64,000 bases of DNA, from IMG/VR virus record IMGVR_UViG_3300046779_001269, positions 32,001 to 96,000 of that record. One strand, given 5' to 3'. Position numbers and translations under genes: made by a program. This DNA is from a virus. Within the stretch, counting starts at the first letter, position 1; every line of letters begins with the position of its first letter. Positions 1 to 64,000 of this stretch are shown piece by piece. Under the pieces are notes generated by a model that was not told the DNA's origin, did no database searches, and saw only the letters and a program-made list of their open reading frames with translations.

Positions 1-948
1 AAGAACATCGGTCTTACAGTTCACATAATCGACCATATTCTTAAACCCATAGTCACTGATGTAATACCGTTTCTGTTCAGTTAGACCTTTGGCCTTTTCA
101 ATAGTCTTATTGAATGCTTCACCTTCTTTGGTGCCTTTGAGTGCTGCTTTGGTCAAAGAAATAATTTTCATGGAGATTTTGAGTTTCTTACTAGATGCCT
201 CTTCGTCAACCAGTGGACCAGTAATTGCTTGAACATAATCACGGAGTTCCGAATAGGGTTTACCGTGCATCATAGGCAAAAAGTCTGAGTCTGTCAAGCC
301 TTTGTATCTGATATATGGTTTCATACCATCATACTGAGATACTGTCTTAGAACTTCCGTATAAACTGGTAGTTTCAAACAAACACAGATTCATACCATAC
401 TTCTTGTTCACAATCTCACGGACTTCATGTGAAGTACAGATTGCAGCCAACAGTTTACCACCAAGGTAATTGTAACCGAATGGTTGTGCAGGTACAATCA
501 CAAAACCCATCATTGCAGAGTTATTGAATCGTTTACCCCACTCTGGTTGTTGCGTAAACACTTGTCCAAGCATTTCATTGCGAGGTTTGCAGTTGATTAC
601 AGGTGAACCAAGACGAATGAACCCCACATACTTTCCGGTGGTTTTCTCTTTGACTGCCAACTTAACATTACGACCGACAGGTGCAATGTTTACATGTGAC
701 GATGTAATGTCAAGTAAGGTTTCCCATGTCGATGTTGGTATTTCACACACCTCAAAATCCATGTCTTTTGGATGCATCGTAAAATCTTGGAATAGTTCAT
801 CTTCGATTGGAAATAGTGGGTTAGTTGGAATATCGGCCAGAGAATTTAACTTCTGGTCACGCATGTACTCATCAATACGGTCAAAATTACCAAAGTAATC
901 TTCAAATGCCTTGGCACAATGCAAGGCTTCATCAAAACTCAATTTCAT
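1..948 (-). CDS. DUF4338/DruA-like protein (3' end runs off window)
   Basis: Not in ORF track. ATG at 946-948 overlaps gp41 TGA; open for 316 codons to the edge: MKLSFDEALHCAKAF...VIVPAQPFGYNYLGGKLLAAIC...FETTSLYG...SQYDG. Motifs are shared with 25668..26939. Confidence 0.75.
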   Translation of the reverse strand, partial: MKLSFDEALHCAKAFEDYFGNFDRIDEYMRDQKLNSLADIPTNPLFPIEDELFQDFTMHPKDMDFEVCEIPTSTWETLLDITSSHVNIAPVGRNVKLAVKEKTTGKYVGFIRLGSPVINCKPRNEMLGQVFTQQPEWGKRFNNSAMMGFVIVPAQPFGYNYLGGKLLAAICTSHEVREIVNKKYGMNLCLFETTSLYGSSKTVSQYDGMKPYIRYKGLTDSDFLPMMHGKPYSELRDYVQAITGPLVDEEASSKKLKISMKIISLTKAALKGTKEGEAFNKTIEKAKGLTEQKRYYISDYGFKNMVDYVNCKTDVL

Positions 949-2336
949 ACTTTAAATCCATCAAACGATTTCTTTTGTGGTTTTTCTCTGTTACCAAATG
1001 TATTTAATGGCTTGTCCTGACCAGCGTCAGTCAAACCATCTTGACCTGATTGTTCAATATCATACAGTCTCATCTTTGCTCTGTCAATACCTAGTGTGAA
1101 TCGTTTGTAATAACCTGGGTCATTGTAACGATTCTTCAACTGTTTGACCATAATCTGTCCCATTTCTTCTAGTTCTTCGGATGAAATGAGAGCAAACATC
1201 AAGTCTGCGGTTGCTGGCAAACCAAAAGATTCACTTGTGTCCTCCAACCCAGGATCGGATGAACTATATCCGCTTCGTGTAGTTTGTGTAGCAGAAACGA
1301 CTGGTACTCCGAACTCAACTGCAAGACCTCGCAATTCTTCTGCGATTGCTTTGACATAGGTATAACTATTAATGTTGGCTCCGGCTTTGATTCTAGAGCT
1401 ACAGCAAATATTAAGATAATCAATGAAAATAATATCAGGTACAAAAGACTTTTTAAGGTTAAGTTCATTAAGTAAAGTCCTAAAGTGCGTAGCTGAGGCA
1501 GATGCAGTTGGGTATTCTTTGATGATAAGTTTTCCCACAGTCTTTTCACGGAGTTTTTGAATTCGTTTATCATATAATTCCTTGGACAAATTTGTCAATT
1601 CGTCCATAGTCACATTCAACAAGTTTGCATCTATGCGTTCGGCGATTCTTTCTTCCGACATTTCCATTGTGATATACAAAACATTTTTGCCTTGTGACAT
1701 ACAGCCAGCGGCCACATGACACATAAACAGAGACTTACCCACACCAGTCCCAGCCAAAGCAATGTTAAGTGTTTTAGCAGGTAGTCCACCTTTTGTAATC
1801 TTGTTAAAGAACTCCAAGTCAAATGGGATTCTTTCTTCATGTCTGTGATAGAAGTCGAATCGGTCATCTGAATTCTCCAAATAATCGTGGCCAACTGAAC
1901 TGTCAAAAGATATGGCTAACGCATCCGATAATAATTTTGGGATTGCACCCTTGTCGTTAGTCTTGTCTTTGCCGTCAAGGATAGAAATTGAGCCAAGAAC
2001 AGCATTGTATATTGCTTTTTCTTGGCAGAATTGTTCGGTTTTATCAGTGAGCCAGTCAAGTTTAGACACCTCCGATTTAGATGAAACAATCTCTTTGAGA
2101 TTAGATTCACACTGTTCCACTTCTTCATCTGTGAGATTTCGTTGCTCTTTGATGGCCAATCCAATTGCTTCAATAGTCGGTGTGCTATTGTAGTCCTGAA
2201 CGAACTTGGACACCTCTGTAAATATAGTGCGGTCAACTCTGTCCGTGAAATACTCACTTTTGAGAAAGGGTAGGACTTTGCGTAGGTATTCTTCATTGTA
2301 AATCAGATTCTTTAGAATCGTCTGTTCCAGTTTCAT
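945..2336 (-). CDS. gp41: DnaB-like replicative helicase (T4 gp41)
   Basis: Walker A LAGTGVGKS, IDYLNIC, SATQTTR, KQLKNRY; likely start MKLEQ at 2336. Confidence 0.95.
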   Translation of the reverse strand: MKLEQTILKNLIYNEEYLRKVLPFLKSEYFTDRVDRTIFTEVSKFVQDYNSTPTIEAIGLAIKEQRNLTDEEVEQCESNLKEIVSSKSEVSKLDWLTDKTEQFCQEKAIYNAVLGSISILDGKDKTNDKGAIPKLLSDALAISFDSSVGHDYLENSDDRFDFYHRHEERIPFDLEFFNKITKGGLPAKTLNIALAGTGVGKSLFMCHVAAGCMSQGKNVLYITMEMSEERIAERIDANLLNVTMDELTNLSKELYDKRIQKLREKTVGKLIIKEYPTASASATHFRTLLNELNLKKSFVPDIIFIDYLNICCSSRIKAGANINSYTYVKAIAEELRGLAVEFGVPVVSATQTTRSGYSSSDPGLEDTSESFGLPATADLMFALISSEELEEMGQIMVKQLKNRYNDPGYYKRFTLGIDRAKMRLYDIEQSGQDGLTDAGQDKPLNTFGNREKPQKKSFDGFKV

Positions 2337-2622
2337 CAATAATTTCCTGTTCAATATTGTTGGACATTAATTGTACCAACAGGTCACCAATGTAGTTCTT
2401 AAAGTCGGCATCTTTCTCCAACTTGTTTGGTTTCATAACTGGTGATTCTATCACATCATAAGCAAAAAGTAAATAGACCTGTTCACCTTCTTCTTTAAAT
2501 TTAACTTTACCATATTTGTAAACGGTATCTTTATATGTACCGGTTAAAAACCTGATATGCACACCTTCATTAGAATCTTTCGGATAAATGAAGCAATAAT
2601 CAATACCTTCAATCAACTCCAT
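2293..2622 (-). CDS. hypothetical protein between uvsX and gp41
   Basis: ORF tightly packed between core genes; likely start MELIEG. Confidence 0.7.
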   Translation of the reverse strand: MELIEGIDYCFIYPKDSNEGVHIRFLTGTYKDTVYKYGKVKFKEEGEQVYLLFAYDVIESPVMKPNKLEKDADFKNYIGDLLVQLMSNNIEQEIIDETGTDDSKESDLQ

Positions 2623-3679
2623 TTGTTGTCTCCACATCAAATGTTTCTTCAATATCGTCCGCAAGAATTTCTGTTGATGCTACACGATACTTGCTCTCAA
2701 CAAATTGTTGGAATGATTTGTTCTTTAGGATTGGCAACCAGAATGCTGATGTATTGGTTTCTTTTTCACGGTATTTCTTTTCTTCTACCACACCATCTTC
2801 ATCAACACGCTGATACCAACCATTAGATGGTTTGATTACGTGTTTAGATTCAAGTGCAAGGTCAAGTAAGCCAGACCACTTGCTAATGCCACCGTCATGC
2901 AATACAGTAACAGGGATTTTAGATTTTTCACGGACATATCTTGATTTTTCCACATTGATAACAAAGTTGTAACCAACAATTTCAGTACCTTCTTTTTCTT
3001 GTTGACGACCGATAATGAAAATATTATCAGCAGAGTAATATGAACCAGTACCACCACCAACGATATCTTTGGGGAACATACCGATTTCTTTGTATGTGTG
3101 ATTGACAACAATCATTGGAATGTCTTTCAAAGACAAGTGTGGTGTTACCATACGGAACAAAGACTTCACTTGTTTAGCACGAGACATATCAGCAACTGAT
3201 TTTCCATCCAATGCATCATCAACTTCTTTCTTTGATGCCAAGTTACCAATAGAATCAATAACGATAATCAATCTGTCACCACGTTCGAGATTGGTCAACT
3301 GTGCCATCACATCGAACTTCAACTGCTCAATATCTGTAAGAGGAGTATGCAAAACACGATTTGTATCAATACCGAATGAGTCAAAATAGGACTGAGGAGT
3401 ACCAAACTCAGAATCGTAGAATAAAAGCGCAGCATCTTCATATTTGTCCATGTATGATTTGGCCATCAATAGAGAGAATGCTGTCTTAAAGTGTTTGGAT
3501 GGTCCTGCCCACATTGTAAGACCTGGTGTTAGACCACCATCTAGTTTACCTGACAGTGCAATGTTAACTGCTGGTACTGCCGTTGGAATCATGTCCTTAT
3601 CTGTAAAGAACTTTGATTTGGATAGAATAGCAGATTCTTTGATGCTACTATTCTTTTTAATTTTGTCAAGAATGCTCAT
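2609..3679 (-). CDS. uvsX: RecA-like recombinase UvsX
   Basis: AGPSKHFKT, YDSEFG, IDSIGNLASKKE, VNHTY. Confidence 0.96.
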   Translation of the reverse strand: MSILDKIKKNSSIKESAILSKSKFFTDKDMIPTAVPAVNIALSGKLDGGLTPGLTMWAGPSKHFKTAFSLLMAKSYMDKYEDAALLFYDSEFGTPQSYFDSFGIDTNRVLHTPLTDIEQLKFDVMAQLTNLERGDRLIIVIDSIGNLASKKEVDDALDGKSVADMSRAKQVKSLFRMVTPHLSLKDIPMIVVNHTYKEIGMFPKDIVGGGTGSYYSADNIFIIGRQQEKEGTEIVGYNFVINVEKSRYVREKSKIPVTVLHDGGISKWSGLLDLALESKHVIKPSNGWYQRVDEDGVVEEKKYREKETNTSAFWLPILKNKSFQQFVESKYRVASTEILADDIEETFDVETTNGVD

Positions 3680-4803
3680 TTATTTTCCTTTTCACGAAAC
3701 GAATATGGTTCATCATAGTCATACTTAGGTTCAAGTCTCTTACTTGTTATTGCTGGCATAGTTTCGCCAGTTATTTCATCAAGCACAATTACATTTTCTT
3801 TTTCAATTTCAATGGTATTGTGTTTTGTTTCTTCTTCGGTTAATACTACCTCTTCCACCTTTTCAGGTATGTAAGGCATTGGTTTCAAATTCTCAAAGTG
3901 TTTAAATGGTTGTTTCAGATATGCATGTTTATCTGTATCTTTGGCTGCATCGACCATCAAATCATACATTTCATCTTGTGTGATGTTTACTTCAGGTTCT
4001 GTAACCAGTTCTGTTGGTTGACCTTTCATAAAATCGTCCCAAGTTTTGCTTCGTACAGGTTTTTTCTCTGTCATTGACATATTGGCTGCAATCAATAACA
4101 ATACTGCCAACGGATCAAATACAACCATAATCAACATAATGACAAGGCGAACGGCCTTATCAATAATGTCTGCTTCACCAGAACCGTATACTAGTTCGGC
4201 CACGTATTTAATTGGACCGAAATCGCTTTCCACTTTCTGTAACTCATTCTGTAACGGGAACTTTTCTTCAGTGAGTTGAGAAATTGTTTTCTGGTAGGCT
4301 TCGTTCTCAACCTGTATTCGACTGCGTTCCTTTTGTTGCGACCTTCGTATGACCACGGAGTTAGCGATACCTTTTTCATCGCTGCTGCGGCCCATAGTTT
4401 GGTCGACCATCTCATCCATCTGTTTAATAATCTTGCGGTTATCATCTAAATTTCCTTTTGCAACTCTAATCTTTTCGTCAAGTAATTGCACCTTGGCCGC
4501 CAATGGTGCTGTGTCAGCAGAATGTTCCAAGTGTGCCTTGGACAAATAACCAAAGATACCCATACTGGTAATCAACATCAGAATGACTGATGCTGCCGTT
4601 AGGTATACTCTCATACCGATATGTGCTTGTTTCCAGTTTCTATACAACCAAGATACCGTTACAAGTTTGGCACCTTCAAGTACCGAACCCATAATGATAA
4701 TTGGCCAGAATGAACCTGGAAAGATTGCTGCCAATCCAATAACTGAATAGTAAGCTGCAACACCAGACAAAGCCAGTGCTGTCAGAAATGTTAATAGTGT
4801 CAT
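3676..4803 (-). CDS. membrane protein with coiled coil (several N-terminal TM helices, internal TM, acidic tail)
   Basis: Hydrophobic segments, GIFGYLSKAH, heptad region, VVFDPLAVLLLIA. Confidence 0.7.
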   Translation of the reverse strand: MTLLTFLTALALSGVAAYYSVIGLAAIFPGSFWPIIIMGSVLEGAKLVTVSWLYRNWKQAHIGMRVYLTAASVILMLITSMGIFGYLSKAHLEHSADTAPLAAKVQLLDEKIRVAKGNLDDNRKIIKQMDEMVDQTMGRSSDEKGIANSVVIRRSQQKERSRIQVENEAYQKTISQLTEEKFPLQNELQKVESDFGPIKYVAELVYGSGEADIIDKAVRLVIMLIMVVFDPLAVLLLIAANMSMTEKKPVRSKTWDDFMKGQPTELVTEPEVNITQDEMYDLMVDAAKDTDKHAYLKQPFKHFENLKPMPYIPEKVEEVVLTEEETKHNTIEIEKENVIVLDEITGETMPAITSKRLEPKYDYDEPYSFREKENK

Positions 4804-7334
4804 CCGAAAAAGTCTTCCAAAGAATTAGTTTTTTCTGTTTTCCAACCCATACAGTTTAGAATAACCTTAATTGGTTCCAGAAACGCTTTATCGAATTGTA
4901 CATCATAATCAATAACCTCGTCAAGCCCAAATTCTTTAGGAATTCTGGATGGGAAAGATACCACATCTTCTTTGAAATGATTTGGTAGTTTCAGATAGGT
5001 GAATTTAATCTTTTCACCTTCTTGTATTTTTGGGTATTTCTTTTCCAAACCCATCAGTTTTAGATGGTGGTTATACATGATGGCACCACGCACATGGATT
5101 GGTGTGCCTTTTTTGTACAATGTTACCGAATCGGAATAATTATTTAAGCCATTCAGTCCACGAGGAAAAGATATTTCTTCTGGTGGTAATGTTTTAAATT
5201 CTTTTCTAAATTCGGCAATAAAGTCCTGCACATCAGATTCGGTACCAGTCATCATCAACTTAACAGATTTCCACATCTTTTCACGGATGGCCGATGGTGT
5301 TGAAGATTTAATCATTTCCAAACCCATGACTTTAATCTTAGGTTCGGCATATTGCACACCTTCGTTGTTATACACATTTAGAATATAACGCTTCTTGGCA
5401 GTCCATACACCTTTGTCGGACAAACCTTCTCGTTTCATTTGCATCTTTTGAGCATAAGCGTTAACATATTGAGCAAGTTCAGTGTAAGCCTTATCAATAA
5501 AAGGTTGAAGTTTATCCTCGCAGATTTTATCCATGATGGTGATAATCCGAGAAGTATCAGATTGGTCTTGAACAAACTTGTCCATAAGAGGACCAAGCTT
5601 AAGATAGATTGAGTCAGTATCGGACGCAATAACATAATCAACTCCTTCTGTACCAACCAATTTGTTCATGTATTCATTTATTTTGCCTTCAATCCAACGA
5701 ATCGAGAGTTGGCCTGCTGTAGTGACTCCAAGAGCCATGCGTAGGTCATAAAACCTAAAATACTGGCTTCCCAAAGCACCGTAGGCGGAATTAAGTGATA
5801 CCTTCTTTGCGAGTTGTAGGTTGTCGTATCTTGCGATTCGTTTTTCAATGTCGTATTTTTTGCTTGTGTCTTTTTCATTTTCATACTCCTGTTTTGCCTG
5901 AAGCATCAACTTCTTAAACTTCTTACGGTCTTCGTACATTTCTTCCATCATCTTAGGTAAGAAACCTTGCATGTCGGTACGGAAGAATTGGCCATTTGGT
6001 GTAATGGTCACACCATCCAGATTTGACAAGTCAACGGTCTTAGACAACAATTTATCAACACTTACACCTTGTGAAAGAATATCACGCATTTCTTGTGTGT
6101 AATTTTCTGGTTCAATCAATGTTTCTGGACTGATGTTGTATTGCATCATCAAGTGGGGATACAAACTGTTCAAGTCAAACGATGCAACCCATTTGTGAGC
6201 ACCAACTTGTGGTTCTTTTACATATGCACCTTCAAATGCCGAATCTTTATCCTGCACTTCACGAGGTGGTACAATGATGCCTTTGTTGAACAAATAGGAA
6301 TAAGTCATTGAATCCCACATACGGGTCTGTGCAAACACATCTTCATAGTTACACTTGGTATCATAGGCCAAGGTGAGTGCCAGTTCCAACAACTTCAACT
6401 TATCTTCCAACTTCAAAATCAACTTAACGTCTTTGATGTTGTATTCAATAAATTTCTGATAGTTCAAACGATACAGTTGGTGTAGGTTATCATACTCATC
6501 ATATGAAATCTTACCTTCACCGAGTTCTACTTGTGCAATATTATCCAAACGATAAGATTCTTGTGACTTACCACCTGGCGCATACCATTTGTAGAGTTCA
6601 ATATAATCAAGTGATTCAACACCAACAAAACCATACGCAATCATCTGTCGACCATTAATAATAGTCTTGCGTTCTGTAATGAAATTCCATGGTGACAACT
6701 TCTTGGCCAAATCTTCACCAAGAATTTTACGAAAACGATTTACAAGATAGGGAATATCAAAGAACTTGGTGTTCCAGCCGGTGATAACATCGGGACATTT
6801 TTGAATCCATAGTTCCAAGAATTGTTTGCAAAGTGAATATTCATCTTTACACTTGACATAAATCTCATCACCTTGAGTAACATAATCACCACAACCAAAC
6901 ACATATGTTGCACCGTTCAGATAGGTAATTGCAATGGCTGTAATTGGTTCGTTGGCTTGATATGGATCAGGGAAACCATTTTCTGAACCAACCTCAATAT
7001 CGACAATGCCGATAGAGATTTTTTCCATGTCCCATTCAATCATATCTGGATGTTGGTCTGCAATAAATGCATACGCATATCTGGTGTTGCCGTAAATCTT
7101 AGGCATACCAGGAATACCATCATACTTTTTGAAGAAGTCTTTTGCTTCGTTGATATCGTCAAACTTTTTGCGTTCTAACGGTGTGCCATCCAAAGATTTG
7201 TATTGGGTAGGTTTCTTTGTTGGTATGTATAAAGATGGTGAGTAGTCAATACGCTGTTTGACACGCTTACCATCCATAAAACCACGGTAAAGAATACCAT
7301 TGCCAAAGTTTTGGACATTAGTATAAAAATCCAT
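4800..7334 (-). CDS. gp43: family B DNA polymerase (T4 gp43)
   Basis: Exo DIEV; SFDLNSLYPH, KVSLNSAYG, ASDTDS, KKRY. Confidence 0.97.
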   Translation of the reverse strand: MDFYTNVQNFGNGILYRGFMDGKRVKQRIDYSPSLYIPTKKPTQYKSLDGTPLERKKFDDINEAKDFFKKYDGIPGMPKIYGNTRYAYAFIADQHPDMIEWDMEKISIGIVDIEVGSENGFPDPYQANEPITAIAITYLNGATYVFGCGDYVTQGDEIYVKCKDEYSLCKQFLELWIQKCPDVITGWNTKFFDIPYLVNRFRKILGEDLAKKLSPWNFITERKTIINGRQMIAYGFVGVESLDYIELYKWYAPGGKSQESYRLDNIAQVELGEGKISYDEYDNLHQLYRLNYQKFIEYNIKDVKLILKLEDKLKLLELALTLAYDTKCNYEDVFAQTRMWDSMTYSYLFNKGIIVPPREVQDKDSAFEGAYVKEPQVGAHKWVASFDLNSLYPHLMMQYNISPETLIEPENYTQEMRDILSQGVSVDKLLSKTVDLSNLDGVTITPNGQFFRTDMQGFLPKMMEEMYEDRKKFKKLMLQAKQEYENEKDTSKKYDIEKRIARYDNLQLAKKVSLNSAYGALGSQYFRFYDLRMALGVTTAGQLSIRWIEGKINEYMNKLVGTEGVDYVIASDTDSIYLKLGPLMDKFVQDQSDTSRIITIMDKICEDKLQPFIDKAYTELAQYVNAYAQKMQMKREGLSDKGVWTAKKRYILNVYNNEGVQYAEPKIKVMGLEMIKSSTPSAIREKMWKSVKLMMTGTESDVQDFIAEFRKEFKTLPPEEISFPRGLNGLNNYSDSVTLYKKGTPIHVRGAIMYNHHLKLMGLEKKYPKIQEGEKIKFTYLKLPNHFKEDVVSFPSRIPKEFGLDEVIDYDVQFDKAFLEPIKVILNCMGWKTEKTNSLEDFFG

Positions 7335-7337
7335 TAA

Positions 7338-7643
7338 TTAACCTGTGATGATTTGTGGAGAACCTTCACCGGAGAACATGCGTTTGTATTCTTCAATGAG
7401 TGGTGCGTCTGGTTCATATGAATATACCACATGTAAAGGTTCCAAAACTATTGTCGATACCTTATCCACATTTGTTAGTGCTGGAAATGGTTGAAAACCC
7501 ATGGACGGTTGGCCACCGGCGAGTTGTGAGGGAAACATTCTTAGGGTAACTGATCCGGTCATCTGGATGCGACCTTCTTTTGTGAGGGAGTGTTGACCGA
7601 TGATTTCTTCGCCGGTAACTAGTTTAAGTGCCATGACTTGCAT
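7338..7643 (-). CDS. hypothetical protein (Sm-like-fold candidate, common upstream of gp43 in T4-like phages)
   Basis: ALKLVTGEEIIG N-terminus; position. Confidence 0.6.
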   Translation of the reverse strand: MQVMALKLVTGEEIIGQHSLTKEGRIQMTGSVTLRMFPSQLAGGQPSMGFQPFPALTNVDKVSTIVLEPLHVVYSYEPDAPLIEEYKRMFSGEGSPQIITG

Positions 7644-7663
7644 ATTGATCCTTATCAAAAATT

Positions 7664-7671
7664 CATAAATA
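7664..7671 (+). promoter_or_regulatory. T4-type late promoter (CATAAATA) for the plus-strand operon
   Basis: Same octamer as upstream of gp18; about 87 nt before ATG 7758. Confidence 0.45.
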
Positions 7672-7678
7672 GTAGTAG

Positions 7679-7707
7679 ATTATATATGATTTTGTCTGGA
7701 CATGCAA
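7679..7707 (-). promoter_or_regulatory. sigma70 promoter TTGCAT-17-TATAAT for the gp43 operon
   Basis: Consensus match and spacing. Confidence 0.6.
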
Positions 7708-7757
7708 GATGTCCGTGCGTTGTTTACCATATCTGACAACATCATTTTCCCTGAACC

Positions 7758-8525
7758 ATGGATCCATTCACATTATTTGCGCTTGCAAACGGTGCGGTTT
7801 CGGCTGTAAAAGCCGGTTGCAAGCTGTATAAAGATATTAAAGGTGCGGCCGGTGAGGTCAAAGACGTTCTCAAAGACCTTGATGAACAGTTCAAAAAACT
7901 TCACCCACCGGAAAAACCTGCGACTGTTGAACAAAAGAAACAGTTTATTGAGGAAAAGGAACGAATCAAGAAATTGAATCAATCTGATCCTGGGGATGCC
8001 TACGACCAGATTGCGGAACAACTTTCTGTTTATTTTGAAAATTATGCCAAGTGTATTGCCATCTTTGAACAAGAAGAAGCAAGAGCACAAGAAGTTTATG
8101 ATGGTGAAGCATCAATCGGTAAACGTGCTTTGCAACGGGTTGTTATGCGTAAAAAGTTGGAACATATGGGTGTTGAACTTCGTGAGTTATTAGTTTATCA
8201 ATCGCCACCAGAACTTGGTGCATTGTACAGTGATGTTTCTGCGATGATGGAAAAAATCACCAAAGAACAGACAGCTGCGATTGCTAAAAAAATGAAACAG
8301 GAACAGATTGATGCTGTTAGAAGAAAAAAGAGATTGCAGAGATTAAGAATAGAAATTGCTTGGGGTATAAGTGTTCTTGTTATGGTGGCTACAATTAGTT
8401 TATCGTTTGTAATGGTGGTTGAAGATAGAATCAGAAAATATCCACATCTAGGTGATGGTTGGATTCCAAAGACAGAAGAACAACGCAGAATAGACGCTTT
8501 ACCTAAACGATACATAGGAAGATAA
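7758..8525 (+). CDS. coiled-coil protein with C-terminal TM helix
   Basis: ORF track; helical charged body, IAWGISVLVMVATISLSFVMVV. Confidence 0.75.
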   Translation: MDPFTLFALANGAVSAVKAGCKLYKDIKGAAGEVKDVLKDLDEQFKKLHPPEKPATVEQKKQFIEEKERIKKLNQSDPGDAYDQIAEQLSVYFENYAKCIAIFEQEEARAQEVYDGEASIGKRALQRVVMRKKLEHMGVELRELLVYQSPPELGALYSDVSAMMEKITKEQTAAIAKKMKQEQIDAVRRKKRLQRLRIEIAWGISVLVMVATISLSFVMVVEDRIRKYPHLGDGWIPKTEEQRRIDALPKRYIGR

Positions 8526-8668
8526 TGTTAAAAGAAATAACAGATTGGTTATTAAGGCAAGGTATACTTTTCGCAACACTATTGATTAACTTATTATCCG
8601 CAGGCATCACAGTCTTGTTGTATTTGATAATTGCATTGGCTGTGTCTTGGTGGAATAAAAACACATGA
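8525..8668 (+). CDS. small hydrophobic membrane protein (47 aa)
   Basis: MLKEITDWLLRQGILFATLLINLLSAGITVLLYLIIALAVSWWNKNT; TAATG and ATGA overlaps with both neighbours. Confidence 0.65.
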   Translation: MLKEITDWLLRQGILFATLLINLLSAGITVLLYLIIALAVSWWNKNT

Positions 8669-9306
8669 AAAAACTGATTACATTAATTGCTTTACTGTTG
8701 TCGTTGAATTGTTTTGCAACCGAGATTACTGCCAAAAGTTGGATTGTATCCTCAAACGGACAAACTTTGCGTGGAGAAAATACTACGGAAGTTAGGTCAA
8801 TCGCAAGTATTACAAAACTGGTGACCGTCATGGTCTATGTGGATGCATACAAAAGTGTTACATCCAAAAAGTACCAGGAACTCATCCAACGAACTCTAAT
8901 CTCATCTGACAACCACGCTGCGAATCGTTTGTGTAATGACTACCCAGGTGGTCGGAGTGATTGTATTTTTATGATGAATTTGAAGGCAAGGGAACTAGGT
9001 TTGACCCAGACCAAGTTTGTGGACCCAACCGGACTATCTGTGTTTAATATCAGTAATGCGGAAGAATTAGTTAAGATTGTGGAGGCTGCCAGTAAGTATC
9101 CTGAGATTGTGAAAGCATCCAACACAAAAAATAGAAACACCAATCCTTTGATTGGTAAACATCACTTCACGGTAAGTAAAACTGGATTTATAAATGCTGC
9201 TGGTGGTTGTATCGTTGCAATGACCGACCAGAAAATTGTGGTGATTCTAGGAAGTAAGAACACTCACACTAGAATACCTGAACTAGAAAAGTTATTGAAG
9301 ATATAA
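8665..9306 (+). CDS. secreted D-Ala-D-Ala peptidase, family S11 (PBP7/DacA-like)
   Basis: Signal peptide; SxxK (ASITKL), SxN (SSDN), KTG (SKTGFINAAG). Confidence 0.9.
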   Translation: MKKLITLIALLLSLNCFATEITAKSWIVSSNGQTLRGENTTEVRSIASITKLVTVMVYVDAYKSVTSKKYQELIQRTLISSDNHAANRLCNDYPGGRSDCIFMMNLKARELGLTQTKFVDPTGLSVFNISNAEELVKIVEAASKYPEIVKASNTKNRNTNPLIGKHHFTVSKTGFINAAGGCIVAMTDQKIVVILGSKNTHTRIPELEKLLKI

Positions 9307-9504
9307 TTATTCCGAGAAATCAGGTTTCATAATAACCTTCTCGTCAAATTCTCTTTTGATTCGTTCAAACTCGTCATCTTCAGCACGAGCATCATCTTTT
9401 TGTTGTGGTGTTTTCTTACGAAATATGGCATCATAGTTATCACCAAAAGTTTTTTGGTCTACACTAAATGGCCTTGGACTAGAACCTTTACCACCATCTG
9501 ACAT
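9307..9504 (-). CDS. hypothetical protein
   Basis: MSDGGKGSSPRP...; starts 2 nt after groES stop. Confidence 0.65.
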   Translation of the reverse strand: MSDGGKGSSPRPFSVDQKTFGDNYDAIFRKKTPQQKDDARAEDDEFERIKREFDEKVIMKPDFSE

Positions 9505-9505
9505 A

Positions 9506-9745
9506 TTACTCTCCGTAAATTAGTACAACGTGTTCAATTCTAAGGACATAATGTTCACCAGATTTGATTGCGCCATTCCAATTTAGTAAAACAATATCAC
9601 CAACAGAAACTTCGTCAACATCAGGACCAATTGCAATAACTTTTGCACGGTCTGCTTCTTCTGTGCTTCTGAGTACAATTCCTGAAGCAGTTGTTGTTTC
9701 TGCTGGAATACGTTCTACAATAATCTTGTCATGTAATGGGCGCAT
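9506..9745 (-). CDS. groES: co-chaperonin GroES
   Basis: MRPLHDKIIVERI...TTTASGIVL...VIAIG...VSVGDIV; true start 9745 (upstream in-frame extension is tRNA). Confidence 0.9.
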   Translation of the reverse strand: MRPLHDKIIVERIPAETTTASGIVLRSTEEADRAKVIAIGPDVDEVSVGDIVLLNWNGAIKSGEHYVLRIEHVVLIYGE

Positions 9746-9761
9746 AATGTCCTTAATAAAA

Positions 9762-9838
9762 TGGTTGCAGTGGCTGGACTCGCACCAACGACCTCCGAGG
9801 GTATGAACCTGGTGAGATAGCTTCTTCTCTACACTGCT
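9762..9838 (-). tRNA. tRNA-Met(CAT), probably initiator
   Basis: Cloverleaf, CAT anticodon, A1:A72 mismatch, CCA. Confidence 0.75.
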
Positions 9839-9843
9839 ACAAA

Positions 9844-9908
9844 TGGAGCGGGAAACAAGATTCTCACTTGTATATTGGGTGGACCCCAACATTGTTAAAA
9901 ACTCCCGC
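9844..9908 (-). ncRNA. D-armless tRNA-Gly(TCC)-like RNA, 65 nt
   Basis: GCGGGAG/TTCCCGC-T-CCA acceptor, anticodon arm with TCC, T-arm ACAAG-TGAGAAT-CTTGT, no D stem. Confidence 0.7.
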
Positions 9909-9917
9909 ATATACTCT

Positions 9918-10017
9918 ATATAGAAACACACTAACCGTTATACAAAGCCTTCTGTATAACACGGAGGAATAAATTCCTGCTTATCCGTTAAACTGTCATT
10001 AATGTGTTTTTATATGG
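9918..10017 (-). ncRNA. tRNA-trailer RNA closed by ATATAAAAACACA/TGTGTTTCTATAT stem (copy 1)
   Basis: Terminal complement shared with 12450..12569; two internal hairpins. Confidence 0.55.
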
Positions 10018-10088
10018 AGCGGGATAAGAGAATCGAACTCTTAACCGAAGATTGGAAATCTGCTGTTTTACCATTAAACTAATCCCGC
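10015..10088 (-). tRNA. tRNA-Gly(TCC)
   Basis: Cloverleaf, TCC, U73, CCA. Confidence 0.92.
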
Positions 10089-10092
10089 ATAT

Positions 10093-10978
10093 TGGCGCAC
10101 TGAGATTACATGCTGCCCATTGACACCTCATTCATTATAGTAAGCCTTGCGAGCCTACCTTCGCATGATATCCACCACAACTGTATTGCTACATATTGCA
10201 GTCTGTCAACAACATCGCCGTTTTGAAAGTCAGGCACTAGACTTGTCGCCATAAACTACTCTACGCTTTCTACCCCGTTGACCTTGCGAGCCATTCACAG
10301 TCGCTAAACCGTTACGAAACTTCTTGCATAAACTATCGTCACCTTGCGAGCTTCAATAGACTTGATTGTGTTACCACTCAAGTATTAGATGTTTTTCATC
10401 TATGACCGTGTCAGTCTTTGCGTTTTATTGTTAGAAGGAGTCGAACCTTCAGTCTATTTCTTGAAATGAAATTGGCCTACCATTAGCCTATAACTGAACC
10501 TACTGCGATGTGCTGACACAGTTGCTGCATACTCTTTTGGAATACACAATACAACACACCACGTACCTTTTGTCTTGCGAACTACTCAGTCGTCTTTCAC
10601 GATTAGTGTGACCCCGCCGATTTCTCGACAGCCCCAGTAACCATTCAAACTGCATACGAGCCCTTGACTGCAACATCTCGGACAAATACGCTACCCTTTC
10701 TCATACTGACTGGCAAGTTAGTGTTGTTGTGAGACTCAGCACCACCTGTTAGTTCTCTGTCTGCCTGTCTTACCCTCACGGGAACATAAACAGACATTCT
10801 TTCCACAACTCTTGCTTCCTCATTACATCCACCCGTCTTATAAGTGAACGACACCTCACGGTGTTGAGCAGGCTTGTTTAGATAGACTATTTCTAGCGGA
10901 GTTATGTAGGCATACCTCCTTTGGGTGACTCACGCCACTTATCTTAATGATGCTAAACCACCATTTGTTTTTCAACAT
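10093..10978 (-). ncRNA. large structured ncRNA, GOLLD-like
   Basis: ~880 nt, no credible ORF, own consensus promoter, inside a phage tRNA array, repeated GCUCGCAAGG hairpin units, embedded tRNA-like domain, ends GUAAUCUCAGUGCGCCA. Confidence 0.7.
10427..10497 (-). ncRNA. tRNA-Glu(TTC)-like domain embedded in the large ncRNA
   Basis: D arm GGCT/GGCC, anticodon arm ATTTC-ATTTCAA-GAAAT, T arm GAAGG-TTCGACT-CCTTC; only a 4-bp acceptor and no CCA. Confidence 0.65.
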
Positions 10979-10984
10979 GTATGT

Positions 10985-11013
10985 ATTGTATCAGAACCGA
11001 AGTGTCTTGTCAA
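10985..11013 (-). promoter_or_regulatory. sigma70 promoter TTGACA-17-TACAAT for the large ncRNA
   Basis: Near-consensus hexamers and spacing. Confidence 0.8.
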
Positions 11014-11078
11014 CACTTATTGTGGTATATTTACAACACACACATAAAATTTTTATTTGTAGAGTTAATACAAAAATC

Positions 11079-11152
11079 TGGTGCCCCTAGAGAGAATCGA
11101 ACTCCCGTCCTCGGATTACAAAACCGATGTTCTACCATTTAACTACAGGGGC
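11079..11152 (-). tRNA. tRNA-Thr(TGT)
   Basis: Cloverleaf, TGT, CCA. Confidence 0.9.
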
Positions 11153-11157
11153 AAATT

Positions 11158-11231
11158 TGGAGCGGGTAGCGAGAATCGAACTCGCAAATAAACCTTGGCA
11201 AGGTTTCAGGTTACCTTTACATCATACCCGC
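11158..11231 (-). tRNA. tRNA-Gly(GCC)
   Basis: Cloverleaf, GCC, CCA. Confidence 0.92.
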
Positions 11232-11240
11232 AATTTGTTT

Positions 11241-11269
11241 ATTATATATGCTTTACAATCACTTGTCAA
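11241..11269 (-). promoter_or_regulatory. sigma70 promoter TTGACA-17-TATAAT
   Basis: Perfect consensus upstream of tRNA-Gly(GCC). Confidence 0.8.
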
Positions 11270-11290
11270 GCACTCCTAGAAAATATTTTT

Positions 11291-11376
11291 TGGTGCGGGT
11301 AGCCGGACTCGAACCAGCACGCCATAAGGCGGGAGATTTTAAGTCTCCTGTGTACTACCAATTTCACCATACCCGC
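11291..11376 (-). tRNA. tRNA-Leu(TAA)
   Basis: Cloverleaf with long variable arm, TAA, CCA. Confidence 0.92.
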
Positions 11377-11379
11377 ACA

Positions 11380-11952
11380 TTACATTGTTGGTCCGTTTCC
11401 GTTTTTGAAACCGACTTCACCACCTTCATCTTTGATTCGTTTGATAACATCTTCAAAAAGAATAGGACGAAAATCTGTTTGTTCAACGCAAACACAATGA
11501 TATCTCACATCAACCTTAGAATTTTTAACACCTGTCATCACACGACCAGTATGAAGGTGACCGTGAATGTTAGTACCAAAACGACCAAGACTGGCTTCGT
11601 GAATTGGAATATGTGAAAGAATCATTCCGTTCATTACATGATATGCACGAAGTTCACGGAAGTGTTCTCTATATTCTTCATCACGGAAGATATCATGGTT
11701 ACCACGAATAAGAACCTTATCGCCGTTAAGTCTATGCATAATGCTAAGTGCTTTACGGTTGATAACTACATCACCAAGGTGATATACTTTATCATTTGGT
11801 CTTACTGTTTCGTTCCAACGCTTTACCATTTCCTCATCCATTTCAGCAGGATCAGTCCATGGTCTAATCTTTTGACCTGTGGTCGAATCGGTGAACCTAC
11901 ACACACCAGCATGGCCAAAGTGTGTATCACTTACAAGAAATACTGCTGGCAT
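11380..11952 (-). CDS. calcineurin-like metallophosphoesterase
   Basis: SDTHFGH, HLGDV, RGNHD, HGHLH. Confidence 0.9.
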   Translation of the reverse strand: MPAVFLVSDTHFGHAGVCRFTDSTTGQKIRPWTDPAEMDEEMVKRWNETVRPNDKVYHLGDVVINRKALSIMHRLNGDKVLIRGNHDIFRDEEYREHFRELRAYHVMNGMILSHIPIHEASLGRFGTNIHGHLHTGRVMTGVKNSKVDVRYHCVCVEQTDFRPILFEDVIKRIKDEGGEVGFKNGNGPTM

Positions 11953-11968
11953 AATGTCTCCTAAAAAA

Positions 11969-12043
11969 TGGTCCGGCGTGCAGGAATCGAACCCACATTA
12001 AAAGGGTAGAAGCCTTCTGTATTATCCATTATACTAACGCCAG
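11969..12043 (-). tRNA. tRNA-Arg(TCT)
   Basis: Cloverleaf, TCT, CCA. Confidence 0.9.
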
Positions 12044-12049
12044 AATGTT

Positions 12050-12126
12050 TGGTGCCCTAGGAGGGACTCGAACCCTCAGAACCTGGTTTCTAAGACCAGT
12101 ACGTATACCAATTCCGTCACCAGGGC
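12050..12126 (-). tRNA. tRNA-Leu(TAG), short variable loop
   Basis: Cloverleaf, TAG, 77 nt, CCA. Confidence 0.88.
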
Positions 12127-12298
12127 AAAAAATAAATAATCTTATGTCAGAATTCAAATCAGCAGAACCTAATCTTTGGCGATATGCCGCAACTCAACCG
12201 TATAAAGATACTAAATCTTTTTCGTGTGAGAAGGATTTTACACTTTCCTTTCCAAAAAGGCAAGTGGTTCCGTTTGAACGAACTGAAATAAAACAACT

Positions 12299-12372
12299 TG
12301 GTGCTCCAAGAAAGAATCGAACTTTCATTTAATCCTTACCATGGATTTGTTCTGCCATTAAACTATAGGAGC
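12299..12372 (-). tRNA. tRNA-Thr(GGT)
   Basis: Cloverleaf, GGT, CCA. Confidence 0.9.
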
Positions 12373-12376
12373 AAAG

Positions 12377-12451
12377 TGGTGGGTCATCAGAGAATCAAAC
12401 TCTGTTCTTCCGGTTAAGAGCCGGTTGCTTCATCACTTAAGCTTATAACCC
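12377..12451 (-). tRNA. tRNA-Lys(CTT)
   Basis: Cloverleaf, CTT, CCA. Confidence 0.88.
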
Positions 12452-12569
12452 ATATAGAAACACACTGTACCTCTGCCGTGATTACGCCGATATCTAACGC
12501 ATCTGCGGACAACATATGATTACTTTTCTAGAATTTTCATCTTTTCAGATATAATGTGTTTTTATATGG
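12450..12569 (-). ncRNA. tRNA-trailer RNA closed by CCATATAAAAACACA/TGTGTTTCTATATGG stem (copy 2)
   Basis: Terminal complement; same stem as copy 1. Confidence 0.55.
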
Positions 12570-12643
12570 TACCCAAGGTGGGATTCGAGCCCACAAAAAC
12601 ATGTGTTTGAGACATGCACGTTTACCTATTTCGTCACTTGGGC
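12567..12643 (-). tRNA. tRNA-Leu(CAA), short variable loop
   Basis: Cloverleaf, CAA, 77 nt, CCA. Confidence 0.85.
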
Positions 12644-12646
12644 ATT

Positions 12647-12722
12647 TGGTGCAACCTACAGGAATCGAACCTGTTTCAACGGCTCTTCAGACCGCCGCTA
12701 TGACCACATCAGCTAAAGTTGC
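12647..12722 (-). tRNA. tRNA-Phe(GAA)
   Basis: Cloverleaf, GAA, CCA. Confidence 0.92.
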
Positions 12723-12730
12723 ATATTGAA

Positions 12731-12927
12731 TTTGTAAGTTGTGCCACCATCGTTATTGACACCATTCACCCAAGTATATAAAGCCGGCTGGGACTCGGTA
12801 CGTTATTACAGTTACTCATCCAACGTGTCTATATTTTGTACAGAGGTTTTGCGCCTCCCGTTGTTTACCTCCTCTTTGGCTGGCCAGCTACTTGAATCGG
12901 TGACTTTCACTTACTAACACTTACAAA
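12731..12927 (-). ncRNA. unassigned ~200-nt structured RNA
   Basis: Nested pairings TTTGTAAGT/ACTTACAAA, GTCACC/GGTGGC, TTCAAGTA/TACTTGGG, AGCTGGC/GCCGGCT; non-coding, between tRNAs. Confidence 0.55.
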
Positions 12928-12930
12928 AAT

Positions 12931-13005
12931 TGGTGCATCGTGAGAGGATTGAACTCCCGACCTTCGCCTTGTAAGGGCGCAGCTCTACCGCTGAGCTAAC
13001 GATGC
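12931..13005 (-). tRNA. tRNA-Val(TAC)
   Basis: Cloverleaf, TAC, CCA. Confidence 0.92.
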
Positions 13006-13015
13006 AAATTTACTT

Positions 13016-13090
13016 TGGGGAGACATACGAGAATCGAACTCGTGATAACGGAATCACAACCCGTGGTTTTACCACTAAACTAATGTCTCC
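13016..13090 (-). tRNA. tRNA-His(GTG)
   Basis: Cloverleaf, GTG, encoded G-1:C73, CCA. Confidence 0.92.
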
Positions 13091-13123
13091 CCAAAGCAAA
13101 CTTAATTACTTTGGGGGTCTGTA

Positions 13124-13621
13124 TTAACCTGCAATAGCTTCTTGCTCTGCCAGAATTCTTTTCAATCTGTCAGCACAGAAACTTGCAGCAGGCGCATCTG
13201 GTTTAACCATAGGTGTCATGTTACATGTACCTTTGATATAACCAATCGCTTGTTGCACAACACAAGAACTGCCGTGCATATCATCTTTGTTCAAGTCTAG
13301 GTGAACTTCAACATGATAATCTTCTAACACTTCAGCCAATGATTGGAACAATTCTGATACCTTATATACTTCTGTCATCAGACGCATAGCAGGTTTACTT
13401 TTCTTGTGGTCATAATCTAATTCACGGTCAACATAACCGAAAATTTTACAACCATGACGGCCATCAATATGAACTACGACAGCCAATGCATAATCAGCAT
13501 ACCAAACGCCGTTAACACGGATACGTTCAGAGTCAGCACCCAAATAAACTTTCGTATCTGGTCCTTGATTTGCAAGGAATTGTTTGACTTCTTGTATGTC
13601 GAAATTTCTCATATCAATCAC
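13124..13621 (-). CDS. RNase H-like YkuK/DUF458 family protein
   Basis: VYLGADSE, RLMTEV, EVHLDLN, KPDAPAASFCAD. Confidence 0.8.
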   Translation of the reverse strand: MIDMRNFDIQEVKQFLANQGPDTKVYLGADSERIRVNGVWYADYALAVVVHIDGRHGCKIFGYVDRELDYDHKKSKPAMRLMTEVYKVSELFQSLAEVLEDYHVEVHLDLNKDDMHGSSCVVQQAIGYIKGTCNMTPMVKPDAPAASFCADRLKRILAEQEAIAG

Positions 13622-13634
13622 CTTTCTATAAAAT

Positions 13635-13708
13635 TGGCTCCCCGCCAGGGAATCGAACCCCGTCCAAAAGTTTTGGAGACTCTTGTGCTACCGGAACACT
13701 TGCGGGAA
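13635..13708 (-). tRNA. tRNA-Trp(CCA)
   Basis: Cloverleaf, CCA anticodon, 3' CCA. Confidence 0.88.
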
Positions 13709-13715
13709 ATAAACT

Positions 13716-13789
13716 TGGTACCTTGTACAAGAATCGAACTTGTGTCTACCGGTTATCAGCCGGGTGCTCTGCCATTGAGCTAACGAGGT
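13716..13789 (-). tRNA. tRNA-Ile(GAT)
   Basis: Cloverleaf, GAT, CCA. Confidence 0.92.
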
Positions 13790-13792
13790 AAA

Positions 13793-14034
13793 ATGCTCTG
13801 ACATCCTGCGGCGGTAATTATACTTCTCAAGTCTTTCATCGTCATTTGACACATACAGGCATGACCCATACACATCATCGGATTACTTAACCATCACAGA
13901 AGCCTCCACCCGCTTCCCGACCAGGACCGTTATCGCATTGCTAGCGGCCTTTCGGTTTAAAGACTACCACCCGTGTATATCATTACACTTCTCATCCTGC
14001 GGGTCACAGTAGTGGTTGACGAGACCACACGTTC
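13793..14034 (-). ncRNA. unassigned ~240-nt structured RNA
   Basis: GC-richer non-coding spacer with GNRA-type hairpins (CCGAAAGG, CGC-TAGCAAT-GCG) and a 10-nt direct repeat CCGCAGGATG near both ends. Confidence 0.55.
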
Positions 14035-14109
14035 TGGAGGGCAATGAGAGAATCAAACTCCCGTTTCAAGGTTCGTAGCCTCGTGTATTATTCACTATAC
14101 GAATCGCCC
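14035..14109 (-). tRNA. tRNA-Arg(ACG)
   Basis: Cloverleaf, ACG, CCA. Confidence 0.88.
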
Positions 14110-14115
14110 ATAAAT

Positions 14116-14191
14116 TGGTGCAGCCAAAGGACTCGAACCTTTGCGGGAAACTAGTATACAGCGGACATGCCGCCTACCCCTCCATTACTGC
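14116..14191 (-). ncRNA. tRNA-like RNA with T arm and ACCA but non-canonical body
   Basis: GCAGT/GCTGC-A-CCA, CAAAGG-TTCGAGT-CCTTTG; no standard D or anticodon arm. Confidence 0.6.
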
Positions 14192-14197
14192 ATATCT

Positions 14198-14272
14198 TGG
14201 TGGTTCAGGTGAGAATCGAACTCACACAAGGCACCGTATGAAGATGCTGCACTGCCACTATGCTACTGAACC
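14198..14272 (-). tRNA. tRNA-Met(CAT), probably elongator
   Basis: Cloverleaf, CAT, fully paired acceptor, CCA. Confidence 0.8.
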
Positions 14273-14278
14273 GAAATT

Positions 14279-14353
14279 TGGTGGAGGCCGAGGAAATCGA
14301 ATCCTTCTAGACATTCTCCTTGCAAGGGAGAACCGCAGCCCACTGCTGCCCCC
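14279..14353 (-). tRNA. tRNA-Ala(TGC), atypical D arm
   Basis: TGC anticodon, G3:U70, A73, 4-nt D loop, CCA. Confidence 0.8.
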
Positions 14354-14402
14354 AAATAACTTACTACTTATCTCATTGTACGCCGCAAGTTAAGGCGAGA
14401 TA

Positions 14403-14478
14403 TGGTCTCCGTAGAGGGATTTGAACCCCCACTGCTTGGTCCCAAACCAAGAGCGCTACCAGGTTACGCTATACGGAG
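14403..14478 (-). tRNA. tRNA-Pro(TGG)
   Basis: Cloverleaf, TGG, CCA. Confidence 0.92.
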
Positions 14479-14483
14479 AAAAT

Positions 14484-14559
14484 TGGCTCCCTAGGTATGG
14501 ATCGAACATACGACATCCTGATTAACAGTCAGGCGCAACTACCGCTGTGCTACTAGGGA
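14484..14559 (-). tRNA. tRNA-Asn(GTT)
   Basis: Cloverleaf, GTT, CCA. Confidence 0.92.
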
Positions 14560-14644
14560 ATAAAATCTTGAAAGTTCCGATATCACCCATCGTCACTAAC
14601 AACCGTTGAGTAACCATGCATCAAAACAAGATTACTATTTGCCT

Positions 14645-14719
14645 TGGCGCCCCGTAGGGGAATCGAACCCCTGTCTTCCGATGGACAGTCGGATATAATG
14701 GCCGTTATATTAACGGGGC
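14645..14719 (-). tRNA. tRNA-Asp(GTC)
   Basis: Cloverleaf, GTC, CCA. Confidence 0.9.
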
Positions 14720-14724
14720 ATAAT

Positions 14725-14809
14725 TGGTGGAGACGGTGTGAGTCGAACACACAGTGCCAGAGGCGGCGGATTTACAGTCCACTGGGGTTACCAATTTTCC
14801 TACATCTCC
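14725..14809 (-). tRNA. tRNA-Tyr(GTA)
   Basis: Cloverleaf with variable arm, GTA, CCA. Confidence 0.92.
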
Positions 14810-14818
14810 ATAATTGTT

Positions 14819-14893
14819 TGGTAGGTCCACAGAGAATCGAACTCTGATTTACTGGTTAAAAGCCAGTTACTTTAGCCGTTAAGTTATGAACCC
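14819..14893 (-). tRNA. tRNA-Lys(TTT)
   Basis: Cloverleaf, TTT, CCA. Confidence 0.9.
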
Positions 14894-14897
14894 ATTT

Positions 14898-15022
14898 ACC
14901 ATTTGTTTTACTGACGCACTATTTGCTATGTTTCACCGGAGTAGCGGCCGCATTACCGTTTCTTAACATAGTTACATAAGGCTTGTACATGCTTCTGAGC
15001 TTACATCAGCAAAACAAATGGT
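14898..15022 (-). ncRNA. tRNA-trailer RNA closed by ~19-bp stem ACCATTTGTTTTGCTGATG/CGTCAGTAAAACAAATGGT
   Basis: Long terminal complement starting at the ACCA of tRNA-Glu. Confidence 0.55.
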
Positions 15023-15093
15023 ACACGATACGAGAATCGAACTCGTCTTTCCGCCTTGAAAGGGCAGCGTCCTAACCGATAGACGAATCGTGC
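15019..15093 (-). tRNA. tRNA-Glu(TTC)
   Basis: Cloverleaf, TTC, CCA. Confidence 0.92.
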
Positions 15094-15096
15094 ATT

Positions 15097-15182
15097 TATT
15101 AACTCTACAAATTTTTAAAGAACAAGTGTGTATTGTATCACAACCACATCTTTTGTCAACCATTGTGTTGCAAAATTACAAC
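15097..15182 (-). promoter_or_regulatory. promoter cassette: GTTG-N8-CAAC palindrome, TTGACA-16-TACAAT, boxA-like TGTTCTTTAAAA leader
   Basis: Leader duplicated at 15764..15791. Confidence 0.7.
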
Positions 15183-15188
15183 ACAACT

Positions 15189-15262
15189 TGGAGTAGGTGA
15201 CAGGAATCGAACCTGTTTCCATGGGTTTGCAATCCAGTGCCTGTCCAACTGGCTCCACCTAC
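15189..15262 (-). tRNA. tRNA-Cys(GCA)
   Basis: Cloverleaf, GCA, U73, CCA. Confidence 0.88.
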
Positions 15263-15268
15263 ATTGTT

Positions 15269-15360
15269 TGGTACCAGCGGTGAGAATCGAACTCACTCAA
15301 GAACGCTAATCTGGCGCTAAAAGGTGTATAAGACCTCTCTGACTACCAAGTCTCGCTGGC
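15269..15360 (-). tRNA. tRNA with TAT anticodon (Ile), long variable arm, 4-nt D loop
   Basis: GAGGT-CTTATAC-ACCTT anticodon arm, T arm, CCA; 92 nt. Confidence 0.75.
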
Positions 15361-15363
15361 ATT

Positions 15364-15451
15364 TGGCGGAGAGTATCGGATTCGAACCGATGCGCCGATT
15401 TCTCAACGACAGTTTAGCAAACTGCTGGTTTAACCACTCACCCAACTCTCC
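15364..15451 (-). tRNA. tRNA-Ser(GCT)
   Basis: Cloverleaf with variable arm, GCT, G73, CCA. Confidence 0.92.
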
Positions 15452-15458
15452 ATAAATT

Positions 15459-15550
15459 TGGCGGAAAGCAGAGGAGTCGAACCCCATCCCATTTCTGAGA
15501 ACCTAGTTTTCAAGGCTAGTCGCCGGACCATCCCAGCTGCATTACTTTCC
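15459..15550 (-). tRNA. tRNA-Ser(TGA)
   Basis: TGA anticodon, variable arm, G73, CCA; extended D region. Confidence 0.85.
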
Positions 15551-15558
15551 ATTAATTA

Positions 15559-15687
15559 CCATATAGAAGCACGCTACGGAATCGAACCGCCGTGCTAGCC
15601 TGCTCCCCAAAGCGATGATACATCTTTAACCCAGAACCTCAGGAGCTACCTGATTTGTTAAAGATATACTAGCGCACTTCTATATGG
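15559..15687 (-). ncRNA. tRNA-trailer RNA closed by CCATATAGAAGTGCGCTA/TAGCGTGCTTCTATATGG stem, with T-loop (copy 3)
   Basis: 18-bp terminal complement; GCGG-TTCGATT-CCGT next to the 3' strand; internal TATCTTTAAC/GTTAAAGATG. Confidence 0.6.
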
Positions 15688-15758
15688 CACCCCCACTTGG
15701 AATCAAACCAAGACTAACAAGTTCAAAGCCTGTTGTGCTATCACTACACCATGGAGGA
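15685..15758 (-). tRNA. tRNA-Gln(TTG)
   Basis: Cloverleaf, TTG, G73, CCA. Confidence 0.88.
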
Positions 15759-15763
15759 ACAAT

Positions 15764-15850
15764 TATTAACTCTACAAATTTTTAAAGAACAAGATGTGTA
15801 TTGTAACAGAATCAAAGAATCTGGCAACTACACTGTTGTTTTGAAACAAC
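15764..15850 (-). promoter_or_regulatory. promoter cassette: GTTG-N8-CAAC palindrome, TTGCCA-16-TACAAT, boxA-like leader
   Basis: Same architecture as 15097..15182. Confidence 0.65.
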
Positions 15851-15852
15851 AA

Positions 15853-15891
15853 ACAAAAAACCCTAGTAGATTTCTCTTACTAGGGTCTTGT
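15853..15891 (-). terminator. intrinsic terminator (candidate attenuator) upstream of the tRNA array
   Basis: ACCCTAGT-A-AGA-GAAA-TCT-ACTAGGGT followed by a T-rich tract. Confidence 0.85.
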
Positions 15892-15918
15892 GTTTGGAGT
15901 CTTTTTAGAACTTTTTTA

Positions 15919-16035
15919 TTATCCGTCCCATCCTTCATCTACACAAAACCCGAGCGACCATGAGCCATTATCGGCACTATTAATTGTGCGATACTCTGGC
16001 TGCAATGTAAAGGGTTTATGGGATATGAGAGACAC
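15919..16035 (-). CDS. candidate leader peptide, 38 aa, contains all 20 amino acids
   Basis: GTG start after AGAAAG; MSLISHKPFTLQPEYRTINSADNGSWSLGFCVDEGWDG, tandem TAA TAA; lies between promoter and terminator. Confidence 0.6.
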   Translation of the reverse strand: MSLISHKPFTLQPEYRTINSADNGSWSLGFCVDEGWDG

Positions 16036-16066
16036 TTTTTTCTTTCTAAAAATTAAATATGTTTGT

Positions 16067-16095
16067 ATTATATAGTAAACTTGGAGCCTTGGCAA
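16067..16095 (-). promoter_or_regulatory. sigma70 promoter TTGCCA-17-TATAAT for the leader
   Basis: Near-consensus match and spacing. Confidence 0.75.
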
Positions 16096-16119
16096 GCGGT
16101 TTTTAAAAATATTTTTTAA

Positions 16120-16623
16120 TTATTTCCACCTAATTGGCTCGGAAACCACGGGTAAATTTGGATTTTTGAAGCCGTGGAAGACTTCCCACAGACATTCTTG
16201 TACAGCAAACTTGGTCAAAAGACCTGATTCACGACCATGAGCATCTATTTCCCATGGATGTTCCCAATAATCTACCTTGTCAGAATCTATGCGTTTACCT
16301 CTCCACATGGACAGGTCATCATTCGTTTCGCCACAGATTAATTGTTTGACATGCACCATTTCATGTGCAAGTGTGGAGAGTATGGTGGATGCACCTAGAC
16401 CAGGATGGACCTCAATTAGAAACTGTCGAGGTTGATTTCTTGTATTGTAACCTTCCGCACCACATGAACCATAATTTTCCAACTTAGCATCAAAACGAAC
16501 AATCGTGGTACAATTATTTCTGATTCTGGAATTTGTTATCAATTCTTTGGCGAAAAATTCGGTTGCCCGTACAATGTAAGGCTTAAAGTATTTGTCAGGA
16601 CAGTTGTAGACTTTTACTTGCAT
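16120..16623 (-). CDS. zincin-like metallopeptidase
   Basis: LAHEMVHVKQ (HExxH) and PWEIDA. Confidence 0.75.
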   Translation of the reverse strand: MQVKVYNCPDKYFKPYIVRATEFFAKELITNSRIRNNCTTIVRFDAKLENYGSCGAEGYNTRNQPRQFLIEVHPGLGASTILSTLAHEMVHVKQLICGETNDDLSMWRGKRIDSDKVDYWEHPWEIDAHGRESGLLTKFAVQECLWEVFHGFKNPNLPVVSEPIRWK

Positions 16624-16631
16624 AAGCCTAT

Positions 16632-17063
16632 TTAGATTTGCTCTACTTTCACTCCTGCTTTTTCCAAGAATTGTATGCCAGCTTCACTACGGTAAGTGTT
16701 GCGATAGTAAACAGAATTGATACCAGATTGGTAAACCAATTTGGCACAGTCCAAACAAGGTGCGTGAGTAACGAACAAAGTAGAATCAAGGCCAGATTCG
16801 TTTGACTTTGCCAACTTAGCGATTGCATTTGTTTCAGCATGAAGTACCTCCGGTTTAGTTTCTAATATAACAACTCTTGTTTTGTCGGTCCATTCAGTTT
16901 CACAATTGTTGTCCCAACCGGATGGCATTCCATTGTATCCAATAGAAATAATGCGGTCATCTTTTACGATAACCGCACCAACTTGTAGTCGTCTGGCTGT
17001 AGAACATTCTGCGAATGTCTCAGCCATCTTCATATATGCATCACGAAATTTTTGTTTCATCAA
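16632..17063 (-). CDS. cd: dCMP deaminase
   Basis: IGYNG, HAETNA, PCLDC. Confidence 0.92.
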   Translation of the reverse strand: MMKQKFRDAYMKMAETFAECSTARRLQVGAVIVKDDRIISIGYNGMPSGWDNNCETEWTDKTRVVILETKPEVLHAETNAIAKLAKSNESGLDSTLFVTHAPCLDCAKLVYQSGINSVYYRNTYRSEAGIQFLEKAGVKVEQI

Positions 17064-17209
17064 TCAAAGTCTACTGGATAATAATCGTGTTTACCTACAC
17101 CACATTCTGGGCAACCAACTTCTTCTGGTAGCGATTGCCAATCAGATTCTTTCATTGTGTGACCACAAACGATACACACATAATCTCTTTCTTGATTTTG
17201 ATTTTCCAT
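17060..17209 (-). CDS. rubredoxin (49 aa)
   Basis: Not in ORF track: MENQNQERDYVCIVCGHTMKESDWQSLPEEVGCPECGVGKHDYYPVDFD; two CxxCG knuckles. Confidence 0.85.
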   Translation of the reverse strand: MENQNQERDYVCIVCGHTMKESDWQSLPEEVGCPECGVGKHDYYPVDFD

Positions 17210-17658
17210 TATTGTACCTCTTGTAACATTCTTTGATATGCTGTTGCGTGTCGTTCTTCAACTTTGGCCAATGCCGCAAAACGCTTTTCTGCCAACTCCA
17301 AAACTTTTCTGAATTGTTCAGCATGTTCTTTAGATTCATCAATCTGTTCCTGGAACTCAGTAACAGCAGTATGACCTTCTTGCGCTGCTTGTTCCTTAAA
17401 AGTAGGATACATGTGTGTGAACTCATGTGTCTCACCTTCGATAGCCAACTCCAAACACTTGCGTGTGTTTGGTTTACCAATCAACAATTCTAGGTGACCC
17501 CAGGCATGTTTGATTTCTTGGTCTGCTGTATGTTCAAAGTGTTTTGCAACTTCTTCGTAACCTTCTTCACGAGCCAACTTGGCAAAATAACGGTATTTGA
17601 TGTGTGCCATTGACTCACCTGCCAATGCACTCTCAAGGTTTTTAATTGTAACCGACAT
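17209..17658 (-). CDS. rbr: rubrerythrin-family di-iron protein
   Basis: NLESALAGES, YRYFA, QEIKHA, EGETHE, MYP, ESKEHA, VEERHA. Confidence 0.9.
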   Translation of the reverse strand: MSVTIKNLESALAGESMAHIKYRYFAKLAREEGYEEVAKHFEHTADQEIKHAWGHLELLIGKPNTRKCLELAIEGETHEFTHMYPTFKEQAAQEGHTAVTEFQEQIDESKEHAEQFRKVLELAEKRFAALAKVEERHATAYQRMLQEVQ

Positions 17659-17700
17659 AATTTCCTTTCAATAGTTAAGTAACCTCATGGATTACTTATC

Positions 17701-17757
17701 ATAGTATATCACTATTATGATAGAAAATCTAATTGAAAATTTCTATCATCGTAATAG
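17701..17757. promoter_or_regulatory. possible OxyR/LysR-type binding site upstream of rbr
   Basis: ATAG-N7-CTAT (17701-17715) and ATTG-N7-CTAT-N7-ATAG (17732-17757). Confidence 0.4.
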
Positions 17758-17758
17758 T

Positions 17759-17835
17759 TGGTGCGCCCACTAGGACTTGAACCTAGGACCAATGGATTAT
17801 GAGTCCACTGCTCTGACCAACTGAGCTATAGGCGC
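17759..17835 (-). tRNA. tRNA(CAT), probably Ile2 (lysidine type)
   Basis: Cloverleaf; GCAG..GACTCATAATC..TTGGTC resembles bacterial Ile2; CCA. Confidence 0.75.
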
Positions 17836-18392
17836 ATGAATGTTTCATATATGTTCTGTTGTTTGGTGATTGCCATATCAACAAAGGCAAGGTTGTCAAA
17901 CATTCGGTCATCATAGTATGCACGAATAGTTCCTTTTGTTGCCTGAACTGTCGCTTCTTTTTCACCATAACCAACTGTAACAACAGTCATACCATTTTTC
18001 TTGGCAATGTGTTGCATTACTTGGTTCTCAGATAGACATTGTGTGTAAAGTGTTCTGACACCTTTCATCATTGCCCATGTTGAACCACGAATGAATAGTT
18101 CTTGTCCTAGTCCTTGTCCACGATAATCTGGTGAAACAGTAAATCCCATTTCAGCTATATCACCATCTATTGAAACATGAACAGAAGCAACAACTTTATC
18201 TTTCTTCTCAACGATAAACCACATGTTCACAATACCAAAATCATAAAACGATTTGGTCAAATAATCTTGAACATTATCATCAGTAGCACTATAACCGAAC
18301 CTCAGGTATCGGTCGTGACCAACAATATCAGTCAAGAAATGGTCAAAGAGTTTACCTTCATCCGACTCATACATTATTTTGCGTGGAATCAT
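17826..18392 (-). CDS. GNAT-family acetyltransferase
   Basis: AEMGFTVSPDYRGQGLG, ENQVMQHIAKKNG. Confidence 0.88.
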   Translation of the reverse strand: MIPRKIMYESDEGKLFDHFLTDIVGHDRYLRFGYSATDDNVQDYLTKSFYDFGIVNMWFIVEKKDKVVASVHVSIDGDIAEMGFTVSPDYRGQGLGQELFIRGSTWAMMKGVRTLYTQCLSENQVMQHIAKKNGMTVVTVGYGEKEATVQATKGTIRAYYDDRMFDNLAFVDMAITKQQNIYETFMRL

Positions 18393-18577
18393 TTTACTTT
18401 TACCATCGAATCTTTGCGGAGGTAATACAACTGTTGTGTCCTGTCATGTGAAGGTTCATGCTTACATACGGCCAAAAACTCCACACCATCAATCTCTTTA
18501 GATTCCCAGTGAGGAAATGTATAGTAAATTTCTTTTGAAGAAATAACCTGCAATTTAATTGGATTAAGTTTTTTCAT
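18389..18577 (-). CDS. hypothetical protein
   Basis: Start MKKLNP just after promoter; ATGA overlap with GNAT. Confidence 0.65.
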   Translation of the reverse strand: MKKLNPIKLQVISSKEIYYTFPHWESKEIDGVEFLAVCKHEPSHDRTQQLYYLRKDSMVKVK

Positions 18578-18586
18578 AATGACACC

Positions 18587-18621
18587 ATTATACAATAAAA
18601 AAAGGGGTCTGTCAAGACCCC
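18587..18621 (-). promoter_or_regulatory. overlapping terminator (GGGGTC-TTGACA-GACCCC-T9) and sigma70 promoter TTGACA-17-TATAAT
   Basis: -35 hexamer is the hairpin loop; perfect consensus spacing. Confidence 0.8.
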
Positions 18622-18626
18622 TAGGA

Positions 18627-18710
18627 TTATCTACCTTTGATACCAGGACTTTGCCTGTATCGTTTGATGGCAGCAATCGCCTCTAGTATGTTAGAAAGAA
18701 ATTGCTTCAT
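18627..18710 (-). CDS. small ORF (27 aa) coupled to hsp20
   Basis: MKQFLSNILEAIAAIKRYRQSPGIKGR; ATGA overlap; ends just before terminator. Confidence 0.45.
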   Translation of the reverse strand: MKQFLSNILEAIAAIKRYRQSPGIKGR

Positions 18711-19138
18711 TTAACGGCAATTTTTTTGATAACATCTTGGGTCTTTACCAAGTTTTGCAACCAAATCTTCAGCATACCATTTGCCAATTCGGCATTATCA
18801 ATTTCAACTTTGTCGTTGATTTTGAATTCACGAGTGAAGTTACGGTTTGCAATACCTTTGAAAATGAAGTTCTCTGCTGGTTCTTCATCTTTAGCAACAC
18901 CTTTGACAACAAGTTTGTTACCTTCTAAAGTAACTTCAATGTCAGACTTTGCAAAACCTGCAACAGCCATTTCAATGACATATTTGTTTTCGTTTACTTG
19001 TTTGATGTTGTATGGGGGATACGACATTGCCTTTGTTGCTGTCTTTGACATTTCTTGGAGGTCTTTGAAAACCTCATCAAAGCCAATTGTGAAAGGGTCG
19101 AATTTACGGAAATCCAATGAAGGAAATAGTTGTGTCAT
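18707..19138 (-). CDS. hsp20: small heat shock protein Hsp20 (IbpA-like)
   Basis: SYPPYNI, IEMAVAGF, KGIANRNFTREF, AELANGMLKI. Confidence 0.95.
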   Translation of the reverse strand: MTQLFPSLDFRKFDPFTIGFDEVFKDLQEMSKTATKAMSYPPYNIKQVNENKYVIEMAVAGFAKSDIEVTLEGNKLVVKGVAKDEEPAENFIFKGIANRNFTREFKINDKVEIDNAELANGMLKIWLQNLVKTQDVIKKIAVK

Positions 19139-19290
19139 GCTTTTTCTCCTGTTAAAGCGAGTAAGTTAAAGTGGTACCCCGAAGGCATACCGATAAAGGC
19201 TGGTTACGGGTTCCAGCGTCACCCTATCGTTGTGACCGCTTTATACGCTCCTAAGGTAGGTGGAGACCTTTTCCCATCCCGATGGGACTG
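19139..19290 (-). promoter_or_regulatory. structured hsp20 5' leader with ROSE-like thermometer hairpin
   Basis: CTCGCT-TTAAC-AGGAG (19146-19161) pairs the SD; four upstream hairpins. Confidence 0.6.
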
Positions 19291-19292
19291 AG

Positions 19293-19321
19293 ATTATAAC
19301 AATATTTATATCACAAGTCAA
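19293..19321 (-). promoter_or_regulatory. sigma70 promoter TTGACT-17-TATAAT with nested late promoter TATAAATA (19303-19310)
   Basis: Both motifs seen directly. Confidence 0.7.
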
Positions 19322-19342
19322 GTATTTTGTGGTTTTTTACCA

Positions 19343-19585
19343 TTATTGATTGTTATGTGAAGCTCCATAACTTGGATGACGATAATCATTTATTCCAATA
19401 GAATCATCTTCCGGTTTCTTTTTGGTTGGTTTACTACCGGCTTTATCTCTCAAATCCAAAGCTTTAGCTGATACTGGATCAGACTTACGTAGTTTTTCCC
19501 TGTCTTCCAAATCCTGCATATGTCTACGGAATGCTTCTTTGTCGAAGCTTGCTTCGGCGACAAATTCTTTGAAACTTTTTGCCAT
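19343..19585 (-). CDS. hypothetical protein
   Basis: MAKSFKEFVAE N-terminus typical of small T4-like phage proteins. Confidence 0.65.
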   Translation of the reverse strand: MAKSFKEFVAEASFDKEAFRRHMQDLEDREKLRKSDPVSAKALDLRDKAGSKPTKKKPEDDSIGINDYRHPSYGASHNNQ

Positions 19586-19587
19586 TT

Positions 19588-19995
19588 TTATTCTTTCTTT
19601 ATCTTAGCTCCGATATTGTACTTGGGTACAAGTTGCCACTGGTCTTTCTCCTTGTGTGACAATATCTTAATTTGTGACAGGAAGATAGGTTCCGGTGTCT
19701 GGGTTTGTTCTTTGTTGACAATCTTCAACAGGCCCCAATCTTCCAATAGATTCACAATGGCATTTCTACGTGCCAAATCATTCTCTGTAATGTCGGTAGG
19801 TTTACCGTCTAATGCGAATAGTTCTTTGAAATGTACCACATAGTATTGTCCACGCTTGTGGAGAATGTGGCAAGATTGAAATAGTGTATTGTCCTTCTTG
19901 GATGCAACACCAATACGTGTTAATGTTTCACGCACTTTCAAAAAATCATCTTGTTCTTTCAATGTAACTTCTACTAAATCTTTAACATCAATCAT
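19588..19995 (-). CDS. regA: translational repressor RegA
   Basis: DFLKVRETLTRIGVA, QSCHILHKRG, VHFKELF. Confidence 0.96.
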   Translation of the reverse strand: MIDVKDLVEVTLKEQDDFLKVRETLTRIGVASKKDNTLFQSCHILHKRGQYYVVHFKELFALDGKPTDITENDLARRNAIVNLLEDWGLLKIVNKEQTQTPEPIFLSQIKILSHKEKDQWQLVPKYNIGAKIKKE

Positions 19996-20378
19996 TTCAC
20001 TCCGCCTTTGTCTGTTCTTTTTCTTATTTCAGCGATTTGTTCATCAGTAAGTATACGGAGTGCATCTCTTGCCTTTTGGTCAGAATAACCAAAAAAGAGT
20101 TTTACACACTCAATATCTTTATCCTTATTGGCTTTCTGCCACGGAGCAAACTTCCGTTTCATAGGCCTGATGGTATTTAGAAGATACTGATATTGCATGT
20201 CTTTATCAACACTTGGTATCTTGTTAACTTCATTTACATAAAGAACACAATCCATGTGATAGGACAATGCACGATTGACTACAAATGGAGTATAGTCTTT
20301 GTAGTCTGATTCGTCATGTAGAACAGATTTACCGGTCTGGAGAATAGACGGAATAATCTCTTTGAATAAATCTGGCAT
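19992..20378 (-). CDS. gp62: clamp loader small subunit gp62
   Basis: YTPFVVNRALS; between gp44 and regA. Confidence 0.9.
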   Translation of the reverse strand: MPDLFKEIIPSILQTGKSVLHDESDYKDYTPFVVNRALSYHMDCVLYVNEVNKIPSVDKDMQYQYLLNTIRPMKRKFAPWQKANKDKDIECVKLFFGYSDQKARDALRILTDEQIAEIRKRTDKGGVK

Positions 20379-21310
20379 TATTTGAACTCACATTCCACCA
20401 TAATTTCTGTGAGACAAGCAATCAAATTGATTTCATGGTCAGCCACAAATGCTGCTTGATATTGATACTTAGCAAGAATAAGAACCAATTGCGGAACAGA
20501 AACAGGTTTCAACTGTTCATACAGGCCATCATACAAACCACGGAAGATGCGTGACTGGTCATTGTCCAGGTTGTTTGTTACCCACTTACGGCAAGAAGCA
20601 AAGTCTTTGTCTTTAAGTGCCTTGAATAATTCACCTAACTGAACATCAGAAACTGCCGCAAGGATGCCTTTGTCAATAGTACCAGAAACGCTATAACGCT
20701 GCAACTCATTAAGAATCCTACGATTGTCAGGAAAATGTTTAGTGATGACCGCAGCGACCACTTCTTTGTCATAAGTAACACCCTCATCATTCAGTATACC
20801 ACAAACACGGTGGAAAAATTGTGATGCCATCTTGGCTTTAGAACCATTGGCCTTGAAGTCAATAACTGTGCATCTGGAATGCAATGGATCAATGATCCTG
20901 TTCTTGAAGTTACAGGTGAAGATGAATGAACAGTTTGATGCAAATTCTTCAATTCCTGCACGAAGGATCGCTTGTGCATTAGGTGTTAGATAGTCTGCCT
21001 CATCTAGGATGACAACCTTGCGACCGCCACTAAGAGACATTGAACTAGCATAGTTCTTAATCTTAACACGAACGGCGTCAACACCGTTTTCATCTGAACC
21101 GTTAATAATGATGTAATCGCAACCTACTTCTTCACACAATGCACGTGCAACTGTGGTCTTACCGACACCAGCTGTACCACACAGAAGTAGGTTGGGAATC
21201 TCTTTACGGTTTACAAATTCCTGAAATGTCTTTTTAAGTGCATCAGGAAGGATACAATCTTCAATAGTTTGGGGACGATACTTCTCTACCCACAACATGT
21301 GTTCGCTCAT
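20378..21310 (-). CDS. gp44: clamp loader ATPase gp44
   Basis: WVEKYRP, GTAGVGKTT, DEADYL, SRC. Confidence 0.96.
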   Translation of the reverse strand: MSEHMLWVEKYRPQTIEDCILPDALKKTFQEFVNRKEIPNLLLCGTAGVGKTTVARALCEEVGCDYIIINGSDENGVDAVRVKIKNYASSMSLSGGRKVVILDEADYLTPNAQAILRAGIEEFASNCSFIFTCNFKNRIIDPLHSRCTVIDFKANGSKAKMASQFFHRVCGILNDEGVTYDKEVVAAVITKHFPDNRRILNELQRYSVSGTIDKGILAAVSDVQLGELFKALKDKDFASCRKWVTNNLDNDQSRIFRGLYDGLYEQLKPVSVPQLVLILAKYQYQAAFVADHEINLIACLTEIMVECEFK

Positions 21311-21342
21311 TCAAATTCTCCATAATATAAAATAACATTGTA

Positions 21343-21690
21343 TCAGATTTTACGCCAAGTGTCATTCTCTTTGACGTATAGTTTACCATCAGGACCAGGT
21401 ACGATATTCACTTTAACATTTTTCTCTGTTCCTGGTTTGTATTGTGGACCAAATCCAATAACATAAGGATTGCCATTGATAGTGTATGATGGTTTAGGAA
21501 TTTCTTCACCATATGTTGCATGTAACTGCAAGACAGGTTTACCCTCAAGTTGTTTCTCCAACTCTGCTGTTGGCAACTCATCTTGTTTGTAGACAATTCT
21601 TTCTTTTGCCTCTTGGTATCCTTTGACACCAACACCAATTAGGCCAATAAGGCCTAATGTCTTTGCAAAACTTCTTCTGCCGGGATCCAT
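21343..21690 (-). CDS. hypothetical protein with twin-arginine-like N-terminus
   Basis: MDPGRRSFAKTLGLIGLIGVG. Confidence 0.65.
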   Translation of the reverse strand: MDPGRRSFAKTLGLIGLIGVGVKGYQEAKERIVYKQDELPTAELEKQLEGKPVLQLHATYGEEIPKPSYTINGNPYVIGFGPQYKPGTEKNVKVNIVPGPDGKLYVKENDTWRKI

Positions 21691-21965
21691 TACTTGACCT
21701 CTGACATACTTTCGTACAAGGCTTCAAACTCTTTTGATTCAGCAACTTCAGTTTGGAATGAATTGTTGAACTGAACTTTTGCCATGCGTTTGAGAATCTT
21801 CTTAGGAATTTTCAATTCGTCATATGCAACATTAACAATATCTGCCATTGCTTCTGTATTTGTTTTGTTACGGTTCATATACATGACCATTTCATCAATA
21901 TAACCTTTTAGTTGTTTGAGTTGGTCATCATCGAAAGAACCGAATAGTGTATTTACTTTAGTCAT
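21690..21965 (-). CDS. T4 DsbA-like dsDNA-binding protein
   Basis: Size and pattern LKIPKKILKRMAKV...F..E...FEALYE. Confidence 0.65.
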   Translation of the reverse strand: MTKVNTLFGSFDDDQLKQLKGYIDEMVMYMNRNKTNTEAMADIVNVAYDELKIPKKILKRMAKVQFNNSFQTEVAESKEFEALYESMSEVK

Positions 21966-21967
21966 AA

Positions 21968-22642
21968 TTAATTTCCAAACTTAGAATCTTTGGCTTCGAT
22001 TGCAATAAAGTATTGCATGTCACCAGTTTTGTTTTTGAATGATGCAAGACCAGCTTTTGAGATTTCAATCCCATAACTGTCAGGAATCATCTTGAAGTTT
22101 TCTGTCAAGAATACTGCCTTGAATGTCTTGTTTTCTTTATCGTCACCGAGTGTTGTTGTGTTTGTGTGTGCCGAATCATCTTTGGCATCAAATACTGTAA
22201 CAGAGACTTGTGTTCCGTCAGATTCAAATGCGATGTTAGGTGAACCCAATACAGCAGCATTCTTTAGAACTTGTGACAAATCTTCCTGTGACAAAGATAA
22301 AGAACCATCAACAGATGGCAACTTCAACTCTTTATCTGGTGGAGATACAATCATGTTCTTTGCGGTAGTACGATACTTGGTCTTTGAACGACCATTTTTG
22401 AAGATGATGTTGTTGTTATCAAAATCCAATTCAGTATCTTTACCAAGAGAATGTACTGACAAGAACTGATTCAAGTCATAGATACAAAAGTCTTGTGGGA
22501 AAGTATCTTTCAAAGTGGCCGTTGCGAGAACGGTCTTTGTCGAAGAAATGGTTTTAATTGTATTGCCTGCTTTGAATTCTAAACCAGAATTAATTCCAGC
22601 AAAGTTTTTCAGAACATTCAATGTTTCGTTAGATAGTTTCAT
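21968..22642 (-). CDS. gp45: sliding clamp gp45
   Basis: MKLSNETLNVLKNFAGIN, IYDLNQFL, YFIAIE. Confidence 0.95.
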   Translation of the reverse strand: MKLSNETLNVLKNFAGINSGLEFKAGNTIKTISSTKTVLATATLKDTFPQDFCIYDLNQFLSVHSLGKDTELDFDNNNIIFKNGRSKTKYRTTAKNMIVSPPDKELKLPSVDGSLSLSQEDLSQVLKNAAVLGSPNIAFESDGTQVSVTVFDAKDDSAHTNTTTLGDDKENKTFKAVFLTENFKMIPDSYGIEISKAGLASFKNKTGDMQYFIAIEAKDSKFGN

Positions 22643-22652
22643 AATATACTCC

Positions 22653-23303
22653 TTATTTCAATTCACTCATTATACTTGAACCATATGTGGTTGCAAGCTT
22701 TTTAATCAAATTATTTTTCAAATCTTCCAGACTTCCATTATTGTCGATGGTGTGGTCAATTCGGCCACCAACCCAACTCCATTCTGAAGGATGTATTCCA
22801 GATTTGTTCATAAAATCAATTGCTTTCAAGTCACCACGATGTGCCCTAGATGCAACATCATACCAATGTGGTTTAACACCTCTTTGTATTTCAATTAGGC
22901 AACCATTCATGTTATGTACAAATTCAATTTCATTTCGAAAACGAACATCCGTAATAACAAAATTTTCTTTTGGATTTTGTTCGATGTATTTTTTTAGTTT
23001 GATGACCCAAAAGTCATGGTGAAATACATTTCTACCAACTTCTGTGCCCATTAATTGTAGTGCTAGTCTTGGTGTGAATTCACGACCAAACTCTTTAGTC
23101 CAAAATGCATCTGGTTGTTCACGCCATTCACGGGATTTTTCTGTGTCACCTTCTAACAAGTGACGAGGCCAATCGAACATTTCAGCAGCAACATCCTTAA
23201 CACCTTTGGCAAAAGACACAGGAGTAAATCCCATGTCTTTTAGAATGTCACCTGCGGTGCCTTTACCTGAACCGATGAATCCAAGTAAACCAACAATCAT
23301 CAC
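22653..23303 (-). CDS. gp1: deoxynucleoside monophosphate kinase (gp1-like)
   Basis: GFIGSGKGT, PRLALQLMGTE, ITDVRFRNE, HPSE. Confidence 0.9.
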   Translation of the reverse strand: MMIVGLLGFIGSGKGTAGDILKDMGFTPVSFAKGVKDVAAEMFDWPRHLLEGDTEKSREWREQPDAFWTKEFGREFTPRLALQLMGTEVGRNVFHHDFWVIKLKKYIEQNPKENFVITDVRFRNEIEFVHNMNGCLIEIQRGVKPHWYDVASRAHRGDLKAIDFMNKSGIHPSEWSWVGGRIDHTIDNNGSLEDLKNNLIKKLATTYGSSIMSELK

Positions 23304-24109
23304 ATTTCTCCAACGTAATTCGCTACTGCTGGCATGTCACCACGGAAGTGATATGTGCCGATGTGGTCTGCTTTCATCCATGGACACAACCAGATTTTAC
23401 CACCAATGTTTCTCCACCATTGGCAGAACATATAATCTTCTGAAAGATATCGTTCAGAAACTTTGTCAATAACAGTATCAAAGTATGCGTGAATGTATCT
23501 TGTGCCGTCAAAGTTTGCTTGACCAACATGGTCTGGTTTGTAACGAAGTTCTGGATATGCCTTCTCAAATGCACCAAAAACTTCACGCTTGACCAACATG
23601 TAACCTGTACCAATTTCCATAACTTCTAGTGGTTCAGTTACAGAGAATTGTGCGGTGCCTTTAACTGGATTAAACACATAGTCACCAGTTACAGTTTCCA
23701 ATTTTTGTGGATCAATGTCTGGATTCTTTTCTAGAGCACGCTTAACTGATTTCCACTTAATTGCTTTCTTGGGATATGGACCACCGATGATATCTTTGTC
23801 GAGAGCCAACAAAGCGATTACATCTTGTGGATTAAAATGAATGTCGGAATCTAGGAACAAAAGATGTGTACAATCCGAACGGTGCAAGAATTCATCCACA
23901 AGGTAATTTCTTGCACGAGTAATTAGTGATTCGTTAAATAGAAACGAAAATTTAACTGAGATGCCATACTGCATACACAGTGCTTGTAAGTCCAAACATG
24001 CCTTAGCATATAGGCCGTGATTTTGTCCGCCATACATTGGCGTAGCTACAAATAGACTTTTCTTTTGTAGTTCTTCTTTTTTTACCGATATTTCCATTTT
24101 TTTCTCCAA
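23300..24109 (-). CDS. GT-A fold glycosyltransferase-like protein
   Basis: VATPMYGG, ITRARN, FLDSDI (DxD), GTGYML, SEDYMFC. Confidence 0.75.
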   Translation of the reverse strand: MEKKMEISVKKEELQKKSLFVATPMYGGQNHGLYAKACLDLQALCMQYGISVKFSFLFNESLITRARNYLVDEFLHRSDCTHLLFLDSDIHFNPQDVIALLALDKDIIGGPYPKKAIKWKSVKRALEKNPDIDPQKLETVTGDYVFNPVKGTAQFSVTEPLEVMEIGTGYMLVKREVFGAFEKAYPELRYKPDHVGQANFDGTRYIHAYFDTVIDKVSERYLSEDYMFCQWWRNIGGKIWLCPWMKADHIGTYHFRGDMPAVANYVGEM

Positions 24110-24119
24110 TGTATAAACG

Positions 24120-24155
24120 AAAAAAGAGGAGTACCGCTAAAAAACGGTCTCCTCT
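24120..24155 (-). terminator. intrinsic terminator
   Basis: AGAGGAGACCG/CGGTACTCCTCT hairpin plus T-tract. Confidence 0.7.
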
Positions 24156-24173
24156 AATTTTGATGCTTAGTGA

Positions 24174-24440
24174 TTAAGCAATTTTATGTCCTGCTGACAA
24201 TGCTGCACGAACCATTGCTTTGGTTGGCTTACCCAAGCGGTAAGAAGCAACTTTAGAACCATCACCACGAGTTTTGGTGTTAGTATAGATGACATGGCCT
24301 TCTTGGCGCAATTCATCAATACGGGCAGACACGTTGGTAATACCAAATCGTGATTGTGCCTGAGCGACTGTCAAGGTGTTGTAACCTTCTGTCTTGCTCA
24401 AATAGTTCAAAATCTTTTGTTTAGCGGATACTTTAGTCAT
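24174..24440 (-). CDS. winged helix-turn-helix DNA-binding protein
   Basis: KQKILNYL...LTVAQAQSRFGITNVSARIDELRQEGH...YRLG; own promoter and terminator. Confidence 0.8.
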   Translation of the reverse strand: MTKVSAKQKILNYLSKTEGYNTLTVAQAQSRFGITNVSARIDELRQEGHVIYTNTKTRGDGSKVASYRLGKPTKAMVRAALSAGHKIA

Positions 24441-24493
24441 ATCAATCTCCAATAACGAGTTAAAAATAAAATCTTGCTTGTGCAAGTGTCACT

Positions 24494-24522
24494 ATTATAC
24501 TATTATATAGTGACCTTGTCAA
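24494..24522 (-). promoter_or_regulatory. sigma70 promoter TTGACA-17-TATAAT
   Basis: Perfect consensus. Confidence 0.8.
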
Positions 24523-24539
24523 GCATCTTTGTGGTAATC

Positions 24540-25595
24540 TTATATTTTATTACCATGAATATCTACCACACCAAACTCCTTTGGATTACCATTGTCGAGT
24601 GGATTAGGTGATATATCTTGTGCCAAGAAACCCTTGAATTTCAATGGATGTACTGCGAGAATATCATTCAAAGATACCTTGAAACCCAGTTTTTTAAGTA
24701 TAAACTGAATCTCTTTACAATCTTCTAAGATAAATTCATCAAATTTTAATTTCCATTCTTCACGTTGTGAGTAAATTGCAGGAGCTTCTTTTGGATTATC
24801 TTTAATCCAAGCATAAATCTCCACATCTTTACCACCATATGCTCTAGATAATTTCTTAGCATCATACAATGTGGTCTTTGGTGTTTTAATACCTGTAATA
24901 TAACCCAATTTACCTGTTTGTGCTAGACGAGCATCACCACCAAAAGGTATGTTGTGTTGTTCAGCAAATTCAATTGTTGAACGGTCACCACCATCAGTGT
25001 GGTAATTTCTAATTGTAGAAGATGTTGAGATGTGTTCTCTAAATTTCTTAAAAATTTGAGTCTGTACTTTTTTGGTTTTGTCTGAAGCTAAAATTGAAAT
25101 CAGATTTTTGATGTCTGTATCATCATTTCTAATTTCATTATTGGCAACAGATTCTTTTACCTGTTTAACAATGTCCAAAACGGTGTTTGGTAAAGAGGGA
25201 GTTCTGTGGTGATTTGATGTGGTGCGGTGAATACGCTCGTCCAAAGGTGAATCAAATTCAAGCACATCATAAATCATTGTTTCCCAACCTAATTGTTCGG
25301 CTGCTGCCTCACGATGGTAACCAGATAAACCAACGAAACGATCCTTATTGTTCGGATCAATTTTAATTGTTGGTGGACTACATGTATAAATGTAACCGTT
25401 TACTGAAAGAGAATCTCTCAAATCAGGAACACTGGATAAAACAACATCAAGTTGCCTTGGGTTGTTGGTTGGTGGATAAGAAACGACACCGTTTTTACCA
25501 CGCTTTAATACCACACGTTTTTTAAAGGTAACACCTTTTGGGTATTTTGGTGGTGATTGTTTTAAAGACTCTTGAACATCTAATAATGTTTTCAT
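24540..25595 (-). CDS. protein with ParB/Srx-like N-terminal domain
   Basis: LRDSLSVNG...PPTIKI...LSGYHREAAAEQLG; likely start MKTLLD. Confidence 0.6.
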   Translation of the reverse strand: MKTLLDVQESLKQSPPKYPKGVTFKKRVVLKRGKNGVVSYPPTNNPRQLDVVLSSVPDLRDSLSVNGYIYTCSPPTIKIDPNNKDRFVGLSGYHREAAAEQLGWETMIYDVLEFDSPLDERIHRTTSNHHRTPSLPNTVLDIVKQVKESVANNEIRNDDTDIKNLISILASDKTKKVQTQIFKKFREHISTSSTIRNYHTDGGDRSTIEFAEQHNIPFGGDARLAQTGKLGYITGIKTPKTTLYDAKKLSRAYGGKDVEIYAWIKDNPKEAPAIYSQREEWKLKFDEFILEDCKEIQFILKKLGFKVSLNDILAVHPLKFKGFLAQDISPNPLDNGNPKEFGVVDIHGNKI

Positions 25596-25667
25596 GTAAC
25601 ACTCCTTATACTCGGAAACTTTCCGATAAGTTAAATAAAACACACAATCTACTGACTGTATGCAGAT

Positions 25668-26939
25668 TTATCTACCAACTTGTGGTAAATATTTTGCCTT
25701 TGTTTCTTCCCATGTTAAGAAAATTAAGTCATCATAGAATAGTGATTCATATGAAACATTATTTTTCTTTTTCAACATAGAAATGCGACCTTTGGCATAT
25801 TTGGTTTTCCAAATCTCCGTTAAGGCCTCAACACTGGTATCAAAGGACTTCACCAGTTTGTCTTCCGTTATTTCTTTACGAAGAAATTCCGGTGTATTAT
25901 TATATAGTGGAGAAAAGTATATTCCTCGTTGATGAGCACACTTTACCAATTCTTTTGGTATCTTCAACTTACTATATGCAAAGTGTAGTGTGCGATTTTT
26001 GTGGTCACGCTTGTATGGTAGACCATTGGGTTTCTTGGCCTCCCACCATTCAAAGTAATGGCGAGTGTGATTCTCTTTTACCCAATTGTATATTTTGTTG
26101 AGTATATCACGGTTAGGGTCAAAAGCCACTGAGCCACTACTAAATCCCATTTTAGTCCAGTGTTCGAGTCCATCATACTGAGATAACCCATTGGACTTTG
26201 TATTACCATATAAAGAAGTAGTAGTAACGCCAACAAGAATGTTATCATATTGTCTTCTCCAATCTTCCTGAACTGTGTCAGATAAACATAACAACGCCAA
26301 CAACTTACCACCCATGTAATTAAAACCGAGTGGTTGTAGTGGCACAATCGTAGAACCAATTGCAGTATGGTTAATCATATTGCCTGTTGTTTTAATATCT
26401 TTAGGCCAACCAATAAACTTATCTCTAGGTGTCAAATCCAAAAAGTCTGAACTGATACAGATAACACCCAAGAATTTACCAGTAACTTCATCTAGTACAG
26501 TGTAGAATAAATTTCGTCCAATATTGGAGTTGTTCTTCATTGTAGATGAGAATGTACGCAATGTATTCCATTTTTCTGCCAATGGTCCATTAGACAAAAT
26601 CATCTTTGGTTTCAAATTGGCATAGTCATCTGGTGATTGTGGCATCCAAATGTTATCTTTAATATCTGCAATTACTTTTTCCGTTGTCAAATCAACCAAC
26701 TGTGTTTCATTACCGAATAAGGTGGTAATCTCACGAGTAGGAAACTTTTCGTGTACCTCACACCATTTTTGGTACAAGGTATACTCACGAACATCCATCT
26801 GTGATTTGATTGTCAGGTCTGCAATAATTTCCTGACGCAATTGTTCCGTATCAATGTGTTCAAATCGCTCTGGTTCATTTCCAATCTGCCAGAGTCTCCA
26901 TTGTTCATCAATATCAGGGATTTGTTTTTTGGTTGACAT
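25668..26939 (-). CDS. DUF4338/DruA-like protein
   Basis: IGRNLFY...TGKFLGVICISSD..LTPRD, IVPLQPLGFNYMGGKLLALLC, TTTSLYG, SQYDG. Confidence 0.75.
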   Translation of the reverse strand: MSTKKQIPDIDEQWRLWQIGNEPERFEHIDTEQLRQEIIADLTIKSQMDVREYTLYQKWCEVHEKFPTREITTLFGNETQLVDLTTEKVIADIKDNIWMPQSPDDYANLKPKMILSNGPLAEKWNTLRTFSSTMKNNSNIGRNLFYTVLDEVTGKFLGVICISSDFLDLTPRDKFIGWPKDIKTTGNMINHTAIGSTIVPLQPLGFNYMGGKLLALLCLSDTVQEDWRRQYDNILVGVTTTSLYGNTKSNGLSQYDGLEHWTKMGFSSGSVAFDPNRDILNKIYNWVKENHTRHYFEWWEAKKPNGLPYKRDHKNRTLHFAYSKLKIPKELVKCAHQRGIYFSPLYNNTPEFLRKEITEDKLVKSFDTSVEALTEIWKTKYAKGRISMLKKKNNVSYESLFYDDLIFLTWEETKAKYLPQVGR

Positions 26940-27558
26940 TCTGTATTTGTTGCTTCATAAATTTTGGATTAAAGTATTTTTTATACATTTTCTCCACTTT
27001 TTTCATACCAGACTTTAATGCAAGTGGTTTACAACGAGTAGTATACACTATTCCGTTCAAATGGTCAAGCTCATGTTGGAATACCCTGGCGGTTAAACCG
27101 TGGTATTCTGCCTGACGCACTTGGCCTGTGAAGTCCTGGTATTCCACTTTAATTTTTGCCGGTCTGGTAATGGCAAGAGTCAATAGTGGGAATGAAACAC
27201 AATTCTCTTTCATGTGTGCTTCGCCTTCGGAAGAAATAATTTTTGGATTGAAATAGGCAACATAATTTTCTTCACTGCCCATAACAAATACACGGTAATT
27301 AAAACCGCATTGAATGGCTGATAGACCTAGACCCTTATATTTTTTCAACGATTCTACCATAGTTGACGCAAATTCATTTGGATCAACTGGTGGATTTGCA
27401 AAGTCAAACTCTGGTGCAACTTGACTGAAGTTTTCTTCAGTTGGTGGTGCAAGAGGAAATGTTTTTACTTCCTTTTCTTCAACGGTCGTAAGTTTCTTTG
27501 TATCGTATAGAACAATTTTATCTTCATCTATATCTGTAATATCATTTTGTGTATTCAT
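26914..27558 (-). CDS. def: peptide deformylase
   Basis: GLGLSAIQ, ENCVS (variant of EGCLS), QHELDHLNG. Confidence 0.9.
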   Translation of the reverse strand: MNTQNDITDIDEDKIVLYDTKKLTTVEEKEVKTFPLAPPTEENFSQVAPEFDFANPPVDPNEFASTMVESLKKYKGLGLSAIQCGFNYRVFVMGSEENYVAYFNPKIISSEGEAHMKENCVSFPLLTLAITRPAKIKVEYQDFTGQVRQAEYHGLTARVFQHELDHLNGIVYTTRCKPLALKSGMKKVEKMYKKYFNPKFMKQQIQNVNQKTNP

Positions 27559-29273
27559 TTTGCAATCCTACTAAAGTTTCCTTTTTTCTCAAACTTAATG
27601 ACCGAACGGAACTTATCGAACAGCTGGTCGCCTTTGTGGGAAATAACAAACACATTCGTATCAGTTCCCATTTCATTAATCAATTTCAAAAATTCTTCTG
27701 TGCCTACTGTGTCTAGTGATGAATCAAACACTTCATCCAAAATCAATAGGTTTGTATTAGTACTATTCTTTAACTTTGCAATCTGTCTCCATGTGAATAG
27801 GAGTGCCAAGTCAATACGCATCTTCTCACCTTCGGAGAAATTGGCATAAGAGAACTCATCACGGTGTCTACTCTTAATTGTTTCTTCAAAGTTTTCGTTG
27901 ATATTGAAGTTAACAAAAAAGTCCATGGCAGATAAATACTTGTTTATCAATTTGTTCATAATTGGTAGATACTGTTTAATAATTCTGGACTTAATACCAC
28001 CATCTTTCAACAATGTACCGGCATACTCCAAATACTGTTTCTCTACCAATAATGTTTGATATCCTTGTTCGCTTTGTTCTAGTGCTTTTTTCAGCGTTGT
28101 TAATCGCTCATTATCTTGCACACTGGTCTCCACTTTAGTGGAGAGTTCCGCAATTTCTTCATTCAACTTTGTAACATAATCATTGATTGCAGAGATTGTG
28201 GCATTATTCTTTGTAATCTCACTTTGATGATCCGTAATATGTTCCAATAGTTTGGTTAACTTATCAATCTCATTGTTGACCTTTGTGAGCTCTGCCTCAA
28301 CTTCTTCAAGATTCTTTTTCTGTGTGCCAATTTTATCATTCTTTTCTTGTACTTGAGTTGACTTCCATTCTTCTGTAATGGCTTGTTTACAGGTAGGACA
28401 GTCATGGTTTGTTTCATAAAATTCAATATCTTTCTCATGTCGTTTGATATTGGTCTGAATCTTGCCTTGGACTTGGAATAAACCTTTAGACTTCTTATCT
28501 AACTTACTCTTATTGTCACCAACTTTACTTTGTAAAACAACAATATGTTTGTTGATAAGTGAGTTGTCATCGTTTAATTTAGTTGACTGTATCTTAGAGG
28601 TGGCAATCTGTTCAACCTTCTTAGCAATCTCCGCATCATTATGCTTCTTGTGTTCTTCAATAGACTCCAATTGCATTTTGATTTTTTCTTCGAGCAAAGT
28701 TATATCATATTTGACCTTGGTCAAACTATCTTTATTGCTTGAGAGTTTGTCTTTGACGCCACTATGCATAGTGGAAAAGATTTGAATGTCCAATAAGTCC
28801 TCAATGATTGCTCTGCGGTCAGCAGCAGACAATTGCATAAAAGGAACAAAGGATGCTGAACCAAGGATGACAACCTGCGTGAAGGACTTGTAATTTAATT
28901 TGAGGATGTTTTCCTCTAGTACCTTTTGGTAGTCTTTCGCAGCTGCATCCTGGTTCAGCAGAACATTGTTGCAGTAAATCTCAAACTTATTTGGTTTGAT
29001 ACCACGAACAATCTTGTATTTTTTAGTACCAATTTCAAACTCTACCTCAACCAAACAATCTTTTTGATTGATAGAATTTATCAGTTGTGGTTTATTTATC
29101 TTCCGAAACGGTTTACCGAATAATGCAAAGCACAATGCATCCAAAACTGTGGATTTGCCAGCACCATTCTGACCAATAATTAATGTATTGGTTGATTTGG
29201 TAAAATTAATTTCAGTGAAATGTGCTCCGGTGGAGATAAAGTTTTTCCACCTTACTTTTTGAAATAAAATCAT
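27555..29273 (-). CDS. gp46: SbcC/Rad50-like recombination ATPase gp46
   Basis: GQNGAGKST, CPTC hook, FSEGEK, LDEVFD. Confidence 0.95.
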   Translation of the reverse strand: MILFQKVRWKNFISTGAHFTEINFTKSTNTLIIGQNGAGKSTVLDALCFALFGKPFRKINKPQLINSINQKDCLVEVEFEIGTKKYKIVRGIKPNKFEIYCNNVLLNQDAAAKDYQKVLEENILKLNYKSFTQVVILGSASFVPFMQLSAADRRAIIEDLLDIQIFSTMHSGVKDKLSSNKDSLTKVKYDITLLEEKIKMQLESIEEHKKHNDAEIAKKVEQIATSKIQSTKLNDDNSLINKHIVVLQSKVGDNKSKLDKKSKGLFQVQGKIQTNIKRHEKDIEFYETNHDCPTCKQAITEEWKSTQVQEKNDKIGTQKKNLEEVEAELTKVNNEIDKLTKLLEHITDHQSEITKNNATISAINDYVTKLNEEIAELSTKVETSVQDNERLTTLKKALEQSEQGYQTLLVEKQYLEYAGTLLKDGGIKSRIIKQYLPIMNKLINKYLSAMDFFVNFNINENFEETIKSRHRDEFSYANFSEGEKMRIDLALLFTWRQIAKLKNSTNTNLLILDEVFDSSLDTVGTEEFLKLINEMGTDTNVFVISHKGDQLFDKFRSVIKFEKKGNFSRIAK

Positions 29274-30346
29274 GTTTCAGTATTCAATGCCTCTACGTAG
29301 AGTTCTTTCAATAATGTTTTCAACTTAGTATTATCTATGTTTTCTTCTGTGATGCCATCAACATATTTGTTTAGAATAGTAATGGTATCTTCTGCTTGGT
29401 CAACATCATCATCAGTAATGTCAGCCAACTCAGTAAAATCTTCAGCAATAGTAATGTCTGCTGGGTTTACATTATACAAGTTATTCATAAACTTGTCAAA
29501 CAAATATGGATTGGTTTTATTCAATACAACCACTTTGACATAGGTATTGGCATATGGTTTCAAATCTTTGCCATCAATCTCTTTGATTGTTTCTGCCTTG
29601 TCATCATAGATGATTCGGTGAAACATCACGTTGGGATTTTGTACAAAGGTAAGGTCCCCGTTATCCAAATCAAATAAATGGAAACCACGAGGGTCGTTAT
29701 AATCCTGCCAAGTAAGTTCGTATGGGTTACCAAGGTAGTGTACACCATCAATACTAGACTTGTGATGATAATGACCACTAAATGTAGCGGCAAATTTACG
29801 AAATATTGCACGGTCTAATCCTTCTTGTGATTGCATACCACGATGCATGGCGAAACCAGATATCTCCAAGTGACCCATACAAATGGTTGCTGAAGTATTT
29901 TTAATTTCTTCCATCGAACGTTCATAGTTTTCGGCACAAATCCAAGGTAACATACAAACATCGGCAGTTGTGTTTGCATAATCCAAGTGTATTGTCTGTG
30001 GCGTATCAATAACATTGATGTTATCGTATTCACGCAATACCAAATCAATGGAGTTTACATCGTTGGTATTCTTAAAGTATGTGTCATGGTTACCAGCCAA
30101 CATGTGAACTGTGATGTTCATATTGGCCAGTTTATCAAAGAACATTTCTTTGGAACGCTTGAGTGTGTAGAAGTTCATATACTTCCTACGGTCAAACGTA
30201 TCACCGAGAATCAACAATGTAGTAATCTTTTCTTCCACCAATTTGGGAAAGAAAGTTTCAGTGTAGAACTTCTCGTAATAATCTAAGAACTGTGGTGAAT
30301 CGTTGCGAGCACCAAAGTGTTGGTCAGTTATAATTGCTATTTTCAT
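29270..30346 (-). CDS. gp47: SbcD/Mre11-like nuclease gp47
   Basis: TDQHFG, GDTFDRRK, GNHD, SGHYH. Confidence 0.95.
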   Translation of the reverse strand: MKIAIITDQHFGARNDSPQFLDYYEKFYTETFFPKLVEEKITTLLILGDTFDRRKYMNFYTLKRSKEMFFDKLANMNITVHMLAGNHDTYFKNTNDVNSIDLVLREYDNINVIDTPQTIHLDYANTTADVCMLPWICAENYERSMEEIKNTSATICMGHLEISGFAMHRGMQSQEGLDRAIFRKFAATFSGHYHHKSSIDGVHYLGNPYELTWQDYNDPRGFHLFDLDNGDLTFVQNPNVMFHRIIYDDKAETIKEIDGKDLKPYANTYVKVVVLNKTNPYLFDKFMNNLYNVNPADITIAEDFTELADITDDDVDQAEDTITILNKYVDGITEENIDNTKLKTLLKELYVEALNTET

Positions 30347-30361
30347 AAAACTATTATAACA

Positions 30362-30913
30362 TTATTCCATGAATTTTTCAATGCCTTCAGGCTTCTTTGC
30401 CGATTTTGCGTCTTTCTTTGCCTGTTTGGCACCTTCATAGTTCTCAATAAACTCTGCAATGTTATCATACAATGCAAATTGGTTCGTTGTACCATCTTCA
30501 CCTTCTAACATTTCAAACTCATCCAGAATACCAATCTGTTCTGTGGCTTTATACTTCACATACAGTTGTTTCTTTTCTTTCTGTATGCGTCTTAGAAAGG
30601 CGTAGTAAATGATTTGTGTGAAGTATGCAAATGGATTCTTTGACTTGGTAGGATCAAAGTTGTTAAAGTACATCAAACAGTTTTCGATACCATCCGAAAT
30701 CATTTCATCACGGTAAGTATAGTTAATAAAGTTTGGCTTGTGTGATAGACCTTCGGCAATTTTCATCCAACATTCACCGATGTAATTCGGTATCTTGGGT
30801 TCTGGTTTGCCGTTCTTCTTTGCCTCTTCGCAGGCAGACTTGTAATCTACCAGAGCTTTGAGAAAGTCTGCATTATTAACATATTCTTTGGGTTTTTTAG
30901 TCGGTTGGTTCAT
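30362..30913 (-). CDS. gp55: late sigma factor gp55
   Basis: YVNNADFL, EMISDGIENC, NPFAYFTQI..AFLRRI. Confidence 0.95.
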   Translation of the reverse strand: MNQPTKKPKEYVNNADFLKALVDYKSACEEAKKNGKPEPKIPNYIGECWMKIAEGLSHKPNFINYTYRDEMISDGIENCLMYFNNFDPTKSKNPFAYFTQIIYYAFLRRIQKEKKQLYVKYKATEQIGILDEFEMLEGEDGTTNQFALYDNIAEFIENYEGAKQAKKDAKSAKKPEGIEKFME

Positions 30914-30942
30914 AATTTATTCAAGTTTACCATAAAAAGTTG

Positions 30943-30971
30943 TTGACAAAGGGCTTGACATGTGATACAGT
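30943..30971 (+). promoter_or_regulatory. antisense-oriented sigma70-like promoter TTGACA-17-TACAGT
   Basis: Intergenic, upstream of gp55; second TTGACA within the spacer. Confidence 0.45.
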
Positions 30972-30996
30972 CCACGGTGTAGCCCGGTTGATGATG

Positions 30997-31374
30997 TTAA
31001 TGGAATTTAATTCCTTTATTATCTTCTAGTTCAGCTAAGGCCTCCATCATATCTTGGATATCTTCCTTATCTTTCTCTTTAGATTCTTTCAAAGCTTTAT
31101 TCATTTGCTTTACGGCATTAGTATAATATTCTTCGAAATCTTCATTCGGTTCCATAGTGCAAAGTATCTCAGAGTTTTTAATAACTACTGATTTTTCTTT
31201 CATAATGGCTAATGGTAACCAATGCTCCATCACAAGGTTTTGGTTACGCAATTCAAACATCATTGGATTGGTAAGTTCCACTTCACCATTGGGTTGGTCA
31301 CCCATATCATGTTTATAGAAAACATTACTGATAACATCCAAACCGTCTTTGAATCTTACAATTTTAACTGTCAT
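30997..31374 (-). CDS. hypothetical protein (conserved uvsW-gp55 position)
   Basis: MTVKIVRFKDGLDVI; synteny. Confidence 0.7.
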   Translation of the reverse strand: MTVKIVRFKDGLDVISNVFYKHDMGDQPNGEVELTNPMMFELRNQNLVMEHWLPLAIMKEKSVVIKNSEILCTMEPNEDFEEYYTNAVKQMNKALKESKEKDKEDIQDMMEALAELEDNKGIKFH

Positions 31375-32867
31375 TTTTTAAGTCCTATATTGTAAATTTT
31401 AAAAGTGAACTTCTCCTCAGTATATATCTTTACTCTTTCCACGAAGTGACGCAATGTAAAGTTCATGTGTTTTTTGTGTCTGAGGTCGTCTGCGATATCG
31501 TAGAGTGTTGCAACTTCTTTGCCTTCCGATTTGCGAAGACCTCGTCCAATAGATTGAAGATTGCGAACTCGTGACTTTGACGGAGATGCGAAAACAATAT
31601 TATGCAAGTTGCGAATATTAATTCCAGTAGAATAAGTGCCATAAGAAGCCACAATAATTGCGTCATTTTCCTTTTCCATGATTGCACGAACCTTTTCTCG
31701 GTCTTCAGTGTCCACGCCTCCGTGGACGAAATAAACATTTCTGCCGTTAAGTTTTTCGGCAGTATTAATCATATCATACAATACAGTACCATGTTTTTCT
31801 ACTTGTTGGAACAATACCAGTGAGTTTTTATCCATACTCAATGCCAAATTGCGTATGAATTTATTGCGAGATTCGCATTTAATCAGGTATTCCATTTCTT
31901 CCTGATATGTCCATTTGGTACTATCTTCACAAACATCATCAGGATGTTTCAATATCAGACACTTGATATCAAATGCTGTTACTTTACCTTGTTCAATAAG
32001 TTCTTTTGTTGTGATAATTTGTTTTGCAGGACCAAACAGGCCTTCCAAAACCAACTTATGTGTCTTGGTTCCGTCCAAAGTACCAGTCATACCAATACGA
32101 TATTGTGTATTTGATAGTGAGGTCATAATCGTGGTCAACGATTGAGCCTTGAACAAGTGTGCCTCATCACCAATAACATAATCAAACTGTTCAAAGTATT
32201 CTTTAGGCATTTTGAACAGAGATTGCCATGTAGATATGGTCAACGACTTGTCTGTTTCTTTGACCATGCCTTTGTAGTCATAGATTTTATGTACATTATC
32301 TTCAACATAAAAACCATTGTGAGATGAGTAATCTTGGAAGTCTGTATACATTTGTTCAACCAGAGATGTGGTCGGAACAATCATAAGACCTTTGAGTTGT
32401 TGATAATTGTGCAACTGTCTATACAATAGATATGCAATCAGGGACTTACCAGACGATGTTGGAGACACGAACAGTGCTCGGTGTGACTGCATGGAGTGTA
32501 CGAATGCTTCCAACTGGTGCGGATGCACTTCCAATTTCTTTCCTTGTGAGTGTATATTGAGTTGTTCTGCAAACTTCTTTGCATGGTACATTGAGAATTC
32601 AGATTCAACAATGTTATCCTCATAACTATACTCTCTATCTTCGCAGAAAGATTTGATATATGGAATTAGACCAAGATAGATTTGTTGTGTTTGTAGATTG
32701 AATAACCGTATCTTACCGTCCCAAATCTTATTCCTGAAGGCAGGAACAAACTGGAAACCTGGTACAAAGAAGGTGAAGAACTGTGATAATTCCATTGCCA
32801 CGTGACGTTCACAAGTCACCTTGGCATACACACCATCTTTTTTGATTATAACAACATCACTGGCCAT
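31371..32867 (-). CDS. uvsW: SF2 helicase UvsW
   Basis: SPTSSGKS, GDEAH, GMTGT, QSIGRGLR. Confidence 0.95.
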   Translation of the reverse strand: MASDVVIIKKDGVYAKVTCERHVAMELSQFFTFFVPGFQFVPAFRNKIWDGKIRLFNLQTQQIYLGLIPYIKSFCEDREYSYEDNIVESEFSMYHAKKFAEQLNIHSQGKKLEVHPHQLEAFVHSMQSHRALFVSPTSSGKSLIAYLLYRQLHNYQQLKGLMIVPTTSLVEQMYTDFQDYSSHNGFYVEDNVHKIYDYKGMVKETDKSLTISTWQSLFKMPKEYFEQFDYVIGDEAHLFKAQSLTTIMTSLSNTQYRIGMTGTLDGTKTHKLVLEGLFGPAKQIITTKELIEQGKVTAFDIKCLILKHPDDVCEDSTKWTYQEEMEYLIKCESRNKFIRNLALSMDKNSLVLFQQVEKHGTVLYDMINTAEKLNGRNVYFVHGGVDTEDREKVRAIMEKENDAIIVASYGTYSTGINIRNLHNIVFASPSKSRVRNLQSIGRGLRKSEGKEVATLYDIADDLRHKKHMNFTLRHFVERVKIYTEEKFTFKIYNIGLKK

Positions 32868-33291
32868 TTACGAATTTTTCCCATGAAATAAAATCACGCA
32901 GTTGCCACGTTCTTTGTTTCAACTCTTGCATGATTGCTTCTACAACAGCAACCACCTCATCGTGATATGCTTTCTTTTCAAGCAGTTTAATTAAGTCTTT
33001 GTCAGCCTCAAGATATGTGGTTATATCAGACTTGAGTGCAAACTGAAATGGTTCCCAACCATATTCTTCTAGTTCTTCCTGTGACATTTTACCAGTAAAG
33101 TATTCCCATTTGACCTTACGCATACGCAAGTAATCAAAGTTAGCCTTCTGTTTTGCAATTCTGTGTTTAGTTAGAATTGCCAAGTATTTACTGTGGTATA
33201 CAGGAATGTTTAGTAATTCTTTGGATGGTTCAGTCTGGTCAATGACTGCATCTTTTTCCCACATTTTAAGTATCTGTTCAAGTGTTTCCAT
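32857..33291 (-). CDS. uvsY: recombination mediator UvsY
   Basis: HSKYL, YLEADKDL, ISWEKF; synteny gp3-uvsY-uvsW. Confidence 0.9.
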   Translation of the reverse strand: METLEQILKMWEKDAVIDQTEPSKELLNIPVYHSKYLAILTKHRIAKQKANFDYLRMRKVKWEYFTGKMSQEELEEYGWEPFQFALKSDITTYLEADKDLIKLLEKKAYHDEVVAVVEAIMQELKQRTWQLRDFISWEKFVNGQ

Positions 33292-33335
33292 TTTAATCTC
33301 AAAAAACAAATAATATAGATTATATCAGAATAGTA

Positions 33336-33848
33336 TTATAATGTCAAGTATTTGTATGATTCGTATCTAAAATTTGCCGTAGCTGTTATGATAGTTTCGG
33401 CTGATAAAGTTGTGTCGAATTGTATGTCTGACATAGACAAAGGAAATACATTTAGGTATTGTATTCTTATAACTGGATTATTCAACGCATTTAATACCGT
33501 AAGAGTGGCATCTGAAAAGTGTTTATTAACTTTACTATTTGTATCACTGTTTCTATCACCAAAGCCATCAGGACCAGCAATTGATATAAACCAATCGTAC
33601 ATATTCTTCCATGATTCCATTTCTTCATCAATTGTGAATGATACATCCAATTGATTGTAACTTAGTTTGGTACCAGGAGAATATTGATCCAAGAATGGAG
33701 TCGCTCTAACAACCTCACCTAGAGATAGTCCAGGCAAGTTAACTGATTGACAGAAATACTGTACCGCTGGCATTCTACTGAATGTCAACAAGAACTTGGT
33801 AGGTTGTAATAAGTTGGTGTTTTGTGGTGCTCTATTGAATACAGACAT
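33336..33848 (-). CDS. gp3: tail completion/sheath stabiliser gp3
   Basis: NLLQPTKF, YFCQSVNLPG, FSDATL. Confidence 0.88.
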   Translation of the reverse strand: MSVFNRAPQNTNLLQPTKFLLTFSRMPAVQYFCQSVNLPGLSLGEVVRATPFLDQYSPGTKLSYNQLDVSFTIDEEMESWKNMYDWFISIAGPDGFGDRNSDTNSKVNKHFSDATLTVLNALNNPVIRIQYLNVFPLSMSDIQFDTTLSAETIITATANFRYESYKYLTL

Positions 33849-33879
33849 TTAATTTCCTCATATGTATTATTTAGGAGCC

Positions 33880-33907
33880 AAAAAAAAGACCACCCGAAGG
33901 TGGTCTT
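33880..33907 (-). terminator. intrinsic terminator after gp23
   Basis: GACCACC-TTCG-GGTGGTC plus T8. Confidence 0.9.
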
Positions 33908-33946
33908 GAAAACGACACTCTGTGGTGTCTTTGTTTTCCTTGATAA

Positions 33947-35296
33947 TTACATCAAGTTCTTTACTGCAAAAATGCGGTAGTACACGTTTGAGCGTGGTGT
34001 GATTTGGTTTGTGGCTGCGCCGTTTGCCAAAGCACCCTTTGCGAATGGGTTTGGAACCATGCCGTAACGAGTCTTGAAACCAATCTTTGGTTGGAATGTG
34101 AACTGGTCAACTGCACGAACCATTTGTAGAGGAACGTATGGGCAGTAGAACAAACCAGCGTCATAAGGAGATGAACCCTTGTAACCAACTGTTACCAATT
34201 CTTGGTTAGATGTGTAACCACCGAAGTATGGGTCGATGTACACTTTGATACGACCGTGCAACAAACCAGCGAAGGTGTTACCTGTGTCATCAACTTGCAA
34301 GTCAGCTTGCAATGCAGGTGTGTACTGCAATACGCCAGCCATAGCCATAGCAGATGCAACGTCTGAAGAAACAATCAGAACGTTACCTTTACCACGACGA
34401 GTCTGTTTTGCAATAACGTTTGCATCACGTTCGATTTGGAAAATCAAACCTTTGAAACGTTCAACTGACCAACGACCGTTAGAGTCTGTGTCCAAGTCGA
34501 AAGCACCAGCAGTTGTAACACCGTATTGAGCACCAGCAACAGCAGATGTGTAGATAGTACGGATAACTTCACGGTTGATTTCAGCCAAGATTTCTGTTGA
34601 CAGAATGTTTGACAATTCTGTTTCAGCATCCAAACCATGGATTGCCTTCAAGTCTTGTGCCAATTCAAGTGAGTATTCTGCCTTCAAAGCACGGCTTTGA
34701 GCAGTAACTGTAACCTTCTCGATAGAGAAAGCCATTTGACCGAACACGCTATCTGAATCTGCACCAAGTGCTTCAGCAGTAGCTGTAGGCATACCAATAC
34801 CTGTTGTGAATGCGTTAGCAGTCAATGATGCAACTGGGTTTGTTGCGATATCATTGTCTGGTGTTGTTGTACCACGGAAACCGTATGGGTTAGCAGCAGA
34901 TGAAGCACCAGAGAATACTGTGTTTGCTTCGTTGAAGAATGCTTCTGCGCCAGTTTGGTTTGCGTAACGAGCACGCATTGCGAAAATCAAACCTGTTGGG
35001 CCTGTCATTGGCTGAACGCCAGCAACATCATAAGCAATCAAGTTTGGCAATGAACGGCGAACCAAGCTAATCAAGATTGGGTCGAAGTTGCTGATTGCAG
35101 AACCAGTAACGTTGGTAGGTGCACCTGTACCGTATGCTGTTTCATTCAAAGCTTGTGCATCTTGGTGCATAGCTTGTTGTTGGTTTTCCAAAACAAGTGC
35201 TGTAACTGCTTTCTTGTATGGGTCTTTAATTGCTTCTAATTCTGGGTGTTCCAGAACTGGTTGCCATTTCTTTTGTAGTTCTTCTGTTAGATACAT
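33947..35296 (-). CDS. gp23: major capsid protein gp23
   Basis: GVQPMTGPTGLIFAMR, AQDLKAIHGLDAE, FQPKIGFKTRYG. Confidence 0.98.
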   Translation of the reverse strand: MYLTEELQKKWQPVLEHPELEAIKDPYKKAVTALVLENQQQAMHQDAQALNETAYGTGAPTNVTGSAISNFDPILISLVRRSLPNLIAYDVAGVQPMTGPTGLIFAMRARYANQTGAEAFFNEANTVFSGASSAANPYGFRGTTTPDNDIATNPVASLTANAFTTGIGMPTATAEALGADSDSVFGQMAFSIEKVTVTAQSRALKAEYSLELAQDLKAIHGLDAETELSNILSTEILAEINREVIRTIYTSAVAGAQYGVTTAGAFDLDTDSNGRWSVERFKGLIFQIERDANVIAKQTRRGKGNVLIVSSDVASAMAMAGVLQYTPALQADLQVDDTGNTFAGLLHGRIKVYIDPYFGGYTSNQELVTVGYKGSSPYDAGLFYCPYVPLQMVRAVDQFTFQPKIGFKTRYGMVPNPFAKGALANGAATNQITPRSNVYYRIFAVKNLM

Positions 35297-35343
35297 GAAT
35301 TAACTCCTTGTAGGTATCTTTATTAAAAAAGGTAATTTATTTA

Positions 35344-36534
35344 TTATTTTACCAAAGTCTGGGAAATTGTCTTGGCGTAAGCTTCAATCAAAGCATCTGA
35401 ACCTGCTGCCTTAGCTGGTTTTTCTTCTTCAATTAAAACTTCGTCATTCAATGCAGAACTGTCAGCAGTTTTCACATTAGAAGCAAAGTAAGATTCTTTC
35501 AATGTTTCTAGTTTACCTGCAAATTCTTCTTCGGTAGTAAATTCAATACCCTCTGTGAGTGATTTCATTTTTTCTACTTGAGTCTGCGTTAAGCCTTCAC
35601 AAACTGCGTGTACGGCTTCAATCTTTTTGTGTTCTTTGATTTCTTTTGACAAGTCGATAGCTGATTTGATTTGTTCATTCAATTCAGATTCTAGTTCTTC
35701 AACACGAGCTGTCAATTCTTCCACAACATCAACCTTGTCTGTTGGAATGTCAATGTAGTGTTCTACGAATAGGTTACGCAAGCCAGACATGAAATCTTCA
35801 ACGATTTCGGCACGTAGACCTTTTTCGATTGCCAATCTATTTTCTTCGATCCATTCTTCAACCATATAGTTTAGATAGTCGTCAACTTTAGATGCCAATT
35901 CTTCTTTGACTTGTTCAACAGCTTCGTTGAATTGTTCTTGCAATTGTTCTTCTGCTTCTGCAATAACTTCTTCTGCACGAGCAATAACTGCCGCTTCGAA
36001 GATTGTTGCTGCTTTGTTAGCAAATTCTTCAGAAAGGTTTTCGCCTTGCAACAAAGCGTCAATGTCTTCTTTCATCTTTTCTTTCTTCAATGCAGCCTTG
36101 ATTTGTTTTGCATCTTCAGCAGCATCTTCGTGACCTTCGTCTTTTTCTTCAGCAACTACTTCACCATCTTCTTCGGTTTCTTCACCGTAAGATTGGAATG
36201 TAGCACCTGGGTTCTTTGCCATAGTTTGTTTACCTGGCTTACCTTCTGGTTGGTCAACAGAACCAGATTGTGCTGGTTGACCAGACAATTTCTTCATTGG
36301 TTCTGAACCGACTGGAGGTGTTGCTCCTGGTGCAGTTGCTGTTGGTGCGCCTTTGTGTGCATCTGGTGCACCATCGGTTGTCTTAGTAACTTCTGTGCCA
36401 ATGTCGCCAGCTTCTTTAGTGCCGTATGCAACATCGCCAGATAATTTTTGGGGTTTATCTTGACCACCTTTTTTGCTTGATACTGACGCACCAAGAATTT
36501 CTTTAGCGGCTTCTGATAGGTTAAATCTTTTCAT
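35344..36534 (-). CDS. gp22: prohead core scaffold gp22
   Basis: LSEEFANKAATIFEAAV, acidic coiled coil; synteny. Confidence 0.92.
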   Translation of the reverse strand: MKRFNLSEAAKEILGASVSSKKGGQDKPQKLSGDVAYGTKEAGDIGTEVTKTTDGAPDAHKGAPTATAPGATPPVGSEPMKKLSGQPAQSGSVDQPEGKPGKQTMAKNPGATFQSYGEETEEDGEVVAEEKDEGHEDAAEDAKQIKAALKKEKMKEDIDALLQGENLSEEFANKAATIFEAAVIARAEEVIAEAEEQLQEQFNEAVEQVKEELASKVDDYLNYMVEEWIEENRLAIEKGLRAEIVEDFMSGLRNLFVEHYIDIPTDKVDVVEELTARVEELESELNEQIKSAIDLSKEIKEHKKIEAVHAVCEGLTQTQVEKMKSLTEGIEFTTEEEFAGKLETLKESYFASNVKTADSSALNDEVLIEEEKPAKAAGSDALIEAYAKTISQTLVK

Positions 36535-36563
36535 TTTAAAAATCTCCTTGATTTTATATTGGA

Positions 36564-36571
36564 TATTTATA
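36564..36571 (-). promoter_or_regulatory. T4 late promoter TATAAATA
   Basis: Exact consensus upstream of gp22. Confidence 0.8.
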
Positions 36572-36572
36572 T

Positions 36573-37217
36573 TTAAAGTTTTTTCAGGAAGTTTTCGAAA
36601 ATTTGAAGACTAACTTTTTCAATATCCTTACGACTTGCTTGTCTAACTTGTGCAATCGCTTGTTCTTGATTCTGTTCAGTCCAGATTCCGTTAACTAACA
36701 TCCATTCTTTTCCTTCCATGATACCTTGCACGAAAGCACCAGGTGCGGAAGGGTCTGCTACAATATCTGCCGCTGTGGCTAGATAAAAGTCGGGTTGTAC
36801 TATGTTGACACCATTAACGGTCTTCAATGAACCCATACCTCTTGATGAAACACCGAGTTGTGCGCCGCCTTCGATTAGACTCTTGGCGATATTACCCATT
36901 GGTGTCTCTAAAATTTTTGCTTTACCAATCCACTGGTTACCATCTTCACGCAGTCCTTTGATAAGAATTGCGACACGGTCCAAGTTAATTGATGGTGTAT
37001 CTGGGTGACCCAGTTCACCGAAAGCACGGTTTTTATTGATATATTCTTCTGTATAACGACCAACTTCATTCTTCATGGTCTCAAATTCATACAGTCTTTT
37101 ATTCTTGTTAACTTTTTCGGCGACAAGGAAAGGTCCTTCAATAAAGAGGCTCTTCTTACCATCCGCATCTTCGGTAAGGTAATTTACCGTTTCGTTAATC
37201 TCTTTAATGAGTTTCAT
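36573..37217 (-). CDS. gp21: prohead protease gp21
   Basis: GELGHP, GVSSRGMGS, DIVADPSAP. Confidence 0.96.
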   Translation of the reverse strand: MKLIKEINETVNYLTEDADGKKSLFIEGPFLVAEKVNKNKRLYEFETMKNEVGRYTEEYINKNRAFGELGHPDTPSINLDRVAILIKGLREDGNQWIGKAKILETPMGNIAKSLIEGGAQLGVSSRGMGSLKTVNGVNIVQPDFYLATAADIVADPSAPGAFVQGIMEGKEWMLVNGIWTEQNQEQAIAQVRQASRKDIEKVSLQIFENFLKKL

Positions 37218-37669
37218 AATCCCATTGCCTTTCTTCTTCTAAGAGACATTTTTCTCTTTCGTAATATCTGACTTCTCTTTGACCTCAATTTGATTTTAAC
37301 TCTCCTTGCTGCCATTTTTCTATTTCTTCTTTCCATCGGAGACATTCTAATCAGTTTTCCACCACGATAGGTGAAACCCTTTACATTAGAAAGTTTCTTT
37401 CTCCTCTGTACTTTTCCATTACGAACACGAACTCGAACCAATTTAGTTCTGCCCATTTTTTGTATGTTTGCTTCAGAAATACTTTCGTCATCTTCATACA
37501 ATTCATCATCTTCTTCTATCTCTTGCCATATGTCACCAAACATTTCTGTAGCTAACTGCATTTTAAATTGTTGGAGTTTTTGTTCCAACAATTCATTTAT
37601 ACGGTTATTAATATTCTCTTGGGATTCTAATAACTTTCCTTCAAGAATATTGGTGACAAAATCTTTCAT
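37214..37669 (-). CDS. prohead core protein (gp68-like)
   Basis: Basic C-terminus ...KRKMSLRRRKAMGL directly before gp21. Confidence 0.7.
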   Translation of the reverse strand: MKDFVTNILEGKLLESQENINNRINELLEQKLQQFKMQLATEMFGDIWQEIEEDDELYEDDESISEANIQKMGRTKLVRVRVRNGKVQRRKKLSNVKGFTYRGGKLIRMSPMERRNRKMAARRVKIKLRSKRSQILRKRKMSLRRRKAMGL

Positions 37670-37670
37670 A

Positions 37671-38192
37671 TTACGGTTTTAAACTATATTCACCGTAGTT
37701 AAACGCAGCAGGATCATTAAACTGACCACGCTGATAGTATGCATTGTCTTTACGCAATTCAATAATCATTGTATAACTATCTCCAGCAGTCATGTTTCTG
37801 GTTGTGATACCAATGTCACCATTTCTTCCTGTGCCTGCATTGTTTGGTATTGTTGTCCAGTTACCCATGCCGTCAAATTCACCGTTACCACTCAAGTACA
37901 TAAGTGTTGCTGGTGTATCTGCTGTCCATAAAAGTTGTACATCACCGTTAGATGTGCAGTCATACCACAAACGATTTAGTGCCAATCCATAGTAGGCCTG
38001 TGTTGTGTTTGCTGAACCACCATGAATGTTTGCAACAGGATAACCGTTAGTAGCAAGAGCACCATATAGTGAGTTTGCAACAATACGAGCTGTATTACTT
38101 TCTTGACCAGAACCATCAAATGAACCTGTCAACTTAATAACAGTATGTTCAGTTGTGTCTTTAATCACTTGAGATGTGTATGAGTTTGCCAT
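37671..38192 (-). CDS. hypothetical virion protein
   Basis: ORF in head cluster; GDIGITT...YTMIIELRK. Confidence 0.65.
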   Translation of the reverse strand: MANSYTSQVIKDTTEHTVIKLTGSFDGSGQESNTARIVANSLYGALATNGYPVANIHGGSANTTQAYYGLALNRLWYDCTSNGDVQLLWTADTPATLMYLSGNGEFDGMGNWTTIPNNAGTGRNGDIGITTRNMTAGDSYTMIIELRKDNAYYQRGQFNDPAAFNYGEYSLKP

Positions 38193-38194
38193 TT

Positions 38195-38764
38195 TTATTT
38201 CCTATTGTTTTTTTGTGACCAAGAAAAATCTACTAATCGGTCAAACATTTCTCTACTTTGTTGTCCCATTTCAGCAACCATTTTTTTATTTTCTTTATCC
38301 AAAGAATTATATACTTCTAAAATGGTTGCAGCAGTCTGCACATTAACTTTTTTAGTTTTGCCATCTTCAAACATAATGGTCTTAGTATATCTATTTTCCA
38401 CTATATCTTTTAGATGTTCTACAATACCTTGGTCAACAATTTCAATTTCTTCGTTGACACCTGCAAGGCCTACATGAGCACTCCATTGCATTGGTGTGTA
38501 CGGTACCGATATGTATTTATTAATTTTATCCACAAAATACAACGCTACTCTTTGACCATTAGGGAACAACCTGATTGATGTTCTACGCATCAACAACACT
38601 GCTGGTGGATCTGATGGTAGTGCTGGTCCATTTCTAAATGCACCAGCTTCCATTATGCCAACTGAGTCTAATGTTTCCAATGGCATTTCATCCAAAGATA
38701 ATACTTCTTCGGTTACTTCCTCTTTTTGAGGTTGACTGGCAACAAACTCTTTAAGTGACTTCAT
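38195..38764 (-). CDS. hypothetical head-cluster protein
   Basis: MKSLKEFV N-terminus; DPPAVLLMRR. Confidence 0.65.
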   Translation of the reverse strand: MKSLKEFVASQPQKEEVTEEVLSLDEMPLETLDSVGIMEAGAFRNGPALPSDPPAVLLMRRTSIRLFPNGQRVALYFVDKINKYISVPYTPMQWSAHVGLAGVNEEIEIVDQGIVEHLKDIVENRYTKTIMFEDGKTKKVNVQTAATILEVYNSLDKENKKMVAEMGQQSREMFDRLVDFSWSQKNNRK

Positions 38765-38765
38765 A

Positions 38766-38960
38766 TTACTCAGCGGTTGGTTCTTCTTCTTGTTGTTCTT
38801 CTTGTTCTTCTTCTGGTGTAATCAAGTTCTTTGCAATGCTTTGTTTCATTGTATCCAGATGTGCAGTAACACGGTCATGAATGCCAGCATACAATGCATT
38901 ACGCATTTCTGCTCCATTGTCGTCTGCTGCATAGTCAATAATATCTCTAGTTGTTGGCAT
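38766..38960 (-). CDS. small acidic prohead core protein (gp67-like)
   Basis: Directly after portal; Glu-rich tail. Confidence 0.6.
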   Translation of the reverse strand: MPTTRDIIDYAADDNGAEMRNALYAGIHDRVTAHLDTMKQSIAKNLITPEEEQEEQQEEEPTAE

Positions 38961-38981
38961 AATTTTCTCCTGGTAAAATAA

Positions 38982-38989
38982 TATTTATA
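38982..38989 (-). promoter_or_regulatory. T4 late promoter TATAAATA
   Basis: Exact consensus overlapping the gp20 stop. Confidence 0.75.
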
Positions 38990-40655
38990 GTATACGCTTC
39001 AATTTATCAAATGTTCTAGATTCATTCTTCTTCTTGGCCGCAGCAGCTGCATCAGCCATATCTTGTTGTGCTTGAATGTCATCTGGATGTGTAGGTTGAC
39101 CAGGTACATCACTCATCATCTGAGCCTGTGCAACGTCATTCATAACACCAACTGGCATTCCAAGACCTTCATCTTTCTCTTTGTCAATCTCTTTTTGCAT
39201 CTCTTTGATTTCGTCATCAGATAGACGCAATACATTTCTTTGAATCCATTTTTGTGAGAAGTAACGACCAGTGTATGGATCAACCGCACCCAATAGTTGT
39301 AAACGGTTAGTCATCAACTCTGCCTCTTTCAATTCAGCAAAGTTGTTGTCCTTGATAAAGTCGTAATGAATATGTTCTTTGAAGTCTTCCCATTCTTCTG
39401 CTGTACAAATACCTTTCAGTACACACTGAACTCTTAGTATTTGGTCGAACACATCAGAAAACTTATTGCGTAGGCGGTCCACAAATTTAGTAAATTTCAA
39501 TTCGTCACGTGTTACTTCAGCAACACGGCCAATAGAGAATCCTTGGTTTGGTTCTAACCTGGAGATTGGAACACACAAAGAACCATATAACTTCTTTTGG
39601 AAATATTTAACATCTTCCAACTCACCTAGGTTCTGTCCACCTGGTAGTGTGGTGATTTCTGTACCCTTACCACCTTCACGGCGAGGTAACCAGAAGTCTT
39701 CCATCATAGACATGAATTTACGGTCATCACGGACTTCACCTGTGTTGGCATCGTAAACTAATTTGTTTTTATACTTGACCATGATATCACGCAAGTATTG
39801 TTCCGCTTTCAACTTTGGTAAATTACCCACATCAATGTAGAAAATGCGGCGTTCTGGAGCTCTTGAAATACGGTATATGACCGTTGCATCCTCTATCATT
39901 CTTAATTGATTTAGAGGCTTAATTGCTTTATGTAAATAACTCAGAACAACTGAACGGCGTGAGTCCATTAGACCTGATACAACAGACACGATAGAATCAT
40001 TTGTGATTCTGATACCAACAGGTCCAAAATTGGATGAATTGCCTGTGGTAACCTTGTCGTTATAAATGTAATACTCATTGATAACCACATTCAGGTCTGC
40101 ACCAGTACGCTCGTCTTTTTTCTTTTTAATTTCACGAATCTTGCGTAGTTTTCGTGGATCAATGTATCTTAGTTCTTTGATACCAGCTGTTGGATTTTCT
40201 CTGTCGATAATCATGTGGTAGTACATTCTACCATCAATGTAATATCTGCGGAAAATATCTTGTGCCATGTTTTGGTAATTCAACATCTTTAATACAGATT
40301 TGAATTCTTCTTTGATGGCTTTTTTAATTTTATCTGGTTGTTTTAGGTCGTCTAAAATAATCTCTGTGATTCGACCGTCATCATCTTGTGTGATTGCCTC
40401 ATTAACTATGTCATCTATTGCCGACTCAATTTCTGGTTGCATTGCCATTTCACGGTAACGAGATATTAATTCCACCTCATTTTTGGCAGTACCATCCAAA
40501 TCTACATAAGTGCCATAATAGGCAGCAGATGTAATAGTTAATGCACCATCCTCATTCTGAGGGGGTGTAAATGATTGTTGGGTTGAAGCTTCTTCTTCCG
40601 CTTTGTCACGGGAGATAGTAAAACCGAACAATGAAAATTTATTTGATGTTGACAT
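38985..40655 (-). CDS. gp20: portal protein gp20
   Basis: YRISRAPERRIFYIDVGNLP, EDFWLPRREGGKGTEI. Confidence 0.98.
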   Translation of the reverse strand: MSTSNKFSLFGFTISRDKAEEEASTQQSFTPPQNEDGALTITSAAYYGTYVDLDGTAKNEVELISRYREMAMQPEIESAIDDIVNEAITQDDDGRITEIILDDLKQPDKIKKAIKEEFKSVLKMLNYQNMAQDIFRRYYIDGRMYYHMIIDRENPTAGIKELRYIDPRKLRKIREIKKKKDERTGADLNVVINEYYIYNDKVTTGNSSNFGPVGIRITNDSIVSVVSGLMDSRRSVVLSYLHKAIKPLNQLRMIEDATVIYRISRAPERRIFYIDVGNLPKLKAEQYLRDIMVKYKNKLVYDANTGEVRDDRKFMSMMEDFWLPRREGGKGTEITTLPGGQNLGELEDVKYFQKKLYGSLCVPISRLEPNQGFSIGRVAEVTRDELKFTKFVDRLRNKFSDVFDQILRVQCVLKGICTAEEWEDFKEHIHYDFIKDNNFAELKEAELMTNRLQLLGAVDPYTGRYFSQKWIQRNVLRLSDDEIKEMQKEIDKEKDEGLGMPVGVMNDVAQAQMMSDVPGQPTHPDDIQAQQDMADAAAAAKKKNESRTFDKLKRIL

Positions 40656-40685
40656 ATGTGTATTTTTTCATTTTCAAAAAAGCAT

Positions 40686-40709
40686 AAAAGGAGAACCCGA
40701 AGGTTCTCC
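40686..40709 (-). terminator. intrinsic terminator after gp19
   Basis: GGAGAACC-TTCG-GGTTCTCC-TTTT. Confidence 0.85.
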
Positions 40710-40717
40710 GTAAATCA

Positions 40718-41260
40718 TTAAGTAGTTGTTTCTGCTTCCCACCATTGGAAGGCAAATGTTGCTGAGTATTCTTCGATAGAATCATTTGAACCCCAATCTA
40801 GGTCGATTGGTGCAATGTCTAACGGGAACACACCGACAAACTTATAAGTTTTCAATACGTTACCAGATTTACCATATTGGATAACTTCCGCATCAACAGA
40901 GTAATCACTAGGTGATTGGGCTTGAGCACCACGAAGGTTTCCGCCATGACTGTTGATTGCATTTAACCAAGATTCTAAACTGTTGCGAACTGAAAAATCT
41001 TCATCGTTGATGATTTGTAGTGTCCAATCTGGAAATGTTCTGTTACCTGGTAGTTTTAATTCACGACCAAAGTAATAAACAGGAACAGTACCGACTGTTG
41101 AACCTGGTAGTTGTGCGCCTTTGGCCATAAATGTTATTTTACGACCAGCATCGGCACCACCAGCTACAAATGTTGGAAAAACTAGAGACACAGAAAACAG
41201 ATTGGGACGAGCACCGTCTCCAACCATATTCGCTCTAAATTCTGCTACATTGAATGCCAT
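40718..41260 (-). CDS. gp19: tail tube protein gp19
   Basis: GARPNLF, GRELKLPGNRTF, NDEDF, IEEY. Confidence 0.95.
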   Translation of the reverse strand: MAFNVAEFRANMVGDGARPNLFSVSLVFPTFVAGGADAGRKITFMAKGAQLPGSTVGTVPVYYFGRELKLPGNRTFPDWTLQIINDEDFSVRNSLESWLNAINSHGGNLRGAQAQSPSDYSVDAEVIQYGKSGNVLKTYKFVGVFPLDIAPIDLDWGSNDSIEEYSATFAFQWWEAETTT

Positions 41261-41286
41261 TGTTTTCTCCTATTATCGTTTATTTA

Positions 41287-42975
41287 TTAGACTGCACCAA
41301 CGATAGTTGTGAAGTCAACACCACTTCCAACAGCAACGAAATTAAGTTGAATGTAGTTAATTGAACGAGCAGGTTTAATGTAAATGTCACCAACAAATCT
41401 GTTGCTGTCTATGACTTGTGAGGTGTTATTTGTGCCATCACAGACCACTTTGAAATCGGTGATACCACGGCGACCTTGAATGTCACGCAGATATGGAGTA
41501 ATCAATGAAACGAACTGAGCACGAGTGAACTCGTCATTCAATTCAAACAATGAGTACTTGGCAGCAGTTGCAATAGCCTTTTCCAAGATGATGAACAAAC
41601 GGCGAACATTGATTCGGTCAAACGCAGATGGTTTGGTTGTGAATGTTTTGTCACCGAATAGAACGATACCTTGTCCAGGGAATGAGGCAACTGGGTTAAC
41701 ACCAGATGCATACAATGTATCTCTTTGTGAGTTGCTTGGATTCCATGCCAACTTAATTGCATTTTTGATTGCACCACGGTTGAAACCAGCTGGTGAGAAC
41801 CATGGATCACGAACTGAATCTGTGTATACACATAGACCAGCAATATCACCGTTTAATGGAATCCAACGATATACATTGTTGTACTTGTCGAATTGATATT
41901 TCCAACCAGAGTCTGCAAAAGCGTATGTTGTTTTTCTATTCAAGTTAGAAACCCAAGTTGCAATATTTGTTCCTTCGTTTCCTGGAGTATTTACCACATC
42001 ACTTTGTGCAGGTGAAATGAATGCTACACAGTCTACACGAGTTGTGGAAATGTTGTCAATGATGTACTGTTGCAACTGGTATGATGCATCACCTGTAACA
42101 ATCAATGAAATGTCAACAACATCTTTGTTTGCAAATAGAGCGTAAGCTGTTTGTTTGTTGGCCAATGTTGTTGCAACATCAACACCGTTAACCAAATCAA
42201 CAGTAACTACGGAATCTAGAGTTGCAAAAGTTGTTGATGCAAGGCCGCCCCATGTTGAAGTGGTATTAACATAGTCAACAGGATCTACTGCATAAACATA
42301 TCTTGATGAGTTAAAAATTACTTGTTTGTAGTAATTGCTTGCACCGTTCAATGTGGCGTTTGATGCCTTTGATACGAATGGATACACTTCTAGTACTGTA
42401 CCTGCTGTTCCTGTGAACAAACCATCTTGGTCGATAACAATGATGTGTAATTCATCGTTAGAACCACCTGAAGCGGTACAGAAATCTGATGTTCCTGGTG
42501 CAGCATTAAAGTAACCTTTGTATGCCCAAGTACCAAAGTCAGCAGAGTTATCGCAAACAGAAACTCTTAAAGAATTACCCATTGCACCAGGATAACGAGC
42601 CATGAAAGAACCGTTAGTGTTGGTGTTGTCTACATTCAGTAATGTGCTTTCAAATACATCTGAGTTTTTAACCAAAATTTGGCCAGATGAACTTGAGTCT
42701 GCATTTTTTGATGAACTGTTAATTGCACGAACAACTTTCAAATTGTTACCGTATGCCAAGAAATTGGCAGCGCTAAAGAATGATGTTGCTGTGTTAGAAT
42801 TTGGTTTACCAAAGGTGGATACTAAATTTACTTCACTGTCAATGTCTATAATTTTTTCTGCTGGACCCCATTGAAAAGTTCCAGCAAATGCACCGGCAGT
42901 AGTCAGAACAGAAGGAACAACGGTTGTTAGGTCTACTTCTGATACATTAACGCCTGGAGAGATTTGAAACGCCAT
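41287..42975 (-). CDS. gp18: tail sheath protein gp18
   Basis: SPGVNVSEVDLT, WFSPAGFNRG, FDRINVRRLF, IKPARSIN. Confidence 0.97.
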   Translation of the reverse strand: MAFQISPGVNVSEVDLTTVVPSVLTTAGAFAGTFQWGPAEKIIDIDSEVNLVSTFGKPNSNTATSFFSAANFLAYGNNLKVVRAINSSSKNADSSSSGQILVKNSDVFESTLLNVDNTNTNGSFMARYPGAMGNSLRVSVCDNSADFGTWAYKGYFNAAPGTSDFCTASGGSNDELHIIVIDQDGLFTGTAGTVLEVYPFVSKASNATLNGASNYYKQVIFNSSRYVYAVDPVDYVNTTSTWGGLASTTFATLDSVVTVDLVNGVDVATTLANKQTAYALFANKDVVDISLIVTGDASYQLQQYIIDNISTTRVDCVAFISPAQSDVVNTPGNEGTNIATWVSNLNRKTTYAFADSGWKYQFDKYNNVYRWIPLNGDIAGLCVYTDSVRDPWFSPAGFNRGAIKNAIKLAWNPSNSQRDTLYASGVNPVASFPGQGIVLFGDKTFTTKPSAFDRINVRRLFIILEKAIATAAKYSLFELNDEFTRAQFVSLITPYLRDIQGRRGITDFKVVCDGTNNTSQVIDSNRFVGDIYIKPARSINYIQLNFVAVGSGVDFTTIVGAV

Positions 42976-43028
42976 TTTATTCTCCTTGAATTATTATGTG
43001 TTCTTTTGGTACTTTTATACCATAGAGA

Positions 43029-43036
43029 TATTTATG
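43029..43036 (-). promoter_or_regulatory. late promoter CATAAATA
   Basis: Intergenic, upstream of gp18. Confidence 0.65.
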
Positions 43037-43047
43037 AAAGGCTGGAT

Positions 43048-44751
43048 TTACAACCTGTCTAACATTTTTCTAGTGAAAGCTGCATAGGTTTCGCCGCCAT
43101 TTGCAACTTCCCACAAATCACCGTCAAGTACCTCAAAGTCGTGTTCTAATCCGTCCTCAATGATAGGTGCAGGAAGAACATCATCGTCCATCTGGTTCAT
43201 ATTTTCCAGTTGGATTTGTTTACGAATATCGTGATTAACGATTTCTTTGAAGTACTGTTGTGTGGTCAACCAACCAAAAATAACCAGTGACATTACCAAG
43301 TCATCGTTGGCACCTAGAGCCGCAGCAAAAGAGTTCTTTTGTTGTTCAAAGGTTGTCAATTCTGAATATGTATCAAAGTCATTAATCAGTAACTTGTCAC
43401 CTTCAATCAAGGTTTTTAGGTTAGAACAACCAATTGCCTTAACTTGAGGAGACATTTTCAAACCCATCTGTATACCACGGGCAAAACCTGCACTCAGTTG
43501 TTGAGGTTTCTTATTACCTGTAAATACTTTCCATAGGTTCTCATACTCAAAGTCGGCATGTAATGAGTCTGCCACTTGAGGATTGTTGTTGATTTCTACT
43601 AATACATACGCATCGTTGTAATATCTGGCTGCGTTATAGATGACGGTAGGGAAAAGAATAGGTGTGATAGACGAACTTGCGTATGTTGCCACCTGTTTAT
43701 ATGGTGTCTGTGATATATCAATAACTTGGAATGCAGAACAGTCTAGGTTCTTACCTTCAGATACGTCAACACAGATACAGTATAGGTGATCCGACTTTGC
43801 ACCATCGGTTTCTTTGACTGGGTGTTCATATATTTTCATCAAGTCGTGTGTTGCAATTGGATCACGGTACGCAATCGTTTGCAACTTGTAACCAGATACC
43901 AGAGTATTAGATGAACCCAAGAACTCTGTTTCAAATTCTTGTCTGAACTGGCGTTCACTTGTGTTACGGATTGTTTCTTCTTTCCATGCCTCATCACGAC
44001 CTGGTACCATAGACCAGTGAATCTCAAATGTTTTGTAGTTGTTCTTCTTGTTGATGGCATCCATCCATAACTTGTAAAACAGATTCATACCGTTCGGTGT
44101 AGACACGATAATAATCTTGGAAGTTTTACCAGATGAAATAACAGGGTAAACTGAGTTAAAGAATTCTTCAGCGATGTTATTTGGAACGAACGCAAATTCG
44201 TCCAAGAATACTAAGTTGAAAGAACCACCACGAACAGCGGATGATGAGGTAGAAGCAGCAACAATCTTAGAACCGTTTTCCAGTTCAACATTACCCTTGT
44301 TCCATGTGACAACACCTTGTTGCAACCACATAGGTAAGTTTTCATATGCAAGTTGGTATTTACCAAGAATGTCACGAGCAAGTGAACCCTTGTTGGCAAG
44401 AACTGCCACGTTTTGTGTATCACTGAATAGTGTCAACCAAAGAAGGTATGCAACTGAAGTGGTAGTCTTACCAACCTGACGAGGACATTTGGTGATTGAG
44501 AATCTGTTTTCATGGTAGGTGCGAATCATTTCCTTTTGAAATGGCCACATCTTAAACTTCATTAGACCTTCATCAACGTTAACAATCGTTACATAGTTCT
44601 CTGCAAAATAAATTGGATCTAATGAACACTTTCTGTATTCTTCGATTGTCTCTTTGGTCCATTCAACTTTGACGCCAACTTTTTTTAGTAAAGGATTATC
44701 TCTATACGAATCTTTGGCATCTAAAGAATAATCGTCATCATCATCAATCAT
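43048..44751 (-). CDS. gp17: terminase large subunit gp17
   Basis: PRQVGKTT, LDEFAF, STPNG, DDLVM. Confidence 0.97.
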   Translation of the reverse strand: MIDDDDDYSLDAKDSYRDNPLLKKVGVKVEWTKETIEEYRKCSLDPIYFAENYVTIVNVDEGLMKFKMWPFQKEMIRTYHENRFSITKCPRQVGKTTTSVAYLLWLTLFSDTQNVAVLANKGSLARDILGKYQLAYENLPMWLQQGVVTWNKGNVELENGSKIVAASTSSSAVRGGSFNLVFLDEFAFVPNNIAEEFFNSVYPVISSGKTSKIIIVSTPNGMNLFYKLWMDAINKKNNYKTFEIHWSMVPGRDEAWKEETIRNTSERQFRQEFETEFLGSSNTLVSGYKLQTIAYRDPIATHDLMKIYEHPVKETDGAKSDHLYCICVDVSEGKNLDCSAFQVIDISQTPYKQVATYASSSITPILFPTVIYNAARYYNDAYVLVEINNNPQVADSLHADFEYENLWKVFTGNKKPQQLSAGFARGIQMGLKMSPQVKAIGCSNLKTLIEGDKLLINDFDTYSELTTFEQQKNSFAAALGANDDLVMSLVIFGWLTTQQYFKEIVNHDIRKQIQLENMNQMDDDVLPAPIIEDGLEHDFEVLDGDLWEVANGGETYAAFTRKMLDRL

Positions 44752-45164
44752 TCTTTGCCTTTAAGTAACTTGTTCAGTTCTGCGGTAGAACCAACAAATA
44801 TTGCCTTATCAATTTTTGTTTCACCGCTTTGTTGTTTACCATCCATGGTACGCATTTGTTTTTGAACTGCCAGAAGTTCCTTGTTGGCATCTACTACATT
44901 CTTCATCAGTGTAGCATAAACTTCAAATGCTCTTGGGTGTTGACCTGCACTGGCAATCTGACGCAACTCTTCCATTGCATCTTTGCCATTATCTATCAAG
45001 TCTTGTAGATTGGACTTTGTTTGTTCATAGGCATCGACCAGGTCATTCTTTAGGTCTGGACCATCTACTGATGTGTCTTTAATAACAGGCACCAATGGTT
45101 TTGACTCCTGTTCAACAGGAGTAACATCAAAAAGTTTTTCCATATTCTTGTCGAATGTATTCAT
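44748..45164 (-). CDS. gp16: terminase small subunit gp16
   Basis: HPRAFEV, IFVGSTAEL. Confidence 0.92.
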   Translation of the reverse strand: MNTFDKNMEKLFDVTPVEQESKPLVPVIKDTSVDGPDLKNDLVDAYEQTKSNLQDLIDNGKDAMEELRQIASAGQHPRAFEVYATLMKNVVDANKELLAVQKQMRTMDGKQQSGETKIDKAIFVGSTAELNKLLKGKE

Positions 45165-45177
45165 AGTTTTCTATTTA

Positions 45178-46266
45178 TCAACTGTTACGGTATTTAATTA
45201 TGATACAACCGGAGCCACCGTTGCCACCATTGTATAAAGCATCACCAGATGTGATTATGACACCGCCACCACCTCCTCCGCCGTATCCGTTTGTTCCGGA
45301 TGATGCACCAAGTACATTGGACAATGAGTTGCCAATTGCGCCATAACCTCCACCACCAATACCATTAAGGCCACGAGTAGCAGAAGAATATGGAGTGGTC
45401 CTGTTTCCTCCACCGCCACCGCCACCCAGAAAATATGCTCCTGATGGATAAGTGCTAGTTACAGCATACTCACCATGCACTGAACCTGTTATGGGATTTT
45501 TATTATACCAACCTCCACCACCAACACCTGCATAACCATTTGTTCCGTCAAAATAAGCACTTATTGTACGAACATTACGACCATAGTCACCAAAATAACC
45601 ATATGCTGCTCCACCACCAGCGGAGTGATATGTGTTTGTTGCATTACCGATACCTTCTCCGCCTTGATTTGCGCCAGAAGCAGACAATGTGGAAGCTTCA
45701 TTTGATTGTGATTGTGTTGCAACATCTTGTGTAGCTAATCCTCCCAAATAAGTTCTATCTGTTGAAAATCTACCACCTGGTGCACCACCACCGTTGCCGC
45801 CAGCTAAATCATTTTGAAAATAAGAAGTGTTTGCTGGTGGACTTGTACCTAAAGTTCCGGGTCCACCTTTGCCGCCACCCAAAGCAATCATGCCAGCTAA
45901 CTTGGTGTCACCGCCATTTGTTGAGGCGTTGCCTGTTACTACATTATGGCCGAGACCTCCTTGGCCAATTTCAATTACATGTTGACCGATAGGTAATATT
46001 ACATTTGATTTGTAAAAGAAACCTCCGCCGCCGCCACCGCCACCAGCGTATGATTGTGCGCCACCGCCACCACCACCACCAACCATAAACAATTCAATTG
46101 CACTGTCGACCGTACCCAATGAATCAATCGTTAACACCGTATTGGCGGTGATTGTGTGTATCGTGTAATTGTTATAATATGTGACTGTGCCACCACTAAT
46201 CAAATTAAAGTCTGTAATGATGCCTCTAAATGTTGCACCACTAATTGATACATTTTCAATATTCAT
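45178..46266 (-). CDS. glycine-rich virion/fibre protein
   Basis: VGGGGGGG...GGNGGSGCIIIKY polyglycine domain. Confidence 0.75.
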   Translation of the reverse strand: MNIENVSISGATFRGIITDFNLISGGTVTYYNNYTIHTITANTVLTIDSLGTVDSAIELFMVGGGGGGGAQSYAGGGGGGGGFFYKSNVILPIGQHVIEIGQGGLGHNVVTGNASTNGGDTKLAGMIALGGGKGGPGTLGTSPPANTSYFQNDLAGGNGGGAPGGRFSTDRTYLGGLATQDVATQSQSNEASTLSASGANQGGEGIGNATNTYHSAGGGAAYGYFGDYGRNVRTISAYFDGTNGYAGVGGGGWYNKNPITGSVHGEYAVTSTYPSGAYFLGGGGGGGNRTTPYSSATRGLNGIGGGGYGAIGNSLSNVLGASSGTNGYGGGGGGGVIITSGDALYNGGNGGSGCIIIKYRNS

Positions 46267-46274
46267 ATTTTAAA

Positions 46275-48203
46275 TTACCAGGTGTCGGCACTCCATTGAA
46301 TTCGTTTCCATATATTAGTGCTTCCATCATAGTTAGCAGTGCAATAATATAGGTAGTTAGTGTTGCCTGAGAATGTTCCACTCTTGTCACCAGATTGACC
46401 TATGCTTGTTGATGGAACCGATGCAAATTTAAATGCGGTTGTCTGAGTTGTGTCGTCTGGAAAAGAAACGCCAGTATTTGTAAATATCCAATCATATCCT
46501 CCGTTCAAAGAGAATAGCAAACTGCCATCACCGCTTGGGTTGAAAGTTATTTTTGAACTTGAGCCTGAACCAGTGGCACCAACAGTTAATATCATATTGT
46601 TAGATGTAACATAATTGGTTCCGAAACTGCTATACATCAATAATGAACCAGCAATGTTTGCCTCAGCAACGTTTGCTGTACCCGTAACAGTTAGTGATCC
46701 TTCGAACAAACCTGTTGTGTTTGCCAAAGCATTGTTTGCTTTGTTGAATGCTGATTGCGCTAAGGTGTCACTCACAGCAGTATATTGTCTGGTCCCATCT
46801 GGGAATAAAATGTTTGTTTGGTAGAAACCCCAGTTCTTTGATACTGGTGTAGTATCTTCCAAACGGAATACAATACCTGCACCATCGTTATCTAACAGAA
46901 TGGCGGAGTTATTACCAGAAACATCATTTTCAGATGCTATCGTGTATTGTCCGTATGATGTTAAACTAGATGAATTGAAACTTAACAGTGTGTCGCTATT
47001 GAAATCCAGGTCAAAAGTACCAGAAGAACTCAATTCAAATGAATATGATGAATTTGCAATACCTGTTGGTGTCGTATTTGCTTTATTAAACGCAGACTGT
47101 GCCAAATTATTGGCAGCATTTGCAGTTGTTCTTGCAGTAGTGTCAATCGAACTTAATGATGCTGAGTTGGCAGCATCAAATGCAGACTGTGCTAAGATGT
47201 TGGCTGCATTGGCCTGTGTGTAACCACTGGTTGCCAAAGAATCTGCAGCATTAGCCTTGGCAAACCCTGTTGTTGCCAGATTATTGGCTGCGTTTGCAAT
47301 TGACCTTGCTGTATTGTCTGTTGCATAACCAGTAAATGCGGTATTTTGTGCTGAACCATCAGTAAACATTAATTTACCGTTGGCAGCAAAGGTCCAATCA
47401 TAAAACGATGTACTAAAACCATCATCAATACTTGTTCTGATAAAAGTAGATTTGCCTTGTATTGGACTAATTAACAACGAATCTACACCACTATCTATTT
47501 TTCCGTTACCAAAAACCAAACGGTTGTTTAGAGTTAAATCGCCTGTAATTGTTCCACCAGTTTGAACATTCAATGCATTGTTGGCCAATACAAAAGATAG
47601 GTTTGCTTTATTAAATGCTTCTTGTCCAGTAGTCTGTGCAGTATTGGCCGCCAAGAATCCGGCTGTTGCAGTTGTTTGTGCAGTATTGGCTACTGATGAA
47701 CCGGCACTAGCAATATTCTGTGCGTTGTTTGCTGTTGTGAAGCCAGCCGATGCAGTTGTTTGTGCATTATTGGCTGCCAAGAATCCGGCTGTTGCAGTTG
47801 TTTGTGCTGTGTTAGCTGCCGACCAACCACTATTTGCTGTTGTGAAACCAGCCGATGCAGTAGTCTGTGCTGCATTGGCTGCCGACCAACCACTATTGGC
47901 AGAAACAAATGCAGCGGTAGCTGTACTCTGCGCTGTGTTGGCTGCTGACCAACCATTATTGGCAGCCGTAAAAACAATTCCAATACTTGTGTTTTGACCT
48001 GAATTGACAGCAGCAATGAATTGTGAGTTTGACAAAAGTTCTGCGGTATGTAAAGTGATACTTGAATTAGCTTTATCGAAAGCTGATTGTGAAATATCGT
48101 ATACTTCGGTAAAATTAGAATTTACTTTAACTGCTGCGGCTCTTAATGTATCACCTGTTCCATCATTGGCTACAGTACCAACATTGATTACTTGTTTTGT
48201 CAT
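46275..48203 (-). CDS. tail-fibre-like protein with gp9/gp10-type N-terminus and Ala/Asn/Thr repeats
   Basis: INVGTVANDGTGDTLR, AANTAQTTA repeats, FPDGT.Q.TA motifs, YLYYC...WKR. Confidence 0.75.
   Translation of the reverse strand: MTKQVINVGTVANDGTGDTLRAAAVKVNSNFTEVYDISQSAFDKANSSITLHTAELLSNSQFIAAVNSGQNTSIGIVFTAANNGWSAANTAQSTATAAFVSANSGWSAANAAQTTASAGFTTANSGWSAANTAQTTATAGFLAANNAQTTASAGFTTANNAQNIASAGSSVANTAQTTATAGFLAANTAQTTGQEAFNKANLSFVLANNALNVQTGGTITGDLTLNNRLVFGNGKIDSGVDSLLISPIQGKSTFIRTSIDDGFSTSFYDWTFAANGKLMFTDGSAQNTAFTGYATDNTARSIANAANNLATTGFAKANAADSLATSGYTQANAANILAQSAFDAANSASLSSIDTTARTTANAANNLAQSAFNKANTTPTGIANSSYSFELSSSGTFDLDFNSDTLLSFNSSSLTSYGQYTIASENDVSGNNSAILLDNDGAGIVFRLEDTTPVSKNWGFYQTNILFPDGTRQYTAVSDTLAQSAFNKANNALANTTGLFEGSLTVTGTANVAEANIAGSLLMYSSFGTNYVTSNNMILTVGATGSGSSSKITFNPSGDGSLLFSLNGGYDWIFTNTGVSFPDDTTQTTAFKFASVPSTSIGQSGDKSGTFSGNTNYLYYCTANYDGSTNIWKRIQWSADTW
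47630..47970 (-). repeat. intragenic tandem repeats (AANTAQTTATAGF / TANSGWSAAN units)
   Basis: Recurring GCCAAGAATCCGGCTGTTGCAGTTGTTTGTGC and GCCGACCAACCACTATT blocks. Confidence 0.8.
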
Positions 48204-48204
48204 T

Positions 48205-49239
48205 TTATGTATTCTCTGTTATCGTTGTGGATGGTGTATTAACCTTGTCCATTGTTATTGAAGTGTTTGAACTATCCATTTTGTATTCGGTATCATCTAA
48301 TTTTACCACAGGAAGACTACTTGCAAAAACATCAATTTGAGCATATTTATGTGGAGTCATACTGTGTGATGTATAAAGATAATTTGCTTCAGTATTTAAA
48401 CCATATATTGGTAAAGTCGATACAAAATTACCTTCTATATTTGTCAAATATAATTTCTTATTTGACCAATCAAGAACTTTACCGGTTGCTGTCGCTGTGT
48501 TGACTGAATATCCTTGATACACCGTCTCACCTATTTGATAATCTCCTGCACCAGTTGTCGTATCAATATTAAAGATTGCAACATCTTCTTCGGTAATTTT
48601 GTTATAGATTGATGTGATTGAATGTTCAATCAATGATGTTTCTGTTCTCTTACCGTAGATGAAACCTTTGACTGTAAAGTTTAATGTCCAGATAATTGTT
48701 CTTGTTTCAGAATCTCTTGTGCCTTCAAACACAATATCACTGGAAGTTGAATTCAAAACAACAGGTACCTCTTTAACTATTCCCATTTCTGGAACAAGGT
48801 TTAATTTTATGGTATAATCTGGTGTGAAATATGGTAAGATGTGTTCGATGATTTGTGTACCATCTTCTATGTTACGAACATAAATGTACAGATTGAAATC
48901 AAAATTATATGGTACAGGATTGTATTGTGATAACACTGCACCATCACTTCCTCTTGCAAAGTTCTTTGTGTTGGTGTTTTGTTTTCTGGAATTATCATAA
49001 GATAGACCAGACATTTCAAAAGACATTCTTGGTAAAGTCAATTGAACTTTTTTGTCTAAGTTGTAATCTTCTTCTAAACGGCGAACATACAATTCTTTAT
49101 CTGCATAAACGATAGGTACAATTAGTCGTTCAGCCTCAGTCAAGTCCTTGTTGTATCTGACCAAAGTTATATTGTTGAATAGGTTACCAAAACCTACCAC
49201 AATTTTTCGTATGATTCTATTATACTGTATCGCTGCCAT
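48205..49239 (-). CDS. gp15: tail sheath stabiliser gp15
   Basis: FGNLFNNI, LPRMSFE, QIIEHILPYFTP, WTLNF. Confidence 0.93.
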   Translation of the reverse strand: MAAIQYNRIIRKIVVGFGNLFNNITLVRYNKDLTEAERLIVPIVYADKELYVRRLEEDYNLDKKVQLTLPRMSFEMSGLSYDNSRKQNTNTKNFARGSDGAVLSQYNPVPYNFDFNLYIYVRNIEDGTQIIEHILPYFTPDYTIKLNLVPEMGIVKEVPVVLNSTSSDIVFEGTRDSETRTIIWTLNFTVKGFIYGKRTETSLIEHSITSIYNKITEEDVAIFNIDTTTGAGDYQIGETVYQGYSVNTATATGKVLDWSNKKLYLTNIEGNFVSTLPIYGLNTEANYLYTSHSMTPHKYAQIDVFASSLPVVKLDDTEYKMDSSNTSITMDKVNTPSTTITENT

Positions 49240-50126
49240 TAGATACTTCCAAACGGATTAATTTCGGTGAAATCAATGATTGATGCACCTTGTTGTTCTA
49301 TGTATTGATTGTCGTAACTATCAGTTCTAACATTATCTTTTTGTGGATCGAAAGTTACCAATGAATACCTTGCGTTACTTGTTTCACCAATAATCAAACG
49401 AGTATTGGAGAATTCACCTGCAATGTTGGTGATTGTCATTGAGTTGGCTGAAGGTGTCCATGTCTGTACAATGGCAACAGCAGATGCATTTGCAAGTGTA
49501 TTGTCTGAGGACTGGAACACAGTTTCTCTAATCAAATATGTTCCGTTGCCTGTCACATGATTAACTTCCAAGTCGATTGTGTATGCGTTGTCTGAAACAA
49601 CTTGGTCAATATCTTGGATGCCTGTGTCAATAACTTCATGTGAGTATTTGAATTTCTCTAGTTCCAATTCATAGAAGAATGGAATCTTACGACCTAACAT
49701 ATTGAAGTCTTTGTTCTGGTCTGCAAATTTGATTTCAAACAGTTCACCGACACCATTCATAAACGGTACATAAATCAAATCACCTTCACGAGGTCTAGTG
49801 AATGTATTTTGTGGTACTCTTTGTGAGAAAGAACGCTTTGATAGAATGACATTAATGTTGTTCTTAATCTCCAGACCAAACTTGGAGAAGAATTCTTTTT
49901 CACCCATATACTCCAGTGAACTGGATAGGTAAAATTCCACAGGGAATGCTGACTGAAACTTCTTAACTGGATCTTCACCGTACAATATATCACGAGCTTC
50001 ATCGTTGTTGTTTGGAAGGTAATAGGCATCAAAACCCATTATCTTAATGGATTCAACGATTAAGTCCTCAACGATTCTTTGTTCGTTGAGTGCGTTGTAA
50101 TTGTTAAAGTACTGTGAGGTTGCCAT
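49239..50126 (-). CDS. gp14: neck protein gp14
   Basis: ESIKIMG, FSKFGLEI, RPREGDLIY, NPFG. Confidence 0.93.
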   Translation of the reverse strand: MATSQYFNNYNALNEQRIVEDLIVESIKIMGFDAYYLPNNNDEARDILYGEDPVKKFQSAFPVEFYLSSSLEYMGEKEFFSKFGLEIKNNINVILSKRSFSQRVPQNTFTRPREGDLIYVPFMNGVGELFEIKFADQNKDFNMLGRKIPFFYELELEKFKYSHEVIDTGIQDIDQVVSDNAYTIDLEVNHVTGNGTYLIRETVFQSSDNTLANASAVAIVQTWTPSANSMTITNIAGEFSNTRLIIGETSNARYSLVTFDPQKDNVRTDSYDNQYIEQQGASIIDFTEINPFGSI

Positions 50127-50127
50127 C

Positions 50128-50901
50128 TTAGTTCATAAACCATTCTAATGGACCACCGTGGTTGGTAATCATATCTTCTTCTAGGCGTCTAATATCTTCT
50201 ACTGCCTCATCAAAAGTCTTATCACCATTTAGTGTGACACCACCGGGTAACTGTATGCCACCAAACTTTTTAAGGTTGGTACCCCATTGTTTCTTAATTA
50301 GAGCTGTTGCATATTCTTTCAACCAACGGTCATTCCATACATTACCATAAACAGTTGGATCAATAATTGCATAACATTCTGCTATGACAACTGAACCCTT
50401 TGGTGCTTGAGAATAACCCCATGCCCAATCAATGTATAGTCTTTGCATATGTCTTTGAAAACGAATTGGAATTTCACCAGAAAACATCAATTCCAAAGAA
50501 CGCAAGTGTTGTTGTGTCAGTGTGTAGTTGATGTAAGATGCGGATGTAAAGTCATAAAGTTCGTTCAAACGCAACTGGTATCTCAAATCAAACATGTTAA
50601 CCTGAGACAATGAATCTGTGATAGGAAATATTCTGGTCACACCAGTAATTTGCAGTGTATTATTGGACGAATCTCTGGCCTCTGTCAAGTCCAAATATTT
50701 TCTTTGAATGTCTGTTTCATCAATTCTTTTGATGTAATAAACTTTTTGTAGACCGTCAAAATGATAATCTTGCCAATATTGAAGTGCATCATCAATACGG
50801 TCTTCTACCTGGTCATCGTCTACGTTGATATCAATGACAGGGAAACCAAGTCTTTTTAGGCAATAATTCTTGAAGGCGGCTCTATCTGTAATTGTAGCCA
50901 T
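50128..50901 (-). CDS. gp13: neck protein gp13
   Basis: LGFPVIDINVDDDQ, WLKEYATAL, QLPGGVTLNG. Confidence 0.95.
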   Translation of the reverse strand: MATITDRAAFKNYCLKRLGFPVIDINVDDDQVEDRIDDALQYWQDYHFDGLQKVYYIKRIDETDIQRKYLDLTEARDSSNNTLQITGVTRIFPITDSLSQVNMFDLRYQLRLNELYDFTSASYINYTLTQQHLRSLELMFSGEIPIRFQRHMQRLYIDWAWGYSQAPKGSVVIAECYAIIDPTVYGNVWNDRWLKEYATALIKKQWGTNLKKFGGIQLPGGVTLNGDKTFDEAVEDIRRLEEDMITNHGGPLEWFMN

Positions 50902-50957
50902 TACTAAAACTCCTTATAATAAGGTATTTAGTTTACGACCATTCCAATATAGTTAAC

Positions 50958-51890
50958 TTAGAGGTATTGAACAACCAAAAATCCTGGACCGCCTTTACCT
51001 GTGTTTGTGCTCATATATGGACCACTGCCGCCACCACCAGCACCAAATGCATTGTCAATAGGAAATAATGCCGCACACTTTATACCGCCACCAGCACCAC
51101 CGCCGCCGCCGAGCCAAACACCGGTTCCGGTTTGACTACCACCATATGCATATAAAGCATGTGAACCTGCTGATTGTACTGCACCGCCATTACCACCAGT
51201 TTGGCCAGTGAATGAAACGGCTATGCCACCCATTGTTGTTGTAAGTGCTGCTGTGGAAGATCCTCCAGCACCACCGGTTCCACCATTGGTCACAGGTGAG
51301 TTATCACCATAACCACCACCACCGCCACCACCACAACAACCACCAACTGCACCACCTGGTGATCCATTACTATATCGTCCACCACCGGCACCACCGGCAC
51401 CACCAGCTGAACTTCCGTATGAACCAATTACTCCACCGGCACCACCAGTTGCTCCAGAAGCACTGGCACCTTCTGCTAGTGTAAAAACGGTTGAACCACC
51501 CAAAGTAACTGTTGTTACTTGACCATAAGAACCGACTGTATAAGCATATGTTTGTCCTGGTGTTACCGATAATGGGTATCCGTTTATCTGACTTGCACCG
51601 CCGCCACCACCGCCACCACCGTTAAGTGCTGAGACACCTGAAATTGCTCCATCGCCGCCACCGGCACAACCGTATAATTTTATTGATGTGCAACCTGCTG
51701 GAATAACAAATGTTCCTGTTGTTGCTGTTCCTAAAACATTTCCAACAACAGTTGTTGGTGGTAGACCATATGTCCAATCACCCAATTGTGTGCCATACAT
51801 TATATAATTTCTATCATATATGCCAGGTTTGGAGGTGCTACTTGTGGGTTGATAACCCTTACCAATAAAACTTCCGTTTATTCTGGCCAT
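50958..51890 (-). CDS. glycine-rich virion/fibre protein
   Basis: FVIPAG, polyglycine tracts, GGPGFLVVQY. Confidence 0.75.
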   Translation of the reverse strand: MARINGSFIGKGYQPTSSTSKPGIYDRNYIMYGTQLGDWTYGLPPTTVVGNVLGTATTGTFVIPAGCTSIKLYGCAGGGDGAISGVSALNGGGGGGGGASQINGYPLSVTPGQTYAYTVGSYGQVTTVTLGGSTVFTLAEGASASGATGGAGGVIGSYGSSAGGAGGAGGGRYSNGSPGGAVGGCCGGGGGGGYGDNSPVTNGGTGGAGGSSTAALTTTMGGIAVSFTGQTGGNGGAVQSAGSHALYAYGGSQTGTGVWLGGGGGAGGGIKCAALFPIDNAFGAGGGGSGPYMSTNTGKGGPGFLVVQYL

Positions 51891-52246
51891 TACACAATTT
51901 CCTCATATGAACACACAGCTTCCAATTTTGAATTAACACTTGCTGTCAATCTTAGACTATCACCTTCTTCCAAATAAAAACTTCTGTTGGAAAATACATC
52001 GAATGAAGCATTAGATGGAATAGAAACATTATTTGCGATTCGATATGGTGTGGTATTTCTATAAATGTCAACGTTTGTAGATACTGTGTTTGAAGTATCT
52101 AGATTTGAAATGATTAACAAATTTACTTTTAAACATTTTCCACTTGCTGCAGAATTACTTAAAATTGTGTTTGCGGTTGTGGTTACAGGAAGAACTGATG
52201 TTCTTCCATTAATTGTATTTGCATTTATTAAATTTGGTGCTGCCAT
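51890..52246 (-). CDS. small beta-rich virion adaptor protein
   Basis: YLEEGDSL...SYEEI; paralogous to 59198..59527. Confidence 0.65.
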   Translation of the reverse strand: MAAPNLINANTINGRTSVLPVTTTANTILSNSAASGKCLKVNLLIISNLDTSNTVSTNVDIYRNTTPYRIANNVSIPSNASFDVFSNRSFYLEEGDSLRLTASVNSKLEAVCSYEEIV

Positions 52247-52247
52247 A

Positions 52248-52742
52248 TTAACCTCCGAAAACTAATGAATAACCACCAGCAATTTTTTTGACTGTTGTGG
52301 TGTTGGTGCCACCGGCACCTGTGTTTGCTGCTGTGAACGCTGCGTTCGCTAGAACCAACGATGTGTTTGCTTGATTGAATGCTGTATTCGCTTTATTGTG
52401 TGCATCACCAATATTGTTTGTGACCGTTGTGGCAAAGTTTGCGTCATTGCCTAAAGCTGTTGCCAGTTCATTTAATGTGTCTAATGTTGTTGGTGCAGCA
52501 TTGACCAAGTTAGATATTTGTGTACCAACATAAGTTTGTGTCGCATAGTTGTATGTCGCATGATTTCCCCATGCATATGTGGTATTTGCTTGAATGAAAG
52601 CGGCTTGTGCCAAGTTGTTGGCTGCACTTGTATAATTAAATATATTGACACCAGAAACCACAACCGTGTTGGCCGTTAATTGGTCAACGGAGTAATCTAA
52701 TGTCTGGTCTATTCCTGATGGTTGTATTTTAGTTAGTGCCAT
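52248..52742 (-). CDS. fibre-associated protein
   Basis: APTTLDTLNELATALGNDANF tail-fibre motif; N-terminus shared with 59531..59704. Confidence 0.7.
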   Translation of the reverse strand: MALTKIQPSGIDQTLDYSVDQLTANTVVVSGVNIFNYTSAANNLAQAAFIQANTTYAWGNHATYNYATQTYVGTQISNLVNAAPTTLDTLNELATALGNDANFATTVTNNIGDAHNKANTAFNQANTSLVLANAAFTAANTGAGGTNTTTVKKIAGGYSLVFGG

Positions 52743-52763
52743 TTTTTTCTTTTTTTATACTAT

Positions 52764-55700
52764 TTATTTGGATGTGTATGCTGTTGTTGGTGCAGTATTG
52801 GCAGTTCTTGCATTACCTTTTGTGACACGCAAATCAGCAATATAACCGTTCATTGCAGTGTATGCTGTACCAGTATAACCTACACCAATTGTGGCTGTTG
52901 GTGCATAATTGGTTGTATCAGAAACACCTGCACCTTGTTGTACACCGTCAAAATACATGTAAGTGACACCAGATACTCGTCTTATCATAAAGTGGTGCCA
53001 TGCGTTATCCAAATAACCACTTAGTGAACGAGACATTAAGTTTGCTGTGTTATAACTGGTTACCCAATACAAAGAACTTCCAGTTGCAGCTATTTGCCAA
53101 CTTGCACCTGTGTTACCAATAACAAGAAATGCTGTTGCTGTTGTTTTCATCCAGAATTCAACACAGAAATCTGAATTGCCAAAGTTCAAAGATTGATTAT
53201 TCACTGCAGCCATCAAATAGTCACCAGTACCATCAAAATATAAACTCTTGCCGGTGTTTTGACGGAATGGATTGAAACTAACCACCGATGCATTACCGTT
53301 TCTAGTTAGGGTAAAGTTGTTGATACTATTATCTCTATACTTGTTTGACTGACATGTTAATAGTTGTGTGCCAGAGACGGCAGTTAATGGACTTGTGGGT
53401 CCACCAACAGGAGGAACAATTGCAGTTCCTTTAACTACTCGCACATTACTCATGTATCCATTGACCGCAAAAGCACCAACTGAGTTGCCGGCGGGTGCTT
53501 TACCTGTTGCACCTATACCTGCCTGATCCGTTGTATTAAAGTTTACTGAACTTGTAGTAGTACCACGTGACACACCATCACGATATAATGTTACTGTTGT
53601 ACCACTTCGAACTAATGCATAATGATACCATTGACCAATTACTGCTCCAGTTGATTCAGTAATTGCTGCCGATCCACTTAAATAAACTATTAATGCTCCG
53701 TTACCATTACCTGTCTGTAATAGTATATCGCCTGCGGCTGTATAACCTTTACTGAATGGTGTTTGATATCCTGTGATTGAATTATAATTTATCCAAAACT
53801 CAATTGTAAAATCACCAGAACCCATTTGCAAACCTGCATTATCAGGCACAGTCAAATAATCTCCAGTGCCATCAAAATAGTTACTATAATAATTTTCTTC
53901 GTAGGGATTTTCACTTGATAATGTTACATTACCTAGAGTTTCAAAGTTCACAGATGAGTGAGCATCAATAATACCAGCAGAAGTACCAGTTAATAATAAA
54001 GATGATGATGTTGTATTTGCACCAATTATAGTTGTTGGTGTAAGAGGTGACACTGGTGGATAAAAGTTTGATGTATAAAGAGCTGCACCTTTTGTGATTT
54101 TAATATCTGATAAGTATCCATTAAAAGCTTCAGCACCATTATTTGAACTGCCACCTATACCAAAAATATTAGAAGTTATAGAAGTTGTGTAGTTTACAAT
54201 TGCTGTACCGACTTTATTTCCGTTAAGATATGCTTGAATGGTGTTGCTATTATCTACATTCTTAACTAAAGCAAAATGATACCAACGATTAGCTAACATA
54301 CCAGAAACTCCTATGTTGCTTCCGCCAGTGACATAGAATTCGAAATTGCCGCTGTTCAATCGTAAGAGCATAGATGTGCCGGCGCCACCGTTCCATCCAT
54401 CAATAATACCTCTTGTTAAACTCACTTCTTTGGCATAAAACCAACCTTCAATAGTCCAACTATATCCAGTTCCGGAAATATTCGCTGATGCTGGACAAAC
54501 TAAGTAGTCTGCCGTACCATCAAAGTACATAGAACCACCATTCACACTTGGTGTATATGATACTTGTGTTGTAGTTGTTTGACCAAATGGATTGAATGGT
54601 CTAGGTTTCACATCACCAGTTACAGTTAATGCATGGTAATTTGTACTGTTATCAACTAAAGTGGATGATTGACAGGTTAATAATTGTGTGTTTGCAATTG
54701 CTGTCAATGGACTTGTTGGTGGAGTAAAGATGGTTGATCCTGTAGTGGTACTACTGGTTGAGTACACAACACTTCCATCAACAAATCTAAAATTACTAAT
54801 ATATCCAGTGGTGTATCTGGTATTTCTTGGATCATATCCTAAGTAAAACAGATATGATGCCGTGCTCATTGCAGAACCTGCTTGATAAGCATCCAATTTA
54901 CCATCAACAAATAATCTATAATTTGTACCATCATATGTTATTGCAATATGATGCCACAAACCATTATTGATAATGGTCGTACCATTAAGTTGAACTCCGC
55001 CAGTACCGTTTAAGAACTGAAGTACACCTGAGGTTGTACCTGTCATGTATAAGTCCCAAATTGATGTGACACTCCATGATGCACCGTTACCACGATGTAC
55101 AAAAGTTTGATATTGTGTGGTACTTGTTGTGTTTAACCAGAACTCCATCGTCCATGTTGCCAAAGTTGATGTGAATGTTGGAGTTGTTAAATAATCTCCA
55201 TTACCATCAAAGTAATTACTATAACTTGCTGGTAAACTTGTCACACCACTGAATGGACTAAAGGCTTGTATTAATGGTGTGCCTGATGTTGTTACTGATA
55301 CCGCATTAACAGATTTGTCAATGAATCTATTGTCTTGACAGGTTAACAATACAGTATTTGCAACCGGTGCTAAAGGTGAAGTGGGAACAGTAATTGATGT
55401 TCCGGAATATAAACCAGTACCTGCAATTGTTCTTAGGTTGGAAATGTAACCTGGGAAATAACGAGTGCTTGAACCATCATTTTCACGAGCAATTGTGATA
55501 CTGCCGGCAGGATAGTTGTTACTGTCCGTGTATGTTGATCCAACTTGAACACCATCAATGTACATTCTGGTTGATCCACTAACTCTGGAAACAGCAATAT
55601 GTTGCCATTGATTCAATTTAACTGCTGCGGAACCCGAAGATATTCTGTTGGCAGCAGTCACATACCATGCATATCCACTTGATGATGTTAGTTCAACAAC

Positions 55701-58700
55701 TGGTTGTACTACACCAGCACCGTTTGTTCCGTTGCGTTGGTCATATACACCAGCAGTCGTTGGTACTGCTGTGCCTGTAAGGTAAACCCAACATTCGAAA
55801 GTGAAATTACCAGACCCTAATGCTAATGCTGAGTTGTTGTCTATACTTAACCAATCACCTGTTCCATTAAAGAAATTACTCCAACCAGTCTGACTGTATG
55901 GACTAAATGTACCTTGTGTTGTATTATTATTTCTGGTGATAGTATTATTGTAATTTGATTGATCCACAATACCATTGTTTTGAACACCACCATTATATTG
56001 ACAAGTTAACAATTGTGTGTTTGCTACTGCTGTTAGTGGTGCTTGCGCCGGCAAGAAGTTTGCGGTGTATAGTGCGGTGCCTTTTATGATACGTGCATCC
56101 GATATGTAACCATTTACGAATTGGGCACTAGGAGCGTTTAGATATCCAATCCAATAGTTTGAACCCGTCATTAAAGTGCCAGATAAAGTTTGTGTTGCAC
56201 CTTGTTGTACACCATTCAAAAATACACGAACAGAATTTCCTGACCTAGTTAACGCTAAATGTTGCCAAGTATTCAATGTCAATGTACCAATACCAGATGA
56301 AATATTTAATGCCCAGGAATTTCCAGCAGTAGACATAAGCAACGATATTGCTCCCGCACTTTCATATCCAAATCTAACCGATGCATAATATGAAGCATTT
56401 GTGTCTAGTGCAAACACGGGGTTTCCGTTTGATACAAATGTCGTTGGATATACCCATGCTTCCAGTGTGAAATCGCTTGATCCTAATTGAATTCCTGCGT
56501 TCGATGGAAGACTTAAATAATCGCCTGTACCATCAAAGTATGCTGAACCTAAACTAGTAACTGTTGTGTTACTAGTTGTCATTGTAAATGGACTTAATGC
56601 AACTGGCTGTGCTTGTCCAAAACTTGTGATTGTAAAGTTGTTTGTTGAATTATCTTTAGTTGTTGAACTTTGGCAGGTCAACAATGAAGTGTTTGTTATT
56701 GTGGTTAATGAACTTGTTGGTGCAGTAAACGATGATGTATATAATGCAGTGCCTTTTAGTACACGCAAATTTGATATTAGACCGGTATAGTGAGCAGATG
56801 CTCCATTCAAACCAATGTAATTTGTAGCACTAGAATCACCATATACTGTGCTATTAGTTGCTGATCCAACCGATACTCCATTAAAAAACATTGTTAGTGA
56901 TGTTCCGGATCTAGTAACAGCAACATGCGTCCATTGATTTAATGGAACCGCAGATGAAGAAGTGATTGCTACAGTACCATAGTTTGAAAACGTAATAAAG
57001 TTGGATGTAGAAAACGACAAATACCAACCGTTAGGACTACTTGAATTACAAATAATAGAACCAAATTGTGTTACTGTTGATGGAGTATAAATCCATGCTT
57101 CAATTGTGAAATCACCACTTCCGAAAGCCATAGATGCTGAAGCTGGAATAGTAAGATAATCACCAGTACCATCAAAATAAGTACTATACAATGTATTGTA
57201 TGCTGCTGTGGTTGGTGTAACAAATGGATGAGAAGCGTTAGTGACAGGCGTTCCTGAAACAGTAGGAATAAATCTATTATTAGAAGAATCAACAGTGTGA
57301 GAATTGTTTTGGAATAATAGTAAGGAAACTGTGCCTGTTAAAGATGAAGCGGCTCCTGATCCTGTAGAACCTACACTGTAAGTTGTAAGTGGAGTTGTAC
57401 TTGGTGTGAATGTACCAGAGTAAAGTGCTTGACCTTTCGTGACTCTGAAATTACTTATAGAACCATAGAAACGGAAACTGTCACTAGCGTTCTTTGAGGG
57501 TGCACCAATATCAACAGTAGCAGCATCGTTATTGTTAAATGATAATGTATCAGATGCTGCCAGAGTGCCGTTAATAAAAATCCTACGAGTAGTTCCACTT
57601 CGTACAAAAGCAATATGCGTATATTGCTGGTCAGAAATGGTGACTGCCGCAGCAACGTCTGTTTGTCCGTTTGACCTGAATCTAGCACCACCAGTACCTA
57701 CAAAAAGCGCTAAACCTCCAGCAGAGTTGACACCCTGTATGTAAACAGTTCGTTCATTTCCACTACCTGTTGGTATAAACCATCCTTCGATTGTGAAGTC
57801 ACTTGTACCCATTCTGAGTGCATTATTATCAGCAAATGTCAGACAGTGTGCGCCGGTTGTGCCAGTAACCATGCCATAATATCCATTATCATAAGGACTA
57901 AAATTACTTGGTTTAACATCACCAGCAATAGTCAAAGTACTATTTCTTAAACTTGCATCATTGATGAATGTGTTTGTTGATGGTGTAGTTGCATTTAACA
58001 ATAATGTTGTTTGTTTCCACAAAGGATCACCCAAAGAGATTGACCAACTGATTGTTCTGGTTGCACTTCTATTTGTTGTTGCAGCTGTAGCAGTCAACAA
58101 TGTTGTAACTGTCTGTGCTGCATCTGGTGTTCCGAAAATTGTAGAACCACTCAAAGATAGTCCAGAGGGCAACGCATTCGCTGTGTAACTAATCGTTCTA
58201 CCTGCAGCACTTGTTGCTGCTAGTGATACATTGGATATTGGAGAACCACCAGTCAACAAATAAGAAGTTGCATCTGCTGGTGAACTCCAAGTAACCACAT
58301 CTTGGTTGACATTGAATACAATATCTCTTACAGCACTTCTTCCTGTGGTGTTGGCTGTTGCAGTTAGTCTTGTGAAAGTATTTCCGACAGTATTGTTTGT
58401 GCCGGAAATTGTATTACCGGACAGTGTTATTCCTGATGGTAATGTATTGGCAGAATATTGAACATCGTAACCTGTTGCAGCAGTAGCCAATAATGTTACA
58501 TTTGAAATCGGTGCATATTCATATGCGGTTATTACTTGACTATCTGAAGGTGTACTCCAAGTAACCACATCCACATTGATTGTTAGACTGAAGGATCTAG
58601 TTACATCTTGGTTCTGAGCGTCTGAAGCCTTGATTGTGAAAGCATATGTTGTACTTGATGGTTCAACTGCTGCTGTACCTGATAAAGTACCATCAGATGA

Positions 58701-59201
58701 AAGTGTTGTTCCGTCTGGTAAAGAACCAGAAAATAAACTGTATGTGATAGGTGCATCACCTGTGGCAACAACAGATGCACTGATTGGTTTAGTTTCATAC
58801 ACAGTACCTAAAGTACCAGAAGATGTTGACCATGATGGACCAGAAGATACACTCAAGTTCAAATAGATTGCACCACCATCATCCGGATTAAACAACATAA
58901 TGTTGTATGAACCAACTGTTGTTGCTGGTGTTTGTATTCTTACTTCAGAACTTGATATGAATGTGGCTGTTATTGACTGATTGTTAAAATAGACTGTACA
59001 TCCAGATACAAAACCTGAACCAATTAATTTAACATAACTACCAGCAGTATCAAGTGCAGTATCATCTAAGTTATTAAAATTACTATCACAAATCACAATA
59101 GAACTAATTACAGGTGCAGCTGTGCCACCACCAGTTAAATTGGTGCTATTGAAAAAAGATTTGTTTGTGTAGGTTTGTTTATTTAACGACTTGATACTCA
59201 T
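52764..59201 (-). CDS. giant virion protein, IPT/Ig domains plus multiple LamG (ConA-like) domains
   Basis: Repeated YFDGTGDYL...DFTIE.W...W.H.A..RSG...GYIS..R..KG.A. Confidence 0.88.
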   Translation of the reverse strand: MSIKSLNKQTYTNKSFFNSTNLTGGGTAAPVISSIVICDSNFNNLDDTALDTAGSYVKLIGSGFVSGCTVYFNNQSITATFISSSEVRIQTPATTVGSYNIMLFNPDDGGAIYLNLSVSSGPSWSTSSGTLGTVYETKPISASVVATGDAPITYSLFSGSLPDGTTLSSDGTLSGTAAVEPSSTTYAFTIKASDAQNQDVTRSFSLTINVDVVTWSTPSDSQVITAYEYAPISNVTLLATAATGYDVQYSANTLPSGITLSGNTISGTNNTVGNTFTRLTATANTTGRSAVRDIVFNVNQDVVTWSSPADATSYLLTGGSPISNVSLAATSAAGRTISYTANALPSGLSLSGSTIFGTPDAAQTVTTLLTATAATTNRSATRTISWSISLGDPLWKQTTLLLNATTPSTNTFINDASLRNSTLTIAGDVKPSNFSPYDNGYYGMVTGTTGAHCLTFADNNALRMGTSDFTIEGWFIPTGSGNERTVYIQGVNSAGGLALFVGTGGARFRSNGQTDVAAAVTISDQQYTHIAFVRSGTTRRIFINGTLAASDTLSFNNNDAATVDIGAPSKNASDSFRFYGSISNFRVTKGQALYSGTFTPSTTPLTTYSVGSTGSGAASSLTGTVSLLLFQNNSHTVDSSNNRFIPTVSGTPVTNASHPFVTPTTAAYNTLYSTYFDGTGDYLTIPASASMAFGSGDFTIEAWIYTPSTVTQFGSIICNSSSPNGWYLSFSTSNFITFSNYGTVAITSSSAVPLNQWTHVAVTRSGTSLTMFFNGVSVGSATNSTVYGDSSATNYIGLNGASAHYTGLISNLRVLKGTALYTSSFTAPTSSLTTITNTSLLTCQSSTTKDNSTNNFTITSFGQAQPVALSPFTMTTSNTTVTSLGSAYFDGTGDYLSLPSNAGIQLGSSDFTLEAWVYPTTFVSNGNPVFALDTNASYYASVRFGYESAGAISLLMSTAGNSWALNISSGIGTLTLNTWQHLALTRSGNSVRVFLNGVQQGATQTLSGTLMTGSNYWIGYLNAPSAQFVNGYISDARIIKGTALYTANFLPAQAPLTAVANTQLLTCQYNGGVQNNGIVDQSNYNNTITRNNNTTQGTFSPYSQTGWSNFFNGTGDWLSIDNNSALALGSGNFTFECWVYLTGTAVPTTAGVYDQRNGTNGAGVVQPVVELTSSSGYAWYVTAANRISSGSAAVKLNQWQHIAVSRVSGSTRMYIDGVQVGSTYTDSNNYPAGSITIARENDGSSTRYFPGYISNLRTIAGTGLYSGTSITVPTSPLAPVANTVLLTCQDNRFIDKSVNAVSVTTSGTPLIQAFSPFSGVTSLPASYSNYFDGNGDYLTTPTFTSTLATWTMEFWLNTTSTTQYQTFVHRGNGASWSVTSIWDLYMTGTTSGVLQFLNGTGGVQLNGTTIINNGLWHHIAITYDGTNYRLFVDGKLDAYQAGSAMSTASYLFYLGYDPRNTRYTTGYISNFRFVDGSVVYSTSSTTTGSTIFTPPTSPLTAIANTQLLTCQSSTLVDNSTNYHALTVTGDVKPRPFNPFGQTTTTQVSYTPSVNGGSMYFDGTADYLVCPASANISGTGYSWTIEGWFYAKEVSLTRGIIDGWNGGAGTSMLLRLNSGNFEFYVTGGSNIGVSGMLANRWYHFALVKNVDNSNTIQAYLNGNKVGTAIVNYTTSITSNIFGIGGSSNNGAEAFNGYLSDIKITKGAALYTSNFYPPVSPLTPTTIIGANTTSSSLLLTGTSAGIIDAHSSVNFETLGNVTLSSENPYEENYYSNYFDGTGDYLTVPDNAGLQMGSGDFTIEFWINYNSITGYQTPFSKGYTAAGDILLQTGNGNGALIVYLSGSAAITESTGAVIGQWYHYALVRSGTTVTLYRDGVSRGTTTSSVNFNTTDQAGIGATGKAPAGNSVGAFAVNGYMSNVRVVKGTAIVPPVGGPTSPLTAVSGTQLLTCQSNKYRDNSINNFTLTRNGNASVVSFNPFRQNTGKSLYFDGTGDYLMAAVNNQSLNFGNSDFCVEFWMKTTATAFLVIGNTGASWQIAATGSSLYWVTSYNTANLMSRSLSGYLDNAWHHFMIRRVSGVTYMYFDGVQQGAGVSDTTNYAPTATIGVGYTGTAYTAMNGYIADLRVTKGNARTANTAPTTAYTSK

Positions 59202-59527
59202 GTGATTTCTGATCCAAAAGCACTAAAACTCATTGTTGCTGTGTTTGCATATACGGTAACAACATCAGTTGCTGCTAAGGTAATACCCATTGTAAGTGCA
59301 ACAGAATCGTTTCCGGATATACCGGTGTTATATGCTATATAGTGCTTCGAGGCCAGAGATTCTCCTGCTGGCCTGATAGCAACTCTAAACTGAGCACCAT
59401 TGGCCGACTGGTTACAAATATTAATCGTACTGATGATTGCCGAATTGGCTGCAGGAACGGTGTAAAGTGTTGTAGGTGTTTCAGATGAAGGAGTTATTTG
59501 ACCTAATACTTTCAATGTGGTAGACAT
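59198..59527 (-). CDS. small beta-rich virion adaptor protein
   Basis: TTLYTVPA, GITLAATD, FGSEIT. Confidence 0.7.
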   Translation of the reverse strand: MSTTLKVLGQITPSSETPTTLYTVPAANSAIISTINICNQSANGAQFRVAIRPAGESLASKHYIAYNTGISGNDSVALTMGITLAATDVVTVYANTATMSFSAFGSEIT

Positions 59528-59530
59528 TTG

Positions 59531-59704
59531 TTACATTCCTGATGTTAGAAAAACGAGTGGATTAAAATCTGAAGCCTTGGTGATGGCAGTGTTTGCTTGT
59601 GTTAGTATGTCAACACCAGAAACCACGACCGTATTGGCCGACAATTGGTCAACTGAGTAGTCCAGTGTTTGGTCAATGTTTGCTGGTTGTAGTTTTGTTG
59701 TCAT
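59531..59704 (-). CDS. small fibre-associated protein (57 aa)
   Basis: Not in ORF track: MTTKLQPANIDQTLDYSVDQLSANTVVVSGVDIL...; paralog of the 52742 N-terminus. Confidence 0.75.
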   Translation of the reverse strand: MTTKLQPANIDQTLDYSVDQLSANTVVVSGVDILTQANTAITKASDFNPLVFLTSGM

Positions 59705-59722
59705 TTTGCTTTTTTATATTAT

Positions 59723-62700
59723 TTATTTGACTTCAAATGTTGCTGTCGGTCGTGTGAAGTTTGCTGTGTAACGAGCAACACCCTTGGTGATTCTTATATC
59801 CGACAAGTAACCGGTGTGTGCCCCTGTATACTGAACGCCGTTACCTATTGTCAATCTTGTATTAGTTATACTCGCAGTTATTGTTTGATTCGTTCCTACT
59901 TGCGTGCCATTAAGGAATAATCTCACAGTACCACTACTTCGTGTAATCGCAATGTGGTGCCATGTGTTTGTGGCTATGGAAGTTGCAGGGTTATACACTG
60001 TTCCAGCAATAAGCACGGACAGTTCAGAACCACCGAATATGTACGACATGAATGTGTCTGTGCCAGCAGCATTTGTTCCAGTGATGAATCGTTGTGTTCC
60101 ACCTGTTGTTGAGTACATCCAATATTCAACTGTAAAGTCGCCTGTACCGAATGATAGTGCATCAGTTGATGCTGAGTACAACCAATCGGTGCCATCAAAG
60201 TAGTAACTCTGACCTGCTGTTGAATAAGGATATCTTGATTTTGTTACAATAACATCACCAACTGTTTCCAAGTTGTTGCTACCATGCATATCAATAATGC
60301 CACCAGAAGTACCCGATAACAATAATGTTGAAGTTCCTGTGTTTGCACCAATTCTGTATGTTGGTGTTGCTGGTGCCACCGGTGGAACAAAGTTGGCTCT
60401 GTATAAACTAAAACCGTTTATAAGTTGAGCATCACTAATGTAACCATTCAACATAGAAGTCGTGTCGCTTCTTCCACCAATAGTCAATGCTTGTGAACCG
60501 TCATATAATGTGGATGTTGTCAAGTCTGTGGTATATGTTTGAACTCCGTTAGTGAATGCTCTTAACACTCCACTAGTTCTTGTGACTGCGACATGATACC
60601 ATTGACCTGGAGTAACCGTTCCTAAACTGCCTTCGTTCACAACCCAAGAACCACCATTCAAACTCATGTTCAAACGAAGTGTATTACCACTATCAATTCT
60701 TATTAACCAAGGAGCATATGCAGCCCAACCATTAGTCATAATCACTTGTTCAGTGCTTGCAACATTAGTATAGAACCAACACTGAATAGTAAAGTCATTA
60801 GCCTTAAAACCTAATGTTGGATAATTTGCAACAGTTAACTTGTCACCAGTACCATCAAAATATATACTACCGCCGTTAGTAGTAGGTGAATATGATACTT
60901 GTGTTGTAGTTGTTTGACCAAAAGGATTGAATGGTAATGGTTTAGTGTCACCGACAGCAGTTAATGTGAAATAGTTTGTGCTATTATCAATTAGTGTAGA
61001 ATTTTGGCATGTTAATAATAGAGTATTCGTTACTGCTGTCAATGGTGAAGTTGGAGGTGTAAACGCTCCGGTATATAATGCAGTACCTTTAACTATTCTA
61101 AAGTTTGACATATATCCGTTTAGATGATATGAACCGTCCAATCTTCTTCCTATATTCACTGTATTAGTTGAACCAATAGATTCGTTGGTGGTACTTGTAG
61201 CCATCACAACACCATTCTTAAACAATTTAGTTGTTCCTGAACTTCTTGATGCTGCTATGTGAGTCCATTGGTTTATATCTGAGCTAGTGAAAAAGTTGGC
61301 TGTTCCACCACCGAAGATATTATATGCCCAATACAAAGTTCCAGCATCACAAGAGAATTGGTCGGTTGCTCCAGATCCACCAGTGGAATAAATTGACCAA
61401 GTTGTACTTGAACTATATATCCATGCTTCAATTGTATAATCAGCCGCAAGTACAAAATTACTTGATCCCGGAACAGTTAAGTAATCTCCACTACCATCAA
61501 AGTAAACACTATAACTTGTTGGTACACTTGTTATGCCACCAAATGGACTAAAGGCCTGCACAGAAGGTGTTGATACAGGCGTCAATACAATGTTGTTTCG
61601 ACTATCATCAACAAATCTATTGTCTTGACATGTCAACAATACTGTTCCGGTAACAGGTATAAATGGTAAAGTGGGAACACTTATAGACGATCCAGTGTAT
61701 CCAACAGTGTTAGTTGTTCCTCTAACTACTCTCAAGTTACTTAAATAACCATTAAAATAACTACTACCATTGCCAGCTATTCGTAATCTATCATAAGTTG
61801 ATGTTTGAGATGAAAAATTTCTACTAGTAAATGATTGACCTGTGCCATTCACATAAATATCAACAGTATGTGCCCCAGCTGAACCTGTAGCATTGACTAC
61901 AATTGCAATATGTGCCCATTGATTAACTGGTACTACTGCGGTTGTAGTCACACTGTCAACTGACCCTGTACTGGTAGTCCAGGTAAAGAACACTTTACTC
62001 GTAGCTCCGGTGCTTGCTGCACCATTACCTATTTCAACATACCATCTACCGTTTGCAGCTACTGCTGCCCATGTACCTATCACTTCGTTGGTACTACCTG
62101 TGGAACTGGTTGTTTGATAAGCCCAAAATTCTATTGTGGTAAAATTTCCATTGAACCCACCGAATGCTGTCGCAGCAGCGGTTGGTAATGTAAAGTATTG
62201 TGAACTTGTTCCAACAAAATAATTACTCCAACCTGTTTGACTGTATGGACTAAATGTGCCTTGTGATACATTGCCACTTCTAGTGATAATGTTATTGAAA
62301 CTGGATTCGTCTCTGAAACTATTATTGTTGCGTGAGCCGTTAGTTTGTAATGTCAACAACTGTGTGTTGGCTCCTGCTGTCAATGGTCTTGTAAATTCTG
62401 GTACAAAGTTTGATGTATATAATACAGAACCTTTGGTGAATCTAACATCAGAAAGGTAACCTTTGAAGTTACCACTTCCTAATATTAATTTTTTATTTTC
62501 ATTGACGACACCAGTACTTGTACCTGTTGCTACAGAAATGCCATTACGGTAAATAGTGTAATTGTTTCCAGAACGAGTGACACATAAATGCACCCATCGA
62601 CCTGCCGTAATACCACTTGAAAATGGTGTTACAATATCACCTGTTGTTTCGGTTGTTCTAAAATAAAATTCGTTTGAATTCCACAACATTAGATATGGAT

Positions 62701-64000
62701 TGAAAGTTGTTGCGCCATCAAATCTGAATAATTCTTGCTGTGTTGATGTTGTGTCGTTGAAATTTACCCAAAACTCAAGTGTGAAGTCACTGGAACCAAC
62801 ATTATACACTGAACTTGTTGGTGTATAAATTTGTGATATATCACGTGTTGAGTTTAAATGATATGAACTACCATATGTTGTGATTGTATTACTTGTGTAA
62901 GATAACGCTGTGAATGGAGATACTGCCAATGGCTTTATCGCAGTAACTGAAGATGGTGTGATTGTATAATTATTTGTTGAATTGTCAACAAGTTTATCAG
63001 ATTGTAAACCTAAGAATACTGTGTTTGCAATTGCAGTTAATGGTCCTGTTGGTGGTGTGAAGTTTGGTGTTGTTGTGCTTGAACCACTATACAACGCCGT
63101 GCCTCTAACAATACGGAAGTTAGAAATGTGCCCACCTGGGAATGGATAACCCGAACTGTAATATGCACCAATGGCCAGATATGTGGATGAAGTATAGTTA
63201 TAAGTATCAACATCGGTATAAATTTGTACACCATCAATATACACTCTGTAAGTACCACTGGATCTCACTTGAGCAAAATGGTACCATCTATTCAGACTGG
63301 GTGAACTACCTATTCCACTAGGGTCACCATAATTCTTGTGAAAATTGTGCCACAAATTGTTGTAGAATGATAGTGATAACCCATCACCAGAACTGGGCAA
63401 ATAGCCGGTTGGTGTCAAATGGTAAATACCACTATTACCAGGTGAAGAGGTTAAATAGACCCAACCTTCAACAGTAAAATCGCCTGTGCCTAAACCACCA
63501 GTAATTGGTGCCGTTACATATGCACTTGAACTAAAATTGGTTGAATAGTATTGTGTATTGGCTTGATATAATGTACTGAACGGATGTGTTGATTCTATTC
63601 TAGGTGTGCCATCTACTGTTAATGTAGTGTTGTAACTACTCCTATCTTCAAATTTAGTAGAACTGGCTGCCAAAAATGTTGTGTTTGCTATTGCTGTTAG
63701 TGGTGTTGATGGTGGAGTAAAATTGTTAGTGTAAGCAGCAGTGCCGTTCAAGATACGTAAATTTGAAACATAGTATGGAGAACTCGTTTCCGTACCATCA
63801 CTATTTTTACTCATGTAGATTGTGGAGTGTGACCAGTTTGTACTATCTGCGTATGAAGTACCAGATACACCATTCAAGTAAATGTTAATAGTACCAGAAT
63901 TTCTAACCATCGCAATGTGATTCCATGCAGCCACACGTACATTAGCCGTAAAACCTTTTTCAGTATTGTTGTTATATACTCTAACGCCTGTTGACGACCT
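59723..64000 (-). CDS. giant multi-LamG virion protein (5' end beyond window)
   Basis: Same LamG repeats; frame open to position 64000. Confidence 0.88.
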   Translation of the reverse strand, partial: RSSTGVRVYNNNTEKGFTANVRVAAWNHIAMVRNSGTINIYLNGVSGTSYADSTNWSHSTIYMSKNSDGTETSSPYYVSNLRILNGTAAYTNNFTPPSTPLTAIANTTFLAASSTKFEDRSSYNTTLTVDGTPRIESTHPFSTLYQANTQYYSTNFSSSAYVTAPITGGLGTGDFTVEGWVYLTSSPGNSGIYHLTPTGYLPSSGDGLSLSFYNNLWHNFHKNYGDPSGIGSSPSLNRWYHFAQVRSSGTYRVYIDGVQIYTDVDTYNYTSSTYLAIGAYYSSGYPFPGGHISNFRIVRGTALYSGSSTTTPNFTPPTGPLTAIANTVFLGLQSDKLVDNSTNNYTITPSSVTAIKPLAVSPFTALSYTSNTITTYGSSYHLNSTRDISQIYTPTSSVYNVGSSDFTLEFWVNFNDTTSTQQELFRFDGATTFNPYLMLWNSNEFYFRTTETTGDIVTPFSSGITAGRWVHLCVTRSGNNYTIYRNGISVATGTSTGVVNENKKLILGSGNFKGYLSDVRFTKGSVLYTSNFVPEFTRPLTAGANTQLLTLQTNGSRNNNSFRDESSFNNIITRSGNVSQGTFSPYSQTGWSNYFVGTSSQYFTLPTAAATAFGGFNGNFTTIEFWAYQTTSSTGSTNEVIGTWAAVAANGRWYVEIGNGAASTGATSKVFFTWTTSTGSVDSVTTTAVVPVNQWAHIAIVVNATGSAGAHTVDIYVNGTGQSFTSRNFSSQTSTYDRLRIAGNGSSYFNGYLSNLRVVRGTTNTVGYTGSSISVPTLPFIPVTGTVLLTCQDNRFVDDSRNNIVLTPVSTPSVQAFSPFGGITSVPTSYSVYFDGSGDYLTVPGSSNFVLAADYTIEAWIYSSSTTWSIYSTGGSGATDQFSCDAGTLYWAYNIFGGGTANFFTSSDINQWTHIAASRSSGTTKLFKNGVVMATSTTNESIGSTNTVNIGRRLDGSYHLNGYMSNFRIVKGTALYTGAFTPPTSPLTAVTNTLLLTCQNSTLIDNSTNYFTLTAVGDTKPLPFNPFGQTTTTQVSYSPTTNGGSIYFDGTGDKLTVANYPTLGFKANDFTIQCWFYTNVASTEQVIMTNGWAAYAPWLIRIDSGNTLRLNMSLNGGSWVVNEGSLGTVTPGQWYHVAVTRTSGVLRAFTNGVQTYTTDLTTSTLYDGSQALTIGGRSDTTSMLNGYISDAQLINGFSLYRANFVPPVAPATPTYRIGANTGTSTLLLSGTSGGIIDMHGSNNLETVGDVIVTKSRYPYSTAGQSYYFDGTDWLYSASTDALSFGTGDFTVEYWMYSTTGGTQRFITGTNAAGTDTFMSYIFGGSELSVLIAGTVYNPATSIATNTWHHIAITRSSGTVRLFLNGTQVGTNQTITASITNTRLTIGNGVQYTGAHTGYLSDIRITKGVARYTANFTRPTATFEVK

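Follow-up and report, generated by a model that had tools for sequence, protein, structure and literature searches.

A predicted ribosome-controlled attenuator with a broad amino-acid leader ahead of the tRNA array of a T4-like phage

Antitermination linked to tRNA status is known from T-box riboswitches, which recognize a single uncharged tRNA by direct binding and work without an ORF; the leader described here shares the link to antitermination and would work through an ORF. Among amino-acid leaders, those of thrL, ilvGMEDA and ilvBN are multivalent. At the mycobacterial whiB7 uORF, a stall at many positions reportedly switches on the downstream unit. Stalls at many positions likewise switch on the unit downstream of toiL in E. 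coli, which acts via occlusion of a ribosome-binding site and via Rho (PMC12121999). Neither of these two controls tRNA genes, and a codon match to downstream tRNAs is not reported for either. Closest in layout are the attenuators of amino-acid operons (trpL, hisL, leuL, pheL), which have in common with our leader a short ORF and an intrinsic terminator, and whose 1:2/2:3/3:4 pairings and read-through upon stalling (PMC1183508) are predicted for our leader as well. They differ in carrying runs of one to three amino acids and in controlling enzymes, whereas the phage leader devotes roughly one codon to each amino acid, for as many as 20 of them, has tRNA as its output and is carried by a phage.

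Long, stress-induced tRNA arrays are also known outside phages. The Anabaena trn operon, a 26-gene tRNA L-array, is repressed by TrcR and induced under translational stress (PMC8421152, PMC10272220), and it is the only stress-induced tRNA array that we found in the literature searched. Unlike the phage array, it is controlled by a DNA-binding repressor, and the string "attenuat" is absent from the text of PMC8421152. Attenuation is known for enzymes of amino-acid supply; in the literature searched, most of it open access, no attenuator on tRNA genes was found, nor any codon-matched, nearly all-amino-acid leader on such genes.

Anatomy and homologues of the leader

The window analyzed here is a 64-kb stretch (64,000 nucleotides) of a 176-kb virus with T4-like replication genes, whose clamp loader is about 61-63% identical to cyanophage and Stenotrophomonas phage homologues. 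Near-identical sequence is found mostly in freshwater runs, and relatives' sequence is present in freshwater RNA libraries, in the form of assembled contigs that carry no ends, strand or level.

A first-pass annotation had proposed that an attenuator sensing all amino acids precedes the phage tRNA array, beginning with a promoter TTGCCA-17-TATAAT. This promoter, P1, is indeed present on the minus strand at 16067-16095, with an 11/12 match to consensus. Its -10 box lies within TATATAATA, one base off the T4-type late motif, and may be used by a late sigma factor; the -35 box is missing in several homologues. Because the -10 box resembles the late motif, and because a late-type motif stands at 16635, ahead of the upstream gene, with no terminator found between it and the leader, the attenuator may matter most late in infection. 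Behind P1 the sequence offers a purine-rich ribosome-binding site, AGAAAG, at 16042-16047 (minus), and then the predicted leader ORF at 15919-16035 (minus), which has 38 codons plus TAA, as annotated, and a GTG rather than an ATG start. Recounting bore out the 31 distinct codons, with five Ser codons, three Gly codons and both ATA and ATT. The claim that all 20 amino acids occur has to be qualified, as 19 are internal and Met is present solely as the GTG initiator. In base shuffles of this ORF alone, all 20 amino acids are reached with P=0.011, and the codon count is not beyond chance (>=31 codons, P=0.18). Given that 64 kb were scanned, the amino-acid content of this single ORF is weak evidence, suggestive at most. 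The leader element occurs in a single copy in this genome.

Homologues were gathered with the upstream gene (16120-16623) as an anchor and then with DNA patterns, and some starts were corrected by hand. This yielded 76 distinct leaders ahead of tRNA arrays in related T4-like phages, forming 34 clusters at 80% peptide identity and 21 at 65%, along with some ten additional short leaders. The anchor gene carries an HExxH motif and has no Pfam match, and its identification as SprT was rejected as unsupported. The order promoter, ORF, terminator is found in all leaders, and tRNAs follow in all but one, where the contig ends. The leader ORF is open in every homologue, which is partly by construction, since the longest open frame over region 2 (see below) was chosen; the other two frames are interrupted by stops in 15/16 and 16/16 representatives. 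Together with a dN/dS of 0.47 in the best-aligned cluster, obtained despite the constraint of RNA structure, these comparisons argue for the ORF conservation that the first-pass annotation had named as a check on its proposal. Homologue starts are of two types, one with a purine-rich site and ATG, GTG or TTG, and the other a leaderless ATG about 3-9 nt (mostly 5-7) downstream of the -10 box.

Searches of known families returned nothing for the leader itself. BLASTN against annotated phages gave no match across the leader, its peptides have no family match in Pfam, NCBIfam or PHROGs, and its RNA matches no Rfam family at gathering or E-value thresholds. A scan of GTDB with a single pattern found no locus of this anatomy before tRNAs; a loose pattern scan gave hits that are mostly chance. 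The named amino-acid leaders (Trp, His, Leu, Thr, Phe, Ilv) were rejected as identities for the leader, which has no Rfam or NCBIfam match to them, no codon runs, and tRNA genes downstream, and a T-box riboswitch was rejected for want of an Rfam match. Four metagenome contigs, L459 (2819), L471, L492 and L509, carry attenuator-like leaders whose antiterminator words also occur in the short phage leaders; L459, L492 and L509 continue into a leuA-like frame, a Leu-rich ORF that stops at region 2 is present in two of the four, and the L492 and L471 leaders have no Rfam match.

Three relatives, L154, L166 and L170, have near-identical leaders beside upstream genes from different tree branches, and thus leader and array appear to move as a module. 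Six others (L040, L062, L201, L203, L219 and L224) have a terminator before the tRNAs without a leader ORF. In five of these six, the final codons of the upstream gene pair with the terminator 5' arm over 5-9 bp or more, 11-22 nt before the stop codon (51 nt in L224), at -6 to -14 kcal/mol. These leaderless forms are possibly an ancestral or reduced version coupled to a normal gene, and the pairings may be chance.

Competing RNA pairings and the predicted switch

The pairings fall into the layout of an amino-acid operon attenuator. Region 1, the putative protector at codons 5-8 (16012-16023, minus), can pair with region 2 and with codons 35-37. Region 2, the 5' strand of the predicted antiterminator, is formed by codons 29-32 (15941-15951, minus), and region 3, its 3' strand, lies at 15883-15893 (minus), where its final three C open the terminator arm. 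The intrinsic terminator spans 15850-15885 (minus), with the 3:4 hairpin at 15885-15861 and the U-tract at 15860-15850. The annotated 11/11 pairing between regions 2 and 3, overlapping the terminator 5' arm, was confirmed, with one G-U pair. A further hairpin within the ORF, at codons 15-23 (15969-15993, minus), is kept in long leaders and may serve as a pause site for the polymerase or as a scaffold for the fold adopted without translation.

Comparison across homologues supports the 2:3 and 3:4 pairings of this arrangement. Region 2 pairs with its own region 3 at a mean of -16.3 kcal/mol, as against -12.0 with the region 3 of other leaders, a value equaled in 0/20,000 permutations in a type of test that kinship inflates. 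The 2:3 helix is anchored on a G run and a C run, of which two G-C pairs are kept in 34/34 representatives, and in this anchored register the positions beyond them show double changes (U-A/C-G and U-A/G-C). Double changes, of the kind that the first-pass annotation had named as a check on both helices, are also present in the terminator stem. Region 3 prefers region 2 over region 4 in 29/34, and 2:3 is therefore not a mere echo of the terminator. Co-variation of 2:3 was judged by these anchored counts and by cross-pairing; RNAalifold on an unguided MAFFT alignment of regions 2-3, in which the strands of the helix are visibly misaligned, gave no 2:3 consensus. Counted from the start codon, the G run falls into all three frames (14/14/6), and its frame was not used as evidence.

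The protector is a more qualified case. In transcripts ending at the stop codon, 1:2 has a probability above 0.5 in 32/34 representatives, and region 1 modestly favors its own partner (-11.0 versus -9.7, p 0.0005). Once region 3 exists, however, 2:3 wins over 1:2 at equilibrium (median 0.99 in untranslated RNA). Without constraint, the leader folds at -64.8 kcal/mol (z -6.3) as an extended rod, with region 2 buried inside it, together with the terminator, and this fold contains both protector pairings simultaneously. A 6S RNA or other Rfam small RNA was rejected as an identity, as the 200-nt rod has no Rfam match. Full-length equilibrium folding often prefers the terminator, even with a stalled ribosome. 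Because of this, and because 2:3 wins over 1:2 at equilibrium, the attenuator decision must be kinetic, as it is in the attenuator model of PMC1183508.

To model stalling, the ribosome was taken to cover 6 nt past the A site, and results are given for leaders other than L007. In the leader studied here, 2:3 is predicted to form for stalls at codons 2-26 and to fail at codons 27-38. The earlier suggestion that a stall at almost any codon would allow read-through thus stands for codons 2-26, which specify 17 amino acids, and falls for codons 27-38, where stalls would cover region 2, and for Cys, Val and Met, which lie outside the sensitive stretch. Its last member is Trp codon 26 (15958-15960, minus), the last predicted stall that leaves region 2 free, across a 6-nt spacer. 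A Trp codon stands 6 nt upstream of the G run in 11/34 and, one mis-anchored row aside, never closer than 5; we set the 6-nt limit of the sensing stretch with this Trp spacing already in view. Val lies within the sensing stretch in only 8/27 leaders family-wide.

We consider it very probable, from the conserved anatomy and pairings, that the leader is a ribosome-controlled transcription attenuator. It is likely, with somewhat less assurance, that this trp-type attenuator monitors decoding of the amino acids served by the array and steps up tRNA production. In the mechanism that we infer, from translation and switching to the limits of sensing and the cause of tRNA depletion, RNA polymerase would start at P1 or read in from the upstream gene, and a ribosome would follow on the leader ORF. 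With fast decoding, the ribosome would sit at codons 27-38 and cover region 2 as regions 3 and 4 emerge, and the terminator would form. When a charged tRNA is scarce, it would wait at one of codons ~2-26, leaving region 2 free to form 2:3 and allowing read-through into the tRNA genes, and without translation region 1 would capture region 2 first and the terminator would again form. With one codon per amino acid, the leader would act as a broad OR-gate, responding to severe shortage of any one tRNA or to general slowing, and would not be a fine sensor of a single amino acid. In theory, a regulatory codon that is present only once makes for low sensitivity (PMC1183508); because such a design is insensitive to mild shortage, severe tRNA loss or broad slowing is the likely signal.

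Amino-acid breadth and correspondence with the tRNA set

The codon content of the leaders is broader than their composition would give. In 16 long leaders, one per 65%-identity cluster, 18.3 of the 19 non-Met amino acids are present versus 15.2 in base shuffles (z 9.2), and in the sensing stretch only, 17.2 versus 13.4 (z 10.3). Codon diversity, which in this ORF alone did not exceed shuffled controls, does so across the family (29.4 codons versus 26.3, z 6.7). Because common descent and the ORF-internal hairpin could explain conserved residues, we also permuted residues within alignment columns; the observed breadth exceeds the resulting 16.6 +/- 0.27 amino acids, with eight complete amino-acid sets against 0.9 under permutation, and within the best-aligned cluster breadth is 18.83 versus 18.48 +/- 0.10. 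Equal-length windows of phage proteins are mostly poorer in amino acids than the leaders, and by eye, His, Cys, Arg and Trp resurface elsewhere once lost from their old position. These comparisons indicate that the amino-acid breadth of the leaders is selected. Within the sensing stretch, U-ending codons are strongly preferred for Tyr, Phe and Asp, and GAG over GAA, unlike in phage genes; leader counts are 21 TAT to 0 TAC for Tyr and 15 GAT to 1 GAC for Asp. The internal hairpin and common ancestry account for part of this preference.

Leader content also follows what the array supplies. Arrays serving 19-20 amino acids have leaders of 31-43 codons, and those with 4-16 tRNAs have mostly shorter ones, for 4-14 tRNAs mostly of 21-30 codons; across 43 arrays, the array correlates with the breadth (Spearman 0.74) and with the length (0.85) of its leader. 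In 19 reduced arrays, the sensing stretch holds a codon for 126/148 amino acids that have a tRNA (85%) and for 95/213 that lack one (45%), with a p of 0.00025 when tRNA sets are permuted within clades. Asp matches in 19/19 reduced arrays and Cys in 18/19, and wherever tRNA-Pro, -Ala, -His, -Ser, -Trp or -Tyr is in the array, a matching codon is always in the leader. The correspondence extends to sisters, in that L068 has both a Trp codon and tRNA-Trp and L061 neither, and to codon boxes, since AGY codons track tRNA-Ser(GCU) in 41/43 and CGN codons track tRNA-Arg(ACG) in 39/43. AGR codons do not track tRNA-Arg(UCU) (3/29), and for Glu, Gly, Arg(AGR) and Gln tRNAs the codon is often missing from the sensing stretch; as a rule, tRNA-Gly(UCC) and tRNA-Arg(UCU) are encoded toward the end of the array, in many cases downstream of internal promoters.

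Changes on trees run in the same sense. Tree pairs change in the same direction by 25.6 to 0.4 on the upstream-gene tree and by 8.8 to 0.8 on the leader tree, sums in which one shrinkage is counted several times and in which pairs pooled over amino acids are not independent, leader and array being co-inherited. Tests on single amino acids had too few pairs for significance. In most tree pairs the leader is unchanged, and it therefore appears to lag tRNA loss; the clear case is the exceptional L170, in which a 19-amino-acid leader stands ahead of eight tRNAs.

On balance we lean toward the view that the leader is an inventory of the phage's own tRNAs, re-edited as they are gained or lost, and a feedback that would raise transcription when any listed tRNA is destroyed or exhausted, host tRNA-cleaving defenses included. 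If so, the leaders would be a readable record of the tRNAs that limit during infection. Why phages carry tRNA arrays is debated, with codon bias, host tRNA decay and anticodon-nuclease defense under discussion, and a cis switch that raises array output under slow decoding would mean that tRNA supply is regulated by need. The leader also offers a direct assay of which stress opens the switch, and a ready-made biosensor for tRNA depletion.

That the same switch is kept specifically as an on-demand counter-defense against host anticodon nucleases is a sub-case of the switch reading, not an alternative to it, and we regard it as possible and no better than tentative. Phage tRNAs do neutralize tRNA-cleaving defenses (PARIS, T5 tRNA-Lys; PMC11464382), a leader with a single codon for each amino acid is suited to the almost complete loss of one tRNA (PMC1183508), and amino-acid starvation would not be cured by more tRNA. 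However, no defense system could be linked to these phages, host tRNA decay or a heavy demand for A/U-ending codons would select the same design, U-ending codons being preferred in the leaders, and constitutive-looking promoters in the array would already provide resistant tRNA.

Alternatively, the leader may be a general sensor of transcription-translation coupling, akin to the whiB7 uORF or toiL, whose codon make-up is incidental. The pairing layout would react to stalls of every kind, those caused by antibiotics among them, the several leaderless relatives in which the upstream gene's end pairs with the terminator arm may have such coupling with no purpose-built leader, and the conserved Tyr-Arg...Asp motif is partly RNA hairpin. 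Yet breadth exceeds that of shuffles, other frames and column permutation, and leader content tracks each phage's tRNA set, which makes incidental codon content unlikely. A nascent-peptide arrest leader of the TnaC or SpeFL type, in which a ligand stalls the ribosome via a conserved motif, is very improbable. E-Y-R, N-C-x-D and W are nearly invariant in the largest cluster, in keeping with its low dN/dS, but Trp, His and Cys relocate or disappear in other clades, and no such motif is common to the short leaders, which, like the rest, lack a family match. We rejected the arrest-peptide class, as there is no position-fixed C-terminal motif and residues shift or vanish between clades.

Promoters and content of the tRNA array

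The attenuator reading has to accommodate promoters that bypass the switch. The terminator is followed by the first tRNA as annotated, across a gap of 104 nt that holds a second promoter, P2 (15800-15827, minus). Beyond P1, this array has four sigma-70-type promoters, at 15827, 15159, 11269 and 11013. Because P2 and three internal promoters bypass the switch, the attenuator in this genome is predicted to be a booster that adds to the output of other promoters, and the first-pass claim that it gates the array does not hold here. A counterpart of P2 is found in 21/38 arrays; in 12/38, the first tRNA begins 10-22 nt past the terminator, with no space for a promoter, and in those relatives the attenuator can, from its placement, be a true gate. 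In many relatives, then, the switch would be the sole entry to the first tRNAs.

Least credible of the readings we weighed is that of a separate small gene or small RNA ending in a terminator of its own, with 2:3 as a by-product of region 2 resembling the terminator 3' arm: P2 counterparts could serve the array alone where they exist, and RNAalifold on the plain MAFFT alignment found no 2:3 consensus, but that alignment misplaces the helix strands, region 3 prefers region 2 over region 4 and changes with it, and in the 12 arrays with closely spaced tRNAs no promoter can fit.

Candidate boxA-like words stand behind P2 (15779-15790, minus) and, as a second copy, behind P3 (15112-15123, minus), and are common in related arrays. 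They lie in near-identical stretches at 15764-15791 and 15097-15124 (minus).

The array itself (9762-15758, minus) comprises about 29-30 tRNA genes, with Gln(UUG) first and Met(CAU) last, and ORFs and a GOLLD RNA are interspersed. The set of tRNAs for 20 amino acids described in the first-pass annotation is complete only if tRNA-Ala(UGC) at 14279-14353 (minus) is accepted, which ARAGORN scores as a possible pseudogene. A tRNA-Ser(UGA) at 15463-15550 (minus) was missed by ARAGORN, a tRNA at 12380-12451 (minus) with an unusual anticodon loop was found by Rfam only, and the tRNA-Ile(UAU) at 15269-15360 (minus), 92 nt with a long variable arm, is present in most large arrays of relatives. The GOLLD RNA (Rfam RF02032, 194 bits) lies near the array end at 10097-10562 (minus), and a low-quality ARAGORN tRNA-Glu at 10425-10498 falls within it. 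Between tRNA-Gln and tRNA-Ser, at 15560-15680 (minus), is a structured RNA of about 120 nt, closed by a long stem and bearing a tRNA-like T-loop; it has no match in Rfam and resembles a Y-RNA-like tRNA mimic. Two genes within the array, at 11380-11952 and 13124-13621 (minus), encode a metallophosphoesterase and an RNase H-like protein (PF04308). In the array of one related phage (L367, G006), ARAGORN reports a tRNA with the anticodon CUA (amber).
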